Shown here: positions 1 through 64,000 of the stretch, piece by piece
Numbering within the stretch: position 1 is the first letter of the stretch
How the letters are laid out: each line of letters opens with the position of its first letter
NCBI RefSeq assembly: GCF_017348835.2
Contig: NZ_CP071375.1
Length of the DNA: 64,000 nt
From: Escherichia coli
GTDB taxonomy: Bacteria > Pseudomonadota > Gammaproteobacteria > Enterobacterales > Enterobacteriaceae
Reading direction: 5' to 3' (one strand)
Notes under the pieces: generated by a model
Told to the model about the DNA's origin: nothing
The model's input: the letters and a program-made list of their open reading frames with translations, nothing else
Database searches by the model: none
Translations under genes and position numbers: made by a program

Positions 1-6
1 TAAGGC

Positions 7-54
7 TATCCCTTAATTGTGCATGCTGTTGCGACTATGCACAATTAAGGGATA
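7..54. repeat. Perfect 18-bp inverted repeat with 12-nt spacer (TATCCCTTAATTGTGCAT / ATGCACAATTAAGGGATA), about 80-125 nt upstream of the yajQ start
   Basis: Read directly: arms 7-24 and 37-54 are exact reverse complements. Confidence 0.85.
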
Positions 55-131
55 CGTCCTGGTGCAGGACTGTTGGTTATTTAACTTTGCAGGTATTATG
101 CTTCGCATCAAAAATGAAGGGAGAGGAAAAG

Positions 132-623
132 ATGCCATCTTTCGATATTGTCTCTGAAGTTGATCTTCAGGAAGCACGTAACGCGGTCGATAACGCGAGC
201 CGCGAAGTGGAGTCCCGTTTTGACTTCCGTAACGTTGAAGCCTCATTTGAGCTGAACGACGCCAGCAAAACCATCAAAGTGTTGAGCGAGTCCGACTTCC
301 AGGTCAATCAGTTGCTGGATATTCTGCGTGCCAAGCTGCTGAAGCGCGGCATTGAAGGCAGTTCACTGGATGTACCGGAAAATATCGTTCATAGCGGTAA
401 AACCTGGTTTGTGGAAGCGAAACTGAAACAGGGCATTGAGAGCGCCACTCAGAAAAAAATCGTCAAGATGATCAAAGACAGCAAACTGAAAGTGCAGGCG
501 CAAATTCAGGGCGATGAGATCCGCGTGACTGGCAAATCTCGTGATGATTTGCAGGCTGTCATGGCGATGGTGCGCGGTGGCGATCTGGGTCAGCCGTTCC
601 AGTTCAAAAACTTCCGCGATTAA
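132..623 (+). CDS. yajQ: Nucleotide-binding protein YajQ (UPF0234 family), 163 aa
   Basis: ORF-track frame 87..623; start placed at internal Met ([11 protein letters not shown]...) preceded by GGAGAGG about 8 nt upstream; sequence recognised. Confidence 0.93.
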
Positions 624-639
624 TCGCGACAACCTGCGC

Positions 640-750
640 TTTGTTCATGTCAGATGCGGCATGAACGCCTGGTTCGGCCTACAAAGGTTTGTAAATCAGG
701 AGCTTAGTAGGCCTGATAAGCGTAGCGCAGCAGGCAATTTCGCCTCGCTT
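640..750. repeat. REP/BIME: two inverted REP-like units between convergent yajQ and yajR
   Basis: GATGCGGCATGAACGCC...GGCCTAC and inverted GTAGGCCTGATAAGCGTAGCGCA motifs typical of enterobacterial REP. Confidence 0.7.
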
Positions 751-2115
751 TTATGCCTGGCGAATTGCCTGTTCAACATCAAAGCGATTCGTCACTTTGC
801 TGTCGATTTTCACATAAGCTGAATGTTCTTCTTCTGCAATCAACACTTCTTTGATGCCTTCAGTTTCTAGCAAACGCACTTTTAACGCCTCGTTTGCGGC
901 AATGTTCGCCGGGATTTCAATGCGCAAACTGCTGACATTCGGCGGTTCTTTCATGGTACTGGCGACTGCCAGCCACACTGCGGCCAGCATTGCGCCAGCG
1001 AGAAATACGCCCTGACCGTCAAACATGCCGTCAATCCAGCCGCCCAGTGAACCGCCAATCGCCACGCCAAGAAACTGGCTGGTGGAGTAAACACCCATCG
1101 CCGTACCTTTGTAACCTGCTGGCGACTCTTTACTGATAAGTGAGGGCAGGAGGGCTTCCATCAAATTAAACGCCACAAAGAAAAGCTGCACGCCGACCAC
1201 CAGTTGCCAGAACTGCGTTTGCGCGTTCCACAACACAATTTCCGCAACCACGATCAACCCGACGCAGAAGACAAAGACTTGCTTCATTTTGCGCTTAACT
1301 TCAGCGTAGATAATGAAAGGCACGACCGAGCCAAAGGCGATTAGCATTGTCGCCAGATAGACCTTCCAGTGTTCAGCCGCCGGGAACCCTGCATCAGCCA
1401 GTTGTCCGGGCAGGGCAACAAACGTCGACATCAGCAAAATATGCAGACACATAATGCCAAAGTTGAGTTTCAGCAGCCGCGGTTCCGCCAGCACTTTACT
1501 GAAACTGCCTTTCACCATTCCAGACTCACGATTAAGTACGTGAGTGCTACTGTTGGGCACAACCCAAATGGTCAACGCAATGCCGGTCGTTGCCAGAATA
1601 GCGATCATCCAGAACAGCGCGTGCAGCCCAAGTTTGTGAGTGATGATCGGGCCAAGCACCATCGCAATGGCAAAGGTAATGCCAAAACTCACGCCGATAA
1701 ACGCCATTGCTTTGGTGCGGTTTTGTTCGCGCGTGAGATCGGAAAGCAGCGCCATAACGGCAGCGGCAATCGCACCGGAGCCTTGTAGCGCCCGGCCCAG
1801 AATAATTCCCCAGATGGAGTCAGAGAGCGCAGCGATAACGCTACCGGCGGCAAACACTGCCAGCCCACCGACAATTAATGGTTTGCGACCAATGCGGTCG
1901 GAAAGCAGGCCAAACGGAATCTGAAAAACGGCCTGAGTCAGACCATAAATACCAATGGCAATACCGATTAATGCTTCGCTGGCACCTTGCAGAGCCATGC
2001 CGTACGTGGTCAGAACCGGCAGAACCATGAACATGCCCAGCATGCGCAACGAGAATACGGTCCCTAAACCCCAGGTCGCGCGCCGCTCACCTGGCGTCAT
2101 TTTATAATCGTTCAT
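751..2115 (-). CDS. yajR: MFS transporter YajR, 454 aa
   Basis: ORF-track 751..2313 minus; start trimmed to MNDYKMTPGERR... to match known N-terminus and length. Confidence 0.9.
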   Translation of the reverse strand: MNDYKMTPGERRATWGLGTVFSLRMLGMFMVLPVLTTYGMALQGASEALIGIAIGIYGLTQAVFQIPFGLLSDRIGRKPLIVGGLAVFAAGSVIAALSDSIWGIILGRALQGSGAIAAAVMALLSDLTREQNRTKAMAFIGVSFGITFAIAMVLGPIITHKLGLHALFWMIAILATTGIALTIWVVPNSSTHVLNRESGMVKGSFSKVLAEPRLLKLNFGIMCLHILLMSTFVALPGQLADAGFPAAEHWKVYLATMLIAFGSVVPFIIYAEVKRKMKQVFVFCVGLIVVAEIVLWNAQTQFWQLVVGVQLFFVAFNLMEALLPSLISKESPAGYKGTAMGVYSTSQFLGVAIGGSLGGWIDGMFDGQGVFLAGAMLAAVWLAVASTMKEPPNVSSLRIEIPANIAANEALKVRLLETEGIKEVLIAEEEHSAYVKIDSKVTNRFDVEQAIRQA

Positions 2116-2222
2116 TACCACCTCTGTTTTAAATTCGCGACTAGTGTAAAGCGGCAAACGAATGGGGTAAACATGCGGATTTTTTAGTAAATATTTCGAG
2201 AGGGATATGTTTCTAATGCTAA

Positions 2223-2250
2223 GAAAAAAGGTGCCGTAGCACCTTTTTAA
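2223..2250. terminator. Bidirectional intrinsic terminator between convergent-end cyoE and divergent yajR (AAAAAGGTGC-CGTA-GCACCTTTTT)
   Basis: Perfect GC-containing hairpin flanked by A-run and T-run, just after cyoE stop. Confidence 0.7.
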
Positions 2251-2263
2251 TAGAGAGGTTGTG

Positions 2264-3154
2264 TTACCACACAGCAGCCAGCAGCGTATGCGAGTCCGGC
2301 ACCATAAAATCAACGGACATCATCACCGAGAGGGCAGTGATGGCGATGATAGAGAAGCCGAACAGCTTGCGCGCCCAGATTCTGTCATCAGCAACTTTAT
2401 AACCGCGCAGGGCCATACCTAACCACCAGACGCTCACCGCCGCGGCGACCACCAGATATTTATATCCAGCGTAACCGCCAAGAGAGAGCATCAGCGTGGC
2501 AACGGCAAAGGCGATGATATACAGCGTGATGTGATTCTTCGCCACCGAAATGCCTTTTACCACTGGCAATACCGGAATGTTTGCCGCCTGGTAATCCTTA
2601 AAGCGGAAAATGGCGATGGCATAGGAGTGAGGCATCTGCCACAGGCTGAAGATAGCCAGCAGGATCGCTGCGCCGCTATCGAACTCGCCGGTTACTGCAC
2701 AGTAGCCAATCACCGGCGGCGCAGCGCCGGAGAGCGAACCAATCAATGTGCCGTAGACCGAGTGGCGTTTCATGTACAGGCTATAAACGCCGACATAAAC
2801 CACAAAGCCCATCACCCCCAGCCAGCAGGCCAGCGGATTCGCGCCAAACCACAGCAGCATAAAGCCAGCAATACCCAGCAAGGTGGCGTACACCAGCGAG
2901 ACAGCAGGAGAGATCAGGCCTTTAACCAGCACCCGATTCTTCGTCCTTTCCATCTTTCTGTCGATATCCCTGTCGATGTAGTTGTTAAACACACAACCCG
3001 ACGCCACAACCAGTGACACCCCAACCAGCGTGTAGATAAACAGGGGATAATCAATGCTGCCCTTTGAGGCCAGCAGGAATCCCCCAATCACCGAGATCAG
3101 GTTGCCAAAGATGATGCCTGGTTTCGTTACTTGCAGGTATTGCTTAAACATCAT
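2264..3154 (-). CDS. cyoE: Heme O synthase (protoheme IX farnesyltransferase) CyoE, 296 aa
   Basis: ORF-track 2264..3199 minus; start at [19 protein letters not shown] to match known protein. Confidence 0.92.
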
Positions 3155-3165
3155 AACCGCCGCTC

Positions 3166-6102
<2,937 letters not shown>

Positions 6103-6111
6103 TCAACCCCT

Positions 6112-7059
<948 letters not shown>

Positions 7060-7518
7060 TTAACGACCTCAATTCCACGGGATCTGGTGGCGTTTAAAGT
7101 GTGTGGGCATTTTACGGGAAGGTTACATTACTGTAAACATGATTAAATTCCTGTTACTTGGATTTGGCTGTCAGGTCACATATGTTGCAAAACATATCAG
7201 GTTGATTTTAAGAAGCTGTTGCAAAAGGGCGTTATAACAAAAGGGGAGTGCAGAAGGAGTCTGGGCGGGCAATTGGTATAACCAATGCGAAATAAAACAA
7301 TTATTTAACAAATAATTATCATTGGAGTGACAACTGGGTGGTGAGAAAATAAAGACTCATTAGCTGAATCGTGTAAGAAAAATAGAATTTATAAATGGCG
7401 CCAATAATTTCCAAACGCTAAGCCGCACAAAAGAACAAATATTAATAAGCGATGCTGATGTTTATTTAGCCGTAATAATTACGGCGAGTGATTACTACAG
7501 CTAAATAATATTTACAGA
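7060..7518 (-). promoter_or_regulatory. cyoABCDE promoter/regulatory region (459 bp, AT-rich) containing several palindromes
   Basis: Large intergenic region upstream of cyoA; cyo operon is known to be controlled by ArcA/FNR/Cra/Fur/CRP; individual sites not resolved here. Confidence 0.6.
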
Positions 7519-8994
7519 TTACGTCAGATGCGTTTTTCGTAGCGCCAGATAATCCAGCAAACCACCAAGCACGACGCCAGAAAGGGCGACTAAAACCCCG
7601 ACTTCCAGCAGAGCAGGCAGGAAAGAGAAGTGCGTCAAATCCAGCGCGTCCATCGTCAACAGCAGTAACCACACGGCCAACAGGCTGACGCCCGCCGCCA
7701 GTGTCCACATGGCAAAGGCATAACCTGCCGGATATGCGGTACGGGAGATAAAGTTGTCATTTACTCGTGTATATTCAAGCGTCTGGCGGCAAACCAGCAG
7801 CAAAATAAGCCCAGGTACGGCAGCGGCGACGGAGAATAGATAGAATGTCGACCAGCCGTGTGCTTCAACAAACCAACCCGCCACGGGGCCGACATAAACT
7901 CGCCCTACAGCAGAAAGCGCTGAGAGCAGGGCAAATTGAGTAGCGGAAAATGACTTATTACATAGCGTCATTAACAGCGCGACAAAGGCTGATGTGCCCA
8001 TCCCGCCACAGAGGTTTTCGAAAAAGACGGCTGCGCCCATGCTGTAGAGATGCTTATCAGTAATCGACAGCAGCCAGTAACCAGCGTTAGACGCACCTTG
8101 TAAAATGCCGAAAATCAGCAGTGCCCGGAATAGAGACAGGCGCTGCATCAAAATCCCACCGTACAATGCGCCAACAATGGTCGCTAGTAAGCCAAGCGTT
8201 TTGTTTACCACGCCTACTTCACCCGCATCAAACCCGACGCCGCGAATCAAAAACGTGGTTGTCAGGCTCATGGCGAATGCGTCGCCCACCTTATACAGCA
8301 CGATAAGAAGCAAAATAAGCCAGGCATTATTGCGACCAAAGAAATCTCGCAGAGGTGCAACAACCGCTTGTTCCAGCGTTTTGGGCACAGGAATGGTGTC
8401 GGTTGGTTCTGGTGCAAGCAACGTCGCGATAATACAGGGGATCAACAGCGCCGCCATCAACCAGTACATGCCCTGCCAGCCCAGCCATTTATCTGCCAGC
8501 CACAGGGCTAGGCCGCCGGAAACCAGCATCCCTAAACGGTAACCCAGAACGCTGATTGCCGCGCCCGCACCACGTTCTTCTGCCGGGAGCACATCGGTTT
8601 TCCACGCATCGAAGACAATATCCTGGGAGGCAGAGCAAAAAGCGATCACCACCGCCAGCGCCGCCATCCAGCGGAGTTGGGTGCCTGGTTCGAGAAAACC
8701 CATCGCCGCAATGGCGACTAATAACAGGATTTGCGTGGCGAGCAGCCACCCGCGCCGCCGCCCAAAAAATGGGGGCGTGTAGCGGTCCATCAGCGGTGAC
8801 CAGAGGAATTTAAAAACGTAAGCCTGGCCTACCAGAGAGAAGAAACCAATGGTTTTGAGATCGATATTCTCGACCGTCATCCAGGCCTGTAAGGTGCCGG
8901 ATGTCAGGGCGAGCGGTAGCCCGGAAGCAAAACCCAGGATCAGCAATATGGCTGAACGCGGCTGTTGAAAAATACGTAAATATTGACTGGACAT
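7519..8994 (-). CDS. ampG: Muropeptide permease AmpG (MFS), 491 aa
   Basis: ORF-track full length; MSSQYLRIFQQPRSAILLILGF... Confidence 0.95.
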   Translation of the reverse strand: MSSQYLRIFQQPRSAILLILGFASGLPLALTSGTLQAWMTVENIDLKTIGFFSLVGQAYVFKFLWSPLMDRYTPPFFGRRRGWLLATQILLLVAIAAMGFLEPGTQLRWMAALAVVIAFCSASQDIVFDAWKTDVLPAEERGAGAAISVLGYRLGMLVSGGLALWLADKWLGWQGMYWLMAALLIPCIIATLLAPEPTDTIPVPKTLEQAVVAPLRDFFGRNNAWLILLLIVLYKVGDAFAMSLTTTFLIRGVGFDAGEVGVVNKTLGLLATIVGALYGGILMQRLSLFRALLIFGILQGASNAGYWLLSITDKHLYSMGAAVFFENLCGGMGTSAFVALLMTLCNKSFSATQFALLSALSAVGRVYVGPVAGWFVEAHGWSTFYLFSVAAAVPGLILLLVCRQTLEYTRVNDNFISRTAYPAGYAFAMWTLAAGVSLLAVWLLLLTMDALDLTHFSFLPALLEVGVLVALSGVVLGGLLDYLALRKTHLT

Positions 8995-9037
8995 GGGCGT
9001 CTACAGGCCCGGCTTGCACCGGGCCAGAGGGCAGAAA

Positions 9038-9616
9038 TTAACGCGCGTTCTGCTTGATGAATTCGTGAATGCTGGTGTCCTGAGACATATCAGCGATGGT
9101 ATCGGTCAGCACACTGTTAACCGCATCGGCGATATTTTTGTTGGAGGCCTGGAACGCACCTTCAACGTTGTAGCTGGCACGATAGTTTTTGGTCATTTTG
9201 TTGCCATTCTGCGCGGTAGCGATGATGGCGATATCCGCTTTGGTAGCGATGTTGTAGCGCACGTTGCCCTGGGACACGTCAGCATACAGTTGGCTAACGA
9301 TGATTTGCAGATTAACCGGGCCATTCGGACCAACCATGTAACCACGCGCGGTCATCTGTTTTTCCAGCACTTCTTGCAGCAGGAAACGCAGATCGCGGGA
9401 GGCGGTCAGGGTAACGATTTGATTATCGCGGGTGACTTTTGCCAGCGCCTGATCGGTACGCTGATCGGCACCATTAATGCTTACGGTGACGCCCATCAGG
9501 CTTGGATCCTGCTGTGGCAGTGTAATCGTCGGGGAAACTTCAATAGTTGTTGGCGGTTTTGCGCATCCTGCAAGCATAAACAGAGCAACTAACGGGAAGA
9601 GGATTTTTTTGAACAT
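9038..9616 (-). CDS. yajG: Lipoprotein YajG, 192 aa
   Basis: ORF-track 9038..9775 minus; start at MFKKILFPLVALFMLAGC (signal peptide plus lipobox). Confidence 0.9.
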   Translation of the reverse strand: MFKKILFPLVALFMLAGCAKPPTTIEVSPTITLPQQDPSLMGVTVSINGADQRTDQALAKVTRDNQIVTLTASRDLRFLLQEVLEKQMTARGYMVGPNGPVNLQIIVSQLYADVSQGNVRYNIATKADIAIIATAQNGNKMTKNYRASYNVEGAFQASNKNIADAVNSVLTDTIADMSQDTSIHEFIKQNAR

Positions 9617-9920
9617 GTTCGGGCTCTCAGAGACTCTTAAGCGTGTTTGGTAAAAATTCCCGCCATCATAACATTGCCAACGGCGAGGGGAAGTAGGTAA
9701 GGCATGTAAATTCATCATGTTGACGAAATAATCGCCCCTGGTAAAAGAAACGCTGATGCGAGGCCTGTGTTTCAATCTTTAAATCAGTAAACTTCATACG
9801 CTTGACGGAAAAACCAGGACGAAACCTAAATATTTGTTGTTAAGCTGCAATGGAAACGGTAAAAGCGGCTAGTATTTAAAGGGATGGATGACATCTCAGC
9901 GTTGTCGGAGGAGATATTTC

Positions 9921-10238
9921 ATGATGATACGTGAGCGGATAGAAGAAAAATTAAGGGCGGCGTTCCAACCCGTATTCCTCGAAGTAGTGGATGAAAGCTA
10001 TCGTCACAATGTCCCAGCCGGCTCTGAAAGCCATTTTAAAGTTGTGCTGGTCAGCGATCGTTTTACGGGTGAACGTTTTCTGAATCGTCATCGAATGATT
10101 TACAGTACTTTAGCGGAGGAACTCTCTACTACCGTTCATGCGCTGGCTCTGCATACTTACACTATTAAGGAGTGGGAAGGGTTGCAGGACACCGTCTTTG
10201 CCTCTCCTCCCTGTCGTGGAGCAGGAAGCATCGCGTAA
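9921..10238 (+). CDS. bolA: Stress-induced morphogene/transcriptional regulator BolA, 105 aa
   Basis: ORF-track 9888..10238; start at [15 protein letters not shown] to match known protein. Confidence 0.92.
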
Positions 10239-10291
10239 AAACGCATTTGCAACTGTCGGCGCTTTTCCAGTATGTTGCTAAAGATTTTATG

Positions 10292-10319
10292 AAAAACGGC
10301 CTGCGGGCCGTTTTGTTTT
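10292..10319 (+). terminator. bolA intrinsic terminator (AAACGGCC-TGCG-GGCCGTTT followed by T-run)
   Basis: Hairpin plus TTTTGTTTT read downstream of bolA stop. Confidence 0.7.
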
Positions 10320-10572
10320 GTCTGGATTTTGCGCTTTTTGCCCAGCATTCAGACGAAAATTGCCCGGGAATTGTGAAAAAATACGCGACAGCGCGCAATA
10401 ACCGTTCTCGACTCATAAAAGTGATGCCGCTATAATGCCGCGTCCTATTTGAATGCTTTCGGGATGATTCTGGTAACAGGGAATGTGATTGATTATAAGA
10501 ACATCCCGGTTCCGCGAAGCCAACAACCTGTGCTTGCGGGGTAAGAGTTGACCGAGCACTGTGATTTTTTGA

Positions 10573-11880
<1,308 letters not shown>

Positions 11881-11913
11881 TTTACGCAGCATAACGCGCT
11901 AAATTCGCACAAA

Positions 11914-11946
11914 GGCCCGTCACCGCCAGGTGGTGGGCTTTTTTTT
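11914..11946 (+). terminator. tig intrinsic terminator
   Basis: GC-rich imperfect hairpin GCCCGTCACCGCCAGGTGGTGGGC followed by T8. Confidence 0.7.
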
Positions 11947-12017
11947 GTCATGAATTTTGCATGGAACCGTGCGAAAAGCCTCTTTCGGTGTTAGCGTAAC
12001 AACAAAAGATTGTTATG

Positions 12018-12046
12018 CTTGAAATATGGTGATGCCGTACCCATAA
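12018..12046 (+). promoter_or_regulatory. Sigma-32 (heat-shock) promoter of clpP: -35 CTTGAA, -10 CCCATAAC-like
   Basis: Motifs match sigma-32 consensus (TTGAAA / CCCCATNT) with 15-16 bp spacer, about 80 nt upstream of clpP. Confidence 0.5.
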
Positions 12047-12125
12047 CACAGGGACTAGCTGATAATCCGTCCATAAGGTTACAATCGGTACAGCAGGTTT
12101 TTTCAATTTTATCCAGGAGACGGAA

Positions 12126-12749
12126 ATGTCATACAGCGGCGAACGAGATAACTTTGCACCCCATATGGCGCTGGTGCCGATGGTCATTGAACAGACCTCA
12201 CGTGGTGAGCGCTCTTTTGATATCTATTCTCGTCTACTTAAGGAACGCGTCATTTTTCTGACTGGCCAGGTTGAAGACCACATGGCTAACCTGATTGTGG
12301 CGCAGATGCTGTTCCTGGAAGCAGAAAACCCAGAAAAAGATATCTATCTGTACATTAACTCCCCAGGCGGGGTGATCACTGCCGGGATGTCTATCTATGA
12401 CACCATGCAGTTTATCAAGCCTGATGTCAGCACCATCTGTATGGGCCAGGCGGCCTCAATGGGCGCTTTCTTGCTGACCGCAGGGGCAAAAGGTAAACGT
12501 TTTTGCCTGCCGAATTCGCGCGTGATGATTCACCAACCGTTGGGCGGCTACCAGGGCCAGGCGACCGATATCGAAATTCATGCCCGTGAAATTCTGAAAG
12601 TTAAAGGGCGCATGAATGAACTTATGGCGCTTCATACGGGTCAATCATTAGAACAGATTGAACGTGATACCGAGCGCGATCGCTTCCTTTCCGCCCCTGA
12701 AGCGGTGGAATACGGTCTGGTCGATTCGATTCTGACCCATCGTAATTGA
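12126..12749 (+). CDS. clpP: ATP-dependent Clp protease proteolytic subunit ClpP, 207 aa
   Basis: ORF-track full length; [30 protein letters not shown]... Confidence 0.97.
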
Positions 12750-12874
12750 TGCCAGAGGCGCAACTGTGCCGCTATACTTATCCAGGGCGGCACAACGCTG
12801 TAAGCGGCTTGCGCCTGAGAATGGCATTTGCGTCGTCGTGTGCGGCACAAAGAACAAAGAAGAGGTTTTGACCC

Positions 12875-14149
12875 ATGACAGATAAACGCAAAGATGGCTC
12901 AGGCAAATTGCTGTATTGCTCTTTTTGCGGCAAAAGCCAGCATGAAGTGCGCAAGCTGATTGCCGGTCCATCCGTGTATATCTGCGACGAATGTGTTGAT
13001 TTATGTAACGACATCATTCGCGAAGAGATTAAAGAAGTTGCACCGCATCGTGAACGCAGTGCGCTACCGACGCCGCATGAAATTCGTAACCACCTGGACG
13101 ATTACGTTATCGGCCAGGAACAGGCGAAAAAAGTGCTGGCGGTCGCGGTATACAACCATTACAAACGTCTGCGCAACGGCGATACCAGCAATGGTGTCGA
13201 GTTGGGCAAAAGTAACATTCTGCTGATCGGTCCGACTGGTTCCGGTAAAACGCTGCTGGCTGAAACGCTGGCGCGCCTGCTGGACGTCCCGTTCACCATG
13301 GCCGACGCAACCACGCTGACCGAAGCCGGTTATGTGGGCGAAGACGTTGAAAACATCATTCAGAAGCTGTTGCAAAAGTGCGATTACGACGTACAGAAAG
13401 CGCAGCGCGGGATTGTCTACATCGATGAAATCGACAAGATTTCTCGTAAGTCAGACAACCCGTCTATTACCCGTGACGTTTCCGGTGAAGGCGTACAGCA
13501 GGCACTGTTGAAACTGATCGAAGGTACGGTAGCTGCTGTTCCACCGCAAGGTGGGCGTAAACATCCGCAGCAGGAATTCTTGCAGGTTGATACCTCTAAG
13601 ATCCTGTTTATTTGTGGCGGTGCGTTTGCCGGTCTGGATAAAGTGATTTCCCATCGTGTAGAAACCGGCTCCGGCATTGGTTTTGGCGCGACGGTAAAAG
13701 CGAAGTCCGACAAAGCAAGCGAAGGCGAGCTGCTGGCGCAGGTTGAACCGGAAGATCTGATCAAGTTTGGTCTTATCCCTGAGTTTATTGGTCGTCTGCC
13801 GGTTGTCGCAACGTTGAATGAACTGAGCGAAGAAGCTCTGATTCAGATCCTCAAAGAGCCGAAAAACGCCCTGACCAAGCAGTATCAGGCGCTGTTTAAT
13901 CTGGAAGGCGTGGATCTGGAATTCCGTGACGAGGCGCTGGATGCTATCGCTAAGAAAGCGATGGCGCGTAAAACCGGTGCCCGTGGCCTGCGTTCCATCG
14001 TAGAAGCCGCACTGCTCGATACCATGTACGATCTGCCGTCCATGGAAGATGTCGAAAAAGTGGTTATCGACGAGTCGGTAATTGATGGTCAAAGCAAACC
14101 GTTGCTGATTTATGGCAAGCCGGAAGCGCAACAGGCATCTGGTGAATAA
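12875..14149 (+). CDS. clpX: ATP-dependent Clp protease ATP-binding subunit ClpX, 424 aa
   Basis: ORF-track full length; N-terminal zinc-binding CSFCGK...CDEC and Walker A GPTGSGKT. Confidence 0.97.
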
Positions 14150-14180
14150 TTAACCATTCCCATACAATTAGTTAACCAAA

Positions 14181-14211
14181 AAGGGGGGATTTTATCTCCC
14201 CTTTAATTTTT
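14181..14211 (+). terminator. Terminator-like hairpin after clpX (AGGGGGGAT-TTTA-TCTCCCCT followed by T-rich run)
   Basis: Imperfect G/C stem followed by TTTAATTTTT. Confidence 0.45.
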
Positions 14212-14226
14212 CCTCTATTCTCGGCG

Positions 14227-14253
14227 TTGAATGTGGGGGAAACATCCCCATAT
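14227..14253 (+). promoter_or_regulatory. Sigma-32 (heat-shock) promoter of lon: -35 TTGAAT, 13-bp spacer, -10 CCCCATAT
   Basis: Near-consensus sigma-32 elements read about 85-110 nt upstream of lon ATG; coordinates consistent with the lon start frame. Confidence 0.7.
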
Positions 14254-14336
14254 ACTGACGTACATGTTAATAGATGGCGTGAAGCACAGTCGTGTCATCT
14301 GATTACCTGGCGGAAATTAAACTAAGAGAGAGCTCT

Positions 14337-16691
14337 ATGAATCCTGAGCGTTCTGAACGCATTGAAATCCCCGTATTGCCGCTGCGCGATGTGGTGGTTT
14401 ATCCGCACATGGTCATCCCCTTATTTGTCGGGCGGGAAAAATCTATCCGTTGTCTGGAAGCGGCGATGGACCATGATAAAAAAATTATGCTGGTTGCGCA
14501 GAAAGAAGCTTCAACGGATGAGCCGGGTGTAAACGATCTTTTCACCGTCGGGACCGTGGCCTCTATATTGCAGATGCTGAAACTGCCTGACGGCACCGTC
14601 AAAGTGCTGGTCGAGGGGTTACAGCGCGCGCGTATTTCTGCGCTCTCTGACAATGGCGAACACTTTTCTGCGAAGGCGGAGTATCTGGAGTCGCCGACCA
14701 TTGATGAGCGAGAACAGGAAGTGCTGGTGCGTACTGCAATCAGCCAGTTCGAAGGCTACATCAAGCTGAACAAAAAAATCCCACCAGAAGTGCTGACGTC
14801 GTTGAATAGCATCGACGATCCGGCGCGTCTGGCGGATACCATTGCTGCACATATGCCGCTGAAACTGGCTGACAAACAGTCCGTTCTGGAGATGTCCGAC
14901 GTTAACGAACGTCTAGAATATCTGATGGCAATGATGGAATCGGAAATCGATCTGCTGCAGGTTGAGAAACGCATTCGCAACCGCGTTAAAAAGCAGATGG
15001 AGAAATCCCAGCGTGAGTACTATCTGAACGAGCAAATGAAAGCTATTCAGAAAGAACTCGGTGAAATGGACGACGCGCCGGACGAAAACGAAGCCCTGAA
15101 GCGCAAAATCGACGCGGCGAAGATGCCGAAAGAGGCAAAAGAGAAAGCGGAAGCAGAGTTGCAGAAGCTGAAAATGATGTCTCCGATGTCGGCAGAAGCG
15201 ACCGTAGTGCGTGGTTATATCGACTGGATGGTACAGGTACCGTGGAATGCGCGCAGCAAGGTCAAAAAAGACCTGCGTCAGGCGCAGGAAATCCTTGATA
15301 CCGACCATTATGGTCTGGAGCGCGTGAAAGATCGCATCCTTGAGTATCTTGCGGTTCAAAGCCGTGTCAACAAAATCAAGGGACCGATCCTCTGCCTGGT
15401 AGGGCCGCCGGGGGTAGGTAAAACGTCCCTGGGTCAGTCCATCGCCAAAGCCACTGGGCGTAAATATGTCCGTATGGCGCTGGGCGGCGTGCGTGATGAA
15501 GCGGAAATCCGTGGTCACCGCCGTACTTACATCGGTTCTATGCCGGGTAAACTGATCCAGAAAATGGCGAAAGTGGGCGTGAAAAACCCGCTGTTCCTGC
15601 TCGATGAGATCGACAAAATGTCTTCTGACATGCGAGGCGATCCGGCCTCTGCACTGCTTGAAGTGCTGGATCCAGAGCAGAACGTAGCGTTCAGCGACCA
15701 CTACCTGGAAGTGGATTACGATCTCAGCGACGTGATGTTTGTCGCGACGTCGAACTCCATGAACATTCCGGCACCGCTGCTGGATCGTATGGAAGTGATT
15801 CGCCTCTCCGGTTATACCGAAGATGAAAAACTGAACATCGCCAAACGTCACCTGCTGCCGAAGCAGATTGAACGTAATGCACTGAAAAAAGGTGAGCTGA
15901 CCGTCGACGATAGCGCCATTATCGGCATTATTCGTTACTACACCCGTGAGGCGGGCGTGCGTGGTCTGGAGCGTGAAATCTCCAAACTGTGCCGTAAAGC
16001 GGTTAAGCAGTTACTGCTCGATAAGTCATTAAAACATATCGAAATTAACGGCGATAACCTGCATGACTATCTCGGTGTTCAGCGTTTTGACTATGGACGC
16101 GCGGATAACGAAAACCGTGTCGGTCAGGTAACCGGTCTGGCGTGGACTGAAGTGGGCGGTGACTTGCTGACCATTGAAACCGCATGTGTTCCGGGGAAAG
16201 GCAAACTGACCTATACCGGTTCGCTCGGCGAAGTGATGCAGGAGTCCATTCAGGCGGCGTTAACGGTGGTTCGTGCGCGTGCGGAAAAACTGGGGATCAA
16301 CCCTGATTTTTACGAAAAACGCGACATCCACGTCCACGTACCGGAAGGTGCGACGCCGAAAGATGGTCCGAGTGCTGGTATTGCTATGTGCACCGCGCTG
16401 GTTTCTTGCCTGACCGGTAACCCGGTTCGTGCCGATGTGGCAATGACCGGTGAGATCACTCTGCGTGGTCAGGTACTGCCGATCGGTGGTTTGAAAGAAA
16501 AACTACTGGCAGCGCATCGCGGTGGGATTAAAACAGTGTTAATTCCGTTCGAAAATAAACGCGATCTGGAAGAGATTCCTGACAACGTAATTGCCGATCT
16601 GGACATTCATCCTGTGAAGCGCATTGAGGAAGTTCTGACTCTGGCGCTGCAAAATGAACCGTCTGGCATGCAGGTTGTGACTGCAAAATAG
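14337..16691 (+). CDS. lon: ATP-dependent protease Lon, 784 aa
   Basis: ORF-track 14292..16691; start at [25 protein letters not shown]; Walker [10 protein letters not shown]; catalytic serine motif PKDGPSAG. Confidence 0.96.
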
Positions 16692-16723
16692 TGACCTCGC
16701 GCAAAATGCACTAATAAAAACAG

Positions 16724-16760
16724 GGCTGGCAGGCTAATTCGGGCTTGCCAGCCTTTTTTT
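16724..16760 (+). terminator. lon intrinsic terminator (GGCTGGCAGGC...GCTTGCCAGCC followed by T7)
   Basis: Long GC hairpin followed by TTTTTTT. Confidence 0.8.
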
Positions 16761-16899
16761 GTCTCGCTAAGTTAGATGGCGGATCGGGCTTGCCCTTATT
16801 AAGGGGTGTTGTAAGGGGATGGCTGGCCTGATATAACTGCTGCGCGTTCGTACCTTGAAGGATTCAAGTGCGATATAAATTATAAAGAGGAAGAGAAGA

Positions 16900-17172
16900 G
16901 TGAATAAATCTCAATTGATCGACAAGATTGCTGCAGGGGCTGATATCTCTAAAGCTGCGGCTGGCCGTGCGTTAGATGCTATTATTGCTTCCGTAACTGA
17001 ATCTCTGAAAGAAGGGGATGATGTAGCACTGGTAGGTTTTGGTACTTTTGCCGTTAAAGAGCGTGCTGCCCGTACTGGCCGCAACCCGCAGACCGGTAAA
17101 GAGATCACCATCGCTGCCGCTAAAGTACCGAGCTTCCGTGCAGGTAAAGCACTGAAAGACGCGGTAAACTAA
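16900..17172 (+). CDS. hupB: DNA-binding protein HU-beta, 90 aa
   Basis: ORF-track full length; [29 protein letters not shown]... Confidence 0.97.
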
Positions 17173-17207
17173 GCGTTGTCCCCAGTGGGGATGTGACGAA
17201 GTTCAAG

Positions 17208-17235
17208 GGCGCATCTACTGATGTGCCTTTTTTAT
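17208..17235 (+). terminator. hupB intrinsic terminator (GGCGCATC-TACT-GATGTGCC followed by T-run)
   Basis: Hairpin plus TTTTTTATTT read after hupB stop. Confidence 0.7.
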
Positions 17236-17363
17236 TTGTATTCGGTGACTTTCTGTGTCTTGTGGGCTGACAATTGCCCCCGTTTCTTGTCACAATAGGC
17301 CTTTGCGCGCATCGATACGTTGCGTGAGGTACACAGTCATCTACAGCGGAGTGTTGTTACACC

Positions 17364-19341
<1,978 letters not shown>

Positions 19342-19349
19342 ACCGTTAA

Positions 19350-19757
<408 letters not shown>

Positions 19758-19776
19758 TTAATTTGCATAGTGGCAG

Positions 19777-19809
<33 letters not shown>

Positions 19810-19861
19810 TGACCTCTGTACTTATAACAGTTCTTATAACAACAAGTAAGGTTATTGCGCT

Positions 19862-20260
19862 ATGCAAACACAAATTAAAGTTCGTGGATATCATCTTGAT
19901 GTTTACCAGCACGTTAACAACGCCCGCTACCTTGAGTTTCTCGAAGAAGCCCGCTGGGATGGGCTGGAAAACAGCGACAGTTTTCAGTGGATGACCGCCC
20001 ATAACATCGCTTTCGTGGTGGTGAATATCAATATTAACTATCGCCGTCCGGCAGTATTGAGCGACCTGTTAACTATCACCAGTCAGTTGCAGCAATTAAA
20101 TGGAAAGAGCGGCATTTTAAGTCAGGTCATCACTCTTGAGCCGGAAGGGCAGGTGGTAGCCGACGCGCTCATTACGTTTGTTTGTATCGATCTCAAAACG
20201 CAGAAGGCTTTAGCGCTGGAAGGGGAGCTGCGCGAAAAGCTGGAGCAGATGGTTAAGTAA
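19862..20260 (+). CDS. fadM: Long-chain acyl-CoA thioesterase III FadM (hotdog fold), 132 aa
   Basis: ORF-track full length; MQTQIKVRGYHLDVYQHVNNARYLEFLEEARW. Confidence 0.92.
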   Translation: MQTQIKVRGYHLDVYQHVNNARYLEFLEEARWDGLENSDSFQWMTAHNIAFVVVNININYRRPAVLSDLLTITSQLQQLNGKSGILSQVITLEPEGQVVADALITFVCIDLKTQKALALEGELREKLEQMVK

Positions 20261-20264
20261 ACGT

Positions 20265-20310
20265 TTTGTTGTGCCGGATGCTCATGCCGCATCCGGCAAC
20301 ATCCCGAGTA
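20265..20310. repeat. Single REP element between fadM and queC
   Basis: GCCGGATGCTCATGCCGCATCCGGCAAC palindromic REP-like motif. Confidence 0.65.
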
Positions 20311-20311
20311 A

Positions 20312-21007
20312 TTACTTCAACCCGGTCTTCTGCTTCATCGCTGCCATCACCGTCGGTTTATCGGCCAGATAATGATTCAAACCGTTGGCGCGTAAATTAC
20401 ATGCCGCACATTGACCGCAACCGTCGCCTTTAATGCCGTTATAGCAGGTCAGCGTTTCGTTACGGACTAAATCCAGCTTGCCGTAATAATCTGCCAGCGC
20501 CCAGGTTTCCGCTTTATCAATCCACATCAGCGGCGTTTCAAAACGAATCTCTTTCGCCATGCCCAGACTAACGGCATGGTTTAGTGCTTTCACAAATTCA
20601 TCGCGGCAATCCGGGTAACCGGAGAAGTCTGTTTCGCAGACCCCGGTAATCACCGCTTCTGCTTTCACCTGATACGCGTAAATCGCCGCCAGCGTCAGAA
20701 ACAAAATATTACGCCCAGGGACAAACGTATTAGGGATGCCATCGGCTTCAGGTTCATAATCTGGCACTGGAATGCTGTCACGCGTCAGACTGCTGACTGC
20801 CAGCTCATTAAGCAGGGTGACATCCAGCACCTTATGCGCGCGTGCACCCAGTTTCAGCGCCAGATCGCGCGCGACGTCGATCTCTGCGCGATGGCGCTGA
20901 CCGTAATCGAACGTCACGCAATGGACTTCATCATAGTGTTGCAATGCCTGCACCAGACAGGTTGTAGAGTCCTGGCCCCCACTGAATACAACGACAGCAC
21001 GTTTCAT
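20312..21007 (-). CDS. queC: 7-cyano-7-deazaguanine synthase QueC, 231 aa
   Basis: ORF-track full length; N-terminal PP-loop SGGQDS; C-terminal Zn-binding cysteines (CGQCAAC). Confidence 0.95.
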
Positions 21008-21070
21008 AAATCATCCTGCTAAATCGATAAAACGTTATGGTAACCCCTGTGGTTAACCCGGACCAGCTCT

Positions 21071-22771
21071 TCATTGCGACGGTGCGGGTAGCCAGGCTTC
21101 GGTAAATTCAAACCAGCCGCGCGGTGTCAGTCGCACACCGTTTACTCCGGGCGGCGCGCTAATGCGATAGTGATAGTTGAACAGTGGTGTCAGCGTTGCG
21201 TCTGCCATTAACTGGCTAAACACCGTTTTCAGGGCATTAAATCGGTTTTCCTCATAAGGCATTACTTGCACGGCATCCAGCGTTGATTGCAGATGTGCGT
21301 ATGTACTGGCAGTAAAAACATGCGGCCACAGCGGATCGCAGCGCAGCCACTGTTCAAGGGTATATTCCGGTGCTTCGCCAATTAATCTGTCGCCCATCAT
21401 GAGGTCTGCTTGATCCAGTGGCGTGGCACCGTCCCAGTTTTTCGCGTTATGAAAAACAATCTTTAGCTCGCAACCTTCTTCTGCCAGCGTCGTTCGTAGC
21501 TGTTCTGCCATGGCGTGAAGTTCCACGGGTAGGTGATAAACCAGCGTCAGTGTTTCAGGTAGTTTGACTTCCTCCGGAACTTGCCATTGTGGAATGGTCC
21601 AGCCTGGAAGCAATGCATTACTGGCGGTGATCAGGTTTTCTCCGACTTCTAACGTTTGTAGTAAGCCGGATTGATGAATAATGGTGATCACTTTTCGAGC
21701 CTGCCAGAGCGTCAGTCGGGGGCTTTTGCGCAACGTTAAATAGCAAAAACCTAAACTGATGCCGCTACTGACCTGACTGACCCGTTGCAGCTCCTCCGGT
21801 TTGCCGATGGTGATTTGCACGGGATGCCGACAACTGGTTCCCAAATCTTTTTCGAAAAGCGGCGGAGTTATCCAGTACTCAACCGCTTTAAGCAGCGGAT
21901 GACGTAAATGGTAATAATCATGGCTTTCCAGGCGCACCAGCTCCGCTGTGAATTGTGTTAAGCGAAAAGGACCCGTGCCGATCAGTGGGAATTGCGGATG
22001 CGCCAGATGGCTGCAATAGCTCGCCAGCCGGTGCGCAAGCCAGTAATCAGGGCGATGTAAAAAGAAGGTCAGACACTGCGGATGGGTGACTTCAATACGC
22101 TTCACGCTAATAAATAATTGATCCAGTGCTGGCAGTTGTAACAGCATCAATAATCGCTGGTGTAAGTGTGAGGCTTTTACTGCATCGCCGTTATGCCAGT
22201 GTAGGGTTGAACGAAGATAAAAGTCCCAGCGTAACCCGTCAGTAGAGGTTTCCCAGTGATGTGCTAAATCGCCAATCGGGCGCTGGGTATTATTATCGAA
22301 GCGGGTCAGGCCGGAAAATATCTGTCCGGCGAGATGCTGCTCAGCACGGCCGGGCAAAAAGCCCGGTTGTAGCGGTTCGAGCGGGCGATAGTAGGGAATA
22401 CGCAACGTGGGTGTATCGTTTTGCCATTGTCCGCCCATAAACGGCTGTAACAGAGTGCGCAGCTCACCTGGGGCCAGTTGCGCCAGCTCCAGCACATCTT
22501 GCTGCTTTCCGGTTTCCAGTGCCTTTTCCATCATCGCATTGCGTAGCGATTCTGGCGTGACCAGAAAGCGTAATTGTCCGCGCTTTCCGCGTCCTGACTG
22601 CGCCTGCCACTCCAGCCATCCCGCCTCTTGTGCCTGACGCAACAGCGTACGAACATGGCGTTCGCTGCAAAAACAGCGTTCGGCCAGTTCGCTGACGGTG
22701 ACGGTTTGCGGCTTTCCGGCGGAAGGTTGCCACAGACGTTGATACTGGTTAAGACGGTTGAGCAGTCGCAT
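21071..22771 (-). CDS. ybaE: Uncharacterised YbaE: N-terminal SgrR-like HTH fused to periplasmic solute-binding-like domain, 566 aa
   Basis: ORF-track 21071..22786 minus; start at MRLLNRLNQYQRLWQ; family assignment from recognition of the K-12 protein. Confidence 0.85.
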   Translation of the reverse strand: MRLLNRLNQYQRLWQPSAGKPQTVTVSELAERCFCSERHVRTLLRQAQEAGWLEWQAQSGRGKRGQLRFLVTPESLRNAMMEKALETGKQQDVLELAQLAPGELRTLLQPFMGGQWQNDTPTLRIPYYRPLEPLQPGFLPGRAEQHLAGQIFSGLTRFDNNTQRPIGDLAHHWETSTDGLRWDFYLRSTLHWHNGDAVKASHLHQRLLMLLQLPALDQLFISVKRIEVTHPQCLTFFLHRPDYWLAHRLASYCSHLAHPQFPLIGTGPFRLTQFTAELVRLESHDYYHLRHPLLKAVEYWITPPLFEKDLGTSCRHPVQITIGKPEELQRVSQVSSGISLGFCYLTLRKSPRLTLWQARKVITIIHQSGLLQTLEVGENLITASNALLPGWTIPQWQVPEEVKLPETLTLVYHLPVELHAMAEQLRTTLAEEGCELKIVFHNAKNWDGATPLDQADLMMGDRLIGEAPEYTLEQWLRCDPLWPHVFTASTYAHLQSTLDAVQVMPYEENRFNALKTVFSQLMADATLTPLFNYHYRISAPPGVNGVRLTPRGWFEFTEAWLPAPSQ

Positions 22772-22870
22772 ATAAACCCGGAACAATATTATTTAACTAT
22801 TCACTATTACTTCCGTATATATCAGGTGATACTCAATCACCATTAACCGTGTCACAGAGTGGAGAAAGAA

Positions 22871-23689
22871 ATGGCTCGTCTGGCAGCATTTGATATGGAT
22901 GGCACTTTATTGATGCCTGACCATCATTTAGGTGAGAAAACCCTCTCTACTTTGGCGCGACTGCGTGAACGCGACATTACCCTCACTTTTGCCACGGGGC
23001 GTCATGCGCTGGAGATGCAGCATATTCTCGGGGCGCTATCGCTGGATGCGTATTTGATTACCGGCAACGGAACGCGCGTGCATTCTCTGGAAGGTGAACT
23101 TTTACATCGTGATGATTTACCTGCGGATGTCGCGGAGCTGGTGCTGTATCAGCAATGGGATACCCGAGCAAGCATGCATATCTTCAATGACGATGGTTGG
23201 TTTACCGGGAAAGAGATCCCTGCGTTGTTGCAGGCATTTGTCTATAGCGGTTTTCGTTATCAGATAATCGATGTCAAAAAAATGCCACTCGGCAGCGTCA
23301 CCAAGATCTGCTTCTGTGGCGATCACGACGATCTTACACGCTTGCAGATCCAGCTACACGAAGCATTATCCGAGCGTGCACATTTGTGTTTTTCCGCCAC
23401 GGATTGCCTCGAAGTGCTGCCGGTGGGCTGCAATAAAGGCGCTGCACTGACGGTGCTGACCCAACATTTAGGTTTATCGTTGCGCGATTGCATGGCCTTT
23501 GGTGATGCGATGAACGATCGCGAAATGTTAGGCAGCGTCGGTAGCGGATTTATTATGGGCAATGCGATGCCGCAACTGCGCGCGGAGCTCCCGCATTTAC
23601 CGGTGATTGGACATTGCCGAAATCAGGCTGTCTCTCACTATTTGACGCACTGGCTGGACTATCCACATCTACCTTATTCCCCCGAATAA
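22871..23689 (+). CDS. cof: HMP-PP phosphatase Cof (HAD superfamily), 272 aa
   Basis: ORF-track 22859..23689; start at [14 protein letters not shown] (HAD motif I DxDGT). Confidence 0.93.
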
Positions 23690-23842
23690 CGAGATCCCTT
23701 CCAGCACCGGGCAATTGCCCGGTTTTTTTTTGCGTTGAATTTGTCATTTTGTGCCGTGGTGTTTAAACCGCACAGAATAAATTGTCGTGATTTCACCTTT
23801 AAAATAAAATTAAAAGAGAAAAAAATTCTCTGTGGAAGGGCT

Positions 23843-24301
23843 ATGTTAGATAAAATTGACCGTAAGCTGCTGGCCTTACTGCAGCAGGATTGCACCCTCT
23901 CTTTGCAGGCACTGGCTGAAGCCGTTAATCTGACAACCACCCCTTGCTGGAAGCGCCTGAAACGGCTGGAGGACGACGGTATCCTTATCGGCAAAGTCGC
24001 CCTGCTGGATCCGGAAAAAATAGGCCTCGGCCTGACCGCCTTTGTGCTGATAAAAACGCAACATCACAGCAGCGAATGGTATTGCCGCTTTGTCACGGTG
24101 GTTACCGAAATGCCAGAAGTGCTGGGGTTCTGGCGCATGGCTGGTGAATACGATTATCTGATGCGCGTCCAGGTTGCCGACATGAAACGCTACGACGAGT
24201 TTTATAAGCGTCTGGTAAACAGCGTGCCGGGGCTGTCGGACGTCACTTCCAGCTTCGCGATGGAACAGATTAAATACACCACTTCTTTACCCATCGAATA
24301 A
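23843..24301 (+). CDS. decR: Lrp/AsnC-family transcriptional regulator DecR (YbaO), 152 aa
   Basis: ORF-track 23735..24301; start at [16 protein letters not shown]; N-terminal HTH typical of AsnC family. Confidence 0.9.
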
Positions 24302-24330
24302 ATATCCAGAATCAGGTCAGGACACAACGC

Positions 24331-27877
<3,547 letters not shown>

Positions 27878-27920
27878 TTCGCGCAAAATTTCATCGTTGG
27901 TGCAAAAATGTAACGCACTG

Positions 27921-27937
27921 TGCACTGTCATAGTGCG
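27921..27937 (+). promoter_or_regulatory. NtrC-type enhancer site (TGCACTGTCATAGTGCG) upstream of glnK
   Basis: 17-bp element with TGCAC...GTGCG half-sites matching NtrC consensus architecture; coordinates frame-checked. Confidence 0.55.
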
Positions 27938-27989
27938 TTTTCATTTTCAATCTTCTTAACTTCCTGCTCTCTTTCTCGTTTTTCATTTC

Positions 27990-28005
27990 TGGCACACCGC
28001 TTGCA
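27990..28005 (+). promoter_or_regulatory. Sigma-54 promoter of glnK-amtB (TGGCAC-N5-TTGCA)
   Basis: Exact -24 GG / -12 GC consensus read in sequence, about 55 nt upstream of glnK ATG; coordinates frame-checked. Confidence 0.85.
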
Positions 28006-28057
28006 ATATCTTCTTCGTGTAGCAGAACCATTACCGAATTCTGACCGGAGGGGATCT

Positions 28058-28396
28058 ATGAAGCTGGTGACCGTGATAATCAAACCATTCAAGCTGGAAG
28101 ACGTTCGTGAAGCGTTATCTTCCATTGGTATTCAGGGCCTGACCGTCACCGAAGTGAAAGGTTTCGGGCGTCAGAAAGGGCATGCCGAGCTGTACCGGGG
28201 GGCGGAATACAGCGTCAACTTCCTGCCAAAAGTAAAAATTGATGTGGCGATTGCTGATGACCAACTCGATGAAGTGATCGATATCGTCAGTAAGGCGGCT
28301 TACACCGGAAAAATTGGCGACGGCAAAATCTTCGTCGCTGAATTGCAACGCGTCATTCGTATTCGTACCGGCGAAGCCGACGAAGCGGCGCTGTAA
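28058..28396 (+). CDS. glnK: Nitrogen regulatory protein PII-2 GlnK, 112 aa
   Basis: ORF-track 27920..28396; start at MKLVTVIIKPFKLEDVREAL. Confidence 0.96.
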   Translation: MKLVTVIIKPFKLEDVREALSSIGIQGLTVTEVKGFGRQKGHAELYRGAEYSVNFLPKVKIDVAIADDQLDEVIDIVSKAAYTGKIGDGKIFVAELQRVIRIRTGEADEAAL

Positions 28397-28425
28397 TCTC
28401 TGGCACACAGCAACAGGAACGAAAA

Positions 28426-29712
28426 ATGAAGATAGCGACGATAAAAACTGGGCTTGCTTCACTGGCGATGCTGCCGGGACTGGTAATGGCTGCACCTGCG
28501 GTGGCCGATAAAGCCGACAATGCGTTTATGATGATTTGTACTGCGCTGGTGCTGTTTATGACTATTCCGGGGATTGCCCTGTTTTACGGTGGGTTGATTC
28601 GCGGCAAAAACGTGCTGTCGATGCTGACGCAGGTGACGGTGACGTTTGCACTGGTCTGTATTCTCTGGGTGGTTTACGGTTACTCGCTGGCGTTTGGTGA
28701 GGGCAACAACTTCTTCGGCAACATTAACTGGCTGATGCTGAAAAACATCGAACTGACGGCGGTGATGGGCAGCATTTGTCAGTATATCCACGTAGCGTTT
28801 CAGGGATCGTTTGCCTGCATTACCGTAGGCTTGATAGTTGGGGCGCTGGCGGAACGAATCCGCTTCTCAGCTGTGTTGATTTTCGTGGTGGTATGGCTGA
28901 CGCTCTCTTACATTCCAATTGCGCATATGGTCTGGGGCGGTGGTTTGCTGGCTTCTCACGGTGCGCTGGATTTCGCGGGTGGCACGGTGGTGCACATTAA
29001 CGCCGCAATCGCCGGTCTGGTGGGCGCGTATCTGATAGGAAAACGCGTGGGCTTCGGTAAAGAGGCGTTTAAACCGCACAACCTGCCGATGGTCTTCACC
29101 GGGACTGCCATTCTCTATATCGGTTGGTTTGGCTTTAACGCCGGGTCAGCGGGCACGGCGAAAGAAATCGCGGCACTGGCATTTGTGAATACTGTGGTCG
29201 CAACGGCGGCGGCAATTCTTGGCTGGATCTTCGGTGAATGGGCGCTGCGTGGTAAGCCTTCACTGCTGGGGGCGTGTTCTGGCGCGATTGCCGGTCTGGT
29301 CGGCGTGACGCCAGCCTGTGGCTACATTGGTGTTGGCGGCGCGTTGATTATCGGCGTGGTAGCTGGTCTGGCGGGCTTGTGGGGCGTTACCATGCTCAAA
29401 CGCTTGCTGCGGGTGGATGATCCCTGCGATGTCTTCGGTGTGCACGGCGTTTGTGGCATTGTCGGCTGTATCATGACCGGGATTTTTGCCGCCAGTTCGC
29501 TGGGCGGCGTGGGCTTCGCTGAAGGTGTGACGATGGGCCATCAGTTGCTGGTACAGTTGGAAAGCATTGCCATTACGATCGTCTGGTCCGGTGTGGTGGC
29601 ATTTATTGGCTACAAACTGGCGGATCTGACGGTTGGCCTGCGTGTGCCGGAAGAACAGGAGCGAGAAGGGCTGGACGTCAACAGTCACGGCGAGAATGCC
29701 TATAACGCGTAA
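28426..29712 (+). CDS. amtB: Ammonium channel AmtB, 428 aa
   Basis: ORF-track full length; signal peptide then multi-TM Amt fold. Confidence 0.96.
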   Translation: MKIATIKTGLASLAMLPGLVMAAPAVADKADNAFMMICTALVLFMTIPGIALFYGGLIRGKNVLSMLTQVTVTFALVCILWVVYGYSLAFGEGNNFFGNINWLMLKNIELTAVMGSICQYIHVAFQGSFACITVGLIVGALAERIRFSAVLIFVVVWLTLSYIPIAHMVWGGGLLASHGALDFAGGTVVHINAAIAGLVGAYLIGKRVGFGKEAFKPHNLPMVFTGTAILYIGWFGFNAGSAGTAKEIAALAFVNTVVATAAAILGWIFGEWALRGKPSLLGACSGAIAGLVGVTPACGYIGVGGALIIGVVAGLAGLWGVTMLKRLLRVDDPCDVFGVHGVCGIVGCIMTGIFAASSLGGVGFAEGVTMGHQLLVQLESIAITIVWSGVVAFIGYKLADLTVGLRVPEEQEREGLDVNSHGENAYNA

Positions 29713-29722
29713 CAAGCACTGC

Positions 29723-29762
29723 AAAAAACAGCCGGACGGTTTTCACCTCCGGCTATTTTTTT
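29723..29762. terminator. Bidirectional intrinsic terminator shared by convergent amtB and tesB (AGCCGGA...TCCGGCT flanked by A-run and T-run)
   Basis: Hairpin with A6 upstream and T8 downstream read directly. Confidence 0.75.
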
Positions 29763-30621
29763 AATTGTGATTACGCATCACCCCTTCCTGAACGGTCGAG
29801 GCAACCAGTACGCCGTCCTGGGTATAAAACTCACCGCGCACAAAGCCACGTGCGCTGGACGCCGAGGTGCTCTCCACGCTATACAGCAGCCATTCATTCA
29901 AATTAAACGGGCGATGGAACCACATGGAATGGTCAATGGTGGCAATCTGAATCCCCGGTTCGAGAAAACCGATGCCGTGCGGCTGTAGAGCTACCGGCAG
30001 GAAGTTAAGATCAGAAGCGTAACCGAGCAGATACTGATGAACGCGCAGGTCATCCGGCACGCTACCATTTGCGCGGATCCACACCTGACGATGTGGTTCT
30101 GCGACGTGACCTTTCAGTGGGTTATGAAACTCCACCGGACGGACTTCCAGCGGACGATCGCAGATGAATTTATCTTTAAGCACTGGCGGCAGCAGGTGCG
30201 CCAGCGACTGGGCGATTTGCGTTTCCGAAGGCAGGCCATCAGGCGCTGGCGCGGACGGCATTGTTTTTTGATGTTCGAAACCCGCTTCTGGTGCCTGGAA
30301 AGAGGCCGTCATATAAAAAATCGGTTTGCCGTTTTGAATAGCAGCAACCCGGCGGGCGCTGAAGCTGTTACCGTCACGCAGCGTTTCGACATCATAAATA
30401 ATCGGCTTCTTACTATCGCCAGGGCGAAGAAAATAGCTGTGAAACGAATGTACCAGCCGCTCTTCAGGGACGGTCTCTTTTGCAGCATACAAGGCCTGCC
30501 CCACGACCTGGCCGCCAAATACCTGGCGTAAACCTAAATCTTCACTCTGGCCGCGAAAGAGTCCTTCCTCAATTTTTTCCAGATTTAACAATGTCAGTAA
30601 ATTTTTTAGCGCCTGACTCAT
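29761..30621 (-). CDS. tesB: Acyl-CoA thioesterase II TesB, 286 aa
   Basis: ORF-track 29761..30639 minus; start at [24 protein letters not shown]. Confidence 0.94.
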
Positions 30622-30838
30622 ATAACTCTCCAGTAACAAAGCTGCCGCAGCAAGCCAAAGTGAGTTGAGTATAACGCAAATTTGCTACTGGTCCGATGGG
30701 TGCAATGGTCTGAATTACGGGCTAATTACAGGCAGAAATGCGTGATGTGTGCCACAATTGTTGACGTTACTATTTTGTTAACCACTCTTCCGGCGAGGAA
30801 AGTTAGCCCGCTGGTGCATTGATAATAAGGAGAAATGA

Positions 30839-31411
30839 ATGAAACTCGTGCACATGGCCAGTGGTTTAGCGGTTGCGATTGCGTTGGCGGCTTGCGCAGA
30901 TAAAAGCGCGGATATTCAGACGCCAGCCCCGGCTGCAAATACGTCTATTTCAGCAACACAACAACCTGCTATCCAGCAACCGAATGTCTCCGGTACCGTC
31001 TGGATCCGTCAGAAAGTCGCACTGCCGCCTGATGCTGTGCTGACCGTGACACTTTCTGACGCGTCGTTAGCCGATGCACCGTCAAAAGTGCTGGCGCAGA
31101 AAGCGGTGCGTACTGAAGGTAAACAGTCACCATTCAGCTTTGTTCTGCCATTTAACCCGGCAGATGTTCAGCCGAACGCGCGTATTCTGTTGAGTGCGGC
31201 GATTACCGTGAATGACAAACTGGTATTTATCACCGATACCGTTCAGCCGGTGATCAACCAGGGCGGAACTAAAGCCGACCTGACATTGGTGCCGGTACAG
31301 CAAACCGCCGTGCCGGTTCAGGCCAGCGGTGGCGCAACGACTACCGTACCTTCGACTTCACCAACTCAGGTGAATCCGTCTTCGGCAGTTCCAGCTCCTA
31401 CGCAATATTAA
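30839..31411 (+). CDS. ybaY: Lipoprotein YbaY, 190 aa
   Basis: ORF-track full length; lipobox LAAC; Pro/Ala/Thr-rich low-complexity tail. Confidence 0.9.
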   Translation: MKLVHMASGLAVAIALAACADKSADIQTPAPAANTSISATQQPAIQQPNVSGTVWIRQKVALPPDAVLTVTLSDASLADAPSKVLAQKAVRTEGKQSPFSFVLPFNPADVQPNARILLSAAITVNDKLVFITDTVQPVINQGGTKADLTLVPVQQTAVPVQASGGATTTVPSTSPTQVNPSSAVPAPTQY

Positions 31412-31441
31412 GCGACATTAACCCTCTCCGCCCGGAGAGGG

Positions 31442-31831
31442 TTAGTAGTTCCAGCGATAACGCTGCAAGTCGATTTGCCCGCTTCCCGATACCATCACAC
31501 CTTCTGCCAGTAATGCCTGTCGCTGACGCTGTAAATCCGGTCCGGTTAGCGAAATTGTGCCGTGGCGATTAACCACCCGGTGCCAGGGTAAGGTGCTGCC
31601 TTCAGGGAGACGCTTTAACACACCGCCCACCTGGCGCGCGGCGCGGGGCGATCCCGCCAGTTTCGCCACATCACCGTAAGTGGTTACATAGCCTTCGGGA
31701 ATAGCGGCGACGATTTGCCAGACGCGTTGGGGAAATGAATCTTCTTTTTCCATCTTTTCTTCCTGAGGTAATTTTTCAGCATAATCTGGAAAAACGCCCG
31801 AGTGAAGTCGCATTGCGCAAGAAACCAGCAT
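31442..31831 (-). CDS. atl: Alkyltransferase-like DNA-damage recognition protein Atl (YbaZ), 129 aa
   Basis: ORF-track 31442..31852 minus; C-terminal sequence recognised; start chosen at second in-frame start to give 129 aa; alternatives at 31852 (TTG) and 31813 (ATG). Confidence 0.8.
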   Translation of the reverse strand: MLVSCAMRLHSGVFPDYAEKLPQEEKMEKEDSFPQRVWQIVAAIPEGYVTTYGDVAKLAGSPRAARQVGGVLKRLPEGSTLPWHRVVNRHGTISLTGPDLQRQRQALLAEGVMVSGSGQIDLQRYRWNY

Positions 31832-31907
31832 CTGGCACGCAATGGGTTGCAATTAGCCGGGGCAGCAGTGATAATGCGCCTGCGCGTTGGTTCTCAACGC
31901 TCTCAAT

Positions 31908-32021
31908 GGGGGCTCTGTTGGTTCTCCCGCAACGCTACTCTGTTTACCAGGTCAGGTCCGGAAGGAAGCAGCCAAGGCAGATGACGCGTGTGCCGGGATG
32001 TAGCTGGCAGGGCCCCCACCC
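31908..32021 (+). ncRNA. ffs: 4.5S RNA (signal recognition particle RNA), 114 nt
   Basis: Exact match to remembered 4.5S RNA sequence GGGGGCUCUGUUGGUUCUCCCGCAACGC...GGCAGGGCCCCCACCC; conserved SRP domain IV motif GGAAGGAAGCAGCC present; coordinates frame-checked against overlapping ORF-track translation. Confidence 0.95.
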
Positions 32022-32131
32022 ATTTCTGCCTCCCACCGTTTCGTCAAAAAATCCCAACATGGCTAAACTTTAACCACAACTGACGTCGCAAGAATTGTCT
32101 GGCTGCGCAGTACGCTTCGGAGGTATGTCTG

Positions 32132-32485
32132 ATGAAGTATGTTGATGGTTTTGTGGTTGCCGTTCCTGCCGATAAAAAGGATGCCTATCGGGAAATGGCC
32201 GCTAAGGCCGCGCCATTGTTTAAAGAGTTTGGCGCGCTTCGTATTGTCGAATGCTGGGCCAGCGATGTACCGGATGGCAAAGTGACCGATTTTCGTATGG
32301 CGGTGAAAGCGGAAGAGAATGAAGAGGTTGTCTTTAGCTGGATTGAATACCCTTCAAAAGAGGTCCGCGACGCTGCTAATCAAAAGATGATGTCGGATCC
32401 ACGGATGAAAGAGTTCGGCGAGTCCATGCCGTTTGATGGTAAGCGAATGATCTATGGCGGATTCGAGTCAATCATCGACGAATAG
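32132..32485 (+). CDS. ybaA: Uncharacterised protein YbaA (DUF1428), 117 aa
   Basis: ORF-track full length; MKYVDGFVVAVPADKKDAYREMAAKAAP. Confidence 0.9.
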   Translation: MKYVDGFVVAVPADKKDAYREMAAKAAPLFKEFGALRIVECWASDVPDGKVTDFRMAVKAEENEEVVFSWIEYPSKEVRDAANQKMMSDPRMKEFGESMPFDGKRMIYGGFESIIDE

Positions 32486-32526
32486 GTAGCGTGACGGGCT
32501 GTGCGGCGTGCCGTCAGCCCAAAAAT

Positions 32527-34077
32527 TCACAAATGTTGCTCGGCCCAGCGTAAGAAATCTTCTTTCGGTAATGCCTTGCTGTAGAGCCAGCCCTGACCGT
32601 AGTGCACGCCATGCTGGCGTAGCCACTCTTCTTGTTTACTGGTTTCGATTCCCTCCGCTACCATTTTCAGTTTCAGTGTTTTTGCCATTTCGATGATATG
32701 CGGCGTGACATTTTTATATTCCAGCGCATCAACGAAAGATTTATCGATCTTCAGAATGTCGACATCCAGATCCTGTAAATAACTTAAACTTGAATACCCC
32801 GTACCAAAATCATCAAGATAAATTTCATGGCCCGCCTCCCGGTAGCGAGAAATTATCGGGGCGCTGGTTTTCGGATCGGCAAACTCGCGTTCAGTGAGTT
32901 CAAGCGCGATCTGTCTGGGATTAACCTGATAGTGATTGATCATTTCACGCAGCAATTGCGGGATTTTTTCCGAGGTGAGCACGGTGGATTCAAGATTGAT
33001 CGAAATATGCTGCTGTGGATGCTGACGCAGCCAGTCGCCCATATCTTCAAAGACGCTTCTTATAATCAGTAGCGTCAATGGCTCAGAAAGGCCCGTTTGC
33101 TGTGCCAGCGGAATAAAACTATCTGGTGACAACCAACTACCGTCTGTCTGCGGCCAGCGCGCCAGTGCCTCAGCACCGACAATTTTGCCATTGGCTAAGG
33201 AGACAATCGGCTGATAGTGCACGCAAATATCACGATTTTCGATAGCATCCTGCAGCCGATGATGCGGTGACTGGATACGGCGCAAAATACGCAGCACAAA
33301 CATCGCTGCCAGCAGGCCAATCACCAACCCGAGCGGTAACCAAATAAAGACTTGCCGATGCCAGCCTTTCTGCAACATTTTCGTTGAAGCCCAGGTGATG
33401 ATCGAAATATTCATCTCCGGGAAGGGCAGGATATCGTAAATGATTCCATTATTTTCGATATGCTCACCGGGTGTTTTTTGTAGCCTGGTAATAATTCCCT
33501 GAGCAATTTCATCGCTGCTGGTTATGACAACGTTATGGGCATTGCCAATAATGGCGGCATCAATTTGCCATGAGCTATAGGGAATGACATCAATAAAGGA
33601 AGCGGGGTCGATCATGACGACATAATGTGCCGTTCCCATGGCGACCATGTAACGGATAATGCCTAAATCGTTATGCGATGTTAACCAGACACGATAACCA
33701 TCTTTCGAAATTTTACCTGGCTCGGGGAAGGTATCGGGCGGACTTTCATGCTCCAGAGACGAACACTGGGGAACGTTGTTATCGATATAAACCACTTCCT
33801 GAATATAGCGATAACTGTAAGATACCCGACGCATTTCCATGAGATGGGCTTCGCTACAGGCAGCGCCTTGCCATCTTTCCAGCTCTTGCAGCGCATCTTT
33901 CCCTTGTGTCGCCACCTTATTGGCCCGAATAGCGACGCGGGAGGAATAGGTATTCAGCTCTTCAATAAACGATGTTTCTACCTGCTGATGGGCCAGCCAG
34001 ATGCTTAAGCCGACAGGCAGCAATACTGAAATAATCAGTACTCCCGAAATAAGGCCGACCAGATGTCGTGTTCTCAC
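32527..34077 (-). CDS. pdeB: c-di-GMP phosphodiesterase PdeB (YlaB), CSS-motif sensor plus EAL domain, 516 aa (GTG start; upstream ATG at 34083 would give 518 aa)
   Basis: ORF-track 32527..34083 minus; EAL-domain motifs (QIALELTE, DDFGTGYSSL); N-terminal TM then periplasmic domain. Confidence 0.88.
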   Translation of the reverse strand: MRTRHLVGLISGVLIISVLLPVGLSIWLAHQQVETSFIEELNTYSSRVAIRANKVATQGKDALQELERWQGAACSEAHLMEMRRVSYSYRYIQEVVYIDNNVPQCSSLEHESPPDTFPEPGKISKDGYRVWLTSHNDLGIIRYMVAMGTAHYVVMIDPASFIDVIPYSSWQIDAAIIGNAHNVVITSSDEIAQGIITRLQKTPGEHIENNGIIYDILPFPEMNISIITWASTKMLQKGWHRQVFIWLPLGLVIGLLAAMFVLRILRRIQSPHHRLQDAIENRDICVHYQPIVSLANGKIVGAEALARWPQTDGSWLSPDSFIPLAQQTGLSEPLTLLIIRSVFEDMGDWLRQHPQQHISINLESTVLTSEKIPQLLREMINHYQVNPRQIALELTEREFADPKTSAPIISRYREAGHEIYLDDFGTGYSSLSYLQDLDVDILKIDKSFVDALEYKNVTPHIIEMAKTLKLKMVAEGIETSKQEEWLRQHGVHYGQGWLYSKALPKEDFLRWAEQHL

Positions 34078-34240
34078 CAGCATATCCTTATTAACACAGT
34101 GTAGGGAAAGTATATCTGATTGTGGAAAAAGGCTGGCAGGAGATAAGGAGGTAGAGCTGGTATTTCATGAAGTGATGGGTGGAAACGATCATTGTCATTT
34201 GACCAGGCGCAGAGCTTTACGCCTGGTATGTAACCCTAAC

Positions 34241-34711
34241 TTAAGATGTTGATTCGGCGCGAGCGAGGGTAAAAATATCGTAAAAAGACAGTTCACCTTT
34301 ACGGACGATCATTTTTTGCAGTTGTTCCTTATGAACATCCGCGACACGCGGAGAGTTCAAGATGGCTTCAACCAGCGCGGCAGGTACAAAGCGCGTGTTG
34401 TACCATTCGCCGTTATAGCAAACGCGGAAATCCAGCACGTCGATATCTTCATAGCGGTAGCGTGGGTAGACATCGAAAAAGAAGAAACCATTAAGCAGGA
34501 TAAATAATACAACCAGTAGCCAGACAGAGCCTGAAAGCGTTTCGGACTGCAACATCACCGCCAGGGTGGCAAAAAAAGCAACGTACATACCGATAAACAG
34601 CCCCGGATGTTTACGGATAAAACTGATACTAAAGCGGGGTTTGTTGTCGCGTTTTTCGCGGGTATTCAGAGACTCAATCGTTTCGGTCAGCAGGCGTTGT
34701 ATTTCGGTCAT
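34241..34711 (-). CDS. ylaC: Inner membrane protein YlaC, 156 aa
   Basis: ORF-track 34241..34750 minus; start at [15 protein letters not shown]; two predicted TM helices. Confidence 0.88.
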
Positions 34712-34826
34712 CGTTTGCCTTCGTGGTATCTGCAACTTTCCAGGGAACACCCTATTTTAACGTGGGAATAGTAGAGGGAAAGTAACAGATTTACCACAAT
34801 TTTGCATAACAGTTGCGAAAAACCGA

Positions 34827-35378
34827 TTACAATTTTTTAATCATTCTGGCTGGATTACCGCCCACGACAACGTTGTCCGGGACATCTTTTGTGACAACTG
34901 CACCTGAGGCTACCACGACGTTATCACCAATGGTCACACCAGGGTTAATGACCGCGCGTCCGCCAATCCAGACGTTATTACCGATGGTGACGGGTTTCCC
35001 CAGTTCAGCACCGCTATTACGTGCTACAGGGTCGATGGGATGTGTTGCCGTGTAGATATGAACGCCTGGTGCCAACATACAGTTATCACCGATGCGAATA
35101 GGGCAGACATCAAGCATCACGCAATCGAAGTTGGCGAAAAAATTATTACCGAGAAAAATGTTATAGCCATAGTCACAGCGAAACGTTGGCTCAATATAAG
35201 CCTCTGTCACCTGACCGAATAAATCAGCGAGAATTTGCTGGCGTAATGTGTGCTCTTCCGCCAGGGAATGATTGTATCGGTGAATAAGCTGACGAGCGTG
35301 CAGGCGATCGCGAGATAACGTCTCATCTGCCGAGCGATACAACTCACCAGCAATCATCTTTTCTTTTTCTGTGCTCAT
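34827..35378 (-). CDS. maa: Maltose O-acetyltransferase Maa (hexapeptide-repeat family), 183 aa
   Basis: ORF-track full length; left-handed beta-helix hexapeptide repeats ([14 protein letters not shown]..., [25 protein letters not shown]). Confidence 0.93.
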
Positions 35379-35455
35379 TACTGACCTCCGGTTGCTGAAA
35401 ATGCGGCAACACAGTAAGACGAAAAGTCAGTGAAGAGAACGTTCCCATTACATCT

Positions 35456-35472
35456 GTGTGATAAAGATCACA
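35456..35472. promoter_or_regulatory. CRP-like site TGTGA-N6-TCACA upstream of maa
   Basis: Both consensus CRP half-sites with canonical 6-bp spacer read in sequence about 85 bp upstream of maa start; function inferred. Confidence 0.45.
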
Positions 35473-35549
35473 TAGGGTATGTCTTCATGGCGAAAAAGTA
35501 TAAAATTCTTAATAAACAGCCGGTTATAGCTCCGAAAGCGAATTATTTA

Positions 35550-35768
35550 TTAGCGAATAAATTTCCATACTGAGGAAGGGATCTTGTCGTACAGTTTATT
35601 CATGGTCAATTCGGCGAGGCGGTGATCTGCGGCTGAGTAAAATACCGCCAGTTCATTATCTGATAATTCGTATTTATTTTTCTCGATAACACGCTCCAGC
35701 GTGTCAATTGTCTGGCAACGACGTAAACGCATTAAATAATCGGTTTTCGTTAAAGGTTTTTCGGACAT
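35550..35768 (-). CDS. hha: Hemolysin expression-modulating protein Hha, 72 aa
   Basis: C-terminal 72 codons of ORF-track 35550..36014; start at [20 protein letters not shown] to match known protein. Confidence 0.92.
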
Positions 35769-35793
35769 ACTTCTACCCATGGTTGTAATAATT

Positions 35794-36168
35794 CTAACAA
35801 GATAAACTCGCAGGATTCTCTTTCGTCGCATTGACAAAACAACGGAATAGTCGATTACCTGACTTCCGCCATTTCTGAAGATCCTGCATATTAATACCAT
35901 AACTACTGAACAACATAAAGGTGTCATCCAGATATTCGTCGATCTGCTCAATGAGCTTATTGTCTTCATTATACTTAATTTTGTAATTAAGTGCGAAGGT
36001 CGCAATATGCTCAATCAGTTCATTCAACTGGAGGTTGATCGCCGAGGTTGGGTCGTTAACCCAGCCATGATTGCTTTCTTCAAGGTTTGCAAGGCAGTCA
36101 TGATACAGAGTTTCACAGAGAAACTTAAGCTGTGCGATATCATGTCTTTTGGGTGAGTATTCATCCAT
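35794..36168 (-). CDS. tomB: Hha toxicity modulator TomB (YbaJ), 124 aa
   Basis: ORF-track full length; [31 protein letters not shown]. Confidence 0.92.
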
Positions 36169-36670
36169 AACGCGTCCCCTTCTTAGCGGTTGAACTAACG
36201 GACACCTTTCGGGATGGAAAAAACTTACTGACCTGGACTTGCCCTCTCGTTTGTTAGCTTAACTATAAGCCACTCTTTGCAGGTTTTCATCGCATTATTA
36301 CGAAAAATTACAATTAGGAAGGAAGCGGGACAGGGCTCACTTTTTCATACTAGCACCAACCCGCAGCAGGTAAAAGCAGTTTGCTCGAACTGTTCATAAC
36401 ATTTCAGGATTATCGCCAGATGAAATTGGTGACACTAATACCAGGATTGCTCTGAATATGACGTAATAACCGAGGAATGAATAAAGAATTACCGCAAATA
36501 ATTAAGAATAGCCTCTAAATGATTATGGATTATTAAATCTATTAGCGCTACTTAATATAAATTAACTAACAATCAGTATTTTTTATGAATTTTATCCGTG
36601 GTTAATACTGGTTTTCGTATGAGATCCTGAGTTGGTGGTTCAATTACTCCTTAATGTTCGTAGGTTATGC

Positions 36671-36696
36671 ATAAAAAAGGCCGCTTACGCGGCCTT
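36671..36696 (-). terminator. acrAB intrinsic terminator (AAGGCCGC-GTAA-GCGGCCTT followed by T-run on minus strand)
   Basis: Perfect 8-bp GC stem directly after acrB stop; plus-strand ATAAAAAA gives the minus-strand U-tract. Confidence 0.8.
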
Positions 36697-36713
36697 AGTG
36701 ATTACACGTTGTA

Positions 36714-39866
<3,153 letters not shown>

Positions 39867-39885
39867 TTAACGGCTCCTGTTTAAG

Positions 39886-41079
39886 TTAAGACTTGGACTG
39901 TTCAGGCTGAGCACCGCTTGCGGCTTGCTGGTTATTATCAGCGGTAACTTCTTGTGCTTTTACCTGGACACCAGGACGCACTTTCTGCAGCCCACTTATT
40001 ACTACGCGATCGCCTGCTTTCAGACCTTCTGTCACCAGCCACTTATCTCCAATAGCCTGGCTTGCAACGATCGGACGGGTTTCCACTTTGTCATCCGCGC
40101 CAACTACCAGTACGGTGGCATCGCCACGCGGCGTACGGGTTACGCCCTGTTGCGGGACTAAAATAGCGTTTGGATTAAGCCCTTCTTCCAGACGTGCGCG
40201 CACGAACATACCCGGCAGCAGAGTGTGATCCGGGTTCGGGAAGATAGCGCGTAGGGTGATAGACCCAGTGGTCTGATCAACGGTAACGTCAGAGAATTCC
40301 AGCGTACCGTCCTGCGGGAACTTAATGCCGTCACTGGTGATCAGCGACACTTTGGCTTTGCCGTTCTCTTGTTTCAGCGTGCCATTCGCCAGTTCCTGTT
40401 TCAGGCGCAGGAAGTCGTTGCTGGACTGGGTCACATCAACGTAGATCGGATCAAGTTGCTGCACGGTTGCCAGCGCAGTCGCCTGACCGTTCTGTACCAA
40501 TGCGCCTTCCGTCACGTTCGACTTACCAATGCGACCGCTAATCGGAGAGGTGACTTTGGTGTAAGCCAGATTGATCCGCGCAGTTTCAACAGCAGCTTTC
40601 GCCGCAGTTACCGCAGCATTCGCCTGTTGCGCATCAGCCAGAGCCTGATCGTACTCTTGCTTACTGATGTACTGAGTACCGAGCAGTTTCTGATAACGAT
40701 TCACCGTCAATTGCGCGATATTGGCTGCAGCCTGGGCTTTCGCCAGATCACCTTTCGCACTGTCGTATGTCGCCTGATAGGTCGCAGGATCAATCTGATA
40801 GAGAGAGACACCTGCTTCGATGTCGCTACCTTCTTTGAAATTACGCTTCAGGATAATCCCGCTAACTTGAGGACGAACTTCTGCGATCCGGTAGGCACTG
40901 GTGCGACCCGGAAGCTCGGTTGTGATCTGCAGAGGTTCAGTTTTGACTGTTACTACGCCAACGGCGGGCATCTGCTGGCCACCTTGTTGGGCCTGTTTGT
41001 CGTCACATCCTGTTAGGGCTAAGCTGCCTGAGAGCATCAGAACGACCGCCAGAGGCGTAAACCCTCTGTTTTTGTTCAT
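39886..41079 (-). CDS. acrA: RND efflux periplasmic adaptor (membrane fusion lipoprotein) AcrA, 397 aa
   Basis: ORF-track 39886..41115 minus; start at MNKNRGFTPLAVVLMLSGSLALTGC (lipobox). Confidence 0.95.
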   Translation of the reverse strand: MNKNRGFTPLAVVLMLSGSLALTGCDDKQAQQGGQQMPAVGVVTVKTEPLQITTELPGRTSAYRIAEVRPQVSGIILKRNFKEGSDIEAGVSLYQIDPATYQATYDSAKGDLAKAQAAANIAQLTVNRYQKLLGTQYISKQEYDQALADAQQANAAVTAAKAAVETARINLAYTKVTSPISGRIGKSNVTEGALVQNGQATALATVQQLDPIYVDVTQSSNDFLRLKQELANGTLKQENGKAKVSLITSDGIKFPQDGTLEFSDVTVDQTTGSITLRAIFPNPDHTLLPGMFVRARLEEGLNPNAILVPQQGVTRTPRGDATVLVVGADDKVETRPIVASQAIGDKWLVTEGLKAGDRVVISGLQKVRPGVQVKAQEVTADNNQQAASGAQPEQSKS

Positions 41080-41168
41080 ATGTAAACCTCGAGTGTCCGA
41101 TTTCAAATTGGTCAATGGTCAAAAGTTAATAAACCCATTGCTGCGTTTATATTATCGTCGTGCTATGG

Positions 41169-41192
41169 TACATACATTCACAAATGTATGTA
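41169..41192. promoter_or_regulatory. AcrR operator: 24-bp palindrome TACATACATT-CACA-AATGTATGTA in the acrR-acrA divergent promoter region
   Basis: 10-bp perfect inverted arms read in sequence 29 bp upstream of acrR ATG; matches the known AcrR operator. Confidence 0.85.
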
Positions 41193-41220
41193 AATCTAAC
41201 GCCTGTAAATTCACGAACAT

Positions 41221-41868
41221 ATGGCACGAAAAACCAAACAAGAAGCGCAAGAAACGCGCCAACACATCCTCGATGTGGCTCTACGTCTTTTCTCACAGCA
41301 GGGGGTATCATCCACCTCGCTGGGTGAGATTGCAAAAGCAGCTGGCGTTACGCGCGGTGCAATCTACTGGCATTTTAAAGACAAGTCGGATTTGTTCAGT
41401 GAGATCTGGGAACTGTCAGAATCCAATATTGGTGAACTAGAGCTTGAGTATCAGGCAAAATTCCCTGGCGATCCACTCTCAGTATTAAGAGAGATATTAA
41501 TTCATGTTCTTGAATCCACGGTGACAGAAGAACGGCGTCGATTATTGATGGAGATTATATTCCACAAATGCGAATTTGTCGGAGAAATGGCTGTTGTGCA
41601 ACAGGCACAACGTAATCTCTGTCTGGAAAGTTATGACCGTATAGAACAAACGTTAAAACATTGTATTGAAGCGAAAATGTTGCCTGCGGATTTAATGACG
41701 CGTCGGGCAGCAATTATTATGCGCGGCTATATTTCCGGCCTGATGGAAAACTGGCTCTTTGCCCCGCAATCTTTTGATCTTAAAAAAGAAGCCCGCGATT
41801 ACGTCGCCATCTTACTGGAGATGTATCTCCTGTGCCCCACGCTTCGTAACCCTGCCACTAACGAATAA
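41221..41868 (+). CDS. acrR: TetR-family repressor AcrR, 215 aa
   Basis: ORF-track full length; N-terminal TetR HTH ([37 protein letters not shown]). Confidence 0.96.
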
Positions 41869-41995
41869 CCCTGAATCTGACTCCAGGATTTTTCCTGGAC
41901 ATTTTCGTCGTTGCTATTCTGGTTCACTGCGTCGTGATATTCTTGCGGTTTGACTTTTTCAGGTCGTTCTTCAGGTTCAGAAACCTTCATTCATC

Positions 41996-44900
41996 ATGAC
42001 TATGTTCCAGTATTACAAACGATCACGGCATTTTGTTTTTTCAGCATTTATTGCTTTTGTTTTTGTCTTGTTATGCCAGAACACGGCGTTTGCGCGGGCG
42101 TCATCGAATGGTGATCTGCCGACAAAAGCGGACCTGCAGGCGCAACTTGACTCATTAAATAAACAAAAAGATCTTTCTGCTCAGGACAAACTGGTGCAGC
42201 AGGATCTGACAGATACATTAGCCACCCTCGATAAAATTGATCGCGTAAAAGAAGAGACCGTTCAGCTACGGCAAAAAGTCGCTGAAGCGCCGGAAAAAAT
42301 GCGCCAGGCGACGGCGGCGTTAACAGCACTTAGCGATGTCGATAACGACGAAGAAACGCGCAAAATTCTGAGCACGCTTTCGTTGCGCCAGCTGGAAACT
42401 CGCGTTGCCCAGGCGCTGGACGATTTGCAAAACGCACAAAACGATCTGGCGTCTTATAACAGCCAGCTGGTTTCGTTACAGACGCAGCCCGAACGCGTGC
42501 AAAATGCGATGTATAACGCTTCGCAGCAGCTGCAACAAATTCGCAGTCGTCTGGATGGGACTGATGTCGGCGAGACTGCCTTACGTCCCAGCCAGAAAGT
42601 GTTAATGCAGGCTCAGCAGGCGTTGCTGAATGCGGAGATTGACCAGCAGCGTAAAAGCCTGGAAGGGAATACCGTCTTGCAGGATACCTTGCAAAAGCAA
42701 CGTGATTACGTGACGGCGAACAGCGCCCGTCTGGAGCACCAGTTACAACTGTTGCAAGAAGCGGTAAACAGCAAGCGCCTGACTTTAACCGAAAAAACGG
42801 CGCAGGAAGCCGTCTCCCCGGATGAAGCCGCGCGTATTCAGGCTAATCCGCTGGTGAAGCAGGAACTGGAAATTAACCAGCAGTTAAGTCAGCGTCTGAT
42901 TACCGCGACTGAAAACGGTAATCAGTTGATGCAGCAAAACATTAAAGTCAAAAACTGGCTGGAGCGGGCGCTGCAATCGGAACGCAATATTAAAGAGCAG
43001 ATTGCCGTCCTGAAGGGCAGCCTGCTGTTGTCTCGTATCCTTTACCAGCAACAACAAACGCTGCCCTCGGCGGATGAACTGGAAAACATGACCAACCGCA
43101 TCGCGGATTTGCGTCTCGAACAGTTTGAAGTTAACCAGCAGCGTGATGCACTCTTCCAGAGCGATGCGTTCGTCAACAAACTGGAAGAAGGTCACACCAA
43201 CGAAGTCAACAGCGAAGTTCACGATGCGTTATTACAAGTGGTTGATATGCGTCGCGAATTGCTGGATCAACTCAACAAACAGTTGGGTAACCAGCTGATG
43301 ATGGCCATTAACCTGCAAATCAACCAGCAGCAGTTAATGAGTGTGTCGAAAAACCTGAAATCCATCCTGACTCAGCAAATCTTTTGGGTGAACAGTAACC
43401 GTCCAATGGACTGGGACTGGATCAAAGCGTTCCCGCAAAGCCTGAAAGATGAATTTAAGTCGATGAAAATTACGGTGAACTGGGAAAAAGCCTGGCCCGC
43501 CGTTTTTATCGCTTTCCTCGCTGGTTTGCCGCTGCTGTTGATTGCCGGGCTGATCCACTGGCGTCTGGGGTGGCTGAAAGCGTATCAACAAAAACTGGCT
43601 TCCGCTGTGGGTTCCCTGCGTAACGATAGCCAGCTCAACACACCAAAAGCGATCCTTATCGACCTGATCCGCGCGCTGCCGGTGTGCCTGATTATTCTCG
43701 CGGTTGGCCTGATTCTGTTGACCATGCAGCTCAACATTAGCGAACTGCTATGGTCGTTCAGCAAAAAACTGGCGATTTTCTGGCTGGTGTTTGGCCTGTG
43801 CTGGAAGGTACTGGAGAAAAACGGCGTTGCCGTGCGTCACTTCGGCATGCCGGAGCAGCAGACCAGCCACTGGCGTCGGCAAATTGTCCGCATCAGTCTC
43901 GCGTTGCTGCCTATCCATTTCTGGTCTGTGGTGGCAGAACTTTCCCCGCTGCATCTGATGGATGATGTGCTGGGGCAGGCGATGATTTTCTTCAACCTGC
44001 TGCTGATTGCCTTCCTGGTGTGGCCGATGTGCCGCGAAAGCTGGCGTGATAAAGAGTCGCACACCATGCGACTGGTCACCATTACCGTGCTGTCGATTAT
44101 CCCGATTGCGTTGATGGTGCTGACTGCCACGGGTTATTTCTACACCACGCTGCGCCTCTCCGGGCGTTGGATTGAAACCGTTTATTTGGTGATCATCTGG
44201 AACCTGCTGTACCAGACGGTATTGCGCGGCTTAAGCGTAGCGGCGCGGCGTATCGCCTGGCGTCGTGCGCTGGCGCGTCGGCAGAATCTGGTGAAAGAGG
44301 GCGCAGAAGGTGCCGAACCGCCGGAAGAACCCACCATTGCACTGGAACAGGTTAACCAGCAGACGCTGCGTATTACCATGTTGCTGATGTTTGCGCTGTT
44401 CGGTGTCATGTTCTGGGCAATTTGGTCCGATTTGATCACCGTGTTCAGCTATCTCGACAGCATCACGCTCTGGCATTACAACGGCACTGAAGCTGGCGCT
44501 GCGGTGGTGAAAAACGTCACCATGGGCAGTCTGTTGTTTGCGATTATCGCCTCAATGGTGGCCTGGGCGTTGATTCGCAACCTGCCTGGTTTGCTGGAAG
44601 TGCTGGTGCTCTCGCGACTGAATATGCGCCAGGGCGCGTCGTATGCCATTACTACCATCCTTAACTACATCATTATTGCTGTTGGTGCGATGACGGTGTT
44701 CGGATCGCTGGGCGTCTCTTGGGATAAACTCCAGTGGCTGGCAGCAGCATTATCCGTAGGTCTTGGTTTTGGTTTACAAGAAATTTTCGGTAACTTCGTC
44801 TCCGGTTTGATCATTCTATTCGAACGTCCGGTGCGTATTGGCGATACGGTAACCATTGGTAGCTTCTCGGGGACGGTAAGTAAGATCCGTATTCGTGCGA

Positions 44901-45358
44901 CAACGATTACCGATTTCGATCGCAAAGAAGTGATCATCCCGAACAAAGCGTTTGTTACCGAGCGTCTGATCAACTGGTCGTTGACTGACACTACTACGCG
45001 TCTGGTGATCCGTCTCGGCGTGGCCTATGGCTCCGATCTGGAAAAAGTGCGTAAAGTGTTACTGAAGGCGGCGACTGAGCACCCAAGGGTGATGCACGAA
45101 CCAATGCCGGAAGTCTTCTTTACGGCGTTTGGTGCCAGCACGTTGGATCATGAGCTGCGTCTGTATGTGCGTGAACTGCGTGACCGTAGTCGTACTGTCG
45201 ATGAGCTGAACCGTACTATCGATCAGCTGTGCCGTGAAAACGACATCAACATTGCCTTTAACCAGCTTGAAGTGCATCTGCACAACGAGAAGGGCGATGA
45301 GGTGACGGAAGTAAAACGCGACTACAAAGGCGACGATCCGACGCCAGCGGTAGGGTAA
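41996..45358 (+). CDS. mscK: Potassium-dependent mechanosensitive channel MscK (KefA), 1120 aa
   Basis: ORF-track full length; signal peptide, long coiled-coil periplasmic region, C-terminal MscS-like domain. Confidence 0.95.
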   Translation: MTMFQYYKRSRHFVFSAFIAFVFVLLCQNTAFARASSNGDLPTKADLQAQLDSLNKQKDLSAQDKLVQQDLTDTLATLDKIDRVKEETVQLRQKVAEAPEKMRQATAALTALSDVDNDEETRKILSTLSLRQLETRVAQALDDLQNAQNDLASYNSQLVSLQTQPERVQNAMYNASQQLQQIRSRLDGTDVGETALRPSQKVLMQAQQALLNAEIDQQRKSLEGNTVLQDTLQKQRDYVTANSARLEHQLQLLQEAVNSKRLTLTEKTAQEAVSPDEAARIQANPLVKQELEINQQLSQRLITATENGNQLMQQNIKVKNWLERALQSERNIKEQIAVLKGSLLLSRILYQQQQTLPSADELENMTNRIADLRLEQFEVNQQRDALFQSDAFVNKLEEGHTNEVNSEVHDALLQVVDMRRELLDQLNKQLGNQLMMAINLQINQQQLMSVSKNLKSILTQQIFWVNSNRPMDWDWIKAFPQSLKDEFKSMKITVNWEKAWPAVFIAFLAGLPLLLIAGLIHWRLGWLKAYQQKLASAVGSLRNDSQLNTPKAILIDLIRALPVCLIILAVGLILLTMQLNISELLWSFSKKLAIFWLVFGLCWKVLEKNGVAVRHFGMPEQQTSHWRRQIVRISLALLPIHFWSVVAELSPLHLMDDVLGQAMIFFNLLLIAFLVWPMCRESWRDKESHTMRLVTITVLSIIPIALMVLTATGYFYTTLRLSGRWIETVYLVIIWNLLYQTVLRGLSVAARRIAWRRALARRQNLVKEGAEGAEPPEEPTIALEQVNQQTLRITMLLMFALFGVMFWAIWSDLITVFSYLDSITLWHYNGTEAGAAVVKNVTMGSLLFAIIASMVAWALIRNLPGLLEVLVLSRLNMRQGASYAITTILNYIIIAVGAMTVFGSLGVSWDKLQWLAAALSVGLGFGLQEIFGNFVSGLIILFERPVRIGDTVTIGSFSGTVSKIRIRATTITDFDRKEVIIPNKAFVTERLINWSLTDTTTRLVIRLGVAYGSDLEKVRKVLLKAATEHPRVMHEPMPEVFFTAFGASTLDHELRLYVRELRDRSRTVDELNRTIDQLCRENDINIAFNQLEVHLHNEKGDEVTEVKRDYKGDDPTPAVG

Positions 45359-45394
45359 TAACGAAAGGGGGCGACATTTTGTTGCCCCGAGATT

Positions 45395-45530
45395 GCTAAC
45401 AAAGTGCGCGTTGTTCATGCCGGATGCGGCGTGACCGCCTTATCCGGCCTACGAAACCGCAAAAATTCAATATATTGCAGGAGCGGTGTAGGCCTGATAA
45501 GCGTAGCGCATCAGGCAGTTTTGCGTTTGC
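45395..45530. repeat. REP/BIME: two inverted REP units after mscK
   Basis: GCCGGATGCGGCGTGACCGCCTTATCCGGCCTAC and inverted GTAGGCCTGATAAGCGTAGCGCATCAGGCA. Confidence 0.8.
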
Positions 45531-45569
45531 CCGCAACCTTAGGGGACATTTAGCCACCCCATTTATTTC

Positions 45570-45731
45570 TCACTTTTCCGCCTCATCATCGCGCGTTAAT
45601 TTCTTTTCATAATCGCGTTTTACAATATCCAGCGCGCGCAGCACGGTACTGGCAGGGATCTGATTTTCCTCCAGCAGCACAATCAAATCGACAGCCAGTT
45701 TGACATCGTCAGGGGCATTTTCCAGTGACAT
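45570..45731 (-). CDS. ybaM: Small protein YbaM (DUF2496), 53 aa; below ORF-track size cutoff
   Basis: Manual translation of minus strand: [53 protein letters not shown]; stop position frame-checked against overlapping plus-strand ORF. Confidence 0.8.
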
Positions 45732-45744
45732 ACTCTCTCCATTG

Positions 45745-46272
45745 CTAGCGGGTTAAACGCGCTAACCTGTTTTCGATTTTTTCCAGCGCATGGCGACACC
45801 GCGCCAGGCGCGCTTCATAGGCTTCCACTTCACGATGCAGCGTTTGCTGTTCCACGAGATCGGTCACCCGCGCCAGGCGGGCTCTGCGTTCGGCAACCAT
45901 CTCACGTAGCCGCCGCTCAAAATCCTGATGCTGAATACGTTTACGCTGCCAGCGGGCAATTTTCGGTGGCGCACTGTCCCACTCGCGCAATGACCAGGCG
46001 GAGGCTTCACGCGCGATGGCTTCCAGTTGTGCCGCCAGATGTTCCGCCAGCCAGGCCACTTGCGGCAGCTGTTGCTGCTCAACTGCATGACGAAGCGCAG
46101 CCAGATTATCGCCCGCCTCGTCGAGACAAGCCTGTAGTGTTGTCGCACGAGTCTGAAAAAGATGCCCGTCGAAACGAGCACTTAGCGTGGCGAACTGTGA
46201 CACCGGGGCACAACGCTGACGCAGCGTAGCGAGCTGTCCTTCCAGTTTTTCCAGCAGCAGGGCGGTTTTCAC
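45745..46272 (-). CDS. priC: Primosomal replication protein N'' PriC, 175 aa
   Basis: ORF-track full length; [27 protein letters not shown]. Confidence 0.93.
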
Positions 46273-46341
46273 GATAAGACCTCAATGAAAATGATAATTG
46301 TTATGCTAAAGTAGCCACTCTGTAAGCTGACAACACTCAAT

Positions 46342-46719
46342 ATGCAACGAATCATTTTAATCATCATTGGCTGGCTGGCGGTAGTGCTGGGTACGCTGGG
46401 CGTGGTATTACCGGTATTACCGACGACGCCGTTTATCCTGCTGGCGGCCTGGTGCTTTGCCCGTTCTTCCCCGCGCTTTCACGCCTGGTTGCTGTACCGC
46501 TCATGGTTTGGCAGCTATCTACGTTTCTGGCAGAAACATCATGCGATGCCGCGCGGCGTCAAACCGCGGGCGATTTTGCTTATTTTGCTCACGTTTGCCA
46601 TTTCTCTGTGGTTCGTCCAGATGCCATGGGTGCGCATCATGTTGCTGGTAATTCTCGCCTGTTTGCTTTTCTATATGTGGCGAATTCCGGTGATTGATGA
46701 AAAGCAAGAAAAGCACTGA
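46342..46719 (+). CDS. ybaN: Inner membrane protein YbaN (DUF454), 125 aa
   Basis: ORF-track full length; hydrophobic TM segments. Confidence 0.9.
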
Positions 46720-46871
46720 AGCACAACAATCGCAGTTGCAATTATTGCGTACAGCCAGTACATTCTGGCGTTTTCGAGCACAGGCGCAGGCGGTCAAAGG
46801 TTAAACAACTGTTACTTTTGATACGTTTAAAACGCGCCGTGAGTACCACCGTAACAAGCAGGCATACACTT

Positions 46872-47423
46872 ATGACCGCGACTGCACAGCAGCTTGAGTA
46901 TCTCAAAAATAGCATCAAAAGCATTCAGGACTACCCAAAACCCGGCATTCTTTTCCGCGATGTCACCAGCTTACTGGAAGACCCGAAAGCTTACGCTCTC
47001 AGCATCGACTTGCTGGTTGAGCGTTACAAAAATGCGGGCATTACCAAAGTTGTCGGCACCGAAGCGCGTGGCTTCTTGTTTGGCGCTCCGGTAGCTCTGG
47101 GTCTGGGCGTTGGCTTTGTGCCGGTCCGTAAACCGGGCAAACTGCCGCGTGAAACCATCAGTGAAACTTACGACCTGGAATACGGCACCGATCAGCTGGA
47201 AATCCACGTTGATGCCATCAAACCGGGCGACAAAGTTCTGGTGGTGGACGATCTGCTGGCAACCGGCGGCACTATCGAAGCGACCGTTAAACTGATCCGT
47301 CGTCTGGGTGGTGAAGTGGCTGACGCTGCGTTCATTATCAACCTGTTCGATCTCGGCGGCGAACAGCGTCTCGAAAAACAGGGCATTACCAGCTACAGCC
47401 TTGTCCCGTTCCCGGGCCATTAA
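46872..47423 (+). CDS. apt: Adenine phosphoribosyltransferase Apt, 183 aa
   Basis: ORF-track 46818..47423; start at [30 protein letters not shown]; PRPP-binding motif [13 protein letters not shown]. Confidence 0.95.
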
Positions 47424-47551
47424 TTATCGCCAGTCTTGTGCTGCCCACGCTACGGACAGCACAAGATGTGCATTCAGCCTCGCCGTTCTGACGGGGCTGT
47501 GTTAGCATTACCCCTTCGTGAATCCACCTTCCAGCGTTTCAGAGCCTGCCA

Positions 47552-48846
47552 ATGAGTTATCAGGTCTTAGCCCGAAAATGGCGCCCACAAACCTTTGCTG
47601 ACGTCGTCGGCCAGGAACATGTGCTGACCGCACTGGCGAACGGCTTGTCGTTAGGGCGTATTCATCATGCTTATCTTTTTTCCGGTACCCGTGGCGTCGG
47701 AAAAACCTCTATCGCCCGACTGCTGGCGAAGGGGCTAAACTGCGAAACCGGCATTACCGCGACGCCGTGCGGCGTGTGCGATAACTGTCGTGAAATCGAG
47801 CAGGGGCGCTTTGTCGATCTGATTGAAATCGACGCCGCCTCGCGCACCAAAGTTGAAGATACCCGCGACCTGCTGGATAACGTCCAGTACGCTCCGGCGC
47901 GTGGTCGTTTCAAAGTTTATCTCATCGACGAAGTGCATATGCTGTCGCGCCACAGCTTTAACGCACTGTTAAAAACTCTTGAAGAGCCGCCGGAGCACGT
48001 TAAGTTTCTGCTGGCGACGACCGATCCACAGAAATTGCCGGTGACGATTTTGTCGCGCTGTTTGCAATTTCATCTCAAGGCGCTGGATGTCGAGCAAATT
48101 CGCCATCAACTTGAGCACATCCTCAATGAAGAACATATCGCTCACGAGCCGCGGGCGCTGCAATTGCTGGCGCGCGCCGCTGAAGGCAGCCTGCGAGATG
48201 CCTTAAGTCTGACCGACCAGGCGATTGCCAGCGGTGACGGCCAGGTTTCAACCCAGGCGGTCAGTGCGATGCTGGGTACGCTTGACGACGATCAGGCGCT
48301 GTCGCTGGTTGAAGCGATGGTCGAGGCCAACGGCGAGCGCGTAATGGCACTGATTAATGAAACCGCTGCCCGTGGTATCGAGTGGGAAGCGTTGCTGGTG
48401 GAAATGCTCGGCTTGTTGCATCGTATTGCGATGGTACAACTTTCGCCTGCTGCACTTGGCAACGACATGGCCGCCATCGAGCTGCGGATGCGTGAACTGG
48501 CGCGCACCATACCGCCGACGGATATTCAGCTTTACTATCAGACGCTGTTGATTGGTCGCAAAGAATTACCGTATGCGCCGGACCGCCGTATGGGCGTTGA
48601 GATGACGCTGCTGCGCGCGCTGGCGTTCCATCCGCGTATGCCGCTGCCTGAGCCAGAAGTGCCACGCCAGTCCTTTGCACCCGTCGCGCCAACGGCAGTA
48701 ATGACGCCACCCCAGGTGCCGCCGCAACCGCAATCAGCGCCGCAGCAGGCACCGACTGTACCGCTCCCGGAAACCACCAGCCAGGTGCTGGCGGCGCGCC
48801 AGCAGTTGCAGCGCGTGCAGGGAGCAACCAAAGCAAAAAAGAGTGA
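47552..48846 (+). CDS. dnaX: DNA polymerase III gamma subunit, 431 aa, produced by programmed -1 frameshift at 48835-48841 then Glu and TGA stop at 48844-48846
   Basis: Slippery heptamer A AAA AAG in frame at codons 428-430; -1 frame reads GAG TGA immediately after; established mechanism. Confidence 0.85.
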
Positions 48847-49483
48847 ACCGGCAGCCGCTACCCGCGCGCGGCCGGTGAATAACGCTGCGCTGGAAAGACT
48901 GGCTTCGGTCACCGATCGCGTTCAGGCGCGTCCGGTGCCATCGGCGCTGGAAAAAGCGCCAGCCAAAAAAGAAGCGTATCGCTGGAAGGCGACCACTCCG
49001 GTGATGCAGCAAAAAGAAGTGGTCGCCACACCGAAGGCGCTGAAAAAAGCGCTGGAACATGAAAAAACGCCGGAACTGGCGGCGAAGCTGGCGGCAGAAG
49101 CCATTGAGCGCGACGCGTGGGCGGCTCAGGTGAGTCAACTTTCGCTACCAAAACTGGTCGAACAGGTGGCGTTAAATGCCTGGAAAGAGGAGAGTGATAA
49201 CGCAGTATGTTTGCATTTGCGCTCCTCTCAGCGGCATTTGAACAACCGCGGTGCACAGCAAAAACTGGCTGAAGCGTTGAGCATGTTAAAAGGTTCAACG
49301 GTTGAACTGACTATCGTTGAAGATGATAATCCCGCGGTGCGTACGCCGCTGGAGTGGCGTCAGGCGATATACGAAGAAAAACTTGCGCAGGCGCGCGAGT
49401 CCATTATTGCGGATAATAATATTCAGACCCTGCGTCGGTTTTTCGATGCGGAGCTGGATGAAGAAAGTATCCGCCCCATTTGA
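47552..49483 (+). CDS. dnaX: DNA polymerase III tau subunit DnaX, 643 aa (full-length product)
   Basis: ORF-track full length; Walker A GTRGVGKTS; zinc-binding CGVCDNC. Confidence 0.97.
   Translation: MSYQVLARKWRPQTFADVVGQEHVLTALANGLSLGRIHHAYLFSGTRGVGKTSIARLLAKGLNCETGITATPCGVCDNCREIEQGRFVDLIEIDAASRTKVEDTRDLLDNVQYAPARGRFKVYLIDEVHMLSRHSFNALLKTLEEPPEHVKFLLATTDPQKLPVTILSRCLQFHLKALDVEQIRHQLEHILNEEHIAHEPRALQLLARAAEGSLRDALSLTDQAIASGDGQVSTQAVSAMLGTLDDDQALSLVEAMVEANGERVMALINETAARGIEWEALLVEMLGLLHRIAMVQLSPAALGNDMAAIELRMRELARTIPPTDIQLYYQTLLIGRKELPYAPDRRMGVEMTLLRALAFHPRMPLPEPEVPRQSFAPVAPTAVMTPPQVPPQPQSAPQQAPTVPLPETTSQVLAARQQLQRVQGATKAKKSEPAAATRARPVNNAALERLASVTDRVQARPVPSALEKAPAKKEAYRWKATTPVMQQKEVVATPKALKKALEHEKTPELAAKLAAEAIERDAWAAQVSQLSLPKLVEQVALNAWKEESDNAVCLHLRSSQRHLNNRGAQQKLAEALSMLKGSTVELTIVEDDNPAVRTPLEWRQAIYEEKLAQARESIIADNNIQTLRRFFDAELDEESIRPI
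48835..48875 (+). other. dnaX: dnaX programmed ribosomal frameshift cassette: slippery site A_AAA_AAG (48835-48841) plus downstream stem-loop CCGGCAGCCGCTACCCGCGCGCGGCCGG (48848-48875)
   Basis: Heptamer and GC-rich hairpin 6 nt downstream read directly; frame verified from the dnaX start. Confidence 0.9.
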
Positions 49484-49520
49484 TCGTAAGCACAGCTTAC
49501 GTTCGTCATCCTTAACGTGA

Positions 49521-49864
<344 letters not shown>

Positions 49865-49865
<1 letters not shown>

Positions 49866-50470
49866 TGCAAACCAGCCCGCTGTTAACACAGCTTATGGAA
49901 GCACTGCGCTGTCTGCCGGGCGTTGGCCCGAAGTCGGCGCAGCGTATGGCGTTCACGCTGCTTCAGCGCGATCGTAGCGGCGGGATGCGTCTGGCGCAGG
50001 CGCTCACCCGGGCGATGTCGGAAATCGGCCACTGCGCCGATTGCCGCACTTTCACCGAACAGGAAGTCTGTAACATCTGTTCGAATCCGCGTCGTCAGGA
50101 AAACGGTCAAATCTGTGTGGTGGAGAGTCCGGCGGACATTTACGCCATTGAGCAGACGGGGCAGTTTTCAGGTCGTTATTTTGTGTTGATGGGGCATCTG
50201 TCACCGCTGGACGGCATCGGTCCGGATGATATCGGGCTTGATCGTCTGGAACAGCGTCTGGCAGAGGAAAAAATCACTGAAGTGATCCTCGCCACCAATC
50301 CCACGGTTGAAGGTGAAGCTACCGCTAACTACATTGCCGAGCTTTGCGCGCAATATGACGTGGAAGCCAGCCGAATCGCTCATGGCGTACCGGTTGGCGG
50401 CGAACTGGAAATGGTCGATGGCACCACGTTGTCGCATTCCCTTGCCGGGCGTCATAAGATTCGTTTTTAA
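49865..50470 (+). CDS. recR: Recombination protein RecR, 201 aa
   Basis: ORF-track full length; C4 zinc finger ([16 protein letters not shown]); Toprim region; start overlaps ybaB stop (TGATG). Confidence 0.96.
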
Positions 50471-50499
50471 GCAAACGAGAGCAGGATCACCTGCTCTCG

Positions 50500-50528
50500 C
50501 TTGAAATTATTCTCCCTTGTCCCCATCT
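50500..50528 (+). promoter_or_regulatory. Sigma-32 (heat-shock) promoter of htpG: -35 CTTGAAA, 15-bp spacer, -10 CCCCATCT
   Basis: Near-consensus sigma-32 elements read about 50-80 nt upstream of htpG ATG. Confidence 0.7.
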
Positions 50529-50579
50529 CTCCCTCATCCTGTTTTTAACCTTAAAATGGCATTATTGAGGTAGACCTAC

Positions 50580-52454
50580 ATGAAAGGACAAGAAACTCGT
50601 GGTTTTCAGTCAGAAGTGAAACAGCTTCTGCACCTGATGATCCATTCTCTCTATTCCAATAAAGAAATCTTCCTGCGTGAGCTTATCTCTAACGCCTCCG
50701 ATGCGGCGGACAAGCTGCGTTTCCGTGCGCTCTCTAACCCGGACCTGTACGAAGGTGATGGCGAACTGCGCGTTCGTGTCTCTTTCGATAAAGACAAGCG
50801 CACGCTGACCATCTCCGATAACGGCGTGGGGATGACCCGCGACGAAGTGATTGACCATCTGGGGACTATCGCTAAATCCGGTACCAAATCATTCCTCAAA
50901 TCCCTGGGTTCTGACCAGGCGAAAGACAGCCAGCTGATCGGTCAGTTTGGTGTTGGTTTCTACTCTGCGTTTATCGTGGCCGACAAAGTGACCGTGCGTA
51001 CTCGCGCGGCAGGCGAAAAACCACAAAATGGCGTCTTCTGGGAATCGGCTGGCGAAGGTGAATACACCGTTGCCGACATCACCAAAGAAGATCGTGGTAC
51101 TGAAATCACCCTGCATCTGCGTGAAGGCGAAGACGAGTTCCTCGATGACTGGCGCGTGCGTTCCATCATCAGCAAATACTCCGACCATATCGCGCTGCCG
51201 GTAGAGATCGAAAAACGCGAAGAGAAAGATGGCGAAACCGTTATCTCCTGGGAAAAAATCAACAAAGCGCAGGCGCTGTGGACTCGTAACAAGTCGGAAA
51301 TCACCGATGAAGAGTATAAAGAGTTCTACAAACACATCGCCCACGACTTTAACGATCCGCTGACCTGGAGCCACAACCGCGTTGAAGGTAAGCAGGAGTA
51401 CACCAGCCTGCTGTACATCCCGTCCCAGGCTCCGTGGGATATGTGGAACCGTGATCATAAACACGGCCTGAAACTGTATGTTCAGCGTGTGTTCATCATG
51501 GACGACGCAGAACAGTTCATGCCGAACTATCTGCGCTTCGTGCGTGGTCTGATTGACTCCAGCGATCTGCCGCTGAACGTTTCCCGTGAAATCCTCCAGG
51601 ACAGCACGGTAACGCGTAACCTGCGCAATGCGCTGACCAAGCGTGTGCTGCAAATGCTGGAAAAACTGGCGAAAGACGACGCGGAAAAATACCAGACCTT
51701 CTGGCAACAGTTTGGCCTGGTACTGAAAGAAGGTCCGGCGGAAGATTTCGCTAACCAGGAAGCGATCGCCAAACTGCTGCGTTTTGCTTCTACTCATACC
51801 GATTCTTCTGCGCAGACCGTGTCCCTGGAAGACTACGTTTCCCGCATGAAAGAAGGGCAGGAGAAAATCTACTACATCACTGCAGACAGCTATGCGGCAG
51901 CGAAGAGCAGCCCGCACCTGGAACTGCTGCGTAAGAAAGGCATCGAAGTTCTGCTGCTTTCCGACCGCATCGATGAGTGGATGATGAACTATCTGACTGA
52001 GTTCGACGGTAAACCGTTCCAGTCGGTGTCTAAAGTTGACGAGTCGCTGGAAAAACTGGCTGACGAAGTTGATGAGAGCGCGAAAGAAGCGGAGAAAGCA
52101 CTGACTCCGTTCATCGACCGTGTGAAAGCCCTGCTCGGCGAGCGCGTGAAAGATGTCCGTCTGACTCACCGTCTGACCGATACGCCAGCGATCGTTTCGA
52201 CCGACGCGGACGAAATGAGCACTCAGATGGCGAAACTGTTCGCTGCGGCGGGCCAGAAAGTGCCAGAAGTGAAATACATCTTCGAACTGAACCCGGATCA
52301 CGTACTGGTGAAACGTGCGGCAGATACTGAAGATGAAGCGAAGTTCAGCGAGTGGGTAGAACTGCTGCTGGATCAGGCGCTGCTGGCAGAACGCGGCACG
52401 CTGGAAGATCCGAACCTGTTTATTCGTCGTATGAACCAGCTGCTGGTTTCCTGA
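50580..52454 (+). CDS. htpG: Chaperone HtpG (Hsp90), 624 aa
   Basis: ORF-track full length; GHKL ATPase N-terminal motifs ([17 protein letters not shown]). Confidence 0.97.
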
Positions 52455-52457
52455 TGT

Positions 52458-52495
52458 AATGCCGGATGACCTTCGTGTCATCCGGCATTTTTCTT
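52458..52495 (+). terminator. htpG intrinsic terminator (ATGCCGGATGAC...GTCATCCGGCAT followed by T-run)
   Basis: Long inverted repeat immediately after stop, followed by TTTTTCTTTT. Confidence 0.75.
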
Positions 52496-52562
52496 TTCAT
52501 CATCTGCACTTTCCGCAAATTATCTCGCCATTAACCGTTTCAGCCTCAGGTGCCTTTCTTGA

Positions 52563-53279
<717 letters not shown>

Positions 53280-53410
53280 TCAAGCCGCAGCAGATCTGCT
53301 TTCGGGCAGGTCTGCTCATCCACCTCAGGCAATACCTCTCACAGCAATTAGTTCTTCTTCCTCACTTTTCCGCTACAATTATCAACAAGTTGAATCGATA
53401 AGAGGCGGTA

Positions 53411-54373
53411 ATGCGTCAGACTAAAACCGGTATCCTGCTGGCAAACCTGGGTACGCCCGATGCCCCCACACCTGAAGCGGTAAAACGCTATCTGAAACAA
53501 TTTTTAAGCGACAGACGCGTGGTTGATACCTCACGGTTGTTATGGTGGCCATTGCTGCGCGGCGTGATTTTGCCGCTGCGCTCGCCGCGTGTGGCGAAGC
53601 TGTATGCCTCTGTCTGGATGGAAGGTGGCTCGCCACTGATGGTTTACAGCCGCCAGCAACAGCAGGCGCTGGCACAACGTTTACCGGAGACGCCCGTAGC
53701 GCTGGGAATGAGCTACGGCTCGCCATCACTGGAAAGCGCCGTAGACGAACTCCTGGCAGAGCATGTAGATCATATTGTGGTGCTGCCGCTTTATCCGCAA
53801 TTCTCCTGTTCTACGGTCGGTGCGGTATGGGATGAACTGGCACGCATTCTGGCGCGCAAACGTAGCATTCCGGGGATATCGTTTATACGTGATTACGCCG
53901 ATAACCACGATTACATTAATGCACTGGCGAACAGCGTACGCACTTCTTTTGCCAAACATGGCGAACCGGATCTGCTACTGCTCTCTTATCATGGCATTCC
54001 CCAGCGTTATGCAGATGAAGGCGATGATTACCCGCAACGTTGCCGCACAACGACTCGTGAACTGGCTTCCGCATTGGGGATGGCACCGGAAAAAGTGATG
54101 ATGACCTTTCAGTCGCGCTTTGGTCGGGAACCCTGGCTGATGCCTTATACCGACGAAACGCTGAAAATGCTCGGAGAAAAAGGCGTAGGTCATATTCAGG
54201 TGATGTGTCCGGGCTTTGCTGCGGATTGTCTGGAGACGCTGGAAGAGATTGCCGAGCAAAACCGTGAGGTCTTCCTCGGTGCCGGCGGGAAAAAATATGA
54301 ATATATTCCGGCGCTTAATGCCACGCCGGAACATATCGAAATGATGGCTAATCTTGTTGCCGAGTATCGCTAA
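53411..54373 (+). CDS. hemH: Ferrochelatase HemH, 320 aa
   Basis: ORF-track full length; [28 protein letters not shown]. Confidence 0.95.
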
Positions 54374-55329
54374 AGCTGAGCGGTAAAGAACTGAGCGCCG
54401 TCGCGAAGAGCCTCGTCGGCGGTTTTCATCATCCGTGAATAATGCAAAAAGGCGTGCAGTGTGCCTGGGTAGAGTTTGAACTCACAGGGCTGCTGATGCG
54501 CCGCTAACGTCTGGTAAAGCAGACGGCTGTCATCCAGCAGCGGATCGAACTCCGCCCCGGCAATAAAACAGGGCGGAACTTCGCGAGTGAGATCATTATT
54601 AAACAGACAGTAATACGGCGACTCGCGGTCCGCGTCGTTGCTTAAATACGCCTCTTCATACATCTGCAAATCCTGTTGCGTTAAGCCATCCCAGACACCG
54701 CCCAACAGACGACGAGTCACGGAATCCCGTAATCCGTAAAGCCCATACCACAGCAAAACACCCGCAACTTTACCGCAATCGATCTGTTTATCACGCAACC
54801 ACAACGCACTGGCGAGCGCCAGCATGGCACCTGCGGAATCACCGGCAAAGCCAATGCGGGACATATTGATTTGATAATCCTCCACCTGCTGGTGGAAATA
54901 ACAACAAGCAGCCACAATTTCCTCTATCGCTTGCGGAAAACGCGCTTCAGGTGAAAGGGTGTAATCAATACCAATCACCGTACATTGGCTGTAGCTTGCC
55001 AGCAGGCGCATGATGCGATCGTGGGTATCGAGATTGCCGAGAATAAAACCGCCTCCATGCAAATAAAATAGCGTCGCTGGGCTATCTGGCTGCGGACAAA
55101 AGAGACGTGTTTCCACCTGCCCATATTTTGTGGGAACCATGTAAGCTCTGGTTGCCATTTCTGGAGCGCCCGCATTCCAGAATCGGCGCTCAAGCGTGTA
55201 ATACTGTCGTTGCTCAGCAATCGTTCCCGTTGCGGGCCAGGGCGGTAAATCCGGCTGAAGAGTATTCACAACGGTCTTCATTTCAGCAGAAATAAGGTCC
55301 AGAACAGGTAATTTGTTTTCCGGCTTCAT
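54370..55329 (-). CDS. aes: Acetyl esterase Aes (alpha/beta hydrolase, HSL family), 319 aa
   Basis: ORF-track full length; oxyanion motif HGGGF and nucleophile elbow GDSAG. Confidence 0.95.
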
Positions 55330-55480
55330 ACAAAAACTCCTTTCAAATTACGTCATTGTAAGGAACCACTGCCATGAAAATGCGATCCCGCCTGCTGATA
55401 TTGAAACTGGCTGCGTCTCGCGCGCTCCCGTCAGATTGTGTTAACATTCGCCGCTCAGTTAACCACCCGTAAAAACAACC

Positions 55481-56785
55481 ATGAAATTTCCCGGTAAACG
55501 TAAATCCAAACATTACTTCCCCGTAAATGCACGCGATCCGCTGCTTCAGCAATTCCAGCCAGAAAACGAAACCAGCGCCGCCTGGGTAGTGGGTATCGAT
55601 CAAACGCTGGTCGATATTGAAGCGAAAGTGGATGATGAATTCATTGAGCGTTATGGATTAAGCGCCGGGCATTCACTGGTGATTGAGGATGACGTAGCCG
55701 AAGCGCTTTATCAGGAACTAAAACAGAAAAACCTGATTACCCATCAGTTTGCGGGTGGCACCATTGGTAACACCATGCACAACTACTCGGTGCTCGCGGA
55801 CGACCGTTCGGTGCTGCTGGGCGTCATGTGCAGCAATATTGAAATTGGCAGCTATGCCTATCGTTACCTGTGTAACACCTCCAGCCGTACCGATCTTAAC
55901 TATCTACAAGGCGTGGATGGCCCGATTGGTCGTTGCTTTACGCTGATTGGCGAGTCCGGGGAACGTACCTTTGCTATCAGCCCTGGCCACATGAACCAGC
56001 TGCGGGCTGAAAGTATTCCGGAAGATGTGATTGCCGGAGCCTCGGCTCTGGTTCTCACCTCTTATCTGGTGCGTTGCAAGCCGGGTGAACCCATGCCGGA
56101 AGCAACCATGAAAGCCATTGAGTACGCGAAGAAATATAACGTACCGGTGGTGCTGACGCTGGGCACCAAGTTTGTCATTGCAGAGAATCCGCAGTGGTGG
56201 CAGCAATTCCTCAAAGACCACGTTTCTATCCTTGCGATGAACGAAGATGAAGCCGAAGCGTTGACCGGAGAAAGCGATCCATTGTTGGCATCTGACAAGG
56301 CGCTGGACTGGGTAGATCTGGTGCTGTGCACCGCCGGGCCAATCGGCTTGTATATGGCGGGCTTTACCGAAGACGAAGCGAAACGTAAAACCCAGCATCC
56401 GCTGCTGCCGGGCGCTATAGCGGAATTCAACCAGTATGAGTTTAGCCGCGCCATGCGCCACAAGGATTGCCAGAATCCGCTGCGTGTCTATTCGCACATT
56501 GCGCCGTACATGGGCGGGCCGGAAAAAATCATGAACACCAACGGAGCAGGGGATGGCGCACTGGCAGCGTTGCTGCATGACATTACCGCCAACAGCTACC
56601 ACCGTAGCAACGTACCAAACTCCAGCAAACATAAATTCACCTGGTTAACTTATTCATCGTTAGCGCAGGTGTGTAAATATGCTAACCGTGTGAGCTATCA
56701 GGTACTGAACCAGCATTCACCTCGTTTAACGCGCGGCTTGCCGGAGCGTGAAGACAGTCTGGAAGAGTCTTACTGGGATCGTTAA
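55481..56785 (+). CDS. gsk: Inosine-guanosine kinase Gsk, 434 aa
   Basis: ORF-track full length; MKFPGKRKSKHYFPVNARDPLLQQF; PfkB-type C-terminal motif. Confidence 0.95.
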   Translation: MKFPGKRKSKHYFPVNARDPLLQQFQPENETSAAWVVGIDQTLVDIEAKVDDEFIERYGLSAGHSLVIEDDVAEALYQELKQKNLITHQFAGGTIGNTMHNYSVLADDRSVLLGVMCSNIEIGSYAYRYLCNTSSRTDLNYLQGVDGPIGRCFTLIGESGERTFAISPGHMNQLRAESIPEDVIAGASALVLTSYLVRCKPGEPMPEATMKAIEYAKKYNVPVVLTLGTKFVIAENPQWWQQFLKDHVSILAMNEDEAEALTGESDPLLASDKALDWVDLVLCTAGPIGLYMAGFTEDEAKRKTQHPLLPGAIAEFNQYEFSRAMRHKDCQNPLRVYSHIAPYMGGPEKIMNTNGAGDGALAALLHDITANSYHRSNVPNSSKHKFTWLTYSSLAQVCKYANRVSYQVLNQHSPRLTRGLPEREDSLEESYWDR

Positions 56786-56794
56786 GTTATCGTC

Positions 56795-56890
56795 GGTTCG
56801 TAGGCCAGATAAGGCGTTCACGCCGCATCTGGCATTTGGCATCTCGATGCCTGATGCGACGCTGGCGCGTCTTATCATGCCTACATATTT
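56795..56890. repeat. REP/BIME: two inverted REP units after gsk
   Basis: GTAGGCCAGATAAGGCGTTCACGCCGCATCTGGCA and GATGCCTGATGCGACGCTGGCGCGTCTTATCATGCCTAC. Confidence 0.8.
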
Positions 56891-56918
56891 TTCATATTTT
56901 ACATCCGGCAACCACCGT

Positions 56919-58595
56919 TTACCCCGTCACCACCTCACCCGCCGGTGGCGTTTCCAGCAGTTCCAGCATAGTACGGGCAATTTCACGCTCACCCATCACT
57001 ACCTGATTCGCGCCACGTTCGGTGATATACGCCACTTCATCGTCGTAATGGGCGCGGGCGATAATCTCAATATCCGGGTTTTTCGCGCGGGCAGACGCCA
57101 CAATCTCGCCTGCTTCATAACCGTTGGGAATCGTCAGGATCAGCCATTTTGCACATTCCAGATGCGCCAGTTGCATAATTTCTTCGTTCGCCGCATTGCC
57201 CAATACAGCGCGGACCCCACGCTCTCGCAGCTCATCAACACGGGTTCGTGACGTCTCAATCACCACCAGCGGAATATCAGAGGCGAGCAATTTCTCCCCC
57301 AGCAGGCTGCCTACACGACCGTAACCAACCAGTAGCGCATGGTTGCAAATATCCACTGGGATCTGCTTCTCTTCTTCGATTGCCTCTTCCAGCGTCTGCT
57401 CTTCCAGCGTTTCGGTCTTCGCCAGATATTTCTCCAGCAGCGCAAACAGGACCGGGTTGAGCATAATCGACAAAATCGCACCTGCCAGTACCAGGTTCTG
57501 CCCGGCTTGCGGCAACAGATCCAGCGCCATGCCCAGTCCCGCCAGGATAAACGCGAACTCACCAATTTGCGCCAGGCTGGCGGCGATAGTTAATGCCGTA
57601 CGTTGGGAGTGACCAAACAGTCGCACCAGGAAAAACGCGGCTAACGATTTACCAAACAGAATAATCGCCAGCGTCGCCAGCACTGCCAGCGGTTGCTGAA
57701 TCAGAATTAACGGATCAAACAACATCCCGACGGAGACAAAAAACAGCACCGCAAACGCGTCGCGCAATGGCAGCGTATCGTGGGCGGCACGGTGACTCAG
57801 TTCAGACTCGTTCAGTACCATCCCGGCAAAGAACGCACCGAGTGCAAAGGAGACATCAAACAGCTCCACCGCACCAAAGGCAATCCCTAACGCCAGCGCC
57901 AGCACCGACAGGGTAAACAGCTCGCGAGAACCGGTTGCCGCGCTGCGTGCCATAATCCACGGCACCAGACGGCGACCTACCAGCATCATAATGGCGATAA
58001 ACGCGATCACTTTGCCGATGGTGATCCCCATATCGACTGCAAGAGTGGCAAAGCCCACATCGCCCTGTTCCATCATTCCTGCCACTGCGGGCAGCAACAC
58101 CAGCGTCAGAACCATTACCAGGTCTTCCACAATCAACCAACCGATGGCGATTTGCCCACGTTGACTATCAATTAATTGCCGTTCTTCAAGTGCGCGCAGT
58201 AACACCACGGTACTGGCGGTGGAAAGACATAAGCCGAACACGATACCGGTCATTAACGACCAGCCCAGCACGGCAGAGAGCGCCATACCCAGCAGCGTCG
58301 CCACGGCTATCTGGGCGATCGCGCCGGGAATGGCGATGGCCTTTACCGCCATCAAATCCTTCAGCGAAAAGTGCAGACCCACGCCAAACATCAACAGAAT
58401 GACGCCCAGTTCAGCCAGTTCCGGCGCAAGCTTGGTATCGGCAACAAAGCCCGGAGTGAATGGTCCTGCCAGCACACCCGCTAACAGATATCCCACCAGA
58501 GGAGAAATACGTAGTTTATTGGCCAGCATGCCGAGGATAAAGGCGAGCACAAGGCCGCCAACAATGGTGGTGATAAGCGGGGTGGCGTGATGCAT
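56919..58595 (-). CDS. ybaL: CPA2-family monovalent cation:proton antiporter with C-terminal RCK/TrkA-N domain YbaL, 558 aa
   Basis: ORF-track full length; multi-TM N-terminus; Rossmann-like GYGRVG in C-terminal domain. Confidence 0.93.
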   Translation of the reverse strand: MHHATPLITTIVGGLVLAFILGMLANKLRISPLVGYLLAGVLAGPFTPGFVADTKLAPELAELGVILLMFGVGLHFSLKDLMAVKAIAIPGAIAQIAVATLLGMALSAVLGWSLMTGIVFGLCLSTASTVVLLRALEERQLIDSQRGQIAIGWLIVEDLVMVLTLVLLPAVAGMMEQGDVGFATLAVDMGITIGKVIAFIAIMMLVGRRLVPWIMARSAATGSRELFTLSVLALALGIAFGAVELFDVSFALGAFFAGMVLNESELSHRAAHDTLPLRDAFAVLFFVSVGMLFDPLILIQQPLAVLATLAIILFGKSLAAFFLVRLFGHSQRTALTIAASLAQIGEFAFILAGLGMALDLLPQAGQNLVLAGAILSIMLNPVLFALLEKYLAKTETLEEQTLEEAIEEEKQIPVDICNHALLVGYGRVGSLLGEKLLASDIPLVVIETSRTRVDELRERGVRAVLGNAANEEIMQLAHLECAKWLILTIPNGYEAGEIVASARAKNPDIEIIARAHYDDEVAYITERGANQVVMGEREIARTMLELLETPPAGEVVTG

Positions 58596-58800
58596 TCCGT
58601 CTCCTTTTCCTGGTGGTTATTGTCCATTTTTGGCCGGGAAAACCAAAATTACAGGTAATAGTTTATGACAATTTCATTGATGATGTTCATGAATAATTAT
58701 TGAATTTTGCAGAAAAATGGAATTAGCTGCAAAAAAAGCACGGATCGGAAAACAGAAGGCGGTTTAACAGAGGAAAGGCTTATGGCGACTGTAAAACGAT

Positions 58801-58825
58801 GCAGCCAAAGTTTGCCTTTGGCTGC
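58801..58825 (-). terminator. fsr terminator-like hairpin (perfect 10-bp stem GCAGCCAAAG-TTTGC-CTTTGGCTGC)
   Basis: Perfect inverted repeat immediately downstream of fsr stop; weak U-tract on minus strand. Confidence 0.5.
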
Positions 58826-58832
58826 AATGAAA

Positions 58833-60053
58833 TCAGTCTTTATGCCGGTTATCAGGCAGGAATATGGTCAACATCCCCAATAGTGGCAGGAAAGCACAGA
58901 TTTTATAGACTAACTCGATGCTGGTGTGATCGGCGATAAGCCCCAGAACTGCCGCTCCCAGACCTCCCATGCCGAAAGCAAAACCGAAAAAGAGTCCAGA
59001 AACCATACCGATACGTCCCGGAAGCAGCTCCTGAGCGTAGACCAGAATGGCAGAGAATGCCGAAGCGAGGATAAATCCAATAATCACCGTTAAAACCCCC
59101 GTCCAGTGCAGGCTGGCGTAGGGTAAAATCAGCGTAAACGGCGCAACGCCGAGGATAGAGCCCCAAATCACATATTTCCGCCCAATTTTATCCCCTACAG
59201 GCCCGCCGATCACCGTACCTGCCGCAACGGCAAACAGGAAGGCAAACAGATGAAGCTGAGCATTCTGGATAGATAATCCGAATTTTTGCATCAGATAAAA
59301 GGTGTAATAGCTGCTGATGCTCGCCATATAGAAATATTTCGAGAAAATGAGGATTAACAGAATGCTGACCGCCAGTACCACTTTGTTGCGCGGCAGTGGA
59401 TTGATAATCGTCGCTTTGGGTTTTCCTTTATTCATTCGGTGCTGTGCCGAGTACCAACGGCTGATTTGCGCCAACACCACGATCGCCAGCAGTGCCGCAA
59501 GCACAAACCAGGCAACGTTGCCTTTGCCATAAGGCGCGATAATCACCGCCGCCAGCAAGGGTCCCAGGGAACTGCCAAAGTTGCCGCCGACCTGAAAGAT
59601 AGATTGCGCCAGGCCATGCCGCCCGCCGGAAGCCATACGGGCTACGCGAGAAGATTCCGGATGAAAGACCGATGAACCGGTACCGACCAGCGCCGCCGCC
59701 AGCAGAACTGCGCCAAAACTGCCCGCCAGCGCAAGCAGCACCAGACCACTTAAGGTAAAGCACATGCCAATTGGCAACGACCACGGCATCGGATATTTAT
59801 CGGTCCAGTAGCCGACCACTGGTTGCAGTAGCGAAGAGGCGAGCTGGAAGGTGAGGGTTATCATGCCAATCTGCATAAATGTCAGAGAAAATTCTGACTG
59901 AAGCAGCGGATAAATCGCCAGAATCAGCGATTGGATCATGTCGTTCAGCAGATGTGAGAGGCTGATAGCACCTAAAATACCAAACGATGTTCGGGCCTTG
60001 GTCGTTGACGCAGCCGCGCCCGCCACAGGCTGGGTTTGTTCACTCATTGCCAT
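58833..60053 (-). CDS. fsr: Fosmidomycin resistance MFS transporter Fsr, 406 aa
   Basis: ORF-track full length; MAMSEQTQPVAGAAASTTKARTSFGILG. Confidence 0.94.
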   Translation of the reverse strand: MAMSEQTQPVAGAAASTTKARTSFGILGAISLSHLLNDMIQSLILAIYPLLQSEFSLTFMQIGMITLTFQLASSLLQPVVGYWTDKYPMPWSLPIGMCFTLSGLVLLALAGSFGAVLLAAALVGTGSSVFHPESSRVARMASGGRHGLAQSIFQVGGNFGSSLGPLLAAVIIAPYGKGNVAWFVLAALLAIVVLAQISRWYSAQHRMNKGKPKATIINPLPRNKVVLAVSILLILIFSKYFYMASISSYYTFYLMQKFGLSIQNAQLHLFAFLFAVAAGTVIGGPVGDKIGRKYVIWGSILGVAPFTLILPYASLHWTGVLTVIIGFILASAFSAILVYAQELLPGRIGMVSGLFFGFAFGMGGLGAAVLGLIADHTSIELVYKICAFLPLLGMLTIFLPDNRHKD

Positions 60054-60270
60054 AGGAAAGTCACTTTTTCAGGGTTGCGATGTAAAGAATGATCTTATTT
60101 GTGATTATTACCCGACTAACATACCTGTATGCGTCGCCTGAAGGAAGTCTCAACGCTGAATACAGAATTTCTAATCTGGATGCAGATTTATCTTCACCGG
60201 ACGCAGACTTGTCTATGATGTCGCGTCATACTATTTTTCAACACGTTGAAATCAGGTCAGGGAGAGAAGT

Positions 60271-61923
60271 ATGAAATTATTGCAGCGGGGCGTGGCGTTA
60301 GCACTGTTAACCACATTTACACTGGCGAGTGAAGCTGCTCTGGCGTATGAGCAGGATAAAACCTACAAAATTACAGTTCTGCATACCAATGATCATCATG
60401 GGCATTTTTGGCGCAATGAATATGGCGAATATGGTCTGGCGGCGCAAAAAACGCTGGTGGATGGTATCCGCAAAGAGGTTGCGGCTGAAGGCGGTAGCGT
60501 GCTGCTACTTTCCGGTGGCGACATTAACACTGGCGTGCCCGAGTCTGACTTACAGGATGCCGAACCTGATTTTCGCGGTATGAATCTGGTGGGCTATGAC
60601 GCGATGGCGATCGGTAATCATGAATTTGATAATCCGCTCACCGTATTACGCCAGCAGGAAAAGTGGGCCAAGTTCCCGTTGCTTTCCGCGAATATCTACC
60701 AGAAAAGTACCGGCGAGCGCCTGTTTAAACCATGGGCGCTATTTAAGCGTCAGGATCTGAAAATTGCCGTTATTGGCCTGACGACGGATGACACAGCGAA
60801 GTTAGGCAACCCAGAAAACTTCACCGATATTGAGTTCCGTAAGCCCGCTGATGAAGCGAAGCTAGTGATTCAGGAGCTGCAACAGACAGAAAAGCCAGAC
60901 ATTATTATCGCGGCGACCCATATGGGGCATTACGACAATGGTGAGCACGGCTCTAACGCACCGGGCGATGTGGAGATGGCGCGCGCGCTGCCTGCCGGAT
61001 CGCTGGCGATGATCGTCGGTGGTCACTCGCAAGATCCGGTCTGCATGGCGGCAGAAAACAAAAAACAGGTCGATTACGTGCCGGGTACGCCATGCAAACC
61101 GGATCAACAAAACGGCATCTGGATTGTGCAGGCGCATGAGTGGGGCAAATACGTGGGACGGGCTGATTTTGAGTTTCGTAATGGCGAAATGAAAATGGTT
61201 AACTATCAGCTGATTCCGGTGAACCTGAAGAAGAAAGTGACCTGGGAAGACGGGAAAAGCGAGCGCGTGCTGTACACCCCTGAAATCGCTGAAAACCAGC
61301 AAATGATCTCGCTGTTATCGCCGTTCCAGAACAAAGGCAAAGCGCAGCTGGAAGTGAAAATAGGCGAAACCAATGGTCGTCTGGAAGGCGATCGTGACAA
61401 AGTGCGTTTTGTACAGACCAATATGGGGCGGTTAATTCTGGCAGCACAAATGGATCGCACTGGTGCCGACTTTGCGGTGATGAGCGGAGGCGGAATTCGT
61501 GATTCTATCGAAGCAGGCGATATCAGCTATAAAAACGTGCTGAAAGTGCAGCCATTCGGCAATGTGGTGGTGTATGCCGACATGACCGGTAAAGAGGTGA
61601 TTGATTACCTGACCGCCGTCGCGCAGATGAAGCCAGATTCAGGTGCCTACCCGCAATTTGCCAACGTTAGCTTTGTGGCGAAAGACGGCAAACTGAACGA
61701 CCTTAAAATCAAAGGCGAACCGGTCGATCCAGCGAAAACTTACCGTATGGCGACATTAAACTTCAATGCCACCGGCGGTGATGGCTATCCGCGCCTTGAT
61801 AACAAACCGGGCTATGTGAATACCGGCTTTATTGATGCCGAAGTGCTGAAAGCGTATATCCAGAAAAGCTCGCCGCTGGATGTGAGTGTTTATGAACCGA
61901 AAGGTGAGGTGAGCTGGCAGTAA
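60271..61923 (+). CDS. ushA: Periplasmic UDP-sugar hydrolase / 5'-nucleotidase UshA, 550 aa
   Basis: ORF-track full length; signal peptide; metallophosphoesterase motifs (HTNDHHG, GGDINTG, GNHEFD). Confidence 0.96.
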   Translation: MKLLQRGVALALLTTFTLASEAALAYEQDKTYKITVLHTNDHHGHFWRNEYGEYGLAAQKTLVDGIRKEVAAEGGSVLLLSGGDINTGVPESDLQDAEPDFRGMNLVGYDAMAIGNHEFDNPLTVLRQQEKWAKFPLLSANIYQKSTGERLFKPWALFKRQDLKIAVIGLTTDDTAKLGNPENFTDIEFRKPADEAKLVIQELQQTEKPDIIIAATHMGHYDNGEHGSNAPGDVEMARALPAGSLAMIVGGHSQDPVCMAAENKKQVDYVPGTPCKPDQQNGIWIVQAHEWGKYVGRADFEFRNGEMKMVNYQLIPVNLKKKVTWEDGKSERVLYTPEIAENQQMISLLSPFQNKGKAQLEVKIGETNGRLEGDRDKVRFVQTNMGRLILAAQMDRTGADFAVMSGGGIRDSIEAGDISYKNVLKVQPFGNVVVYADMTGKEVIDYLTAVAQMKPDSGAYPQFANVSFVAKDGKLNDLKIKGEPVDPAKTYRMATLNFNATGGDGYPRLDNKPGYVNTGFIDAEVLKAYIQKSSPLDVSVYEPKGEVSWQ

Positions 61924-61930
61924 TCCGAAA

Positions 61931-61954
61931 GTGCCGGATATTTGCATCCGGCAC
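61931..61954. terminator. Hairpin between convergent ushA and ybaK (GTGCCGGAT-ATTTGC-ATCCGGCAC)
   Basis: Perfect 9-bp stem between the two stop codons; flanking U-tracts weak. Confidence 0.5.
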
Positions 61955-61959
61955 AATGC

Positions 61960-62454
<495 letters not shown>

Positions 62455-62525
62455 TTAAACAAAAAAACGAAGCAAGCATACGCCTGATGGCGGTCCAAAA
62501 AAAAGAGTCATCTTGCCTAAGAGTA

Positions 62526-62558
62526 TTGGCAGGATGGTGAGATTGAGCGACAATCGAG
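62526..62558 (+). promoter_or_regulatory. Putative sigma-70 promoter of chiX: -35 TTGGCA, 17-bp spacer, -10 GACAAT
   Basis: Hexamers read directly upstream of the ChiX 5' end; transcription start site not verified. Confidence 0.45.
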
Positions 62559-62560
62559 TT

Positions 62561-62644
62561 ACACCGTCGCTTAAAGTGACGGCATAATAATAAAAAAATG
62601 AAATTCCTCTTTGACGGGCCAATAGCGATATTGGCCATTTTTTT
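62561..62644 (+). ncRNA. chiX: ChiX (MicM/SroB) Hfq-dependent small RNA, about 84 nt, with terminator hairpin GGCCAATAGCGATATTGGCC plus U7
   Basis: Sequence ACACCGTCGCTTAAAGTGACGGCATAATAATAAAAAAATGAAATTCCTCTTTGACGGGCCAATAGCGATATTGGCCATTTTTTT matches remembered ChiX including seed CUCUUUGACGGG; coordinates frame-checked. Confidence 0.9.
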
Positions 62645-63437
62645 AGCGCAACATTTGCGGTAAATTCCCTTCTCCATACAGGTGTAGTGCACCGACCGCG
62701 ACCACATATCGCCCCGGCGGCATGGCGCGTAATTTATCCCGCCAGGCGAGATTTCGCTGATGCATCAGCACATCGTACAGCGACTGACTGAACGTATTGG
62801 GCAGCGTTATTTCATTATTTTGCGGCGGCGCATTCAGCCACCAGCTCATCATTTGTTGCAGCAACCGTGCGTTGGTATGCCAGTGGGTCAGCGTATCGTC
62901 CAGCAGTGCCAGTCCTTTGTCAGGGAGCTGGAGCAACATGGTAATCTGGTTTTCAGCCCCTTCCAGTTCAATCACGGGTTTATGTTGTTGCTTCGCCGCC
63001 TGCAATAACTGGTAATCGATACCGTATTCTGCCCGCAGCCCCAGTTTTTGTGCCTGCGTCGCCTGAAGAACCATCGCGATTTGCCACAGCGGTTGGGTAG
63101 AAAAGAGTGACGGAGAAATGCCCATCACCTGGCTAATGTGCTGCAGATTTTGTAATTGCTCCTCGCTAATGCGCTCTTCCAGCGCCTCACAGGCAGGCAA
63201 ATTAGCAAAAGGCGTATCGCTGGTGGAAACATCCGCCTCGACGATCAGCGCATCGGCGTTTTTGAGCTTTTTGAGCAAACGGGTGGGCAGGGGAGCCATA
63301 TCGTGGCTACCCATATGAATACTGCCGAGCAGATGAAAATGGCGATTGCCGGGGAGGGTGATATCAATGGCAGGCCAGGTGTAATGATTACCGCGCAGCG
63401 CGGCCCAAAGCGTTTTTACCCGGTACAACAGATCCAT
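62643..63437 (-). CDS. ybaP: TraB/GumN (Tiki-like) family protein YbaP, 264 aa; function unknown
   Basis: ORF-track full length; GxxH-type motif HLLGSIHMGSHDM typical of the family. Confidence 0.9.
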   Translation of the reverse strand: MDLLYRVKTLWAALRGNHYTWPAIDITLPGNRHFHLLGSIHMGSHDMAPLPTRLLKKLKNADALIVEADVSTSDTPFANLPACEALEERISEEQLQNLQHISQVMGISPSLFSTQPLWQIAMVLQATQAQKLGLRAEYGIDYQLLQAAKQQHKPVIELEGAENQITMLLQLPDKGLALLDDTLTHWHTNARLLQQMMSWWLNAPPQNNEITLPNTFSQSLYDVLMHQRNLAWRDKLRAMPPGRYVVAVGALHLYGEGNLPQMLR

Positions 63438-63574
63438 ACGACCTCCCTTTGTGAAATATCATGCTAGCGCGCGGGGAGGGATGGCGCAAATGGAGTTGGG
63501 GACTTGTTTAATGTGTTTGTATGATTCAGTATGTTCTTGTATCGCTATTCACAGGGAAGCAACAGTTAAAAACT

Positions 63575-63916
63575 ATGAAACAGGCAACAAGAAAACCGAC
63601 GACACCCGGAGATATTCTTCTCTATGAATATCTGGAACCGCTCGCTTTGAAAATCAATGAGTTAGCAGAGTTGCTGCATGTTCATCGTAATAGCGTCAGT
63701 ACACTGATCAATAATAATCGTAAACTCACCACTGAGATGGCATTCCGTCTGGCGAAAGTTTTTGATACCACAGTCGATTTTTGGCTAAACCTCCAGGCGG
63801 CAGTTGATCTTTGGGAAGTTGAAAACAACATGCGCACCCAGGAAGAATTGGGACGGATTGAAACAGTGGCTGAATATTTGGCACGCCGTGAAGAGCGTGC
63901 AAAAAAGGTCGCGTAA
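63575..63916 (+). CDS. ybaQ: XRE/HigA-like helix-turn-helix protein YbaQ, 113 aa (in-frame upstream ATG at 63521 would give 131 aa)
   Basis: ORF-track 63521..63916; start at MKQATRKPTTPGDILLYEYLEPLALKINELAELLHVHRNSVSTLINNNRKLTTEMAFRLAKVF (HTH). Confidence 0.85.
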   Translation: MKQATRKPTTPGDILLYEYLEPLALKINELAELLHVHRNSVSTLINNNRKLTTEMAFRLAKVFDTTVDFWLNLQAAVDLWEVENNMRTQEELGRIETVAEYLARREERAKKVA

Positions 63917-63934
63917 GGCCAAAACATCGCTTCA

Positions 63935-64000
63935 TCTCGTAGGCCGGATAAGGCGTTCACGCCGCATCCGGCATCCGAGTACCATTGCCTGATGCGACGC
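63935..64000. repeat. REP elements after ybaQ (second unit truncated by window end)
   Basis: GTAGGCCGGATAAGGCGTTCACGCCGCATCCGGCA and partial GCCTGATGCGACGC. Confidence 0.75.

Follow-up and report, generated by a model that had tools for sequence, protein, structure and literature searches.

Which of two closely spaced codons serves as the start of pdeB is the question raised by this stretch of Escherichia coli DNA. The window, meaning the whole stretch of 64,000 nucleotides that was analyzed, is 100% identical to positions 3691492-3755491 of E. coli PE164 (NZ_CP114128.1) in reverse complement. Its minus strand reads TAAGGA-T-ATG-CTG-GTG-AGA at the beginning of the gene, within gtgttaaTAAGGAtATGCTGGTGAGAACACGACAT, and the ATG and the GTG are in frame (Table 1). 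The first-pass annotation had proposed two in-frame start candidates here and had taken the GTG to give the canonical length. Both statements are correct: positions 34075-34083 are exactly the ATG, CTG, and GTG codons, and the 516 amino acids counted from the GTG match K-12 b0457 and the RefSeq coding sequence of PE164. Although a mechanical open reading frame (32527..34083, minus strand) begins at the ATG, which is the first start codon of the frame, and comes to 518 amino acids, RefSeq gives a coding sequence of 1551 nt from the GTG in both PE164 and K-12. An ATG is intrinsically a stronger initiator than a GTG. An in-frame ATG no more than two codons upstream is expected in approximately 3% of genes, and thus the pattern at pdeB is not beyond chance. 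[quoted passage not shown]

Table 1. Features at the start of pdeB, in window coordinates.
Feature	Position	Strand	Remarks
pdeB coding sequence from GTG	32527..34077	-	516 amino acids plus stop; the PE164 RefSeq coding sequence maps to window 34077
GTG, annotated start	34075..34077	-	516 amino acids
CTG	34078..34080	-	in the SD-start spacer; TTG in some Escherichia, GTG in strain SB0258h1
Upstream ATG	34081..34083	-	518 amino acids if used; inside the SD-start spacer, 1 nt past the SD
Shine-Dalgarno (SD) box TAAGGA	34085..34090	-	best duplex with the 16S 3' tail, -6.0 kcal/mol
TATACT, putative -10 element	34109..34114	-	within conserved GATATACTT; inferred

Domains, orthology, and synteny confirm the gene as pdeB (also named ylaB, or b0457), predicted to encode a c-di-GMP phosphodiesterase with a CSS domain and an EAL domain. 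It is flanked by ylaC and ybaA, as it is in PE164 and K-12. In 518-residue numbering, the Pfam CSS-motif domain (PF12792) covers residues 40-244 (E=1.3e-53) and the EAL domain (PF00563) covers residues 276-503 (E=9.9e-67). Both conserved cysteines of the CSS domain can be seen in the translation ('AACSEAH' and 'QCSSLEH'), as can the catalytic EAL motifs EALARW, DDFGTGYSS, and EGIET. The protein shares 99% identity with the RefSeq clusters named 'PdeB [E. coli]'. A search of NCBIfam found no PdeB-specific model above cut-off, and returned generic EAL equivalogs only, all below cut-off. The K-12 gene (protein NP_414990.2) is identical to the window gene throughout the start region (ATG CTG GTG preceded by TAAGGA), has the same 516-amino-acid annotation from the GTG, and sits in the same ylaC-pdeB-ybaA order, whereas the differences are strain-level substitutions only, such as I18 of the window protein (518-residue numbering), which is L in K-12. 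In K-12, PdeB is reported to be a c-di-GMP phosphodiesterase whose redox control acts through the periplasmic CSS domain, and DegP and DegQ process the protein (PMC5897775).

Ribosome-binding-site spacing is one means to separate the two candidates. The best pairing between the leader and the 3' tail of 16S rRNA is AUAAGGAU, at -6.0 kcal/mol, which leaves a gap of 7 nt to the GTG and of 1 nt to the ATG. In terms of aligned spacing, which counts the bases separating the start codon from the mRNA position that aligns with C1535, these gaps correspond to values of 5 and -1, respectively. The reference for these values was formed by the 43 other annotated genes of the window whose SD pairing is -4 kcal/mol or better, in which, with the caveat that their starts are annotations that themselves rely in part on ribosome-binding-site models, the aligned spacings are 1 (three genes), 3 (two), 4 (three), 5 (10), 6 (nine), 7 (four), 8 (four), 9 (six), and 15 (two). 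The GTG therefore sits at the mode of this distribution (10 of 43 genes), and the ATG lies below the lowest value seen (1), with none of the 43 genes at 0 or less. Thus, the spacing check that had been suggested for this locus, once carried out, favors the GTG.

A second SD-like pairing farther upstream that might serve the ATG was also sought, and none was found, the best alternative duplex being +1.9 kcal/mol. Summing the energies of the duplex, a spacing penalty, and a start-codon term places the ATG at approximately 4% of the GTG, a figure to be read as an order of magnitude only, from a crude calculation with Salis-2009-type parameters. An estimate of 0.21 relative to the GTG that was obtained for the intervening CTG was discarded, since it depends on an out-of-register duplex and since the start-codon terms understate how weak CTG is as an initiator. 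Folding of the pdeB start region showed no excess structure over shuffled controls (z = +0.75), which favors neither codon, and mRNA structure that might hide one of them was therefore set aside as a means to tell them apart.

The same region also contains a mini-ORF of seven codons (GTG TTA ATA AGG ATA TGC TGG TGA, 34074-34097, minus strand), whose TGA overlaps the pdeB GTG in the arrangement GTGA. It has no SD upstream, and the INRI-seq data discussed below include no out-of-frame site for ylaB. This mini-ORF is probably a chance pattern.

The proposed orthologue alignment has likewise come out in favor of the GTG. DNA was obtained for 19 orthologues and matched to taxon names, and in all 19 the codon aligned with the E. 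coli GTG is GTG or ATG. The codon at -2, where the upstream ATG lies, is ATG in eight of 18 sequences, all of them from Escherichia-type organisms other than E. fergusonii, namely E. coli, E. albertii, E. whittamii, cryptic Escherichia clades, and one relative with 78% identity. It is ATA in Escherichia sp. MOD1-EC7003 and ATC in three sequences, from E. fergusonii, Salmonella enterica, and the Citrobacter freundii complex. The remainder, from other Citrobacter, Enterobacter, Leclercia, Pseudenterobacter, Phytobacter, and Trabulsiella, have AGC, GAC (twice), AGG (twice), or TTG. The TAAGGA box is conserved 7 nt before the GTG across Escherichia, Salmonella, and C. freundii. E. fergusonii, Salmonella, and C. 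freundii have it at exactly this distance, with spacers that vary among TATCTTC, CATCACT, and TATCACT. A constant distance between TAAGGA and GTG, maintained while the 7 nt between them vary, is how a spacer behaves, rather than a series of codons. These pdeB genes resemble that of the window in their SD box, the length of the spacer, the GTG start, and a product of 516-517 amino acids, but their spacers hold ATC ACT or ATC TTC instead of ATG CTG, which makes their starts unambiguous. The alignment indicates that the upstream ATG is a lineage-specific, single-base change within the SD-start spacer, for which ATC to ATG would be the parsimonious direction.

Protein sequences from a wider sample give a similar picture. 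Among 120 clusters of PdeB orthologues, 112 begin with M/V-x-T/N-R-H/R-L and none begins with MLVRTRH. The eight exceptions consist of assembly indels, IS2 fusions, two long JGI gene calls, and one chimera. Three PdeB variants of 549-556 amino acids (P0001, P0005, and P0008), all from short-read (Logan) assemblies, carry N-terminal extensions (MTMIVSTHHFMKYQLYLLISCQPFS...) that are probably assembly errors, produced by leader indels that fuse the frames. For Citrobacter amalonaticus and C. rodentium, RefSeq holds 511-residue beside 516-residue versions of the orthologue, and start calls in other genera are therefore inconsistent. RcnA proteins also fall in the 90% cluster of Enterobacter PdeB (P0063), apparently as an artefact of clustering, and rcnR and rcnA are neighbors in L016.

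Variation within E. coli is of less help. A 32-mer around the pdeB start is identical in 5,276 of 5,426 complete genomes (97%) and differs by one base in another 147, and with such identity the ATG cannot be separated from the GTG by differences within the species. The GGAC variant that is typical of other Escherichia species had 0 matches in E. coli. Strain SB0258h1, the one genome inspected among the 147 with a single mismatch, has GTG in place of the CTG (L024 313-321), and so reads ATG GTG GTG. Even with these three consecutive in-frame start-like codons, RefSeq (PGAP) retains the canonical GTG start.

A few genomes carry more drastic changes at this site. In E. coli VL40 (NZ_CM177011.1, L025 2524-3854), an IS2 element is inserted exactly at the pdeB start (equivalent to window 34073-34077) with a 5-bp target duplication, GTGAG. 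The insertion severs pdeB from its SD, the ATG, and the promoter and regenerates GTG AGA ACA, and RefSeq annotates pdeB in this strain as intact. Two proteins of 543 amino acids, P0002 and P0003 (MTSLKTSIKTITYLSDIGCLEIQGASLVRTRH...), come from alleles of this type, with the reading frame entered from the end of IS2, and thus the event is present in several records. In E. coli FCI56 (NZ_CM172715.1, L026 2665-3700), an IS1 element lies approximately 13 nt upstream of the SD, with a breakpoint near window 34097; pdeB and ybaA are missing, and IS1 and an integrase gene are in their place, next to ffs. Coverage of the 481-nt pdeB start region falls below 80% in approximately 15 of 5,424 genomes. 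The 5' end of pdeB may be a recurrent target of insertion sequences.

Published data on initiation at this gene come from INRI-seq, a cell-free initiation profiling method in which a truncated T7 transcript is used (PMC9825163). In these in vitro experiments, the annotated start of ylaB (position 478617) gave peaks of 65.4, 74.8, 90.1, 76.7, and 93.6 CPM, and thus was detected in five of five replicates (Table S2; PMC9825163). An alternative in-frame ATG at -6 is listed with 31.3 CPM in two of five replicates (Table S3; PMC9825163). The method assigns the 3' ends of footprints to a start codon when they lie 15 +/- 3 nt from it (PMC9825163). For codons that are 6 nt apart, this rule produces peak windows that abut (+12..+18 for the GTG vs +6..+12 for the ATG, relative to the GTG), such that a trimmed footprint from the GTG could be read as a peak at the ATG. 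According to the authors, alternative sites generally do not have SD motifs, but are A-rich (PMC9825163). Among the alternative initiation sites catalogued by INRI-seq and Ribo-RET (Hoer et al. 2022; Meydan et al. 2019), the -6 ATG of ylaB is thus already an entry, in INRI-seq Table S3, together with genes such as rof and yahD in which an in-frame ATG likewise lies at -6. Unlike the validated cases of speA and uidR, the alternative ylaB peak was seen in vitro only, and it is weaker than the peak at the annotated site. In vivo Ribo-RET data, as re-analyzed in the INRI-seq tables, have no peak at either the GTG or the ATG of pdeB (PMC9825163). Overall, the INRI-seq results identify the GTG as the principal site of initiation in vitro, with use of the ATG that is possible but at most minor. 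Both the GTG annotation and the weak alternative site at the ATG are already in public resources, and in this sense are already known.

The literature was searched for studies that map the N-terminus of PdeB in vivo, and none was found. The names ylaB, pdeB, and b0457 are absent from the supplements of the TetRP (PMC4909307) and TRAINSPOTTER N-terminomics (PMC13245402) studies, and a full-text literature search for b0457 returned unrelated papers only. The constructs employed to study PdeB biology carried a C-terminal Flag tag and hence are uninformative on the start (PMC5897775), and the start codons treated in another report are those of ycgG, not those of ylaB (PMC10459773).

Annotation, SD spacing, orthologues, and the published INRI-seq data all argue for the GTG as both the principal start of pdeB and the ancestral one, and for the 516-amino-acid annotation as correct, a reading to which we assign a probability of approximately 0.85. 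Against it count the greater intrinsic strength of ATG as an initiator, the call of this codon as an alternative site by INRI-seq, and its near-fixation in E. coli, along with its presence in E. albertii, E. whittamii, and cryptic clades. If its near-invariance in E. coli meant that translation in this species begins principally at the ATG, then the protein would have 518 residues and the current annotation would be wrong. The ATG is, furthermore, the first start codon of the open frame and is preferred to GTG as an initiator. Nevertheless, we regard this as highly improbable, given an SD spacing of 1 nt (aligned, -1) that is outside the range of the 43 reference genes, a GTG peak that is stronger and more reproducible in INRI-seq, and relatives that retain the SD and the GTG without the ATG, as in MOD1-EC7003 (ATA) and in E. 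fergusonii, Salmonella, and Citrobacter (ATC). The annotation of the IS2 allele as an intact pdeB, although the ATG is gone and only the GTG is regenerated, also speaks against it. That neither codon is used and that translation begins farther downstream is barely credible. No evidence in favor of this idea was found, the 511-residue RefSeq versions of some Citrobacter orthologues showing that pipelines sometimes pick a later start. Against it, residues 2-6 (x-T/N-R-H/R-L) are conserved in 112 protein clusters, the next in-frame start-like codon falls inside TM1, and INRI-seq has a peak at the GTG.

Both codons might instead be used to a meaningful extent in Escherichia, yielding proteoforms of 516 and 518 amino acids, with the ATG recognized independently of an SD in an A/U-rich, unstructured leader. 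Such dual initiation would draw on an ATG that is the stronger codon, on a leader that does appear unstructured (z = +0.75), and on the listing of the -6 ATG as an INRI-seq alternative site, with 31 CPM compared to approximately 80 CPM at the GTG, among sites that are generally SD-less but A-rich (PMC9825163). We nonetheless consider it quite unlikely. The ATG peak is present in only two of five replicates, the shorter footprint of GTG-bound ribosomes could be mis-assigned where the windows abut, and the data were obtained in vitro with a truncated T7 transcript. Moreover, the ATG is not conserved beyond part of Escherichia, and the difference of two residues falls in a cytoplasmic tail without obvious function. 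It is also unlikely that the ATG is a genuine SD-independent second start in E. coli and its closest relatives (not E. fergusonii, Salmonella, or Citrobacter), used for example during pdeB expression in stationary phase, in which case the ratio of the 516- and 518-residue forms would depend on conditions. Under the reading that we prefer, in which the GTG is the principal start, the upstream ATG would be at most a minor, SD-independent second start.

For site selection at this principal GTG, we infer that the anti-SD of the 30S subunit would pair with TAAGGA (34090-34085) and thereby position the P site approximately 7 nt downstream, on the GTG. The main product would then be a protein of 516 amino acids with the N-terminus fMet-Arg-Thr-Arg-His. 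Only 1 nt from the SD helix, the ATG would be too close for the SD to serve it, and might best be viewed as a spacer that happens to spell ATG. The change from ATC to ATG probably arose in the Escherichia lineage after the split from E. fergusonii. Once present, the ATG may catch a small share of SD-independent initiations and so give rise to a form with two additional residues (Met-Leu-Val-Arg...). These residues would extend the short, five-residue cytoplasmic tail that precedes TM1, with no functional effect predicted.

The leader upstream of the SD has features of its own. The segment GATATACTT (34107-34116, minus strand) lies approximately 30 nt upstream of the GTG and shows little or no variation among the leaders of Escherichia, Salmonella, and Citrobacter. 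A strict scan for sigma-70 promoters and terminators across 33950-34300 found nothing, and no -35/-10 pair. The segment resembles a -10 element that stands without a -35 element, and such a putative promoter would fit the sigma-S control that has been reported for pdeB (PMC5897775). Farther upstream, a hairpin (ACCAGGCG-N10-CGCCTGGT, 34202-34227, minus strand) lies 14 nt past the ylaC stop codon, and is conserved in Escherichia with changes to the stem in some clades. It could be the 3' end or a terminator of ylaC, and the terminator scan does not call it because there is no T-run. The start of ylaC itself (34241-34750, minus strand) looks less secure than that of pdeB: the mechanical open reading frame reaches a GTG (169 amino acids) and the annotation begins at an ATG (34711, 156 amino acids), the SD is weak (-3.3 kcal/mol, spacing 3), and the K-12 YlaC protein record is at version 4. 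[quoted passage not shown]

The current 516-amino-acid annotation of pdeB is confirmed as the best supported, and for the biology of E. coli this matters very little. What separates the two possible PdeB products is two residues in a cytoplasmic tail of five, and a functional consequence is not expected. For researchers who create N-terminal tags or translational fusions to PdeB, there is reason to retain the native TAAGGA-N7-GTG arrangement. More generally, pdeB offers a small and clean illustration of how the choice between closely spaced start candidates can be settled by SD spacing together with alignment across genera.

Follow-up and report, generated by a model that had tools for sequence, protein, structure and literature searches.

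The long AT-rich acrB-tomB intergenic region of Escherichia coli as a probable control region of the tomB-hha operon

Genes and base composition of the tomB-hha locus

The stretch of DNA analysed here (the window, 64,000 nucleotides) is a segment of the E. coli chromosome and is collinear with strain K-12 MG1655 at 98.6% identity. All positions given below are those of the window, and at the tomB locus they are converted to NC_000913.3 by adding 444540. Four genes of the window, maa, hha, tomB and acrB, correspond to b0459-b0462 of K-12 MG1655 and are all encoded on the minus strand.

34827-35378, minus strand: maa (open reading frame list and K-12 annotation)
35550-35768, minus strand: hha, 72 amino acids, second gene of the operon (open reading frame list and annotation)
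35794-36168, minus strand: tomB, 124 amino acids, first gene of the operon (open reading frame list and K-12 annotation)
36714-39863, minus strand: acrB (open reading frame list and K-12 annotation)

The gap between acrB and tomB (36169-36713) is 545 bp long, and RefSeq annotates nothing within it in K-12 or in the E. coli matches inspected. On the K-12 gene map no other intergenic region of the window is as long (the next, between cyoA and ampG, has 459 bp), which agrees with the first-pass annotation, where the longest non-coding stretch was placed upstream of tomB-hha. A DARS1 transposon insertion has been reported within this gap. A PdhR SELEX peak which is named after tomB was also considered, and it is actually located inside acrB. 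[quoted passage not shown]

The gap has a GC content of 38.3% in this window and of 37.8% in K-12, compared with 51.6% for the whole window, which confirms the AT-richness noticed at first reading. The profile along the gap has a trough of about 30% at 36400-36600. Among intergenic regions the gap is not an outlier, as the others in the window span 35.5-57.8% with a mean of 44-45%. Two protein genes, tomB (40.5%) and hha (40.6%), have the lowest GC content in the window, while acrB beside the gap has 53-54%.

The comparison with related loci drew on 80 of them, which encode relatives of TomB (89-100% identity) and come from about 20 genera of Enterobacteriaceae. The order acrB-gap-tomB-hha was kept in all 76 loci for which enough upstream sequence was available among the 80 fetched, and the gap was 435-559 bp long in all 76 that could be measured. 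Low GC content was also kept in each of the 16 genera measured: 35-39% in the gap and 39-45% in tomB and hha, beside 52-59% in acrB.

An anomalous composition of this kind could mean that hha-tomB and its AT-rich upstream DNA is a recent horizontal island, and the binding of the spacer by H-NS in genomic SELEX, together with gap, tomB and hha at 38-41% GC beside acrB at 53-54%, would fit such an origin. The fixed gene order in 76 of 80 loci from about 20 genera and the low GC content in 16 of 16 genera argue against it, and the K-12 annotation lists no integrase, IS element, tRNA or repeat near the locus. We consider a recent island very improbable. Because synteny and low GC are shared across relatives, any horizontal origin of hha-tomB would be ancient and would predate the family. 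Judged from composition and gene order, the locus is an ancient and maintained AT-rich island of the core genome rather than a recent acquisition. So the horizontal origin proposed in the first-pass annotation keeps weak support from the anomalous composition, and recent transfer is contradicted.

Promoter, CpxR box and leader of tomB-hha

Four features could be placed in the part of the gap next to tomB.

36297..36311, minus strand: CpxR box GTAATTTTTCGTAAT, of the form GTAAT-N5-GTAAT, directly upstream of the -35 hexamer (alignment and published list)
36262..36290, minus strand: sigma-70 core promoter of tomB-hha, with -35 ATGAAA at 36290-36285, a 17-bp spacer and -10 TATAGT at 36267-36262 (promoter scan)
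36169..36255, minus strand: 5' UTR of tomB, 87 nt (published TSS)
36233-36199, minus strand: conserved block within this leader (GGTCAGTAAGT..TCCATCCCGAAAGGTGT), which is followed by the Shine-Dalgarno (SD) sequence GGGG at 36179-36176

The CpxR box and both promoter hexamers are contained in a near-invariant block of 60 bp (36316-36254), and within the proximal 150 bp the sigma-70 promoter and the CpxR box are both almost invariant across 13 enterobacterial genera. The same hexamers have been published as a constitutive RpoD promoter of tomB-hha, identified by SELEX (PMC3946193). A ChIP-seq peak of sigma-S RNA polymerase also covers the core promoter, at window positions 36156-36351 after conversion from U00096.2 coordinates (+776).

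The CpxR box does not vary among 13 genera, and of the 77 related upstream regions that are long enough to contain it, 74 have it. Its centre lies 49 bp before the TSS and its end 129 bp before the tomB ATG. The sequence GTAATTTTTCGTAAT is given letter for letter for tomB (ybaJ) in a published list of known CpxR sites, scored at -129 from the ATG (PMC9600279), and ybaJ is included among the Cpx genes in a list of EcoCyc response-regulator targets. In Yersinia, the ymoBA promoter fragment is bound by CpxR~P, and constitutive Cpx activity raises the activity of this promoter.

Only a single TSS is listed for tomB in the published map, supported by 53 reads, with a UTR of 87 nt and an upstream 51-mer ending in TATAGTTAAGCTA (PMC3415461 supplement). 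It corresponds to the A at window position 36255, which is 7 nt past the -10 hexamer of the scanned promoter ATGAAA-17-TATAGT. Klebsiella ybaJ has a 97-nt leader behind the same -35 and -10 hexamers (PMC3415461), and an independent laboratory made the tomB/hha transcript from -89 (PMC4191395). The TSS data behind the single tomB start cover few growth conditions. From the size of the gap, the first-pass annotation had proposed a long regulated 5' leader, and it had itself named a single tomB TSS near the ATG as the observation that would speak against its proposal. This is essentially what the published map shows: one start, 87 nt before the ATG instead of some 500 nt. According to the literature, the proximal 150 bp thus contains an already known promoter which is activated by CpxR and has a short leader.

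Short as it is, the leader might still act as a translational switch, in which the segment CCAUCCC (GUGUCC in Escherichia) pairs with the SD sequence and controls TomB, for example by temperature. Pairing of either segment with the SD region is possible in 92-94% of sequence-pair cells, compared with 18-79% for slid controls; the minimum-energy folds of most genera close the CCAUCCC/SD helix, and two substitutions in Escherichia make the second helix stronger and the first weaker. However, the anti-SD helices are invariant and no pair is changed on both sides, and the RNAalifold consensus fold (-5.9 kcal/mol) showed almost no covariation. Occlusion of the SD sequence was not above that obtained with shuffled upstream sequence (median unpaired probability 0.23 native and 0.30 shuffled), and its rank for individual species ranged from 0.03 to 0.9. 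The folding energy is also ordinary, with no extra stability over shuffles of the single sequence (z = -0.12). Such a switch is rather unlikely in our opinion, and with 87 nt, this z value and no two-sided pair changes, the leader does not have the properties of a long structured one. The conserved block 36233-36199 is not explained by the promoter and control-region reading which we prefer.

The unusual length of the gap could also be due to a hidden gene, and the first-pass annotation had suggested an unannotated small RNA or small protein. For an RNA, no start on the plus strand was found in the gap: the Cappable-seq plus-strand list, checked with ffs and acrR as positive controls, contains no start between 479663 and 481459 of U00096.2. 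On the minus strand the tomB TSS is the only start listed (PMC3415461). A terminator scan of E. coli and Salmonella found no second terminator in the gap besides that of acrB. With E values up to 10, a search of the E. coli gap against Rfam gave only chance-level matches located on the acrB terminator (Trp_leader, 19 bits with a gathering score of 41; isrK, 14 bits with a gathering score of 50), and the gap of seven other genera had no match at the gathering threshold.

For a protein, the longest open reading frame starting with ATG has 21 codons. The earlier statement that no frame exceeds about 20 codons thus holds for ATG starts, but fails for TTG starts, with which the plus strand has frames of 24, 40 (36277-36399) and 44 (36632-36766) amino acids. 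Conservation of the reading frames was judged on an alignment of 77 sequences. Among the 14 frames of at least 8 codons on both strands, no conserved small frame was found, each being intact in only 0-1 of the 76 related species; in the other 75-76, which include the sister species of Escherichia, they are disrupted by a shifted frame, a stop or the loss of the start codon. We also looked at an SD-like TAAGGAG before a TTG-initiated frame of 13 codons (36643-36602), which was rejected: the spacing from SD to start is 3 nt, the frame comes directly after a strong terminator in a fast-evolving segment specific for Escherichia, and it is kept in no relative. Though the long gap, this SD-like motif and the plus-strand TTG frames of 24-44 codons might be taken in favour of a hidden gene, a plus-strand TSS, a second terminator and an Rfam match in eight genera were all absent and every frame is broken in 75-76 of 76 relatives, so neither the small RNA nor the small protein was borne out. 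We judge a gene of either kind in the gap to be extremely unlikely.

Distal AT-rich DNA and the RcsB-box-like palindrome

The following features were found in the part of the gap next to acrB.

36667..36696, minus strand: intrinsic terminator of acrB, with stem AAGGCCGC/GCGGCCTT, loop GTAA and a T-run (terminator scan)
36594..36668, minus strand: segment of some 75 bp that comes right after the acrB terminator, alignable only in Escherichia
36494..36593, minus strand: AT-rich distal DNA of about 30% GC with short conserved islands (composition and genus-level conservation profile)
36442..36455, minus strand: candidate RcsB-like pseudo-palindrome, TCAGAGCAATCCTG in E. coli (alignment)

The stem of the acrB terminator has 8 bp, six of them G-C pairs, and occupies 36696-36677, with the T-run following. 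The stem persists in 13 genera, where compensatory changes give pairs such as GGTCGC/GCGACC and GGGCCGC/GCGGCCC, and Salmonella carries the same element. The scan and the compensatory stem changes agree with the earlier description of the gap as bounded by this terminator, which forms its distal edge. The Escherichia-specific segment is unannotated, and 5421 of 5426 E. coli genomes cover at least 80% of it. Polymorphism is higher here than in its flanks (785 genomes at 90-95% identity). A repeat or mobile element as its source was rejected, as the segment is single-copy in the 5421 genomes.

In the alignment of the gap, short conserved islands lie amid a divergent and length-variable background, and from the alignment this would be the pattern that is expected of regulator sites. 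In the distal DNA the islands include an element like CTTATTGT at 36576-36569 and a TATAAT-like element at 36535-36529, and a further weaker island is located near 36411-36395.

The TATAAT-like island is conserved across genera, and it might belong to a second promoter far upstream, which under conditions not sampled would give a tomB mRNA with a leader of 300-450 nt. In Yersinia, ymoBA does have two TSSs, at -188 and -106, and the strongly conserved block inside the 87-nt leader could also be read in this way. On the other side, E. coli and Klebsiella have one tomB TSS each, and in E. coli and Salmonella only the known sigma-70-like site passes the scan. The TATAAT island has no usable -35 upstream, and the DNA that separates the distal islands from the promoter is unconserved and variable in length. 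Possible second promoters at the equivalent of Yersinia TSS1 or below the RcsB-like box (TTACCT-15-TAGTAT, and GATAAT at about 36414) were also inspected, and these are unconserved or variably spaced. A promoter far upstream is clearly unlikely, and transcription from the single start at 36255 remains the preferred reading.

The spacer between tomB and acrB has been marked as an H-NS site by genomic SELEX (PMC3946193), and this evidence for E. coli is in vitro with a resolution of the whole spacer. From its AT content, the part at 36494..36593 is likely to be the one bound by H-NS. In a ymoA mutant of Y. pseudotuberculosis the ymoB mRNA rose 81-fold, which the authors read as negative autoregulation. 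The connection drawn in the first-pass annotation between AT-richness and silencing by H-NS and Hha is supported by the SELEX site in the spacer and by this increase without YmoA.

Another conserved feature is the pseudo-palindrome at 36455-36442, centred about 193 bp before the TSS. It is the only block of the distal region with several invariant columns, and these are precisely the bases of GA-N4-TC. Its form in other genera is TAAGAATATTCCTG, TAGGAATATTCCTA or TAAGAATATTCTTA, and about 70 of the 76 species carry a match to TNRGAN4TCY at the orthologous place. Its distance to the CpxR box and promoter varies between 85 and 187 bp among genera.

For the recognition of Rcs sites we first used TAAGAATATTCCTA as an RcsAB consensus. 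With it, no match within 3 mismatches was found at the box upstream of wza in K-12, where the best core match was TAAGAAATATCGCA. As this consensus missed the wza box, we relied on the published RcsB consensus, TN(G/A)GAN4TC(T/C)NA. Many genera match the latter exactly (TAGGAATATTCCTA, TAAGAATATTCTTA). The E. coli copy TCAGAGCAATCCTG agrees at all specified positions except the last, where E. coli and Salmonella end with G instead of A, and it is the most degenerate copy among the genera. Taken alone, the core match in E. coli is at chance level, as 17 were found in the window and 19 were expected. Across genera, the palindrome is the best conserved of the distal islands, and its invariant bases fall on the contact positions. 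Our search found no literature linking Rcs to tomB, ybaJ or hha. From this conservation we tentatively regard it as possible that the palindrome is a working site for RcsB or for RcsB with a partner. It may be the only new feature of the gap.

If this is true, tomB-hha would receive two envelope-stress inputs, Cpx beside the promoter and Rcs within DNA bound by H-NS. RcsB would then most plausibly act as a position-flexible anti-silencer of an operon that encodes an H-NS co-repressor; the activation of H-NS-repressed loci by BglJ-RcsB offers a precedent for anti-silencing. The operon would become a feedback node which joins envelope stress to genome-wide silencing by H-NS and Hha. Control of Hha would thereby gain the Rcs envelope-stress pathway, which would modestly extend the known regulation and would not be an element of a new kind.

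Control of tomB-hha and comparison with known systems

Across enteric bacteria, virulence and biofilm genes are silenced by H-NS, and Hha modulates this silencing. Taking the features together, we think it very probable that the 545-bp gap serves to control the transcription of tomB-hha, with no separate RNA or protein gene in it. The acrB terminator would bound this region upstream, and transcription would start at 36255 from one sigma-70 promoter, giving the leader of 87 nt. The Cpx envelope-stress system would activate tomB-hha through the CpxR box directly upstream of the -35 hexamer, and the remaining AT-rich DNA of about 350 bp would bind H-NS. Because Hha is a partner of H-NS, the operon is most likely negatively autoregulated, a step that in E. 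coli we infer from the Yersinia orthologue. The RcsB-box-like palindrome might serve as a second envelope-stress input or as an anti-silencing site, as its conservation suggests.

The gap is an ordinary and largely already described promoter and control region. It means that the longest gap of the window is explained by published features, that is one promoter, a CpxR site, H-NS binding and a short leader. What keeps some interest is the conserved RcsB-like box and the conserved leader block.

The gene chiX in the same window, which encodes a small RNA, shares with the tomB-acrB gap a long intergenic setting in a well-studied genome. It differs by having its own promoter, terminator and Rfam family, all three of which are absent from the gap.

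The tomB palindrome resembles RcsB and RcsAB boxes in its pattern, and its distal position has precedents, since validated boxes are located at -215 (osmB) and -161 (ytfK) from the TSS, and that of rcsA in Salmonella at -264.

Like ymoBA of Yersinia, a promoter of the H-NS/Hha-silenced type, tomB-hha has AT-rich upstream DNA, an H-NS site found by SELEX and a product that is an H-NS co-repressor. It differs from H-NS-silenced promoters of this kind in that its autoregulation in E. coli is drawn by analogy and in that the locus belongs, by its gene order and composition, to the ancient core genome and is not recently acquired.

The closest likeness of the promoter-proximal part is with promoters of the Cpx regulon such as cpxP, spy and yccA, which have, as tomB does, a GTAAx-N5-GTAAx box about 49 bp upstream of a sigma-70 TSS. 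The half-sites of tomB end in T (GTAAT) instead of A (GTAAA), and otherwise tomB is a Cpx promoter of this type.

Possible expression of hha apart from tomB

The genes tomB and hha lie in this order on the minus strand, and two published hha starts and one promoter-scan site were placed inside tomB:

about 35784, minus strand, hha transcription start site (TSS) in the published map, 16 nt 5' of the hha ATG
about 35883, minus strand, hha TSS in the published map, 115 nt 5' of the hha ATG
35997-35968, minus strand, promoter-like site TTCGCA-18-TATAAT found with the promoter scan

[quoted passage not shown] The internal starts, the promoter-like site and the cleavage at the junction together mean that hha can be expressed apart from tomB.

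Cappable-seq also gave two weak TSSs that run antisense to tomB on the plus strand, at about 35815 and 35899 (U00096.2 479579, score 2.2, and 479663, score 6.0).

Base composition and the tomB leader

Among the related TomB-encoding loci, GC content was compared in 16 genera, and tomB and hha had 39-45% while the flanking genes had 46-59%. Therefore, the low GC of both genes is maintained, rather than ameliorated, through the history of the family.

The tomB 5' UTR contained a block at 36199-36233 (GGTCAGTAAGT..TCCATCCCGAAAGGTGT) with 80-99% conservation across genera, for which the leader RNA analyses gave no supported structure and which has no known partner. Pairing analysis indicated that two substitutions in the Escherichia leader move the best pairing partner of the Shine-Dalgarno sequence from CAUCCC to GUGUCC.

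Immediately past the acrB terminator there is a segment of about 75 bp (36594-36668) found only in Escherichia. Of 5426 E. coli genomes, 5421 carried it as one copy with at least 80% coverage. Its sequence varies to an unusual degree, and identity was 90-95% in 785 genomes.

Neighbouring intergenic regions

The hha-maa intergenic region carries TGTGA-TAAAGA-TCACA at 35457-35472, a CRP consensus palindrome without mismatches whose distance to the downstream start codon of maa is about 86 bp; the same inverted repeat was also scored as a weak terminator in the terminator scan. A perfect TGTGA-N6-TCACA, with varying spacer, was found downstream of hha in half of the related loci (40/80).

The adk/hemH intergenic region (53280-53334) is about 105 bp shorter than that of K-12 (about 497821-497979), and this difference may be a variable repeat element.

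Follow-up and report, generated by a model that had tools for sequence, protein, structure and literature searches.

The closest described relatives of the maa promoter and its product are found in the lac and treBC operons. LacA, a paralogue of Maa, sits in the lac operon, and the class I sites from which CRP activates transcription are centered at -61.5, -71.5, -82.5, or -92.5. At treB, a TreR operator was reportedly described by Horlacher and Boos in 1997. TreC and the phospho-beta-glucosidases (AscB-type) release unphosphorylated sugar, i.e., free glucose, in the cytoplasm. Glucose is also the best substrate of Maa, and Brand and Boos are said to have found in 1991 that both glucose and maltose are acetylated by this enzyme. 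As for CRP, treB is a listed target that was recovered by genomic SELEX (Shimada 2011, PMC3105977). Here we describe how the maa locus compares with these systems. Probably, CRP bound to a high-affinity cAMP-CRP operator there activates a weak sigma-70 promoter in the class I manner, with a likely second, gene-specific input.

The window, i.e., the whole 64-kb stretch of DNA that was analyzed, matches the Escherichia coli chromosome, and its positions 35300 to 35650 were found in 5424 of 5426 complete E. coli genomes, where they are annotated as maa and hha. Both gene identities were confirmed against the RefSeq E. coli annotation. Window coordinates are converted to NC_000913.3 coordinates by adding 444,540 and to those of the older genome version used in the cited papers (NC_000913.2) by adding 443,764. 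Every local gene lies on the minus strand, in the order acrB (36714 to 39863), tomB (35794 to 36168), hha (35550 to 35768), maa (34827 to 35378; maltose O-acetyltransferase, 183 aa), ylaC (34241 to 34750), and pdeB (32527 to 34083). In our reading, maa is the gene served by the CRP site, and hha is its upstream neighbor on the same strand, outside the mechanism. The tomB-hha-maa-ylaC synteny was seen at the 7 enterobacterial loci with gene calls, and hha lay directly upstream of maa at the other 13.

Two observations concern the maa gene itself. E. coli Maa is 61 to 72% identical over its full length to many Firmicutes proteins (Bacillales, Paenibacillus), and its identity to the proteins of some Enterobacteriaceae is 72 to 79%, i.e., the Firmicutes homologues are nearly as close. 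This level of identity hints at horizontal transfer of the acetyltransferase. In E. coli ML35, all similarity to the window ends just inside the maa -10 element (window positions about 35375 to 35415), and a "hypothetical protein" is annotated at the maa start region, indicating that a rearrangement or deletion has probably removed the start of maa in this strain.

The cAMP-CRP site, TGTGATAAAGATCACA (maa strand, TGTGATCTTTATCACA), occupies positions 35457 to 35472 and is the sole exact match to TGTGA-N6-TCACA (a 16-bp inverted repeat with a 6-bp spacer, 22 bp in its extended form) in the window. Shuffled windows gave an expectation of 0.08 exact matches, with 8 of 100 shuffles containing one. 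The bases flanking the pentamers fit the extended consensus TGTGAT...ATCACA as well. The preliminary description of this DNA had reported perfect half-sites at the correct spacing, as we also found; of the coordinates it gave (35456 to 35472), the end is right, but the start is one base too far to the left. The center of the site (35464.5) lies 86.5 bp upstream of the maa ATG (35378, minus strand), close to the figure of about 85 bp offered previously.

Scoring with a CRP matrix, a check suggested in the same description, was carried out with a symmetric position weight matrix derived from the in vivo CRP sites in Table 1 of Haycocks 2015, 106 in number once the maa site is set aside. The maa site scored 19.7 bits, against a matrix maximum of 22.0 bits and against 14.6 bits for the lac CRP site on the same matrix, and it ranked 3rd against the 106 in vivo sites. 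The second-best score within the window was 12.1 bits. By the exact score distribution, a score of this size has a P value of 1.9e-8 per position, corresponding to an expectation of 0.0012 sites in a window and 0.09 in a 4.6-Mb genome. A weak CRP-like sequence inside maa, AGCGATACAACTCACC (35333 to 35348; centered at about +63.5), is also listed in Shimada 2011; at 8.1 bits, it is probably nonfunctional, an artifact of the motif search.

Binding of CRP to the site is documented both in vitro and in vivo. By genomic SELEX-chip (Shimada 2011, PMC3105977), this exact sequence was identified in vitro in the "maa< <hha" spacer and maa was placed among 119 "newly identified targets" of cAMP-CRP; the lacZ fusions tested in that study did not include maa. 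By CRP ChIP-seq in enterotoxigenic strain ETEC H10407 (Haycocks 2015, PMC4287617), TGTGATCTTTATCACA was reported in vivo for ETEC_0511 (= maa), as one of 111 high-confidence peaks, and the H10407 promoter is the same as that of the window over the 72-bp core, with no differences. CRP occupancy, which had been named earlier as a check on the site, is thus borne out, and the earlier description, which named no documented CRP site here, needs correcting in that the site is listed in two genome-scale datasets. The CRP site was already known from these genome-scale studies and in itself adds nothing new. In a third study, the Latif 2018 Crp ChIP-exo analysis of K-12, maa is not mentioned in two supplementary files, which perhaps do not give all of the peaks.

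One feature of the ChIP-seq data could be taken as evidence against occupancy, namely, that the "peak center" listed for maa (540805 in NC_017633.1) lies 193.5 bp from the motif. The same kind of offset (170.5 to 204.5 bp) was found at the caiT, comR/bhsA, and rnk peaks. The gap of 193 bp between peak and motif is therefore a property of the table and does not count against occupancy, and we ruled out that interpretation. For all four of the peaks that were checked, maa included, the "peak centers" listed in Table 1 of Haycocks 2015 fall below the motif centers by 170 to 205 bp, a systematic offset that matters to anyone reusing the table. A separate genomic SELEX table, for FlhDC (PMC9962212), lists peaks at the maa/hha spacer (479234; window position about 35470), treB/treR, nagB/nagE, galE, and xylE. 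All of these loci have CRP sites, and what was recovered in that screen may be CRP-type sites and not sites specific to FlhDC.

A transcription start near 35404 and a -10 element at 35416 to 35411 were predicted from the sequence and from cross-species alignment, and the published start agrees with this prediction. In supplementary file 2 of Kim 2012 (PMC3415461), a maa start is given at position 479168 of NC_000913.2 (minus strand; 26-nt 5' UTR; 3 reads), which equals window position 35404 (479,944 in NC_000913.3), and the upstream 51-mer listed with it is identical to the window. Coming from one dataset and 3 reads, this start is the thinnest link in the chain. Its location fixes the position of the -10 hexamer, TACTGT (35411 to 35416, minus strand; -12 to -7), which matches the consensus at 3 of 6 bases, keeping T1, A2, and T6, and the pattern TAnnnT is conserved across genera. 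From the sequence and the published start, we place a weak -35 hexamer, TTCTCT, at 35434 to 35439 on the minus strand (-35 to -30), 17 bp upstream of the -10 hexamer and with 3 of 6 matches to TTGACA. The 5' UTR of maa (35379 to 35403, minus strand) contains the Shine-Dalgarno sequence GGAGG at 35385 to 35389.

Relative to the mapped start, the CRP site is centered at -60.5. It thus misses the canonical class I position, -61.5, by 1 bp, and CRP would be on the polymerase face of the helix. The core promoter is weak by several measures. Neither hexamer exceeds half of the consensus, and a consensus promoter scan left the maa promoter uncalled, as is expected of a weak activator-dependent promoter. 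The cells used by Kim 2012 for start mapping were grown in glucose M9 medium, and the low number of reads in glucose fits a cAMP-dependent promoter. The maa promoter, which had never been dissected before, thus turns out to have what looks like a textbook class I arrangement, with a CRP site that is predicted to be among the strongest in the genome.

To see what is conserved in this region, we compared the window with maa loci from 20 other Enterobacteriaceae (21 loci in total). A CRP site of 13.4 to 19.7 bits, centered 79.5 to 101.5 bp upstream of the maa ATG, was present at 19 of the 21 loci, the exceptions being Siccibacter and Klebsiella, and the best score among 67 maa loci of Firmicutes (organisms without CRP) was 12.0 bits. 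The half-sites hold while the N6 spacer and the flanks vary freely, and TGTGA and TCACA are perfect in all four Escherichia lineages. In a CRP-anchored alignment of 12 species, the only conserved blocks were GTGA...TCAC, a 12-bp palindrome, and TTTAc.gT (the -10 element), and the distance from the CRP center to the -10 element was fixed at 48.5 bp in all 12. Within E. coli, the 72-bp core promoter was identical in 3997 of 5424 genomes, and in 2 of 2 single-mismatch genomes sequenced, the change was T to C and fell only in the N6 spacer of the CRP site. The hha-maa spacers ranged from 131 to 284 bp, and the distance from hha to the site was unconstrained, in contrast to the constrained distances from the site to the maa -10 element and ATG. 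Such a pattern of conservation points to a functional activator site that serves maa, and it argues against both an inert site and a role at the hha 3' end.

CRP could nevertheless bind here without any effect on neighboring transcription. About a third of the CRP targets found by ChIP-seq are intragenic (Haycocks 2015), so binding without obvious regulation does occur, and crp-dependence of maa is not on record in the literature we searched, where no maa expression data from a crp or cya mutant were found. An inert site, on the other hand, would not be expected to keep its half-sites and an exact distance of 48.5 bp to the -10 element across genera while the surrounding spacer diverges, nor to lie where class I sites do with respect to a start that has been mapped. 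We therefore regard inert binding as unlikely.

A second possibility, raised in the preliminary description, is that the site acts on the 3' end of hha, e.g., as a roadblock or terminator element for tomB-hha transcripts. The site begins 78 bp past the hha stop codon and spans the stretch 78 to 93 bp downstream of it. The stretch from the hha stop codon to the CRP site (35473 to 35549) showed no convincing intrinsic terminator, with a folding z-score of -0.56, and tomB-hha transcripts may therefore continue toward maa or need Rho to end. Kim 2012 also assigns to maa a second start, at 479377 (window position 35613, minus strand; 7 reads; 235-nt 5' UTR). This start is inside hha, which implies a promoter within hha and transcripts that cross the CRP site. 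In addition, a scan labeled the palindrome "terminator-like." That match (35453 to 35476), however, is nothing but the CRP palindrome, called on the plus strand, on which no gene terminates; no T-run follows the palindrome on the hha strand. Moreover, it is the distance to hha that varies among species and the distance to the maa -10 element and ATG that is constrained. With the sequence between hha and the site unconserved and with no terminator-like structure in it, the earlier suggestion of an effect on the hha 3' region is not upheld, and we consider such a role highly improbable. A terminator reading of the scan match was likewise rejected, and the RNA downstream of hha folds no more stably than shuffled sequence.

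The symmetry of the site raises a third possibility, namely, that it drives a plus-strand promoter giving rise to an RNA antisense to hha. CRP sites work in both orientations, and an A+T-rich sequence, TATAAAAT, is present on the plus strand at 35499 to 35506. If TATAAAAT were the -10 element, however, CRP would be centered at about -46.5 to -48.5, out of phase with the known activating positions, and the hha-side flank is unconserved. In the rows of Kim 2012 that were examined around the locus, all starts are on the minus strand, and no Rfam family matched the region (35200 to 35900, E <= 1). An antisense promoter is accordingly hard to credit. A small open reading frame of 47 aa on the plus strand that overlaps the site (35430 to 35573) was also set aside, as the spacer is unconserved outside the regulatory blocks.

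The reading in which the CRP site serves maa, which the preliminary description had put forward as plausible, draws agreeing support from SELEX, from ChIP-seq, from the position at -60.5 relative to the mapped start, and from conservation across genera. On the basis of geometry and conservation, we infer that CRP activates maa rather than merely binding there, and its contact with polymerase would be of the class I type.

The second conserved block is a LacI/GalR-type palindrome of 12 bp, GGGAACGTTCTC (maa strand), at 35435 to 35446, which we regard as a candidate TreR operator. It starts ten bases downstream of the CRP 16-mer and covers the -35 hexamer, spanning -42 to -31 with its center at -36.5, so that it overlaps a core promoter element as a repressor site would. 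GGGAACGTTCTC shares 11 of its 12 bases with the treB-promoter palindrome, GGGAACGTTCCC, and is the sole match to GGGAACGTTCCC in the window at <=1 mismatch (0.08 expected). In MG1655, the treB promoter contains a perfect GGGAACGTTCCC at 18 bp from a CRP-like site, and the palindrome recurs without variation in the treR-treB spacers of Salmonella, Enterobacter, and Citrobacter, i.e., in four genera when E. coli is included. From its location and conservation, GGGAACGTTCCC is presumably the sequence that TreR binds at treB, in keeping with the operator reportedly described there.

Upstream of maa, a perfect GGGAACGTTCCC was present at 11 loci (S. enterica, S. bongori, E. cloacae, Kluyvera, C. 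amalonaticus, four other Citrobacter, and two Enterobacter), at 24 to 25 bp from the CRP center, or 18 bp in one locus. The palindrome had 1 mismatch in Pluralibacter and in E. coli, 2 in Cedecea and in Enterobacter sp. Ag1, and 3 in E. albertii and in a divergent Escherichia; Escherichia sp. ESNIH1 lacked it. In five aligned E. coli sequences, including those of MG1655 and the window, GGGAACGTTCTC was invariant. Given that the palindrome has the form of a LacI/GalR operator and that TreR is the repressor encoded beside treB, we infer that maa, too, is repressed by TreR, which would occlude the -35 region, at any rate in genera other than Escherichia. In E. coli, where the predicted operator is mismatched at one base, TreR control may be weakened, and for this species the TreR step is the weakest part of the proposed mechanism.

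It is also conceivable that TreR has no part in the second palindrome, which would then bind another LacI-family repressor or be conserved for a reason other than repression. TreR action at the maa palindrome is predicted from sequence, the E. coli copy is imperfect, and Klebsiella and Raoultella carry a different palindrome, which shows that repressor inputs to this promoter are open to change. Weighing against this alternative, 12 of 12 bases agree with the invariant treB-promoter palindrome of the same genera, and the placement of the palindrome relative to CRP and the -10 element mirrors that at treB. The GGGAAC half-site is not known to be that of Cra, PurR, RbsR, MalI, or GalR. The TreR regulog of RegPrecise for Enterobacteriales, with 8 sites in 8 regulons from 12 genomes, has one site per regulon and does not include the candidate at maa, which can be read as a further point for a non-TreR operator. 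Altogether, we hold a different identity of the palindrome to be a serious possibility, yet the less probable one. As RegPrecise has one TreR site per genome, a link between TreR and maa looks unreported, and no published one was found in the literature searched; Steen 2014 gives no operator sequence, and TreR falls outside the coverage of Shimada 2018 (single-target regulators).

The palindrome of Klebsiella and Raoultella differs from the TreR type. Their maa promoters are without a TreR-type palindrome and instead have GAAACCGGTTTC beside the -10 element, immediately upstream of TATACT (positions 645 to 656 of the Klebsiella locus, L084, and 649 to 660 of the Raoultella locus, L089). The same perfect 12-mer occurs in the E. 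coli ascG-ascF spacer (positions 3428 to 3439 of L100). Raoultella has a CRP site of 14.4 bits at maa, and Klebsiella has none. These observations suggest that the local repressor may have been swapped between lineages. The new content of this analysis is the dissection of the promoter, together with the TreR-type and AscG-type operators, both of which are predicted.

Taken as a mechanism, the arrangement would work as follows. In the absence of glucose, with cAMP at a high level, CRP would bind as a dimer at -60.5 from the start at 35404, on the same helical face as at lac (-61.5), and would recruit RNA polymerase, via the C-terminal domain of its alpha subunit, to the poor core TTCTCT-N17-TACTGT. 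TreR on the palindrome at -42 to -31 would block polymerase until trehalose-6-phosphate releases it. In this way, maa would gain the CRP-plus-repressor logic of treBC and of lacA.

The physiological meaning of this arrangement can be put forward only tentatively, at what we judge to be a little short of an even chance. The maa gene may be an unrecognized second target of TreR in Enterobacteriaceae, with a treB-like promoter (CRP at about -60 and GGGAACGTTCCC over the -35 region), and this input may be eroding in Escherichia and may have been replaced by GAAACCGGTTTC in Klebsiella and Raoultella. Because TreC and the AscB-type enzymes release free glucose, Maa could then be a safety valve that accompanies the breakdown of disaccharides taken up through the PTS. 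The analogy with LacA in the lac operon suggests that Maa may be induced along with the trehalose and beta-glucoside pathways. If this is true, it would give a physiological role to Maa, an enzyme long without a clear one, in parallel to LacA, and it would bear on the question of what sugar O-acetyltransferases such as these two are for. The conserved operator also suggests under which conditions maa may be expressed, namely, during trehalose catabolism and, in the Klebsiella lineage, beta-glucoside catabolism. The CRP site for its part bears out the place of maa in the catabolite-controlled set that genome-scale studies had already drawn up, and the call originally made from the sequence was accurate in this respect. 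More generally, the maa promoter may serve as a clean example of a global regulator being kept while the local repressor is swapped or lost between genera.

Among the CRP targets known from genome-scale screens, rnk, aroM, and ybiJ resemble maa in that they were recovered by both SELEX and ChIP-seq, have a motif in the upstream spacer, and are without a dedicated promoter study. Compared with the other genome-scale targets, the maa site is among the nearest to consensus, as its rank against the 106 others indicates.

The treB promoter of the treBC operon is similar to that of maa in having a CRP-like site upstream of a palindrome and a distance of 48.5 bp between the CRP center and the -10 element, the same as at maa. 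The two promoters differ in the spacing of the palindrome from the CRP center, which is 18 bp at treB (about -42.5) and 24 to 25 bp in most maa promoters (about -36.5). They also differ in the strengths of the two elements. The CRP site of treB is weak (4.7 bits) and that of maa is near consensus, whereas GGGAACGTTCCC is perfect at treB and matched at 11 of 12 positions at E. coli maa, where control by TreR is a prediction.

Like maa, lac P1 combines a CRP dimer about 61 bp upstream of a weak sigma-70 start with an operator of the LacI family, activation being predicted in the case of maa, and the CRP centers of the two promoters, at -60.5 for maa and -61.5 for lac, are 1 bp apart. The likeness extends to the products, as the lac operon, too, encodes a hexapeptide-repeat sugar O-acetyltransferase, LacA. 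Unlike the genes served by lac P1, maa, a single gene, has a promoter to itself, and its candidate operator lies over the -35 region (-42 to -31), whereas the lac operator lies over the start site.

Follow-up and report, generated by a model that had tools for sequence, protein, structure and literature searches.

The acrR–acrA region of this chromosome raises a simple question: is the short palindrome lying between the two genes the operator through which the repressor AcrR controls the drug-efflux pump genes acrAB, and if so, are the operator and its repressor in a form that would leave this control unimpaired? The window, that is, the whole 64,000-nucleotide stretch of DNA analysed, is a segment of the E. 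coli chromosome. Over its full length it aligns to positions 444,552–508,643 of K-12 MG1655, in two collinear blocks at ~98.6% identity. All 57 K-12 proteins encoded across it are full length and free of gaps, and no large insertions relative to K-12 were found within the 64 kb. The features relevant to the question are collected in Table 1.

Table 1. Features of the acrRAB control region in the window, and related loci from the genome scans (window coordinates unless a locus identifier is given)
Feature	Position	Strand	Description
acrB, RND permease, 1049 aa	36714..39863	-	Co-transcribed with acrA; no stops; one difference from K-12
acrA, periplasmic adaptor of the AcrAB-TolC pump, 397 aa	39886..41079	-	0 amino-acid differences from K-12 b0463
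Weak promoter-like sites, candidates for acrR	41126..41155	+	TTAATA, 16–18 nt, TATATT or TATTAT; consensus scan, 9/12
Candidate acrAB sigma-70 promoter	41165..41194	-	Consensus scan, 9/12 matches
24-bp AcrR operator	41169..41192	.	TACATACATT (41169–41178), CACA (41179–41182), AATGTATGTA (41183–41192)
mar/sox/rob box (MarA, SoxS, Rob site), intact	41221..41239	+	Consensus AYNGCACNNWNNRYYAAAYN
acrR, TetR-family repressor, 215 aa, wild type	41221..41868	+	Translation, comparison with K-12
mscK	41996..45358	+	Annotation transferred from K-12
Escherichia loci with a CATA spacer	L055 7930–7953, L076 7303–7326, L004 2598–2621		Compared with window 41179–41182
Aeromonas/Betaproteobacteria loci with exact arms	L002, L009, L011, L015–L017, L019, L029, L045		
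Aeromonas/Betaproteobacteria loci with exact arms, continued	L059, L066, L075, L082, L093, L095, L102, L105		

A direct read of the window at 41169–41192 gave TACATACATTCACAAATGTATGTA on the + strand, and a repeat finder resolved the element into two arms of 10 nt each, 100% complementary and 4 nt apart. It lies between acrA and acrR, separated from the downstream acrR ATG by 28 nt. Even when up to three mismatches are allowed, the 24-mer has a single occurrence in the 64 kb window, and 100 dinucleotide-preserving shuffles of the window yielded 0 matches at the same tolerance. A search with the 10-bp half-site, allowing at most one mismatch, revealed no further AcrR half-sites in the window beyond the two arms themselves.

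The characterised AcrR-binding site of the acrAB promoter, described by Su et al. in 2007 and quoted in later reports (PMC10597343, PMC9769551), is the 24-bp sequence 5'-TACATACATTTGTGAATGTATGTA. The + strand of the window at the palindrome is its exact reverse complement, with 0 mismatches, and one of these reports also prints the reverse complement, 5'-TACATACATTCACAAATGTATGTA, which agrees with the window letter for letter (PMC10597343). In the same sources the site comprises two inverted repeats of 10 bp with 4 bp between them, and a dimer of dimers is proposed to occupy it (PMC10597343, PMC9769551). A preliminary description of this DNA had stated that perfect 10-bp arms flank CACA at this place, that the element is an AcrR operator and that it is intact. 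The sequence read and the repeat finder reproduced the first statement exactly, the match to the published site bore out the second, and a search of the arms for mismatches to that site, which found none, confirmed the third.

Identity with K-12 extends well beyond the operator. Alignment of the entire 141-bp gap between acrA and acrR with K-12 MG1655 485,620–485,760 showed 100% identity, with 0 differences over its length, and the 24-mer and the AcrR protein are likewise identical, making this the same element as the operator of the K-12 acrRAB locus. The published binding data were obtained with K-12 material: in electrophoretic mobility shift assays (EMSAs), purified AcrR shifted a 179-bp fragment of the K-12 acrAB promoter, with both DNA and protein originating from K-12 (BW25113), and ethidium bromide, putrescine and cadaverine prevented AcrR–DNA binding (PMC10597343, PMC9769551). 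In a ΔacrR strain, an acrABp-lacZ fusion was strongly induced (PMC10597343, PMC9769551).

Alternatively, the palindrome could form an RNA hairpin in the acrR leader that influences mRNA stability or translation rather than serve as a protein-binding DNA site. The + strand RNA spanning 41160–41225 folds with the 10-bp stem at −11.7 kcal/mol; however, this energy is no better than that of shuffled sequence (z = −0.78, with 39 of 200 shuffles folding at least as well), and we rejected the hairpin on this ground. The published EMSAs, in which AcrR bound double-stranded DNA that contains the site, also speak against it, leaving the RNA explanation very improbable.

We assessed how the operator is conserved within Escherichia and beyond. 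A 901-bp query around the operator found a match in 5423 of 5426 complete E. coli genomes, with acrR and acrA annotated beneath it, and the 60 bp centred on the operator were identical in 5276 of those 5423 genomes. One inspected 60-bp variant, that of E. coli B, carries a G-to-A change at the equivalent of 41201, outside the operator. Two further kinds of variation were observed. The spacer reads CATA (TATG on the other strand) in two E. coli genomes and in E. albertii, where the window and K-12 have CACA (TGTG). In another genome (NZ_CP148461.1, E. coli Z1323CEC0008), the 60-bp match ends at base 49 and an IS481-family transposase is annotated under the match, suggesting that an insertion interrupts the stretch from the operator to the start codon of acrR, at a point equivalent to about 41199/41200; this insertion is absent from the window.

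Species-representative genomes, 100,044 in all, were scanned for both arms with a free spacer, which gave at least 120 loci. In 114 of the 120 loci listed, the start of an AcrR homologue is no more than 150 bp from the palindrome, and most of these have an AcrA homologue on the opposite side; exact arms were the selection criterion of the scan, and these counts consequently show linkage to acrR and acrA and do not measure how often the arms mutate. In the Enterobacterales loci listed, which come from many species besides E. coli, the arms stand at a fixed offset of 28–30 bp from acrR, and an AcrA homologue followed by AcrB lies some 90 bp to their other side. The spacer is freer: at least 20 variants occur among the loci listed, including CACA (36 loci), CATA (28) and CGCG (13), and species other than E. 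coli carry CATA, CGCG, CGCA and others. Two loci depart from the usual arrangement, one retaining the AcrA homologue with no AcrR hit (L108) and the other having both genes, with acrR 344 bp from the palindrome (L097).

Four of the 120 listed loci (L013, L052, L071 and L080, with the hosts Thomasclavelia, Pseudidiomarina, Parendozoicomonas and Clostridium neonatale) are adjoined by open reading frames (ORFs) without resemblance to AcrR or AcrA, and in L013 the site falls within a long ORF unlike either protein; these are probably chance or unrelated sites. They illustrate that 20 specified bases can occasionally arise with no acrR or acrA neighbour, as they would if the palindrome in the window were itself a functionless, AT-rich inverted repeat produced by chance. 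Against such an origin stand the 0 matches in 100 shuffles, the association with an AcrR homologue in 114 of the 120 listed loci, the near-invariance of the site in E. coli and the published binding data. The linkage and the binding data refute it for practical purposes, and the probability that we would still assign to it is negligible.

Taken together, the exact match to the characterised site and protein, the location in the genome and the conservation identify the palindrome, with near certainty, as the operator of the TetR-family repressor AcrR within the divergent acrR/acrAB control region, the repressor itself being encoded 28 bp to the right.

Outside the Enterobacterales, both Aeromonas and Betaproteobacteria have exact arms, placed 24–150 bp upstream of genes for AcrR-like repressors and beside RND pump operons; the Betaproteobacteria are represented among the loci listed by Acidovorax, Comamonas, Ottowia, Polaromonas, Silvimonas and one Oxalobacteraceae genome. 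In the listed Aeromonas and betaproteobacterial loci, AcrR identity is 35–45% overall, distributed unevenly along the chain: 62% in the DNA-binding residues 8–65 versus 27% in residues 66–200 of the ligand domain. It is conceivable, but in our view unlikely, that the arms TACATACATT and AATGTATGTA and the helix-turn-helix (HTH) of AcrR constitute an unusually deeply frozen operator/HTH pair reaching beyond the Enterobacterales that has so far gone uncatalogued. If true, such a pair could offer a means of predicting AcrR-type regulons in two classes of proteobacteria.

The repressor gene is as well preserved as its operator. The acrR ORF has no internal stop, and residues 1–215 of its product are 100% identical to the crystallised E. 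coli AcrR (PDB 2QOP/3BCG, E = 1.6e-141); the gene is annotated under the name acrR in matching E. coli genomes. Relative to K-12 (b0464, NP_414997), the protein has 0 changes and the gene 4 nucleotide substitutions, all of them synonymous. The closest solved homologue from outside the enterobacteria is TtgR (E = 2e-43 to 2e-44). Residue 45, at which the literature links mutation to resistance, is the wild-type arginine (R45), and the literature also records one clinical isolate with an IS1-like insertion at +147/148 of acrR. The comparison with K-12 revealed no R45C substitution, frameshift, stop or insertion sequence in acrR of the window. The preliminary description had held acrR to be full length at 215 aa and without disruption, which its translation and 100% identity to K-12 AcrR substantiate, and a check for resistance-associated changes found none in either acrR or the operator.

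The pump genes acrA and acrB are also close to K-12. The acrA start codon, as in K-12, is the ATG at 41079, and a longer, mechanically called ORF extending to 41115 begins at TTG. The sole amino-acid difference from K-12 in all of acrRAB is D1039G in the C-terminal tail of AcrB (codon at 36744–36746), which is probably a neutral polymorphism. Operator and repressor show no difference from K-12 against a background of ~1.4% nucleotide strain polymorphism in the surrounding genes.

Differences from K-12 were also noted elsewhere in the window. A single break in collinearity occurs between adk and hemH, where 53 bp (53281–53333) stand opposite 157 bp in K-12 (497,821–497,977); the difference in length probably corresponds to a small intergenic repeat element. 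In the stretch 19386–22771, which contains ybaV, queC and ybaE, protein identity to K-12 falls to 93.5% for YbaV, 95.1% for YbaE and 97.4% for QueC, compared with 99–100% for most other genes, and this suggests a recombined segment.

How AcrR would act from this position is suggested by the promoter-like signals around it. The candidate acrAB promoter consists of a −35 hexamer TTTACA (41194–41189), an 18-nt spacer and a −10 hexamer TACCAT (41170–41165), and the operator covers the whole of this spacer and extends into each hexamer. Among the 90 Enterobacterales loci listed, both hexamers are at least 80–90% conserved; the stretch from the operator to the acrR start codon is just 40–60% conserved in the Enterobacterales loci listed. 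Because the −35/−10 pair brackets the operator, the hexamers are conserved and the stretch toward acrR is much less so, occlusion of the acrAB promoter by bound AcrR is the best reading of these sequence patterns and the likely mode of repression. For acrR, given the weak + strand sites at 41126–41155, the operator would sit just downstream of the transcription start site, an arrangement with which autoregulation by AcrR would fit.

The activator site of the region is also intact. The marbox is a perfect match to its consensus and the sole one in the 64 kb, where 0.07 would be expected; it lies upstream of the candidate acrAB promoter and takes in the start of acrR, from the initiation codon onward. 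This agrees with the published location of the acrAB marbox, within the initial 21 nt of acrR coding sequence (PMC11642870). Because of this overlap, acrR deletions that take out the marbox also abolish activation.

Additional sequence elements lie on the acrA side of the operator. An imperfect 9-bp inverted repeat, ATAAACCCA/TGCGTTTAT (41129–41137 and 41142–41150), is located in the presumed acrA leader. As a conserved palindrome it was rejected, its outer arms varying without compensation across the 88 Enterobacterales loci listed; the core AACCCATTGCTGCG (41132–41145) is the sole part of the repeat that is nearly invariant in those loci. Further conserved blocks follow toward acrA, namely CAATGG and CCTCGAGTGTCCGATTTCAA, the latter with a Shine–Dalgarno sequence and a TCGGA motif. 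The acrAB promoter of Salmonella has been described with a predicted start site, a leader structure and CsrA sites (PMC5727465), and the conserved blocks on the acrA side may correspond to that leader structure and those CsrA sites.

Combining these elements with the published data, the local circuit can be proposed as follows. The helix-turn-helix domains of AcrR dimers would contact each 10-bp arm, with the literature proposal of a dimer of dimers applied to the 24-bp site. AcrR seated on the operator would block RNA polymerase and lower the transcription of acrAB; the transcription of acrR would probably be lowered as well, because the operator has the likely acrR promoter on one side and the start codon of acrR on the other. 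Ethidium bromide, putrescine or cadaverine would free the DNA from AcrR, and MarA, SoxS or Rob would activate acrAB from the marbox at 41221–41239.

A second repressor may use the same palindrome. The paralogous TetR-family protein EnvR (AcrS), encoded beside acrEF, would repress acrAB from here, and the palindrome could be its operator too, or even mainly, a possibility to which we give an even chance. In E. coli, EnvR is reported to bind 30 bp of the acrAB promoter, and in Salmonella its binding is reported to be abolished when the 24-bp AcrR palindrome is mutated (PMC9780535). This would supplement the assignment to AcrR, not replace it: envR lies outside the window, AcrR is the adjacent and divergently encoded regulator, and deletion of acrR alone strongly derepresses acrABp-lacZ.

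With AcrR retained as the local repressor, the remaining statement of the preliminary description, that the intact site implies normal local repression of acrAB, can be accepted as a reasonable inference for the local circuit. It does not extend further, for acrAB expression also depends on MarA, SoxS and Rob, whose genes lie outside the window, as do marR, soxR and envR. Lon, which the literature describes as involved in the degradation of MarA and SoxS, is encoded in the window and is 100% identical to its K-12 counterpart.

The locus conforms to the general organisation of its regulator family. Type I regulators of the TetR family are encoded divergently from their target, with an intergenic region of less than 200 bp (PMC3511530, PMC6790063). 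Here, acrR and acrAB point away from each other, their start codons are 141 bp apart, and the palindromic operator sits in the DNA that they share. Unlike in the simple TetR/tetA model, an activator site, the acrAB marbox, reaches into the coding sequence of the repressor. QacR IR1 and the TtgR operators are long palindromes bound by two dimers, a likeness to the dimer of dimers proposed for AcrR on its 24 bp, but the operator sequences and ligands differ. The nearest parallel outside E. coli is the AcrR/EnvR palindrome of Salmonella acrAB, likewise 24 bp long and in the same position, from which TetR-family repressors lower acrAB expression (PMC9780535).

For resistance screening, these results amount to a negative finding: the strain is free of the known kinds of change in acrR or its operator by which AcrAB-TolC becomes derepressed. 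The source of any efflux-mediated resistance that it may show would have to be regulators beyond the window, such as marR, soxR or rob, or other mechanisms. Overall, the operator is the textbook AcrR site in its wild-type form, already known and adding no new biology within the window, and since the operator, the repressor, the marbox, acrA and the intergenic region are all wild type, the local circuit should act as it does in K-12.

Follow-up and report, generated by a model that had tools for sequence, protein, structure and literature searches.

The programmed -1 ribosomal frameshift cassette of dnaX in a chromosomal segment of Escherichia coli

A single long open reading frame (ORF) spans positions 48820-48880 of the 64,000-nucleotide stretch of Escherichia coli DNA analysed here (the window). 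This ORF is located on the plus strand at 47552-49483, and its zero-frame product is the 643 amino acid protein tau, the translation of which begins with MSYQVLARKWRPQTF from the ATG at 47552. The translated product matches the NCBIfam equivalog NF005942 'DNA polymerase III subunit gamma/tau' (Bitscore: 981.5; cutoff: 613), and comparison against Pfam identified the clamp-loader AAA+ module (DnaX delta2/AAA; residues 20-178), the DnaX lid (residues 182-230), domain III (residues 232-358), the DnaB-binding tau domain IV (residues 417-498) and the alpha-binding tau domain V (residues 500-640). On the evidence of its sequence, the gene hosting the frameshift cassette described below is dnaX. Its nucleotide sequence is 100% identical only to those of E. 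coli strains PE164 and F2_81, both of which are pig isolates, while the next-best matches are found in O157:H7 strains (99.2% identity). Comparison of the first 503 codons (1,509 nt) with the K-12 gene revealed 17 nucleotide differences and two residue differences, with Thr in place of the K-12 Ala at residue 271 and Pro in place of the K-12 Thr at residue 387.

The window as a whole is collinear with positions 444552-508643 of the K-12 chromosome, with which it shares ~98.6% identity. Collinearity is broken only in the adk-hemH spacer (53281-53333), which is 53 nt long in the window as compared to 157 nt in K-12 (497821-497977), and this difference in length may be due to a repetitive extragenic element that one of the two carries and the other lacks. 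Rfam matches above the gathering score were furthermore obtained for sraA (14170-14265, minus strand), the 4.5S SRP RNA gene ffs (31916-32012, plus strand), the REP-type element naRNA4/CssrE (56803-56881, plus strand) and sroB/ChiX (62561-62644, plus strand), all of which are expected in this part of the E. coli chromosome.

The slippery heptamer A_AAA_AAG is located at 48835-48841 on the plus strand, where the letters of 48820-48880 read gggagcaaccaaagcAAAAAAGagtgaaCCGGCAGCCGCTACCCGCGCGCGGCCGGtgaat and the zero-frame translation across the site is AKKSEPAAATRARPVN. Since (48835-47552) mod 3 = 2, the first base of the heptamer is the third base of codon 428 (GCA), and the remaining six bases constitute codons 429 (AAA; 48836-48838) and 430 (AAG; 48839-48841). 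A wrong start codon or frame is excluded by the full-length identity of the ORF to annotated dnaX. Translation in the -1 frame from 48841 yields 'E*', the codons GAG (Glu) and TGA (stop) at 48841-48846, such that the shifted product, gamma, would comprise 430 + 1 = 431 amino acids. A sequence-only reading of this stretch had claimed an in-frame A AAA AAG at codons 428-430, followed in the -1 frame by GAG and TGA and giving rise to a 431 amino acid gamma subunit. Both claims were borne out, the first by frame arithmetic from the ATG, by which the heptamer stays in the A_AAA_AAG register, and the second by the -1 translation. Codon 430, at which the shift would occur, falls within tau domain IV (417-498), and gamma would as such lose nearly all of domain IV and the whole of domain V.

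Upstream of the heptamer, and separated from it by 10 nt, lies an internal Shine-Dalgarno-like (SD-like) stimulator, AGGGAG (48819-48824, plus strand). This third known stimulator was omitted from the sequence-only reading, of which all the named elements were otherwise recovered. The sequence 5'-AGGGAG-3' can presumably pair with 3'-UUCCUC-5' of the 16S rRNA anti-SD, with the inclusion of one G-U pair. AGGGAG was also considered as the driver of an internal translation start, but the closest start-like codon, a GTG (48843-48845), lies 18 nt downstream and out of frame, and this candidate was rejected.

It could be argued that the heptamer is an accident of Lys-Lys coding and that the downstream hairpin simply follows from the coding sequence being G+C-rich, neither of them serving to recode in this strain. 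The bare AAAAAAG motif is indeed not rare, as 22 copies occur in the window against 15.25 expected. By contrast, the composite signal AGGGAG-N10-AAAAAAG has a single match in the window, while 100 shuffled sequences contained none. The register speaks against a coding accident as well, in that the dnaX site is the only one of ten heptamers within stop-to-stop ORFs of at least 200 amino acids that is read as A_AAA_AAG, the other nine being read as AAA_AAA_G. Two of the AAAAAAG copies occur further downstream in dnaX itself (48965-48971 and 49043-49049, both on the plus strand) and were rejected as shift sites, as they are in the AAA_AAA_G register (Lys-Lys-Glu/Ala), which is not shift-prone. 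A second heptamer in the shift-prone A_AAA_AAG register can be observed at 63901-63907 (plus strand), three codons before the stop of an ORF homologous to K-12 ybaQ (...REERAKKVA*), where slippage to -1 would exchange the final two residues for an extension ~11 amino acids long (GRVRPKHRFIS). No AGGGAG-like element is present upstream of this ybaQ heptamer and the downstream sequence folds weakly (-5.6 kcal/mol). The ybaQ site is probably background rather than programmed.

The remaining element, the 3' stimulatory hairpin, extends from 48847 to 48876 on the plus strand, as supported by both RNA folding and the Rfam consensus pairs. Its lower stem is formed by 48847-48852 with 48871-48876 and is separated by a 1x1 mismatch (A48853, G48870) from the upper stem, in which 48854-48858 pair with 48864-48866 and 48868-48869, C48867 is bulged and the loop UACCC (48859-48863) is enclosed. 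The sequence-only reading had placed a G+C-rich stem-loop 6 nt after the heptamer, and had proposed folding of 48842-48880 as a check. Folding of this region returned the hairpin with a minimum energy of -19.1 kcal/mol, and the G-C stem (48848-48875), the 3' end of which coincides with the end proposed for the cassette in that reading, follows a 6-nt spacer, AGUGAA. An outer A-U pair, 48847-48876, is added by both the minimum-energy fold and the Rfam consensus, so that the spacer is 5 nt in length when this pair is counted and 6 nt when it is left out. Taken by itself, the hairpin gives only a modest thermodynamic signal (z = -2.33; 3/200 shuffles fold as well), because the local sequence is G+C-rich, and this low z-score is a second point in favour of a by-product of coding. 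We relied on covariation for support of the hairpin, rather than on the z-score of its energy against shuffled sequences.

Taken together, these elements make up a 65-nt cassette (48816-48880, plus strand), which is matched along its full length by the Rfam model RF00382, the DnaX ribosomal frameshifting element (cmscan; model positions 1-65 of 65; Bitscore: 96.8; gathering score: 35; E-value: 3e-21). The features by which this family is recognised in sequence were all found, namely a dnaX coding sequence, the register, the -1 stop, the stem-loop, the SD-like element and a score above the threshold. Only one other candidate, STnc460 at 49334-49423, emerged from a permissive Rfam scan of 47000-50500, and this was dismissed as a chance match (Bitscore: 25.3; gathering score: 70; E-value: 0.11). 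The cassette coincides with a RefSeq sequence_feature, in that the 'DnaX frameshifting element' annotated in strain PE164 (L001 4265-4329) corresponds to 48816-48880 of the window with identical bases, while in K-12 MG1655 the gamma coding sequence (492092..493386) is joined from two pieces and ends at the homologous TGA. All 65 nt are identical in the K-12 element, which shares the SD-like AGGGAG, the 10-nt spacer, the heptamer, GAG-UGA and the 11-bp interrupted hairpin, as well as the host gene and the codon position (428-430), with no difference within the cassette. The elements named in the sequence-only reading are accordingly all present and unmutated, as it had stated. The identity to K-12, where the cassette has been experimentally proven, and the published mutagenesis (PMC5389563) already refute the reading of the heptamer and hairpin as a coding accident, which we regard as extremely improbable. 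We conclude, with a probability of about 97%, that 48816-48880 represents the programmed -1 ribosomal frameshift cassette of E. coli dnaX. This is a textbook element that is routinely annotated, and the earlier interpretation of it was correct.

Within E. coli, matches to dnaX and the element were found in 5,424 of the 5,426 complete genomes. Across 5,069 of these the whole dnaX gene is 95-99% identical to that in the window, while in 5,401 genomes a 101-nt segment with the cassette at its centre shows an identity of at least 99%. The frameshift element is more conserved than the rest of dnaX in E. coli. Furthermore, none of the 17 differences between the window and K-12 in the first 1,509 nt of dnaX fall between 48711 and 49029. 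The dnaX match is absent from two of the 5,426 genomes and, in two others, is located on a record that bears a plasmid label. Coverage of the 101-nt query fell below 80% in four genomes, as for example in the O157:H7 strain Z1833 (78/101 nt).

To extend the comparison beyond E. coli, one genome per species was scanned with the pattern AGGGAG-N10-AAAAAAGAGTGA, which matched at least 120 loci. This pattern fixed the SD-like element, the spacing, the heptamer and the GAGTGA, and the hairpin is therefore the only unbiased observation in the cross-species sample. Approximately 75 Enterobacterales species are represented among the matches listed, and in these the site is always located in a DnaX-like ORF and in the same register, with a hairpin folding at the same offset in each locus (-18 to -30 kcal/mol). 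In an alignment of 63 distinct Enterobacterales sequences, 87.4% of the cells are paired under the E. coli structure, as opposed to 29-53% once the 3' partners have been moved by one to three columns. The closing pair 32-61 (48847-48876 in the window) is A-U in 42 and G-C in 19 of the 63 sequences, while a single switch from G-C to A-U, in Mixta, is seen at pair 36-57. Locus L054 has also exchanged a G-C for an A-U pair in its upper stem, and the position of the bulge has moved in loci L010 and L095. RNAalifold, applied de novo to the 63-sequence alignment, recovered the lower stem but no more than one pair of the upper stem, since the register of the latter varies between lineages. When the sequences were folded one by one, an upper stem of 4-5 bp was found to be kept in every lineage.

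At least three lineage-specific designs of the upper stem can be distinguished among the listed Enterobacterales, though the amino acids they encode are not the same. Enterobacter, Serratia, Buttiauxella, Pantoea, Erwinia and Mixta resemble E. coli in their lower stem (CCGGC/GCCGG), in the 1x1 mismatch and in where the hairpin is placed. These genera share the SD-like element, spacing, heptamer and -1 stop as well, but those were fixed by the search pattern. The upper stem of E. coli and Citrobacter is of the form GCCGC...GCG-C-GC with a 5-nt loop, while that of Enterobacter, Serratia and Buttiauxella is GCGC/GCGC with an 8-nt loop. Pantoea, Erwinia and Mixta carry GCGC(G)/(C)GCGC with a 3-5-nt loop, and their stem is closed by G-C instead of A-U. 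Judged from these sequences, the hairpin is kept by means of compensatory changes while the amino acids change, as structural constraint predicts. This pattern across genera provides a further argument against a coding accident.

In the insect symbiont Candidatus Pantoea persica (L053:2968-3036, minus strand), dnaX keeps the SD-like element, the heptamer and GAGTGA. By comparison with the Pantoea locus L015, however, it carries a 12-nt in-frame deletion by which most of the upper stem and the 3' arm are lost (GCCGGCAGCG-T-CGGC). This constitutes a natural near-deletion of the hairpin, which collapses. The different upper-stem and loop designs and the deletion in Ca. Pantoea persica might be taken to reflect selection for different gamma:tau ratios, as opposed to neutral drift in which a hairpin of some kind is kept, but we consider such selection unlikely.

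The pattern scan also returned matches that are unrelated to frameshifting. Approximately 40 loci in Collinsella (for example L035:9769-9796, minus strand) combine a real Shine-Dalgarno sequence, AGGGAG, with a GTG start codon, and were rejected as coincidental matches rather than frameshift sites. The ORF concerned encodes ~457 amino acids, begins with M-P-K-K-S-E-S and lies 11 codons from an upstream stop, and the matched sequence is nearly invariant across many species, with at most one or two substitutions. Single matches in Pirellulaceae, Thermoplasmata, Flavobacteriales, Clostridium and others, which displayed neither similarity to dnaX nor a hairpin, were attributed to chance. An enterobacterial dnaX cassette was found on NODE_1 of an assembly named 'Chryseobacterium sp. 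18061' (L066:3021-3089, plus strand). It differs at two loop bases from the cassette of Citrobacter sp. 18056 (L063), which derives from the same study, and the DnaX alignment scores of the two are equal (2760). The 'Chryseobacterium sp. 18061' assembly is likely mislabelled or contaminated.

For the frameshift itself, its efficiency and its kinetic mechanism, we infer from published work on the identical sequence, while the elements, register, spacing, conservation and covariation are drawn from the present analysis. A single tRNA-Lys with the anticodon mnm5s2UUU is expected in the host, and would read both AAA and AAG. On reaching A_AAA_AAG, the ribosome would hold two tRNA-Lys, on AAA in the P site and on AAG in the A site. 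The G+C-rich hairpin 5-6 nt downstream would by then be positioned at the mRNA entrance, where it would impede translocation driven by EF-G, while the AGGGAG located 10 nt upstream would pair with the anti-Shine-Dalgarno end of the 16S rRNA and pull the mRNA backwards. A large fraction of the ribosomes (~50% in vivo) would re-pair both tRNAs one base in the 5' direction, on AAA AAA, after which they would read GAG (Glu), stop at UGA and release the 431 amino acid gamma. The latter would keep the clamp-loader domains I-III but have neither domain IV, which binds DnaB, nor domain V, which binds alpha, while ribosomes that do not slip would produce the 643 amino acid tau.

The published experiments provide values for each of these elements. 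Slippery A AAA AAG, SD and downstream hairpin have been described as the three frameshift signals of dnaX, and in vitro translation of dnaX mRNA results in 84% frameshifting, which falls to 50% when AGGGAG is mutated to AUAUCA, to 20% when the hairpin is deleted and to 2% with the non-slippery G AAG AAG (PMC5389563). In E. coli, 50% of the ribosomes translating dnaX slip into the -1 frame and end translation one codon further on, giving a gamma:tau ratio of 1:1, and the single tRNA-Lys of this species forms a stronger pairing with AAA than it does with AAG (PMC5009743). On the basis of the identical K-12 sequence, -1 frameshifting at ~50%, with the production of gamma, is predicted for the strain under study.

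Other bacteria arrive at the same outcome, tau and gamma at ~1:1 from one gene, by different routes, with RNA polymerase slippage on a longer A run in Thermus thermophilus and proteolytic cleavage in Caulobacter, in contrast to ribosomal -1 slippage in E. coli (PMC5009743). Either route could in principle be proposed for the window. Transcriptional slippage is a documented alternative means of producing gamma in Thermus (PMC5009743), and a homopolymeric A run is present at the dnaX site. However, this run comprises only six A, as compared to runs of nine A or T in bacterial cases of such slippage (PMC5009743). Both the covarying downstream hairpin and the upstream SD-like element at its fixed spacing are signals directed at the ribosome, for which transcriptional slippage has no need. 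The 84% frameshift product was moreover obtained by in vitro translation of a defined dnaX mRNA (PMC5389563), and the K-12 literature already points against appreciable A7 or A5 dnaX transcripts. We therefore see hardly any likelihood that gamma arises through slippage of RNA polymerase in this strain. The proteolysis of tau to gamma, documented in Caulobacter crescentus (PMC5009743), would render the cassette irrelevant, but it is at odds with the 50% of ribosomes that shift to -1 in E. coli and end one codon later (PMC5009743). Proteolysis also leaves unexplained why a perfect slippery site should be followed within one codon by a -1 stop. This stop and the annotated joined coding sequence fit frameshifting, and a proteolytic origin of gamma appears highly implausible here.

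The programmed ribosomal frameshift of dnaX also finds parallels in transposase genes of the IS3 family (IS911, IS150), the shift sites of which are likewise A_AAA_AAG and often have an SD-like stimulator on the 5' side and a structure on the 3' side (PMC5009743). The share of IS elements with an SD stimulator is estimated at 56% (PMC5009743). In the IS3-family elements two ORFs are joined by the shift to give a longer product, whereas the shift in dnaX cuts the protein short after one codon. There are further differences in the host gene and in the type of structure, with IS911 containing a three-way junction (PMC5009743).

The intact cassette in the window only confirms that this is an ordinary segment of the E. 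coli chromosome, and opens no new question. Among bacteria, the dnaX cassette serves as the standard model of -1 programmed frameshifting, and it fixes the tau:gamma stoichiometry in the clamp loader.

Follow-up and report, generated by a model that had tools for sequence, protein, structure and literature searches.

The closest described counterpart of the gene junction studied here is the same locus in Escherichia coli K-12, in which, according to the work of Mahdi & Lloyd (1989, NAR 17:6781) and Yeung (1990, J Bacteriol 172:6042) as it is presented in a later review (PMC9610160), ybaB (orf12) and recR stand in the order dnaX-ybaB-recR-htpG and share an A. According to the review, a single A is both the final base of the ybaB stop codon and the initial base of the recR start codon; it finds no ribosome-binding site near the recR ATG and, citing the two older papers, takes the overlap as an indication of coupled translation. 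It also warns that mutations in ybaB can be polar on recR (PMC9610160).

Overlaps of this kind have been studied more generally. Among 2.66 million prokaryotic gene pairs, −4 and −1 were the commonest intergenic distances, −1 being the second (PMC10666635), and overlapping pairs were enriched for subunits of heteromeric complexes (PMC10666635). Overlapping ATGA and TGATG pairs are known to be coupled by termination-reinitiation (PMC6728339, PMC10666635), and ybaB and recR are likewise co-directional at a distance of −1 nt, although they were not among the pairs tested experimentally in these studies. Using reporters, Huber et al. (2019, PMC6728339) obtained termination-reinitiation coupling in four of five E. 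coli pairs with −4 or −1 overlaps, and the contribution of the Shine-Dalgarno (SD) sequence varied between the pairs, its removal costing much of the reinitiation in four of five. In contrast, the overlapping pair bioBF showed no coupling, and its initiation was de novo even with a very weak SD (PMC6728339). Coupling drops steeply with intergenic distance (Huber 2023, PMC10666635), and a distance between −8 and +10 nt was treated by Huber et al. as predictive of termination-reinitiation (PMC10666635).

The DNA analysed here, called the window, is a stretch of 64,000 nucleotides from E. coli (contig NZ_CP071375.1) in which the cluster runs apt-dnaX-ybaB-recR-htpG; the RefSeq gene list for the region is priC, ybaN, apt, dnaX, ybaB, recR, htpG, adk and hemH. 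The dnaX gene for DNA polymerase III tau/gamma (47552-49483, + strand) is recognised by its ORF, by a match of 981 bits to NF005942 and by RefSeq, and its stop lies 52 nt ahead of the ybaB ATG. For the ORF ending at 49865, the ATG at 49536 was taken as the biologically sensible start, which gives a ybaB coding sequence (49536-49865, + strand; same coordinates in RefSeq) for a YbaB/EbfC nucleoid-associated protein of 109 residues, of which residues 1-105 match profile positions 2-104 of TIGR00103 with 142.3 bits (cutoff 49.45). The recR coding sequence (49865-50470, + strand; RefSeq WP_001195025.1) encodes the recombination mediator RecR of 201 residues. It matches TIGR00615 with 282.4 bits (cutoff 162.55), residues 2-197 falling on profile positions 2-196, and in the PDB it matches the RecR of Pseudomonas aeruginosa (5z2v) at E = 7e-81 as well as 11 further RecR chains. 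Both proteins thus match their families over the full length and above the curated cutoffs, and the order on the + strand is dnaX, then ybaB and, immediately next to it, recR. The gene names and the position downstream of dnaX that an earlier note on this DNA had given are correct by ORFs, profile matches and RefSeq alike.

Read directly from the sequence, positions 49863-49867 (+ strand) are TGATG. The ybaB stop codon TGA (49863-49865) and the recR start codon ATG (49865-49867) have the base A49865 in common, and the overlap of these co-directional neighbours is exactly 1 nt, one of the two overlap lengths (1 or 4 nt) looked for as a stop/start overlap. In RefSeq, one base (locus position 3966, window 49865) is both the last of ybaB and the first of recR, and the 1-base overlap is annotated in three E. 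coli strains, so the overlap claimed in the earlier note is exact to the base in sequence, ORFs and annotation. Taken alone, the TGATG pentamer is statistically meaningless: on the + strand of the window it occurs 137 times, compared to about 61 occurrences expected from base composition. The site is more than chance because of its context, in which a full-length YbaB ends where a full-length RecR begins, and ybaB/recR is the sole 1-nt stop/start overlap among the 28 pairs of neighbouring co-directional genes in 50 kb of the region. A fusion of YbaB and RecR by frameshift or readthrough was considered as well and set aside, as there is no slippery motif around TTC-TGA-TGC.

The only other co-directional overlap in these 50 kb is one of 8 nt between mdlA and mdlB (26096-26103, + strand), the halves of an ABC transporter; these coordinates were transferred from the RefSeq record of strain PE164, a strain colinear with the window. 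RefSeq also has a 4-nt overlap (54370-54373) between the 3' ends of aes and hemH, which are convergent. Inside dnaX, the DnaX programmed −1 ribosomal frameshifting element is found at 48816-48880 (+ strand; Rfam RF00382, 96.8 bits; also in RefSeq), a known signal that yields the gamma subunit. The Rfam search at the gathering threshold further placed four small RNAs in the window, namely sraA (14170-14265, − strand), the 4.5S/SRP RNA ffs (31916-32012, + strand), the nucleoid-associated ncRNA naRNA4 (56803-56881, + strand) and sroB (62561-62644, + strand).

The overlap exists only if recR starts at 49865, and a mis-assigned start would remove it: the next canonical start downstream is Met11, an in-frame ATG at 49895, and with this as the true start the two genes would not overlap. 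We consider this extremely improbable. In the recR frame, the ATG at 49865 is the first ATG, GTG or TTG to follow the in-frame stop before it, and the ORF list gives no recR start further upstream. Residues 1-197 of the P. aeruginosa RecR 5z2v align to residues 1-199 of the query, with its N-terminus MSFSPLIRQLIESLR aligned to the query N-terminus, and the alignment of Deinococcus radiodurans RecR to the query begins at its residue 3. The RecR N-termini of Photorhabdus, Citrobacter, Vibrio, Shewanella, Pseudoalteromonas and Amphritea have one common aligned start position. The first ten residues are conserved as protein, MQTSPLL being identical in Photorhabdus and Citrobacter, and the match to the TIGR00615 profile begins already at residue 2. 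Shewanella, Pseudoalteromonas and Amphritea have Ile at position 11, and Met11 therefore does not have the status of a conserved initiator. Finally, anti-SD pairing before 49895 has an energy of +1.5 kcal/mol, that is, no SD precedes this codon. Orthologue and profile alignment together with the missing SD led us to reject Met11, and since the orthologue alignment, which the earlier note had named as the evidence that could overturn its start, gives no better start downstream, the start at 49865 stands.

SD strength was calculated as the anti-SD duplex energy over positions −20 to −4 before the start codon. It was −5.5 kcal/mol for the ybaB ATG at 49536, where an SD-like GAGAGAG lies 6 nt upstream (49523-49529, + strand) and where the review also gives a putative ribosome-binding site (PMC9610160), and −6.9 kcal/mol for the htpG ATG at 50580. 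The recR ATG at 49865 reached only −1.5 kcal/mol, and recR is therefore essentially without a recognisable ribosome-binding site. The K-12 junction papers, to the extent that the review relays them (PMC9610160), likewise see no ribosome-binding site close to the recR ATG, and they propose that translation is coupled. Because the recR AUG shares a base of the stop codon and has no SD of its own, RecR would be made mainly by re-initiating ribosomes. In such a process ybaB and recR would be read from one mRNA, a co-transcription for which the literature gives support; a ribosome translating ybaB would terminate at the UGA at 49863-49865, and the post-termination ribosome would re-initiate on the spot at the recR AUG at 49865-49867. 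The output of RecR would then be tied to the translation of YbaB and presumably amount to a modest fraction of the YbaB output. We regard termination-reinitiation at the overlapping AUG as probably the main route to RecR, in line with other E. coli −4/−1 pairs that couple in this way (PMC6728339, PMC10666635). On the other hand, a junction without an SD may re-initiate poorly, given the losses from SD removal in four of five pairs (Huber 2019), and bioBF demonstrates that an overlapping pair can be entirely uncoupled (PMC6728339).

The example of bioBF also favours another explanation, namely that the overlap is mere genome compaction and that recR is initiated de novo and independently of an SD at the AUG at 49865, the translation of the upstream gene being irrelevant. 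bioBF is an E. coli pair with a very weak SD (PMC6728339). The lack of an SD before recR (−1.5 kcal/mol) speaks against initiation of this kind, as does the predicted fold, in which the recR AUG lies in paired sequence. We find this explanation unlikely, also in view of the mutant and conservation data discussed below.

The predicted fold is the basis of a third explanation, in which mRNA structure hides the recR AUG, ribosomes finishing ybaB melt the structure and fresh 30S subunits initiate on the exposed site. The minimum free energy fold of 49806-49925 has −41.5 kcal/mol, a long-range helix (49841-49847 with 49915-49921) encloses the junction, and the recR AUG is partly paired. However, compared with shuffled sequence the gain in stability is marginal (z = −1.93, with 10 of 200 shuffles at least as stable), so that the fold deserves little weight, and without an SD the recruitment of fresh 30S subunits would stay weak. 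Unmasking as the main route to RecR is thus very improbable in our estimate, and reinitiation by the terminating ribosome is preferred also here.

Termination-reinitiation presupposes that both genes are on one transcript. The review assigns ybaB and recR to a single transcription unit whose promoter lies within dnaX, and it states that a functional internal promoter was demonstrated there by reporter fusion (PMC9610160). In our consensus scan for promoters and terminators (48900-50620), no promoter-like or terminator-like sites were found on the + strand inside ybaB or recR, nor anywhere else between 49331 and 50620. The lone + strand promoter match in the scanned range is a sigma-70-like TTGAAC-17-GATAAT within the dnaX 3' end, ahead of ybaB (49302-49330); one match is no more than chance, for which 0.9 would be expected, and the site is a candidate for the published internal promoter of ybaB-recR. 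Six nucleotides past the recR stop begins a perfect inverted repeat, read from the sequence, with a 10-bp stem and a 4-nt loop (CGAGAGCAGG-ATCA-CCTGCTCTCG; 50476-50499, + strand). No T-run follows the stem, and for this reason the repeat was not called by the terminator scan. The ybaB-recR transcription unit may end here, before htpG.

Mutant data from the literature bear on the dependence of RecR on ybaB. The Keio ybaB deletion is UV-sensitive through low RecR and not through the absence of YbaB (Mateus and colleagues, PMC8547470), and by design its ybaB replacement retains the last 21 nt of ybaB including the TGATG (PMC8547470). The low RecR in this strain is in keeping with termination-reinitiation, and since RecR falls although the TGATG and the last 21 nt are in place (PMC8547470), the observation is at odds with de novo initiation at the overlap. 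However, the low RecR could also stem from transcriptional polarity or from destabilisation of the mRNA. In the literature examined, which covered the papers of 1989-90 through the review, no direct test of ybaB-recR coupling, such as a premature ybaB stop with RecR as the readout, was found. Together, the published reading (PMC9610160), the missing SD and the low RecR in the ybaB deletion support the interpretation of the overlap as translational coupling that the earlier note had offered, and we infer coupling from the sequence and from these indirect data.

Within E. coli the junction is highly conserved. The 1.2 kb around it match 5424 of 5426 complete genomes at 95-100% identity, and strain PE164 is 100% identical to the window over 1201 bp. 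Over the 40 nt centred on the junction, 5125 of the 5424 genomes do not differ at all, and the other 299 differ in one or two bases. Strain E5, the one such variant that was inspected, has a substitution near the junction and keeps the annotated 1-base overlap and an identical RecR. In strain M70 (NZ_CP080118.1, 137-445), a 21-nt in-frame deletion has shortened ybaB to 309 nt compared to 330 nt, resulting in a distinct protein (WP_219795248.1), and the 1-base overlap and the RecR protein are unchanged.

For a wider comparison, one genome per species was surveyed with the RecR helix-hairpin-helix motif PG[VI]GPK[ST]AQR as a degenerate DNA pattern. This yielded 120 loci, with a RecR match in 116, and 108 loci had at least 400 nt of upstream sequence. 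The adjacency counts cover ybaB-recR only. Of the 108 species, 74 carry a ybaB homologue immediately before recR in the same orientation, and no ybaB homologue was detected around recR in the fetched locus of the other 34, where a very divergent YbaB could be missed. Species without ybaB at recR were mostly Actinomycetes (e.g. Microbacteriaceae and Nanopelagicaceae) and several cyanobacteria. The linkage of ybaB and recR is therefore common but far from universal. The recR start was taken as the start codon nearest to the position aligned to E. coli Met1, which is a heuristic, and the same anti-SD sequence served for every phylum, so the gaps and SD energies of single loci are approximate.

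Among the 74 linked loci the junction distance was −1 nt in six, −4 nt in two and −14 nt in one, from 0 to 10 nt in 27, from 11 to 25 nt in 15, from 26 to 60 nt in 11 and over 60 nt in 12, with a median of 11.5 nt. SD strength before recR grows with the size of the gap, as far as the small numbers go: for overlaps the median SD energy was −2.2 kcal/mol, with 1 of 9 loci at or below −4.4 kcal/mol, and for gaps over 25 nt it was −5.1 kcal/mol, with 52% of the loci at or below that value. Such a trend is expected if tight junctions use reinitiation and loose ones an SD of their own, and together with the 35 of 74 junctions that lie within −8 to +10 nt it argues for termination-reinitiation. The survey also holds evidence on the opposite side, as outside Enterobacterales the exact overlap is not kept and the −1 distance occurs in only the six species mentioned. 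Gaps of more than 20 nt were present in 24 of the 74 species, and RecR can therefore be expressed without coupling elsewhere, which together with the lineage-specific nature of the exact overlap is compatible with the view that the overlap is compaction only. One locus, that of Vibrio mexicanus (NZ_JYJP01000106.1), was mis-scored in the survey owing to an apparent frameshift in the 5' end of recR, a normal-looking start (ATGCGAACCAGCCATATGCTGGAACAATTGATGGAG...) lying out of frame 34 nt past the ybaB stop; either the assembly is in error here or recR is a pseudogene.

In both Enterobacterales of the sample, Citrobacter werkmanii and Photorhabdus caribbeanensis, the junction reads identically as ...AAGATGCC(G/A)TTCTGATGCAAACCAG.... 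The identity of their recR to that of E. coli at third codon positions is 0.68 in Citrobacter and 0.40 in Photorhabdus, and the TGATG has therefore been maintained across nearly saturated synonymous divergence, which speaks against an overlap of no importance for translation. The preservation of TGATG in these two genera and in the M70 strain with its shortened ybaB is in favour of termination-reinitiation. In Vibrio, Shewanella and Pseudoalteromonas, ybaB ends with TAA and 7-14 nt follow before recR. The exact TGATG was also found in Marinicella, in a gammaproteobacterial MAG and in the betaproteobacterium Accumulibacter, and TAATG in one Bacillota MAG. The exact form without an SD thus appears to be lineage-restricted within a generally tight ybaB-recR junction. 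It could be proposed that this form is a derived and selectively maintained device of Enterobacterales that has replaced an ancestral short gap with a weak SD and holds RecR synthesis at a low, constant proportion of that of YbaB, but we think this unlikely. If it were true, it would imply a functional need to match the level of the RecFOR mediator to YbaB, or a co-translational contact of YbaB and RecR. In the literature examined, no report of a YbaB-RecR complex was found, while overlapping pairs are otherwise enriched for subunits of complexes.

The practical relevance of the junction is small. It explains polar recR phenotypes of ybaB knock-outs, such as the UV sensitivity of the Keio ybaB mutant (PMC8547470), and calls for caution when DNA-repair functions are assigned to YbaB/EbfC. 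In addition, it is an example of how a recombination mediator of low abundance can be expressed without a ribosome-binding site of its own.

Compared to the known systems, the ybaB-recR junction is real but ordinary, since −1 overlaps are among the commonest gene junctions in prokaryotes. The synteny of the window is shared with dnaX-ebfC-recR in Bacillus subtilis (PMC12539628) and ybaB-recR in Haemophilus influenzae. In other bacteria with this synteny the type of junction varies and an SD is more often present at wide gaps, in contrast to the TGATG without an SD seen here. In most overlapping pairs the upstream gene harbours an SD (PMC6728339), whereas ybaB-recR has none. Both the overlap and its reading as coupling are already known, published in 1989-90 and reviewed in 2022, and between the window and the described junction of E. 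coli K-12 there is no difference of substance, the window representing at most another strain.

Follow-up and report, generated by a model that had tools for sequence, protein, structure and literature searches.

A conserved hairpin that very probably defines the 3′ end of recR mRNA directly adjoins the sigma-32 promoter of htpG in Escherichia coli

Intrinsic terminators of Escherichia coli consist of a GC-rich stem just past the stop codon, with an A-rich 5′ flank, and of a U-tract of 7–9 nt; the 3′ ends of their transcripts lie a few nucleotides past the stem. A distinct class of stem-loops, described by Dar & Sorek (2018), lacks the U-tract and protects mRNA 3′ ends, with rut sites located downstream (PMC6061677). 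This class comprises Rho-dependent or processed transcripts, and its authors envisage mixed or transitional cases (PMC6061677). Lastly, in compact terminator-promoter junctions, an upstream terminator hairpin is positioned directly against a downstream promoter and keeps a stress promoter free of constitutive read-through. Here, we describe a hairpin located between recR and htpG, which very probably acts as the protective hairpin that defines the 3′ end of recR mRNA, that is, of the (apt-)dnaX-ybaB-recR transcripts.

The window, meaning the whole stretch of 64,000 nucleotides that was analysed, comes from Escherichia coli and carries the gene order apt-dnaX-ybaB-recR-htpG-adk. According to the open reading frames and the annotation, dnaX occupies positions 47552-49483 and the start codon of htpG is the ATG at 50580. 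The recR coding sequence (49865-50470, + strand), identified from the ORF list and from the RefSeq annotation of identical E. coli DNA, ends with a TAA stop at 50468-50470 and is the last gene of the dnaX-ybaB-recR transcripts. The 401 bases surrounding the hairpin are 100% identical to strain PE164 and were found in 5424 of 5426 complete E. coli genomes, where they are annotated as recR and htpG. MG1655 coordinates (NC_000913.3) correspond to window coordinates plus 444540. Upstream in the same transcripts, published 3′ ends are located at 49476-49477 (MG1655 494016-494017, +), just before the dnaX stop and after a hairpin (CUGCGUCGGUUCUUCGAUGCGGAG), and positions 494018 and 494051 are given as RNase E-dependent 5′ ends. 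The RNA may be processed here, between dnaX and ybaB.

The recR hairpin occupies positions 50476-50499 (+ strand), as seen from the sequence and the fold. It is a perfect inverted repeat of 10 pairs, 7 of which are G-C, with a 5′ arm CGAGAGCAGG (50476-50485), a 4-nt loop ATCA (AUCA in the RNA; 50486-50489) and a 3′ arm CCTGCTCTCG (50490-50499, also given as CCUGCUCUCG); both arms are also supported by the covariation described below. The stem begins 5 nt past the TAA, and the junction reads ...TTTTTAAGCAAA CGAGAGCAGG ATCA CCTGCTCTCG CTTGAAATTATTCTCCCTTGTCCCCATCT... In the RNA, the calculated free energy is −17.8 kcal/mol (z = −5.8), and none of 200 shuffled sequences was equally stable. Hence, the perfect 10-bp hairpin that the original prediction had placed after the recR stop is borne out by sequence and fold energy. 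Its limits had been set at 50477-50498, one base too narrow on each side, and its loop, given as ATCAC, had one C too many.

The stem-loop has the dimensions of a canonical intrinsic terminator (a stem of at least 5 bp and a loop of 3–8 nt) and it is preceded by an A-rich stretch (AAGCAAAC). Instead of a U-tract of about 7–9 nt directly 3′ of the stem, it carries the tail CTTGAAATTATTCTCC (CTTGAAATTATT), with only 3 T in the first 8 positions (CUUGAAAU in the RNA). In agreement with this absence, already noted in the original prediction, a consensus terminator scan made no call at the hairpin on either strand. On the − strand, the miss probably arises because the tool extends the stem through G-T pairs and thereby loses the TTTGCTT tail. 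A terminator read on the − strand was nevertheless dropped: there is no convergent gene, and the asymmetry of G.U and A.C pairs described below also argues against it. In the fold, the stem is prolonged by 3 bp across an A.C mismatch, through pairing of CAA (50472-50474, +) with UUG (50501-50503). These three pairs are nearly invariant in 20 genera (two never vary, and the third has changed once, from A-U to G-U), so that covariation neither supports nor refutes them. A longer outer helix (UUUUAAGC/GCUUGAAA), observed in E. coli folds, uses the last recR codons; it was rejected, as inspection of the orthologue sequences showed that it is not conserved.

Perfect hairpins of at least 10 bp with loops of 3–8 nt are expected 0.34 times per simulated 64-kb window, as compared to eight distinct ones in the real window. 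Two of these eight are followed by terminator T-runs and two contain REP-like GCCGGATG motifs. In the htpG terminator (52458-52489, +), the stem measures 13 bp, contains a REP-like GCCGGATG/CATCCGGC core and precedes TTTTCTTTT. Six further perfect hairpins, each with 10 bp or more, are located at 2225-2248, 19793-19817, 20272-20298, 31419-31444, 41169-41192 and 58800-58826; that at 2225-2248 (AAAAAGGTGC...GCACCTTTTT) looks like a bidirectional terminator, and that at 20272-20298 is REP-like. An Rfam scan of positions 49000-52000 (evalue mode) gave no family match at the recR hairpin. A sub-threshold match to STnc460, a Salmonella sRNA, was obtained at 49334-49423 (+), in the 3′ part of dnaX (25.3 bits for a gathering threshold of 70, E = 0.09), and is probably due to chance.

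The base directly 3′ of the recR stem is the first base of CTTGAAA (50500-50506, +), which is both the −35 element of the htpG sigma-32 promoter and the tail of the hairpin in recR RNA. The transcription start site (TSS) of htpG maps to 50535-50536 (+; MG1655 495075 by SMRT-Cappable-seq and 495076 in Table S2 of PMC10667835). CTTGAA (50500-50505) is thus positioned at −35 to −30, exactly as in the sigma-32 consensus (PMC10216364), and it is invariant in 31 genera. The −10 element CCCCATCT (50521-50528, +; about −14 to −7) is of the CCCCAT type, and its CCCCA is nearly invariant in the same number of genera. Therefore, the contact that had been predicted between the 3′ arm and the −35 element holds to the base. 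With respect to the htpG TSS, the hairpin spans −59 to −36, the DNA of its 3′ arm corresponding to about −45 to −36. Being upstream of the TSS, it is absent from htpG mRNA made at this promoter. A T/A polymorphism distinguishes window position 50534 from MG1655 495074, one base before the htpG TSS.

This arrangement accounts for the tail of the hairpin, which is poor in U because it is the −35 element of the next promoter. In other compact terminator-promoter junctions the hairpin also lies directly against the promoter; unlike these, the recR-htpG overlap is complete, with the stem reaching to −36 and the −35 element itself forming the tail, and the abutment is conserved in two families. Further downstream, the promoter spacer and the htpG 5′ leader form a C-rich, G-poor tract (50507-50566, +) with 19 C and 4 G, in the top 0.4% (99.6th percentile) of + strand 60-nt windows. 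The orthologous tracts contain on average 18.7 C and 7.4 G. From its composition, the tract would be rut-like if transcribed as read-through RNA.

Published datasets locate the steady-state 3′ ends of recR at 50501-50506 (MG1655 495041-495046, +; Adams 2021, TRS 2023, and Tables S3/S6 of PMC10667835), that is, +2 to +7 from the stem and within the 10 nt or so expected of an in vivo 3′ end at a canonical intrinsic terminator. The curated Term-seq 3′ end of Adams 2021, of class 'primary' for recR, is at 495042(+), and its printed sequence ends with ...CCTGCTCTCGCTT (PMC7815308, Supplementary file 1). This position is 50502 in the window, 3 nt beyond the stem. In several RNAtag-seq and Term-seq datasets, TRS 2023 reports for recR a 'Primary' terminus that extends over 495038/9-495050/53 and peaks at 495044/5 (PMC10687069). 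In the same study, R-bar (1 minus local read-through) is 0.93-0.97 for the recR terminus and 0.95-0.99 for the canonical htpG terminator (PMC10687069), the measure being a local one, such that the nearby htpG TSS could affect the recR value. Hence, 3′ ends near 50498, whose lack was to count against the original prediction, are present at 50502-50505, 3–6 nt after the stem (Adams 2021, TRS 2023).

An RNase-targetome study gives evidence on how these ends are formed. A '3′ rne end' is listed at 495046, with a signal of 0.44 in the wild type and 0.10 in the mutant, and is paired in Table S6 with a 'PNPase trimming stop position' at 495041 (PMC10667835). This pair means cleavage between GAAA and UUAUU, followed by 3′-to-5′ trimming to 2 nt from the stem, bearing in mind that 'RNase E-dependent' 3′ ends from an rne mutant can be indirect. 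Together with the covariation in the + strand RNA, these ends bear out the role in RNA processing or stability that had been proposed for the hairpin. At the canonical htpG terminator, the stem ends at 497029 and the published 3′ ends are at 497031-497037. The offset is equal to that of the recR site, so that position alone cannot separate termination from trimming. PNPase stops were also found at the htpG terminator, at 497031 and 497037 (PMC10667835).

SMRT-Cappable-seq operon variants, among the matches listed, are b0469-b0472, b0470-b0472, b0471-b0472, b0473 and b0473-b0474. Each of these variants has recR as its last gene or begins at the htpG TSS, and a recR-htpG isoform (b0472-b0473) is not among the matches listed; the htpG-adk read-through isoform b0473-b0474 is. 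Little or no stable recR-htpG RNA is therefore recorded in these matches, in line with the partial insulation of htpG from dnaX-ybaB-recR read-through that the original prediction had suggested. On the other hand, ybaN through adk are grouped as a single 'complex operon' (PMC10667835), which may point to some transcription units with read-through. The tables of Adams 2021 name neither recR nor htpG among their Rho termination regions (PMC7815308), although any signal of this kind would be masked by the htpG promoter, located 36 nt downstream. The TERMITe supplements have no recR entry.

The 86-nt hairpin region is present in one copy per genome in 5424 of 5426 complete E. coli genomes. About 40% of these genomes have at least one difference from the window over the 86 nt, none of them in the hairpin among the sequences inspected. 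MG1655 carries the identical hairpin, and so does the most divergent E. coli match, whose five substitutions are all downstream of the −35 element. To extend the comparison, 80 recR loci from Enterobacterales and Vibrionales were used, one per species. htpG lies within 400 nt after recR in 57 of the 80 loci, or 58 when the window is counted. In 35 of these 58 Enterobacterales loci, representing 33 distinct sequences, the end of a hairpin with a free energy of −11 to −22.6 kcal/mol falls −4 to +3 nt from TTGAA; judged by record name, these loci belong to genera of Enterobacteriaceae and Erwiniaceae. In L011 (Escherichia sp. ESNIH1) and L027 (Enterobacter sp. ENT03), the stretch from the recR stop to the hairpin carries indels, and the hairpin still adjoins CTTGAA. 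L033 (Klebsiella sp. BIGb0407) has no hairpin beside the −35 element, and a new hairpin is found near the recR stop, followed by a T-rich tail.

The remaining 23 loci have longer spacers; of the hairpins found from the recR stop to the promoter, the strongest is located 22–157 nt upstream of the −35 element. They include Serratia, Yersinia, Rahnella, Pectobacterium, Dickeya, Brenneria, Hafnia, Edwardsiella, Morganella, Providencia, Photorhabdus, Xenorhabdus and Arsenophonus. In six of the 23, among them Morganella (GGACAGACGGC...GCCGTCTGTCC-TCTTTTCT), Arsenophonus (...TTATTTTTT) and Acerihabitans, the hairpin precedes a true T-run, with 5 or more T among the 8 nt that come after it, as in intrinsic terminators. 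The simplest reading of these sequences is that recR had an ancestral terminator, whose U-tract position would have been taken by the −35 element upon compaction of the spacer in the common ancestor of Enterobacteriaceae and Erwiniaceae.

Covariation was evaluated in 20 Enterobacteriaceae genera that share one stem register, aligned blind to structure, over 9 core pairs; the innermost of the 10 pairs was left out, an alignment gap making its register ambiguous. The 31 aligned genera could not be fitted by one consensus structure, as the register is shifted by 1–2 columns in Erwiniaceae, Cedecea and Enterobacter sp. Ag1, and the formal pair count was therefore limited to the 20 genera. Compensatory double changes, in which both sides are altered, were found at 8 of the 9 core pairs. 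Paired cells amount to 97.8%, versus 31–42% when the 3′ partner is slid by 1–3 columns, and none of 500 shuffles reached any of the observed measures, with the caveat that the cells are linked by phylogeny rather than independent. The stem positions are the least conserved columns of the alignment, yet they remain paired. On the + strand, 19 cells are G.U and 1 is A.C, an excess which shows that pairing is selected in the recR-sense RNA rather than in an antisense RNA or as a symmetry of the double-stranded DNA. As judged from these alignments, the hairpin structure has evidently been kept by compensatory evolution over the whole depth of Enterobacteriaceae and Erwiniaceae.

In the mechanism that we propose, the intergenic region would have been compacted, the htpG −35 hexamer and a T/C-rich spacer (CUUGAAAUUAUUCU) occupying the usual place of the U-tract. 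With this place taken, the hairpin would be a non-canonical, probably weak, intrinsic terminator and/or a block to exonucleases. RNAs that reach beyond it would probably be cut by RNase E in the AU-rich single strand or, alternatively, would be terminated further on, possibly via Rho loading on the C-rich tract. PNPase would then trim 3′-to-5′ until halted by the hairpin. The net outcome would be a stable recR 3′ end and a heat-shock htpG promoter insulated from constitutive upstream transcription.

Within this framework, the evidence bears on two contributions. Some intrinsic termination is favored by the strong stem, the A-rich 5′ flank, the AU-rich hybrid region (CUUGAAAUUAUU), the T-runs in relatives and the lack of a reported Rho region; without a canonical U-tract, efficient intrinsic termination is not assured, and we give nearly even chances to the view that the hairpin works mainly in this way. 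That the ends arise mainly by processing or by Rho, with subsequent protection, is favored by the missing U-tract, the dependence on RNase E and PNPase and the C-rich, G-poor tract conserved in orthologues, and we consider this somewhat short of an even chance. The likeness to the Dar & Sorek class, to which recR can be related from its structure and published ends, is substantial: a stable stem-loop without a U-rich tail stands directly upstream of a precise steady-state 3′ end, C exceeds G downstream, and trimming by PNPase reaches the stem, with an RNase E-dependent end just past it. In contrast to that class, what comes after recR is a translated gene with a promoter of its own, not a long untranslated tail, and the SMRT-Cappable-seq variants, among the matches listed, hold no recR read-through isoform. 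From these comparisons, the recR site looks like a mixed or transitional case between a terminator and a protective stem-loop.

A stricter version would make the stem-loop purely protective. No termination would then occur at the hairpin; transcription would enter the htpG leader or gene and end there, either at the htpG terminator or through Rho loaded on the C-rich tract, and RNase E with PNPase or RNase II would make the recR 3′ end. RNase E prefers AU-rich single strands beside a stem, and the cleavage context at recR, between AA and UUA, resembles this preference. The end at 495046 and the trimming stop at 495041 fit such a route, as does the absence of a U-tract, and the C-rich, G-poor stretch of 60 nt directly downstream of the recR hairpin resembles the rut sites that follow protective hairpins (PMC6061677). 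However, RNA entering htpG from recR does not appear among the full-length primary-transcript variants in the matches listed, and Adams 2021 reports no Rho termination region for either gene. Moreover, the stops at the canonical htpG terminator mean that PNPase dependence does not discriminate, an A-rich stretch 5′ of the stem is more typical of intrinsic terminators (PMC6061677), and six relatives have true T-runs after the hairpin downstream of recR. We regard a purely protective role as quite possible, with less than an even chance. The abutment of the hairpin on the −35 element may itself be selected as a dual-use sequence, TTGAAA and the spacer serving as promoter, as release or RNase E site and as Rho-loading tract. 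Upstream transcription or terminating polymerases would then tune the access of sigma-32 holoenzyme to htpG, or occupancy of the heat-shock promoter would alter recR 3′-end formation. This idea is based on the abutment kept in 35 Enterobacteriaceae and Erwiniaceae loci, even where indels moved the stop codon, and we think it improbable.

Two further explanations place the function outside the recR RNA or deny it. The repeat could be a DNA element of the htpG promoter, either the palindromic operator of a regulator or a cruciform, centred at about −47.5 and modulating sigma-32-dependent initiation. The interval from −59 to −36 is a typical place for contacts with an activator or alpha-CTD, and in the L011 and L027 indels the hairpin stays by the −35 element rather than by the stop. 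Nevertheless, the stem sequences differ almost wholly between genera and pairing is kept by double changes, whereas a protein site would conserve the sequence; consistently, neither half-site conservation nor the both-strand symmetry of a palindromic operator was found. The 19 G.U against 1 A.C indicate selection on the RNA of one strand, the hairpin is separated from an otherwise conserved promoter in 23 Enterobacterales loci, and RNA 3′ ends map exactly at the hairpin base. A DNA-level element is thus very unlikely. Short palindromes also arise by chance, and the window has REP-like hairpins elsewhere, at 20272-20298 and 52458-52489. Yet the 0.34 expected over 64 kb become far fewer at the exact recR-htpG junction, and the REP hypothesis, which calls for many copies with a shared consensus, was rejected, the element having one place per E. 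coli genome and no Rfam family. A functionless palindrome or repeat is already refuted by the strong covariation across 20 genera and by the coincidence with mapped 3′ ends. The reading that we retain is that of a hairpin which defines and protects the 3′ end of recR mRNA.

The element is of an ordinary, well-known kind, and the recR 3′ end and its fold are already contained in published supplementary tables for E. coli K-12. A practical consequence is that cloning the 'htpG promoter' with upstream sequence, for instance as a burden-sensing part, brings the recR 3′ hairpin along. For the organism, the finding mainly confirms a textbook genome organisation, in which an mRNA-end hairpin separates a constitutive replication/repair operon from a heat-shock gene. 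Mildly notable is the deep conservation of a complete terminator-promoter overlap, with the −35 element as the hairpin tail. In Enterobacteriaceae and Erwiniaceae, the U-tract is replaced by the −35 element of the next gene and the hairpin is kept by compensatory changes, which makes the recR-htpG junction a clean natural example of the continuum from terminator to protective stem-loop proposed by Dar & Sorek.

Follow-up and report, generated by a model that had tools for sequence, protein, structure and literature searches.

Genes that meet tail to tail and share a few nucleotides at their 3' ends are a recognized feature of the Escherichia coli chromosome, for which 58 convergent overlaps have been counted (Lillo and Krakauer 2007, Biol Direct, PMC2174442). 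In that survey, CTAA, TTAA, CTAG and TTAG were named as the tetramers that underlie the 4-bp peak of convergent overlaps, stop–stop overlaps of the form [C/T]TA[A/G] being the modal class, and it is argued that the rho-independent terminators of such genes are forced to lie in the other gene's coding region; terminators of this kind were predicted for 23 of the 116 genes in convergent overlaps. At the transcript level, 276 of 370 convergent operon pairs (75%) have overlapping 3' ends, with a mean overlap of 286 nt (Conway et al. 2014, PMC4161252). For Rho-dependent 3' ends, a recurrent arrangement has been described in which a stem-loop without uridines is accompanied by a rut element just downstream (Dar and Sorek 2018, PMC6061677).

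The junction between hemH and aes, analysed here within a 64,000-nucleotide stretch of E. coli DNA (hereafter the window; assembly GCF_017348835.2, contig NZ_CP071375.1), has a geometry identical to that of the 4-bp stop–stop class: two genuine genes lie tail-to-tail, overlap by 4 nt, and have opposite-strand stop codons that share the TA of a CTAA tetramer (Table 1). We found no structural difference between this junction and the class as presented in the portion of Lillo and Krakauer available to us, where the pair is not discussed individually. Read directly from the sequence, the four shared letters are c, t, a and a, in the context GAG TAT CGC TAA AGC TGA; the TAG that ends aes is the reverse complement of CTA at 54370-54372, and the TA dinucleotide at 54371-54372 is used by both stop codons. 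According to a script run on the window sequence, hemH would gain 2 codons and aes 57 if this dinucleotide were lost. Of the nine convergent junctions in the window, with gaps of -4, 30, 36, 41, 48, 51, 127, 133 and 211 nt, hemH–aes is the sole overlapping one.

Table 1. Features at and around the hemH–aes junction; positions are those of the window
Feature	Position	Strand	Basis and remarks
hemH CDS (ferrochelatase, 320 aa)	53411..54373	+	TAA stop 54371-54373; ORF list, Pfam, RefSeq
aes CDS (acetyl esterase, 319 aa)	54370..55329	-	ORF list, Pfam, RefSeq
Shared tetramer CTAA	54370..54373	both strands	4 nt common to the hemH and aes CDSs
15-bp hairpin, candidate stem of an aes intrinsic terminator	54300..54337	-	33 nt past aes stop; hemH codons 297-309
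U-rich tail CAUAUUUUUU after the hairpin	54290..54299	-	hemH codons K294 K295 Y296; scan and sequence
Weak hairpin followed by UUUU	54397..54426	+	24-53 nt past hemH stop, in aes codons; z = -2.4
Stem-loop CCGCCCC...GGGCGG without U-tract, and published 3' terminus	54550..54585	+	TRS Supplementary Data 3
C-rich, G-poor stretch, candidate rut/Rho release zone	54595..54840	+	C/G 1.5-3.2 in 78-nt windows

Both genes are genuinely protein-coding. HemH matches the Pfam family Ferrochelatase (PF00762) over residues 5-318 of 320 (E = 8 × 10−115), and Aes matches Abhydrolase_3 (PF07859) over residues 87-295 of 319 (E = 1 × 10−57), which makes it an alpha/beta hydrolase of that type. Short overlaps are sometimes mis-annotations, and solely for this reason we considered that one CDS end might be wrong and that hemH and aes do not truly overlap. 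We found nothing in favour of this idea and rejected it, its chances being practically nil: the 3' end of an open reading frame is set by its stop codon rather than by prediction, both proteins are full length with respect to Pfam, their C-terminal residues and the junction itself are kept across genera, and the RefSeq annotations of K-12 and PE164 agree. In K-12 MG1655, RefSeq places hemH at 498055..499017 and aes at 499014..499973, with the same 4-nt overlap as in the window, and the identical overlap is carried by strain PE164, which matches the window at 100% identity over 2.2 kb. Of 5426 complete E. coli genomes, 5424 contain this 2.2-kb junction region; the window thus represents E. coli chromosomal DNA, and the overlap is part of its standard annotation. 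It is a fact of the sequence for which no statistical signal is claimed. The sequence-only reading, which had placed the hemH TAA over the aes TAG on the opposite strand, is thus borne out by the sequence, the reading frames and RefSeq alike, as is its corollary that there is no room for an intergenic terminator: a 4-nt overlap of the coding sequences leaves zero intergenic DNA, and any 3' end that spares a full stop codon must fall within the coding sequence of the partner. Its further claim, that each transcript has to end inside the other gene, holds on these logical grounds and, on the hemH side, is supported by published 3'-end data.

Our overall explanation, which we consider likely to be correct, is that of a compact junction in which the termination signals of each transcript are located within the coding sequence of the partner. 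For hemH, the pertinent observations come from the literature. A plus-strand 3' terminus has been mapped by RNAtag-seq in LB to K-12 499223-499232, with a dominant position of 499229, and annotated 'aes, antisense' (TRS, PMC10687069). The window differs from K-12 by substitutions only and is indel-free in this stretch, such that K-12 coordinates are transferable; position 499229 corresponds to 54585 in the window, 212 nt past the hemH stop codon and a few nucleotides beyond a stem-loop that itself spans 54550-54577. Further downstream, a Rho termination region, also antisense to aes, has been assigned to K-12 499332 on the plus strand (Adams 2021, Supplementary file 2, PMC7815308), equivalent to 54688 in the window, or about +315 from the hemH stop, bearing in mind that the Rho score is computed on 800-nt windows and is, therefore, spatially coarse. 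At this site, the ratio of downstream to upstream reads rose from 24/79 to 522/422 when bicyclomycin was present (Rho score 4.07, p = 6 × 10−10; PMC7815308); hence, read-through at the end of hemH increases on treatment with bicyclomycin, the behaviour by which a Rho terminator is recognized. The composition of the untranslated read-through RNA is rut-like, being C-rich and G-poor from +222 to about +470, a span that takes in the published Rho peak.

These elements are ordered in the manner described by Dar and Sorek: the hemH 3' end at 54585 follows a stable stem-loop without a U-tract, the C-rich stretch starts about 10 nt further on, and the bicyclomycin-sensitive peak lies about 100 nt beyond that. 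Unlike the pattern that they described, the hemH arrangement is wholly antisense and within the coding region of another gene. By these published data, hemH has no conserved intrinsic terminator; its transcription continues for 200-320 nt into antisense aes and is ended by Rho when translation ceases to cover the RNA. The stable 3' end, at 54585, lies just beyond a protective stem-loop and a short way upstream of the C-rich, G-poor stretch. It could also be that the end at +212 is a product of processing or decay, and not the point of termination.

A more proximal candidate is the weak hairpin and UUUU that follow the hemH stop within aes codons. We rejected it as the main hemH terminator, given its low z-score (-2.4), the free synonymous variation that it displays and the lack of any reported 3' end at this position in either Adams or TRS; it is probably not an efficient terminator. 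More generally, no synonymous constraint was found for plus-strand structures within aes, where only 2 of 141 codons with an invariant residue are frozen, which fits a sequence-tolerant, Rho-dependent mechanism.

On the opposite strand, a scan of 52300-57000 returned, as its second-ranked terminator-like site, the hairpin and U-rich tail at 54337-54290, which span hemH codons 294-309. The stem has 15 pairs, 6 of them G-C, and an 8-nt loop, in keeping with the G+C-rich stem and short loop of intrinsic terminators; its predicted free energy is -23.3 kcal/mol (z = -5.2), and 0 of 200 shuffled sequences were equally stable. The tail, CAUAUUUUUU, has the at least 5 T in 8 that the scan demands of a U-tract, although its first bases are C and A, and in several Citrobacter it is weakened to CAUAUUGCUU. 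On balance, we take this structure to be the aes terminator, a reading of the sequence that would put the 3' end of the aes RNA about 75-80 nt past the aes stop codon. RNA polymerase transcribing aes would, most likely, stop at the hairpin and U-tract, leaving a 3' UTR of about 80 nt that is antisense to the end of hemH.

Across 30 genomes, 94.6% of the stem cells are paired, whereas compensatory covariation was not found beyond that seen in shuffled alignments, as is to be expected of a coding region with few changes. In view of this null result, synonymous-site invariance and strand asymmetry were used as tests instead. The former drew on 220 hemH codons that specify an invariant amino acid in 26 genomes, with DNA identity down to 77%. 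Of these, 17 are also invariant as codons, and they include three consecutive ones, I299 (ATT), P300 (CCG) and A301 (GCG), which form the 3' arm of the hairpin and are the only frozen codons for isoleucine (1 of 10), proline (1 of 20) and alanine (1 of 18) in hemH. The probability of this specific triple being frozen is 3.9 × 10−4, while a run of at least three anywhere occurs in 4.4% of shuffles. In genera without a convergent aes, CCA, CCT, CCC, GCT or GCA are used at these hemH sites, and the stem is absent in most. With regard to strand, the minus-strand RNA folds more stably than its plus-strand complement in every one of the 30 genomes, at a mean of -21.1 versus -14.0 kcal/mol, because the variable wobble pairs are G-U on the former and A-C on the latter, and it is only on the minus strand that the hairpin is followed by a U-rich tail.

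These results also bear on the alternative that the structure in codons 297-309 is not the aes terminator, but instead owes its conservation to hemH itself, through mRNA stability or translation, preferred codon use or conserved amino acids, or is a neutral relic, with aes transcription being ended diffusely by Rho. The absence of covariation would accord with this, as would the fact that ATT, CCG and GCG are preferred codons; since the frozen codons are the preferred ones in a single related clade, they may stem from phylogenetic inertia or from constraint acting on the mRNA of hemH. Moreover, Trabulsiella guamensis (L021:3463-3571) retains the hairpin in the absence of aes, with gsk directly after hemH, and, between +66 and +170, the RNA read through from aes is rich in C and poor in G (C/G 1.5-2.3), which might provide a rut site. 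Mapped aes 3' ends at the hairpin are likewise missing from the published tables: the curated Term-seq list of Adams 2021 contains no minus-strand 3' end at K-12 4988xx-4993xx, TRS 2023 has no hemH-annotated terminus among the E. coli termini listed, and an aes 3' end was not found in the TERMITe 2025 supplement. The absence of an aes 3' end from these tables may be explained by low aes expression. We nevertheless judge this alternative to be unlikely: it does not readily account for the frozen proline, alanine and isoleucine codons sitting adjacent to each other within the stem, for the 7 kcal/mol by which the minus-strand fold is the more stable in all 30 genomes, or for the restriction of the U-rich tail to that strand.

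Intrinsic terminators that act in both directions are reportedly present between convergent genes in SEnd-seq work. In a bidirectional terminator of this type, one hairpin with an A-tract on one side and a U-tract on the other serves both strands. The hemH–aes locus resembles such cases in being a convergent pair with a hairpin near its junction, but we rejected a bidirectional terminator on geometric grounds, as there is zero intergenic DNA and the two genes share no hairpin beyond their stop codons; the hairpin at 54300-54337 precedes the hemH stop and lacks a plus-strand U-tract, and so cannot terminate hemH. A search of Rfam (E ≤ 1) found no known RNA family at the junction.

A HemH scan with one genome per species returned 72 loci, and among these a convergent aes directly 3' of hemH is confined to Escherichia, Salmonella, Citrobacter and one Trabulsiella strain; in Enterobacter, Pluralibacter, Pantoea and others, hemH is followed by gsk on the same strand. 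Wherever the convergent aes is intact, the spacing at the junction is between -11 and +2 nt, and in 20 of 26 related loci it is -4 with a [C/T]TAA tetramer, CTAA and TTAA being the two forms in the relatives. The C-terminus of Aes varies, giving proteins of 319-324 aa, yet the -4 geometry recurs. To judge from these comparisons, the 4-nt overlap seems to have arisen anew in more than one register, with CTAA in E. coli and TTAA in Salmonella; the junction is one that has been remodelled in evolution but stays tight. As to the tails themselves, Aes ends in ...FFTAQL in E. coli and in ...FFIARIKMLR in Salmonella, and ...QQLDGAQR also occurs among the Salmonella and Citrobacter variants; spacings of -4, -10, 0 and +2 were seen in two Salmonella and seven Citrobacter loci.

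In some Escherichia, the aligned sequences have aes in decay. Escherichia sp. E1V33 (L008:1380-1840) has an internal deletion that removes residues of about 84-256, and a mutation has turned the shared CTAA into CCAA, which makes hemH longer by two codons. In the type strain of E. albertii, NBRC 107761 (L007:3450-4407), aes is a frameshifted pseudogene with a 12-nt deletion at its C-terminus. T. odontotermitis strain 01 (L032) carries an aes-like gene, divergent in sequence (53% identity), whose overlap with hemH is 11 nt, and in two other Trabulsiella, gsk is directly after hemH and the hairpin in the hemH codons is retained.

If the ends that we assign to both transcripts are right, the two mRNAs would be complementary over roughly 54290-54585, or about 300 nt, close to the genome-wide mean of Conway et al. 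The proposal in the sequence-only reading that the transcripts would carry antisense 3' UTRs is supported by the plus-strand 3' end 212 nt into aes, by the Rho region and by the listing of the pair as an excludon; the convergent-transcription interference that it offered as the other outcome is a possibility. The listing in question is Table 1 of the ExcludonFinder study, where hemH–aes is one of 165 convergent excludons of MG1655 (NAR 2025, PMC12288877), the requirement being that the transcripts overlap in 50% or more of 58 RNA-seq samples, scored from overlapping coverage alone. Published data thus place the pair among convergent excludons as defined by transcript overlap, whereas the original excludon concept is one of mutually exclusive expression, and it is for overlap alone that hemH–aes is documented. 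The same MG1655 list contains two other pairs from within the window, ybaY-ybaZ and ybaA-pdeB (PMC12288877).

A stronger interpretation is that the overlap has been selected, rendering the expression of hemH and aes mutually exclusive through head-on collision of RNA polymerases, cleavage by RNase III of the roughly 300-nt RNA duplex, or both; if true, haem synthesis would be coupled to Aes activity. Apart from the excludon listing, this could draw on the tightness of a junction kept over three genera, and on the proposal that head-on collisions aid termination at convergent genes (bioRxiv 10.1101/2022.10.23.513370). We regard it as improbable. The listing scores only overlapping coverage, and overlap of 3' ends is so widespread, at 75% of convergent operon pairs, that selection is not implied. 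A literature search found no locus-specific test for hemH–aes, and the two genes have unrelated functions. Furthermore, aes is dispensable, being a pseudogene in E. albertii, partly deleted in E1V33 and absent from Enterobacter and Pantoea, with hemH unchanged. Lastly, the read counts of Adams suggest that hemH is weakly transcribed (79 reads per 800 nt); with coverage this low and the aes 3' end undetected in the tables searched, collisions should be rare, and any regulatory consequence of collision or duplex cleavage is probably small. It is highly improbable that both proposals hold together, namely that I299-P300-A301, with T305-P306-E307, are held synonymously as the aes terminator and that the overlap of ~300 nt makes the genes a reciprocal regulatory pair; were it so, a terminator would be conserved within the coding sequence of its partner across Escherichia, Salmonella and Citrobacter.

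We conclude that hemH–aes is an ordinary, evolutionarily old and maximally compact tail-to-tail junction of functionally unrelated genes. Its overlap is real and was already known and published, as were the class to which it belongs, the overlap of its transcripts and the Rho site; only the probable footprint of the aes terminator in the synonymous sites of hemH appears to be a new, and modest, detail. The locus is of little import beyond book-keeping and opens no new question. It is, nonetheless, a textbook case of how convergent genes cope with zero intergenic space, one transcript apparently relying on an intrinsic terminator written into the codons of its partner, where it would leave frozen synonymous sites, and the other depending on Rho after translation ends. 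For annotation pipelines, the point to note is that 3' UTRs and terminators may fall within coding sequences; likewise, synonymous recoding of either hemH or aes could alter the termination of its neighbour.

Several features of the flanking DNA merit comment. Upstream of hemH, the spacer that separates it from adk (53280-53410) is 131 nt long in the window and 235 nt in K-12 (L002:2321-2555). The K-12 spacer has a different sequence right after adk, including a G+C-rich palindromic repeat, CCCCTCGCCCCCTCGGGGAGAGGGTTAGGGTGAGGGG, which we take to be boxC-like, as well as a hairpin at the position to which the adk 3' end maps (497941). The window form, matched over at least 80% of its length in 2506 of 5424 E. 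coli genomes, has an 11-bp hairpin without a U-tract, and the adk terminator may, therefore, differ between lineages. A second Rho termination region is located at the start of hemH, at K-12 498060 (+), or about 53416 in the window (score 4.02, p = 1 × 10−17; Adams 2021, PMC7815308), and in the same data, hemH coverage rises about 5-fold with bicyclomycin, from 79 to 422 reads. This suggests that Rho-dependent termination of read-through or leader transcription arriving from adk keeps hemH expression in check. A scan of 52300-57000 for the sigma-70 consensus gave 0 sites against a shuffle expectation of 4.7 ± 2.2, a result that is uninformative on promoter strength; for adk, hemH, aes and gsk, it may fit promoters that are weak or depart from the consensus.

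Beyond aes, gsk and ybaL form another convergent pair, which, unlike hemH–aes, has a spacer (133 nt), and this contains a match to the Rfam family naRNA4 (CssrE) at 56803-56881 (71.4 bits) that scores on both strands. Presumably, the match represents a REP-derived palindromic element. The strongest terminator-like site in the region, at 52458-52489 on the plus strand, combines a 13-bp stem (AATGCCGGATGAC...GTCATCCGGCATT) with TTTCTTTTCA directly after it, and is positioned in the spacer between htpG and adk, some 130 nt ahead of where adk is annotated to start.
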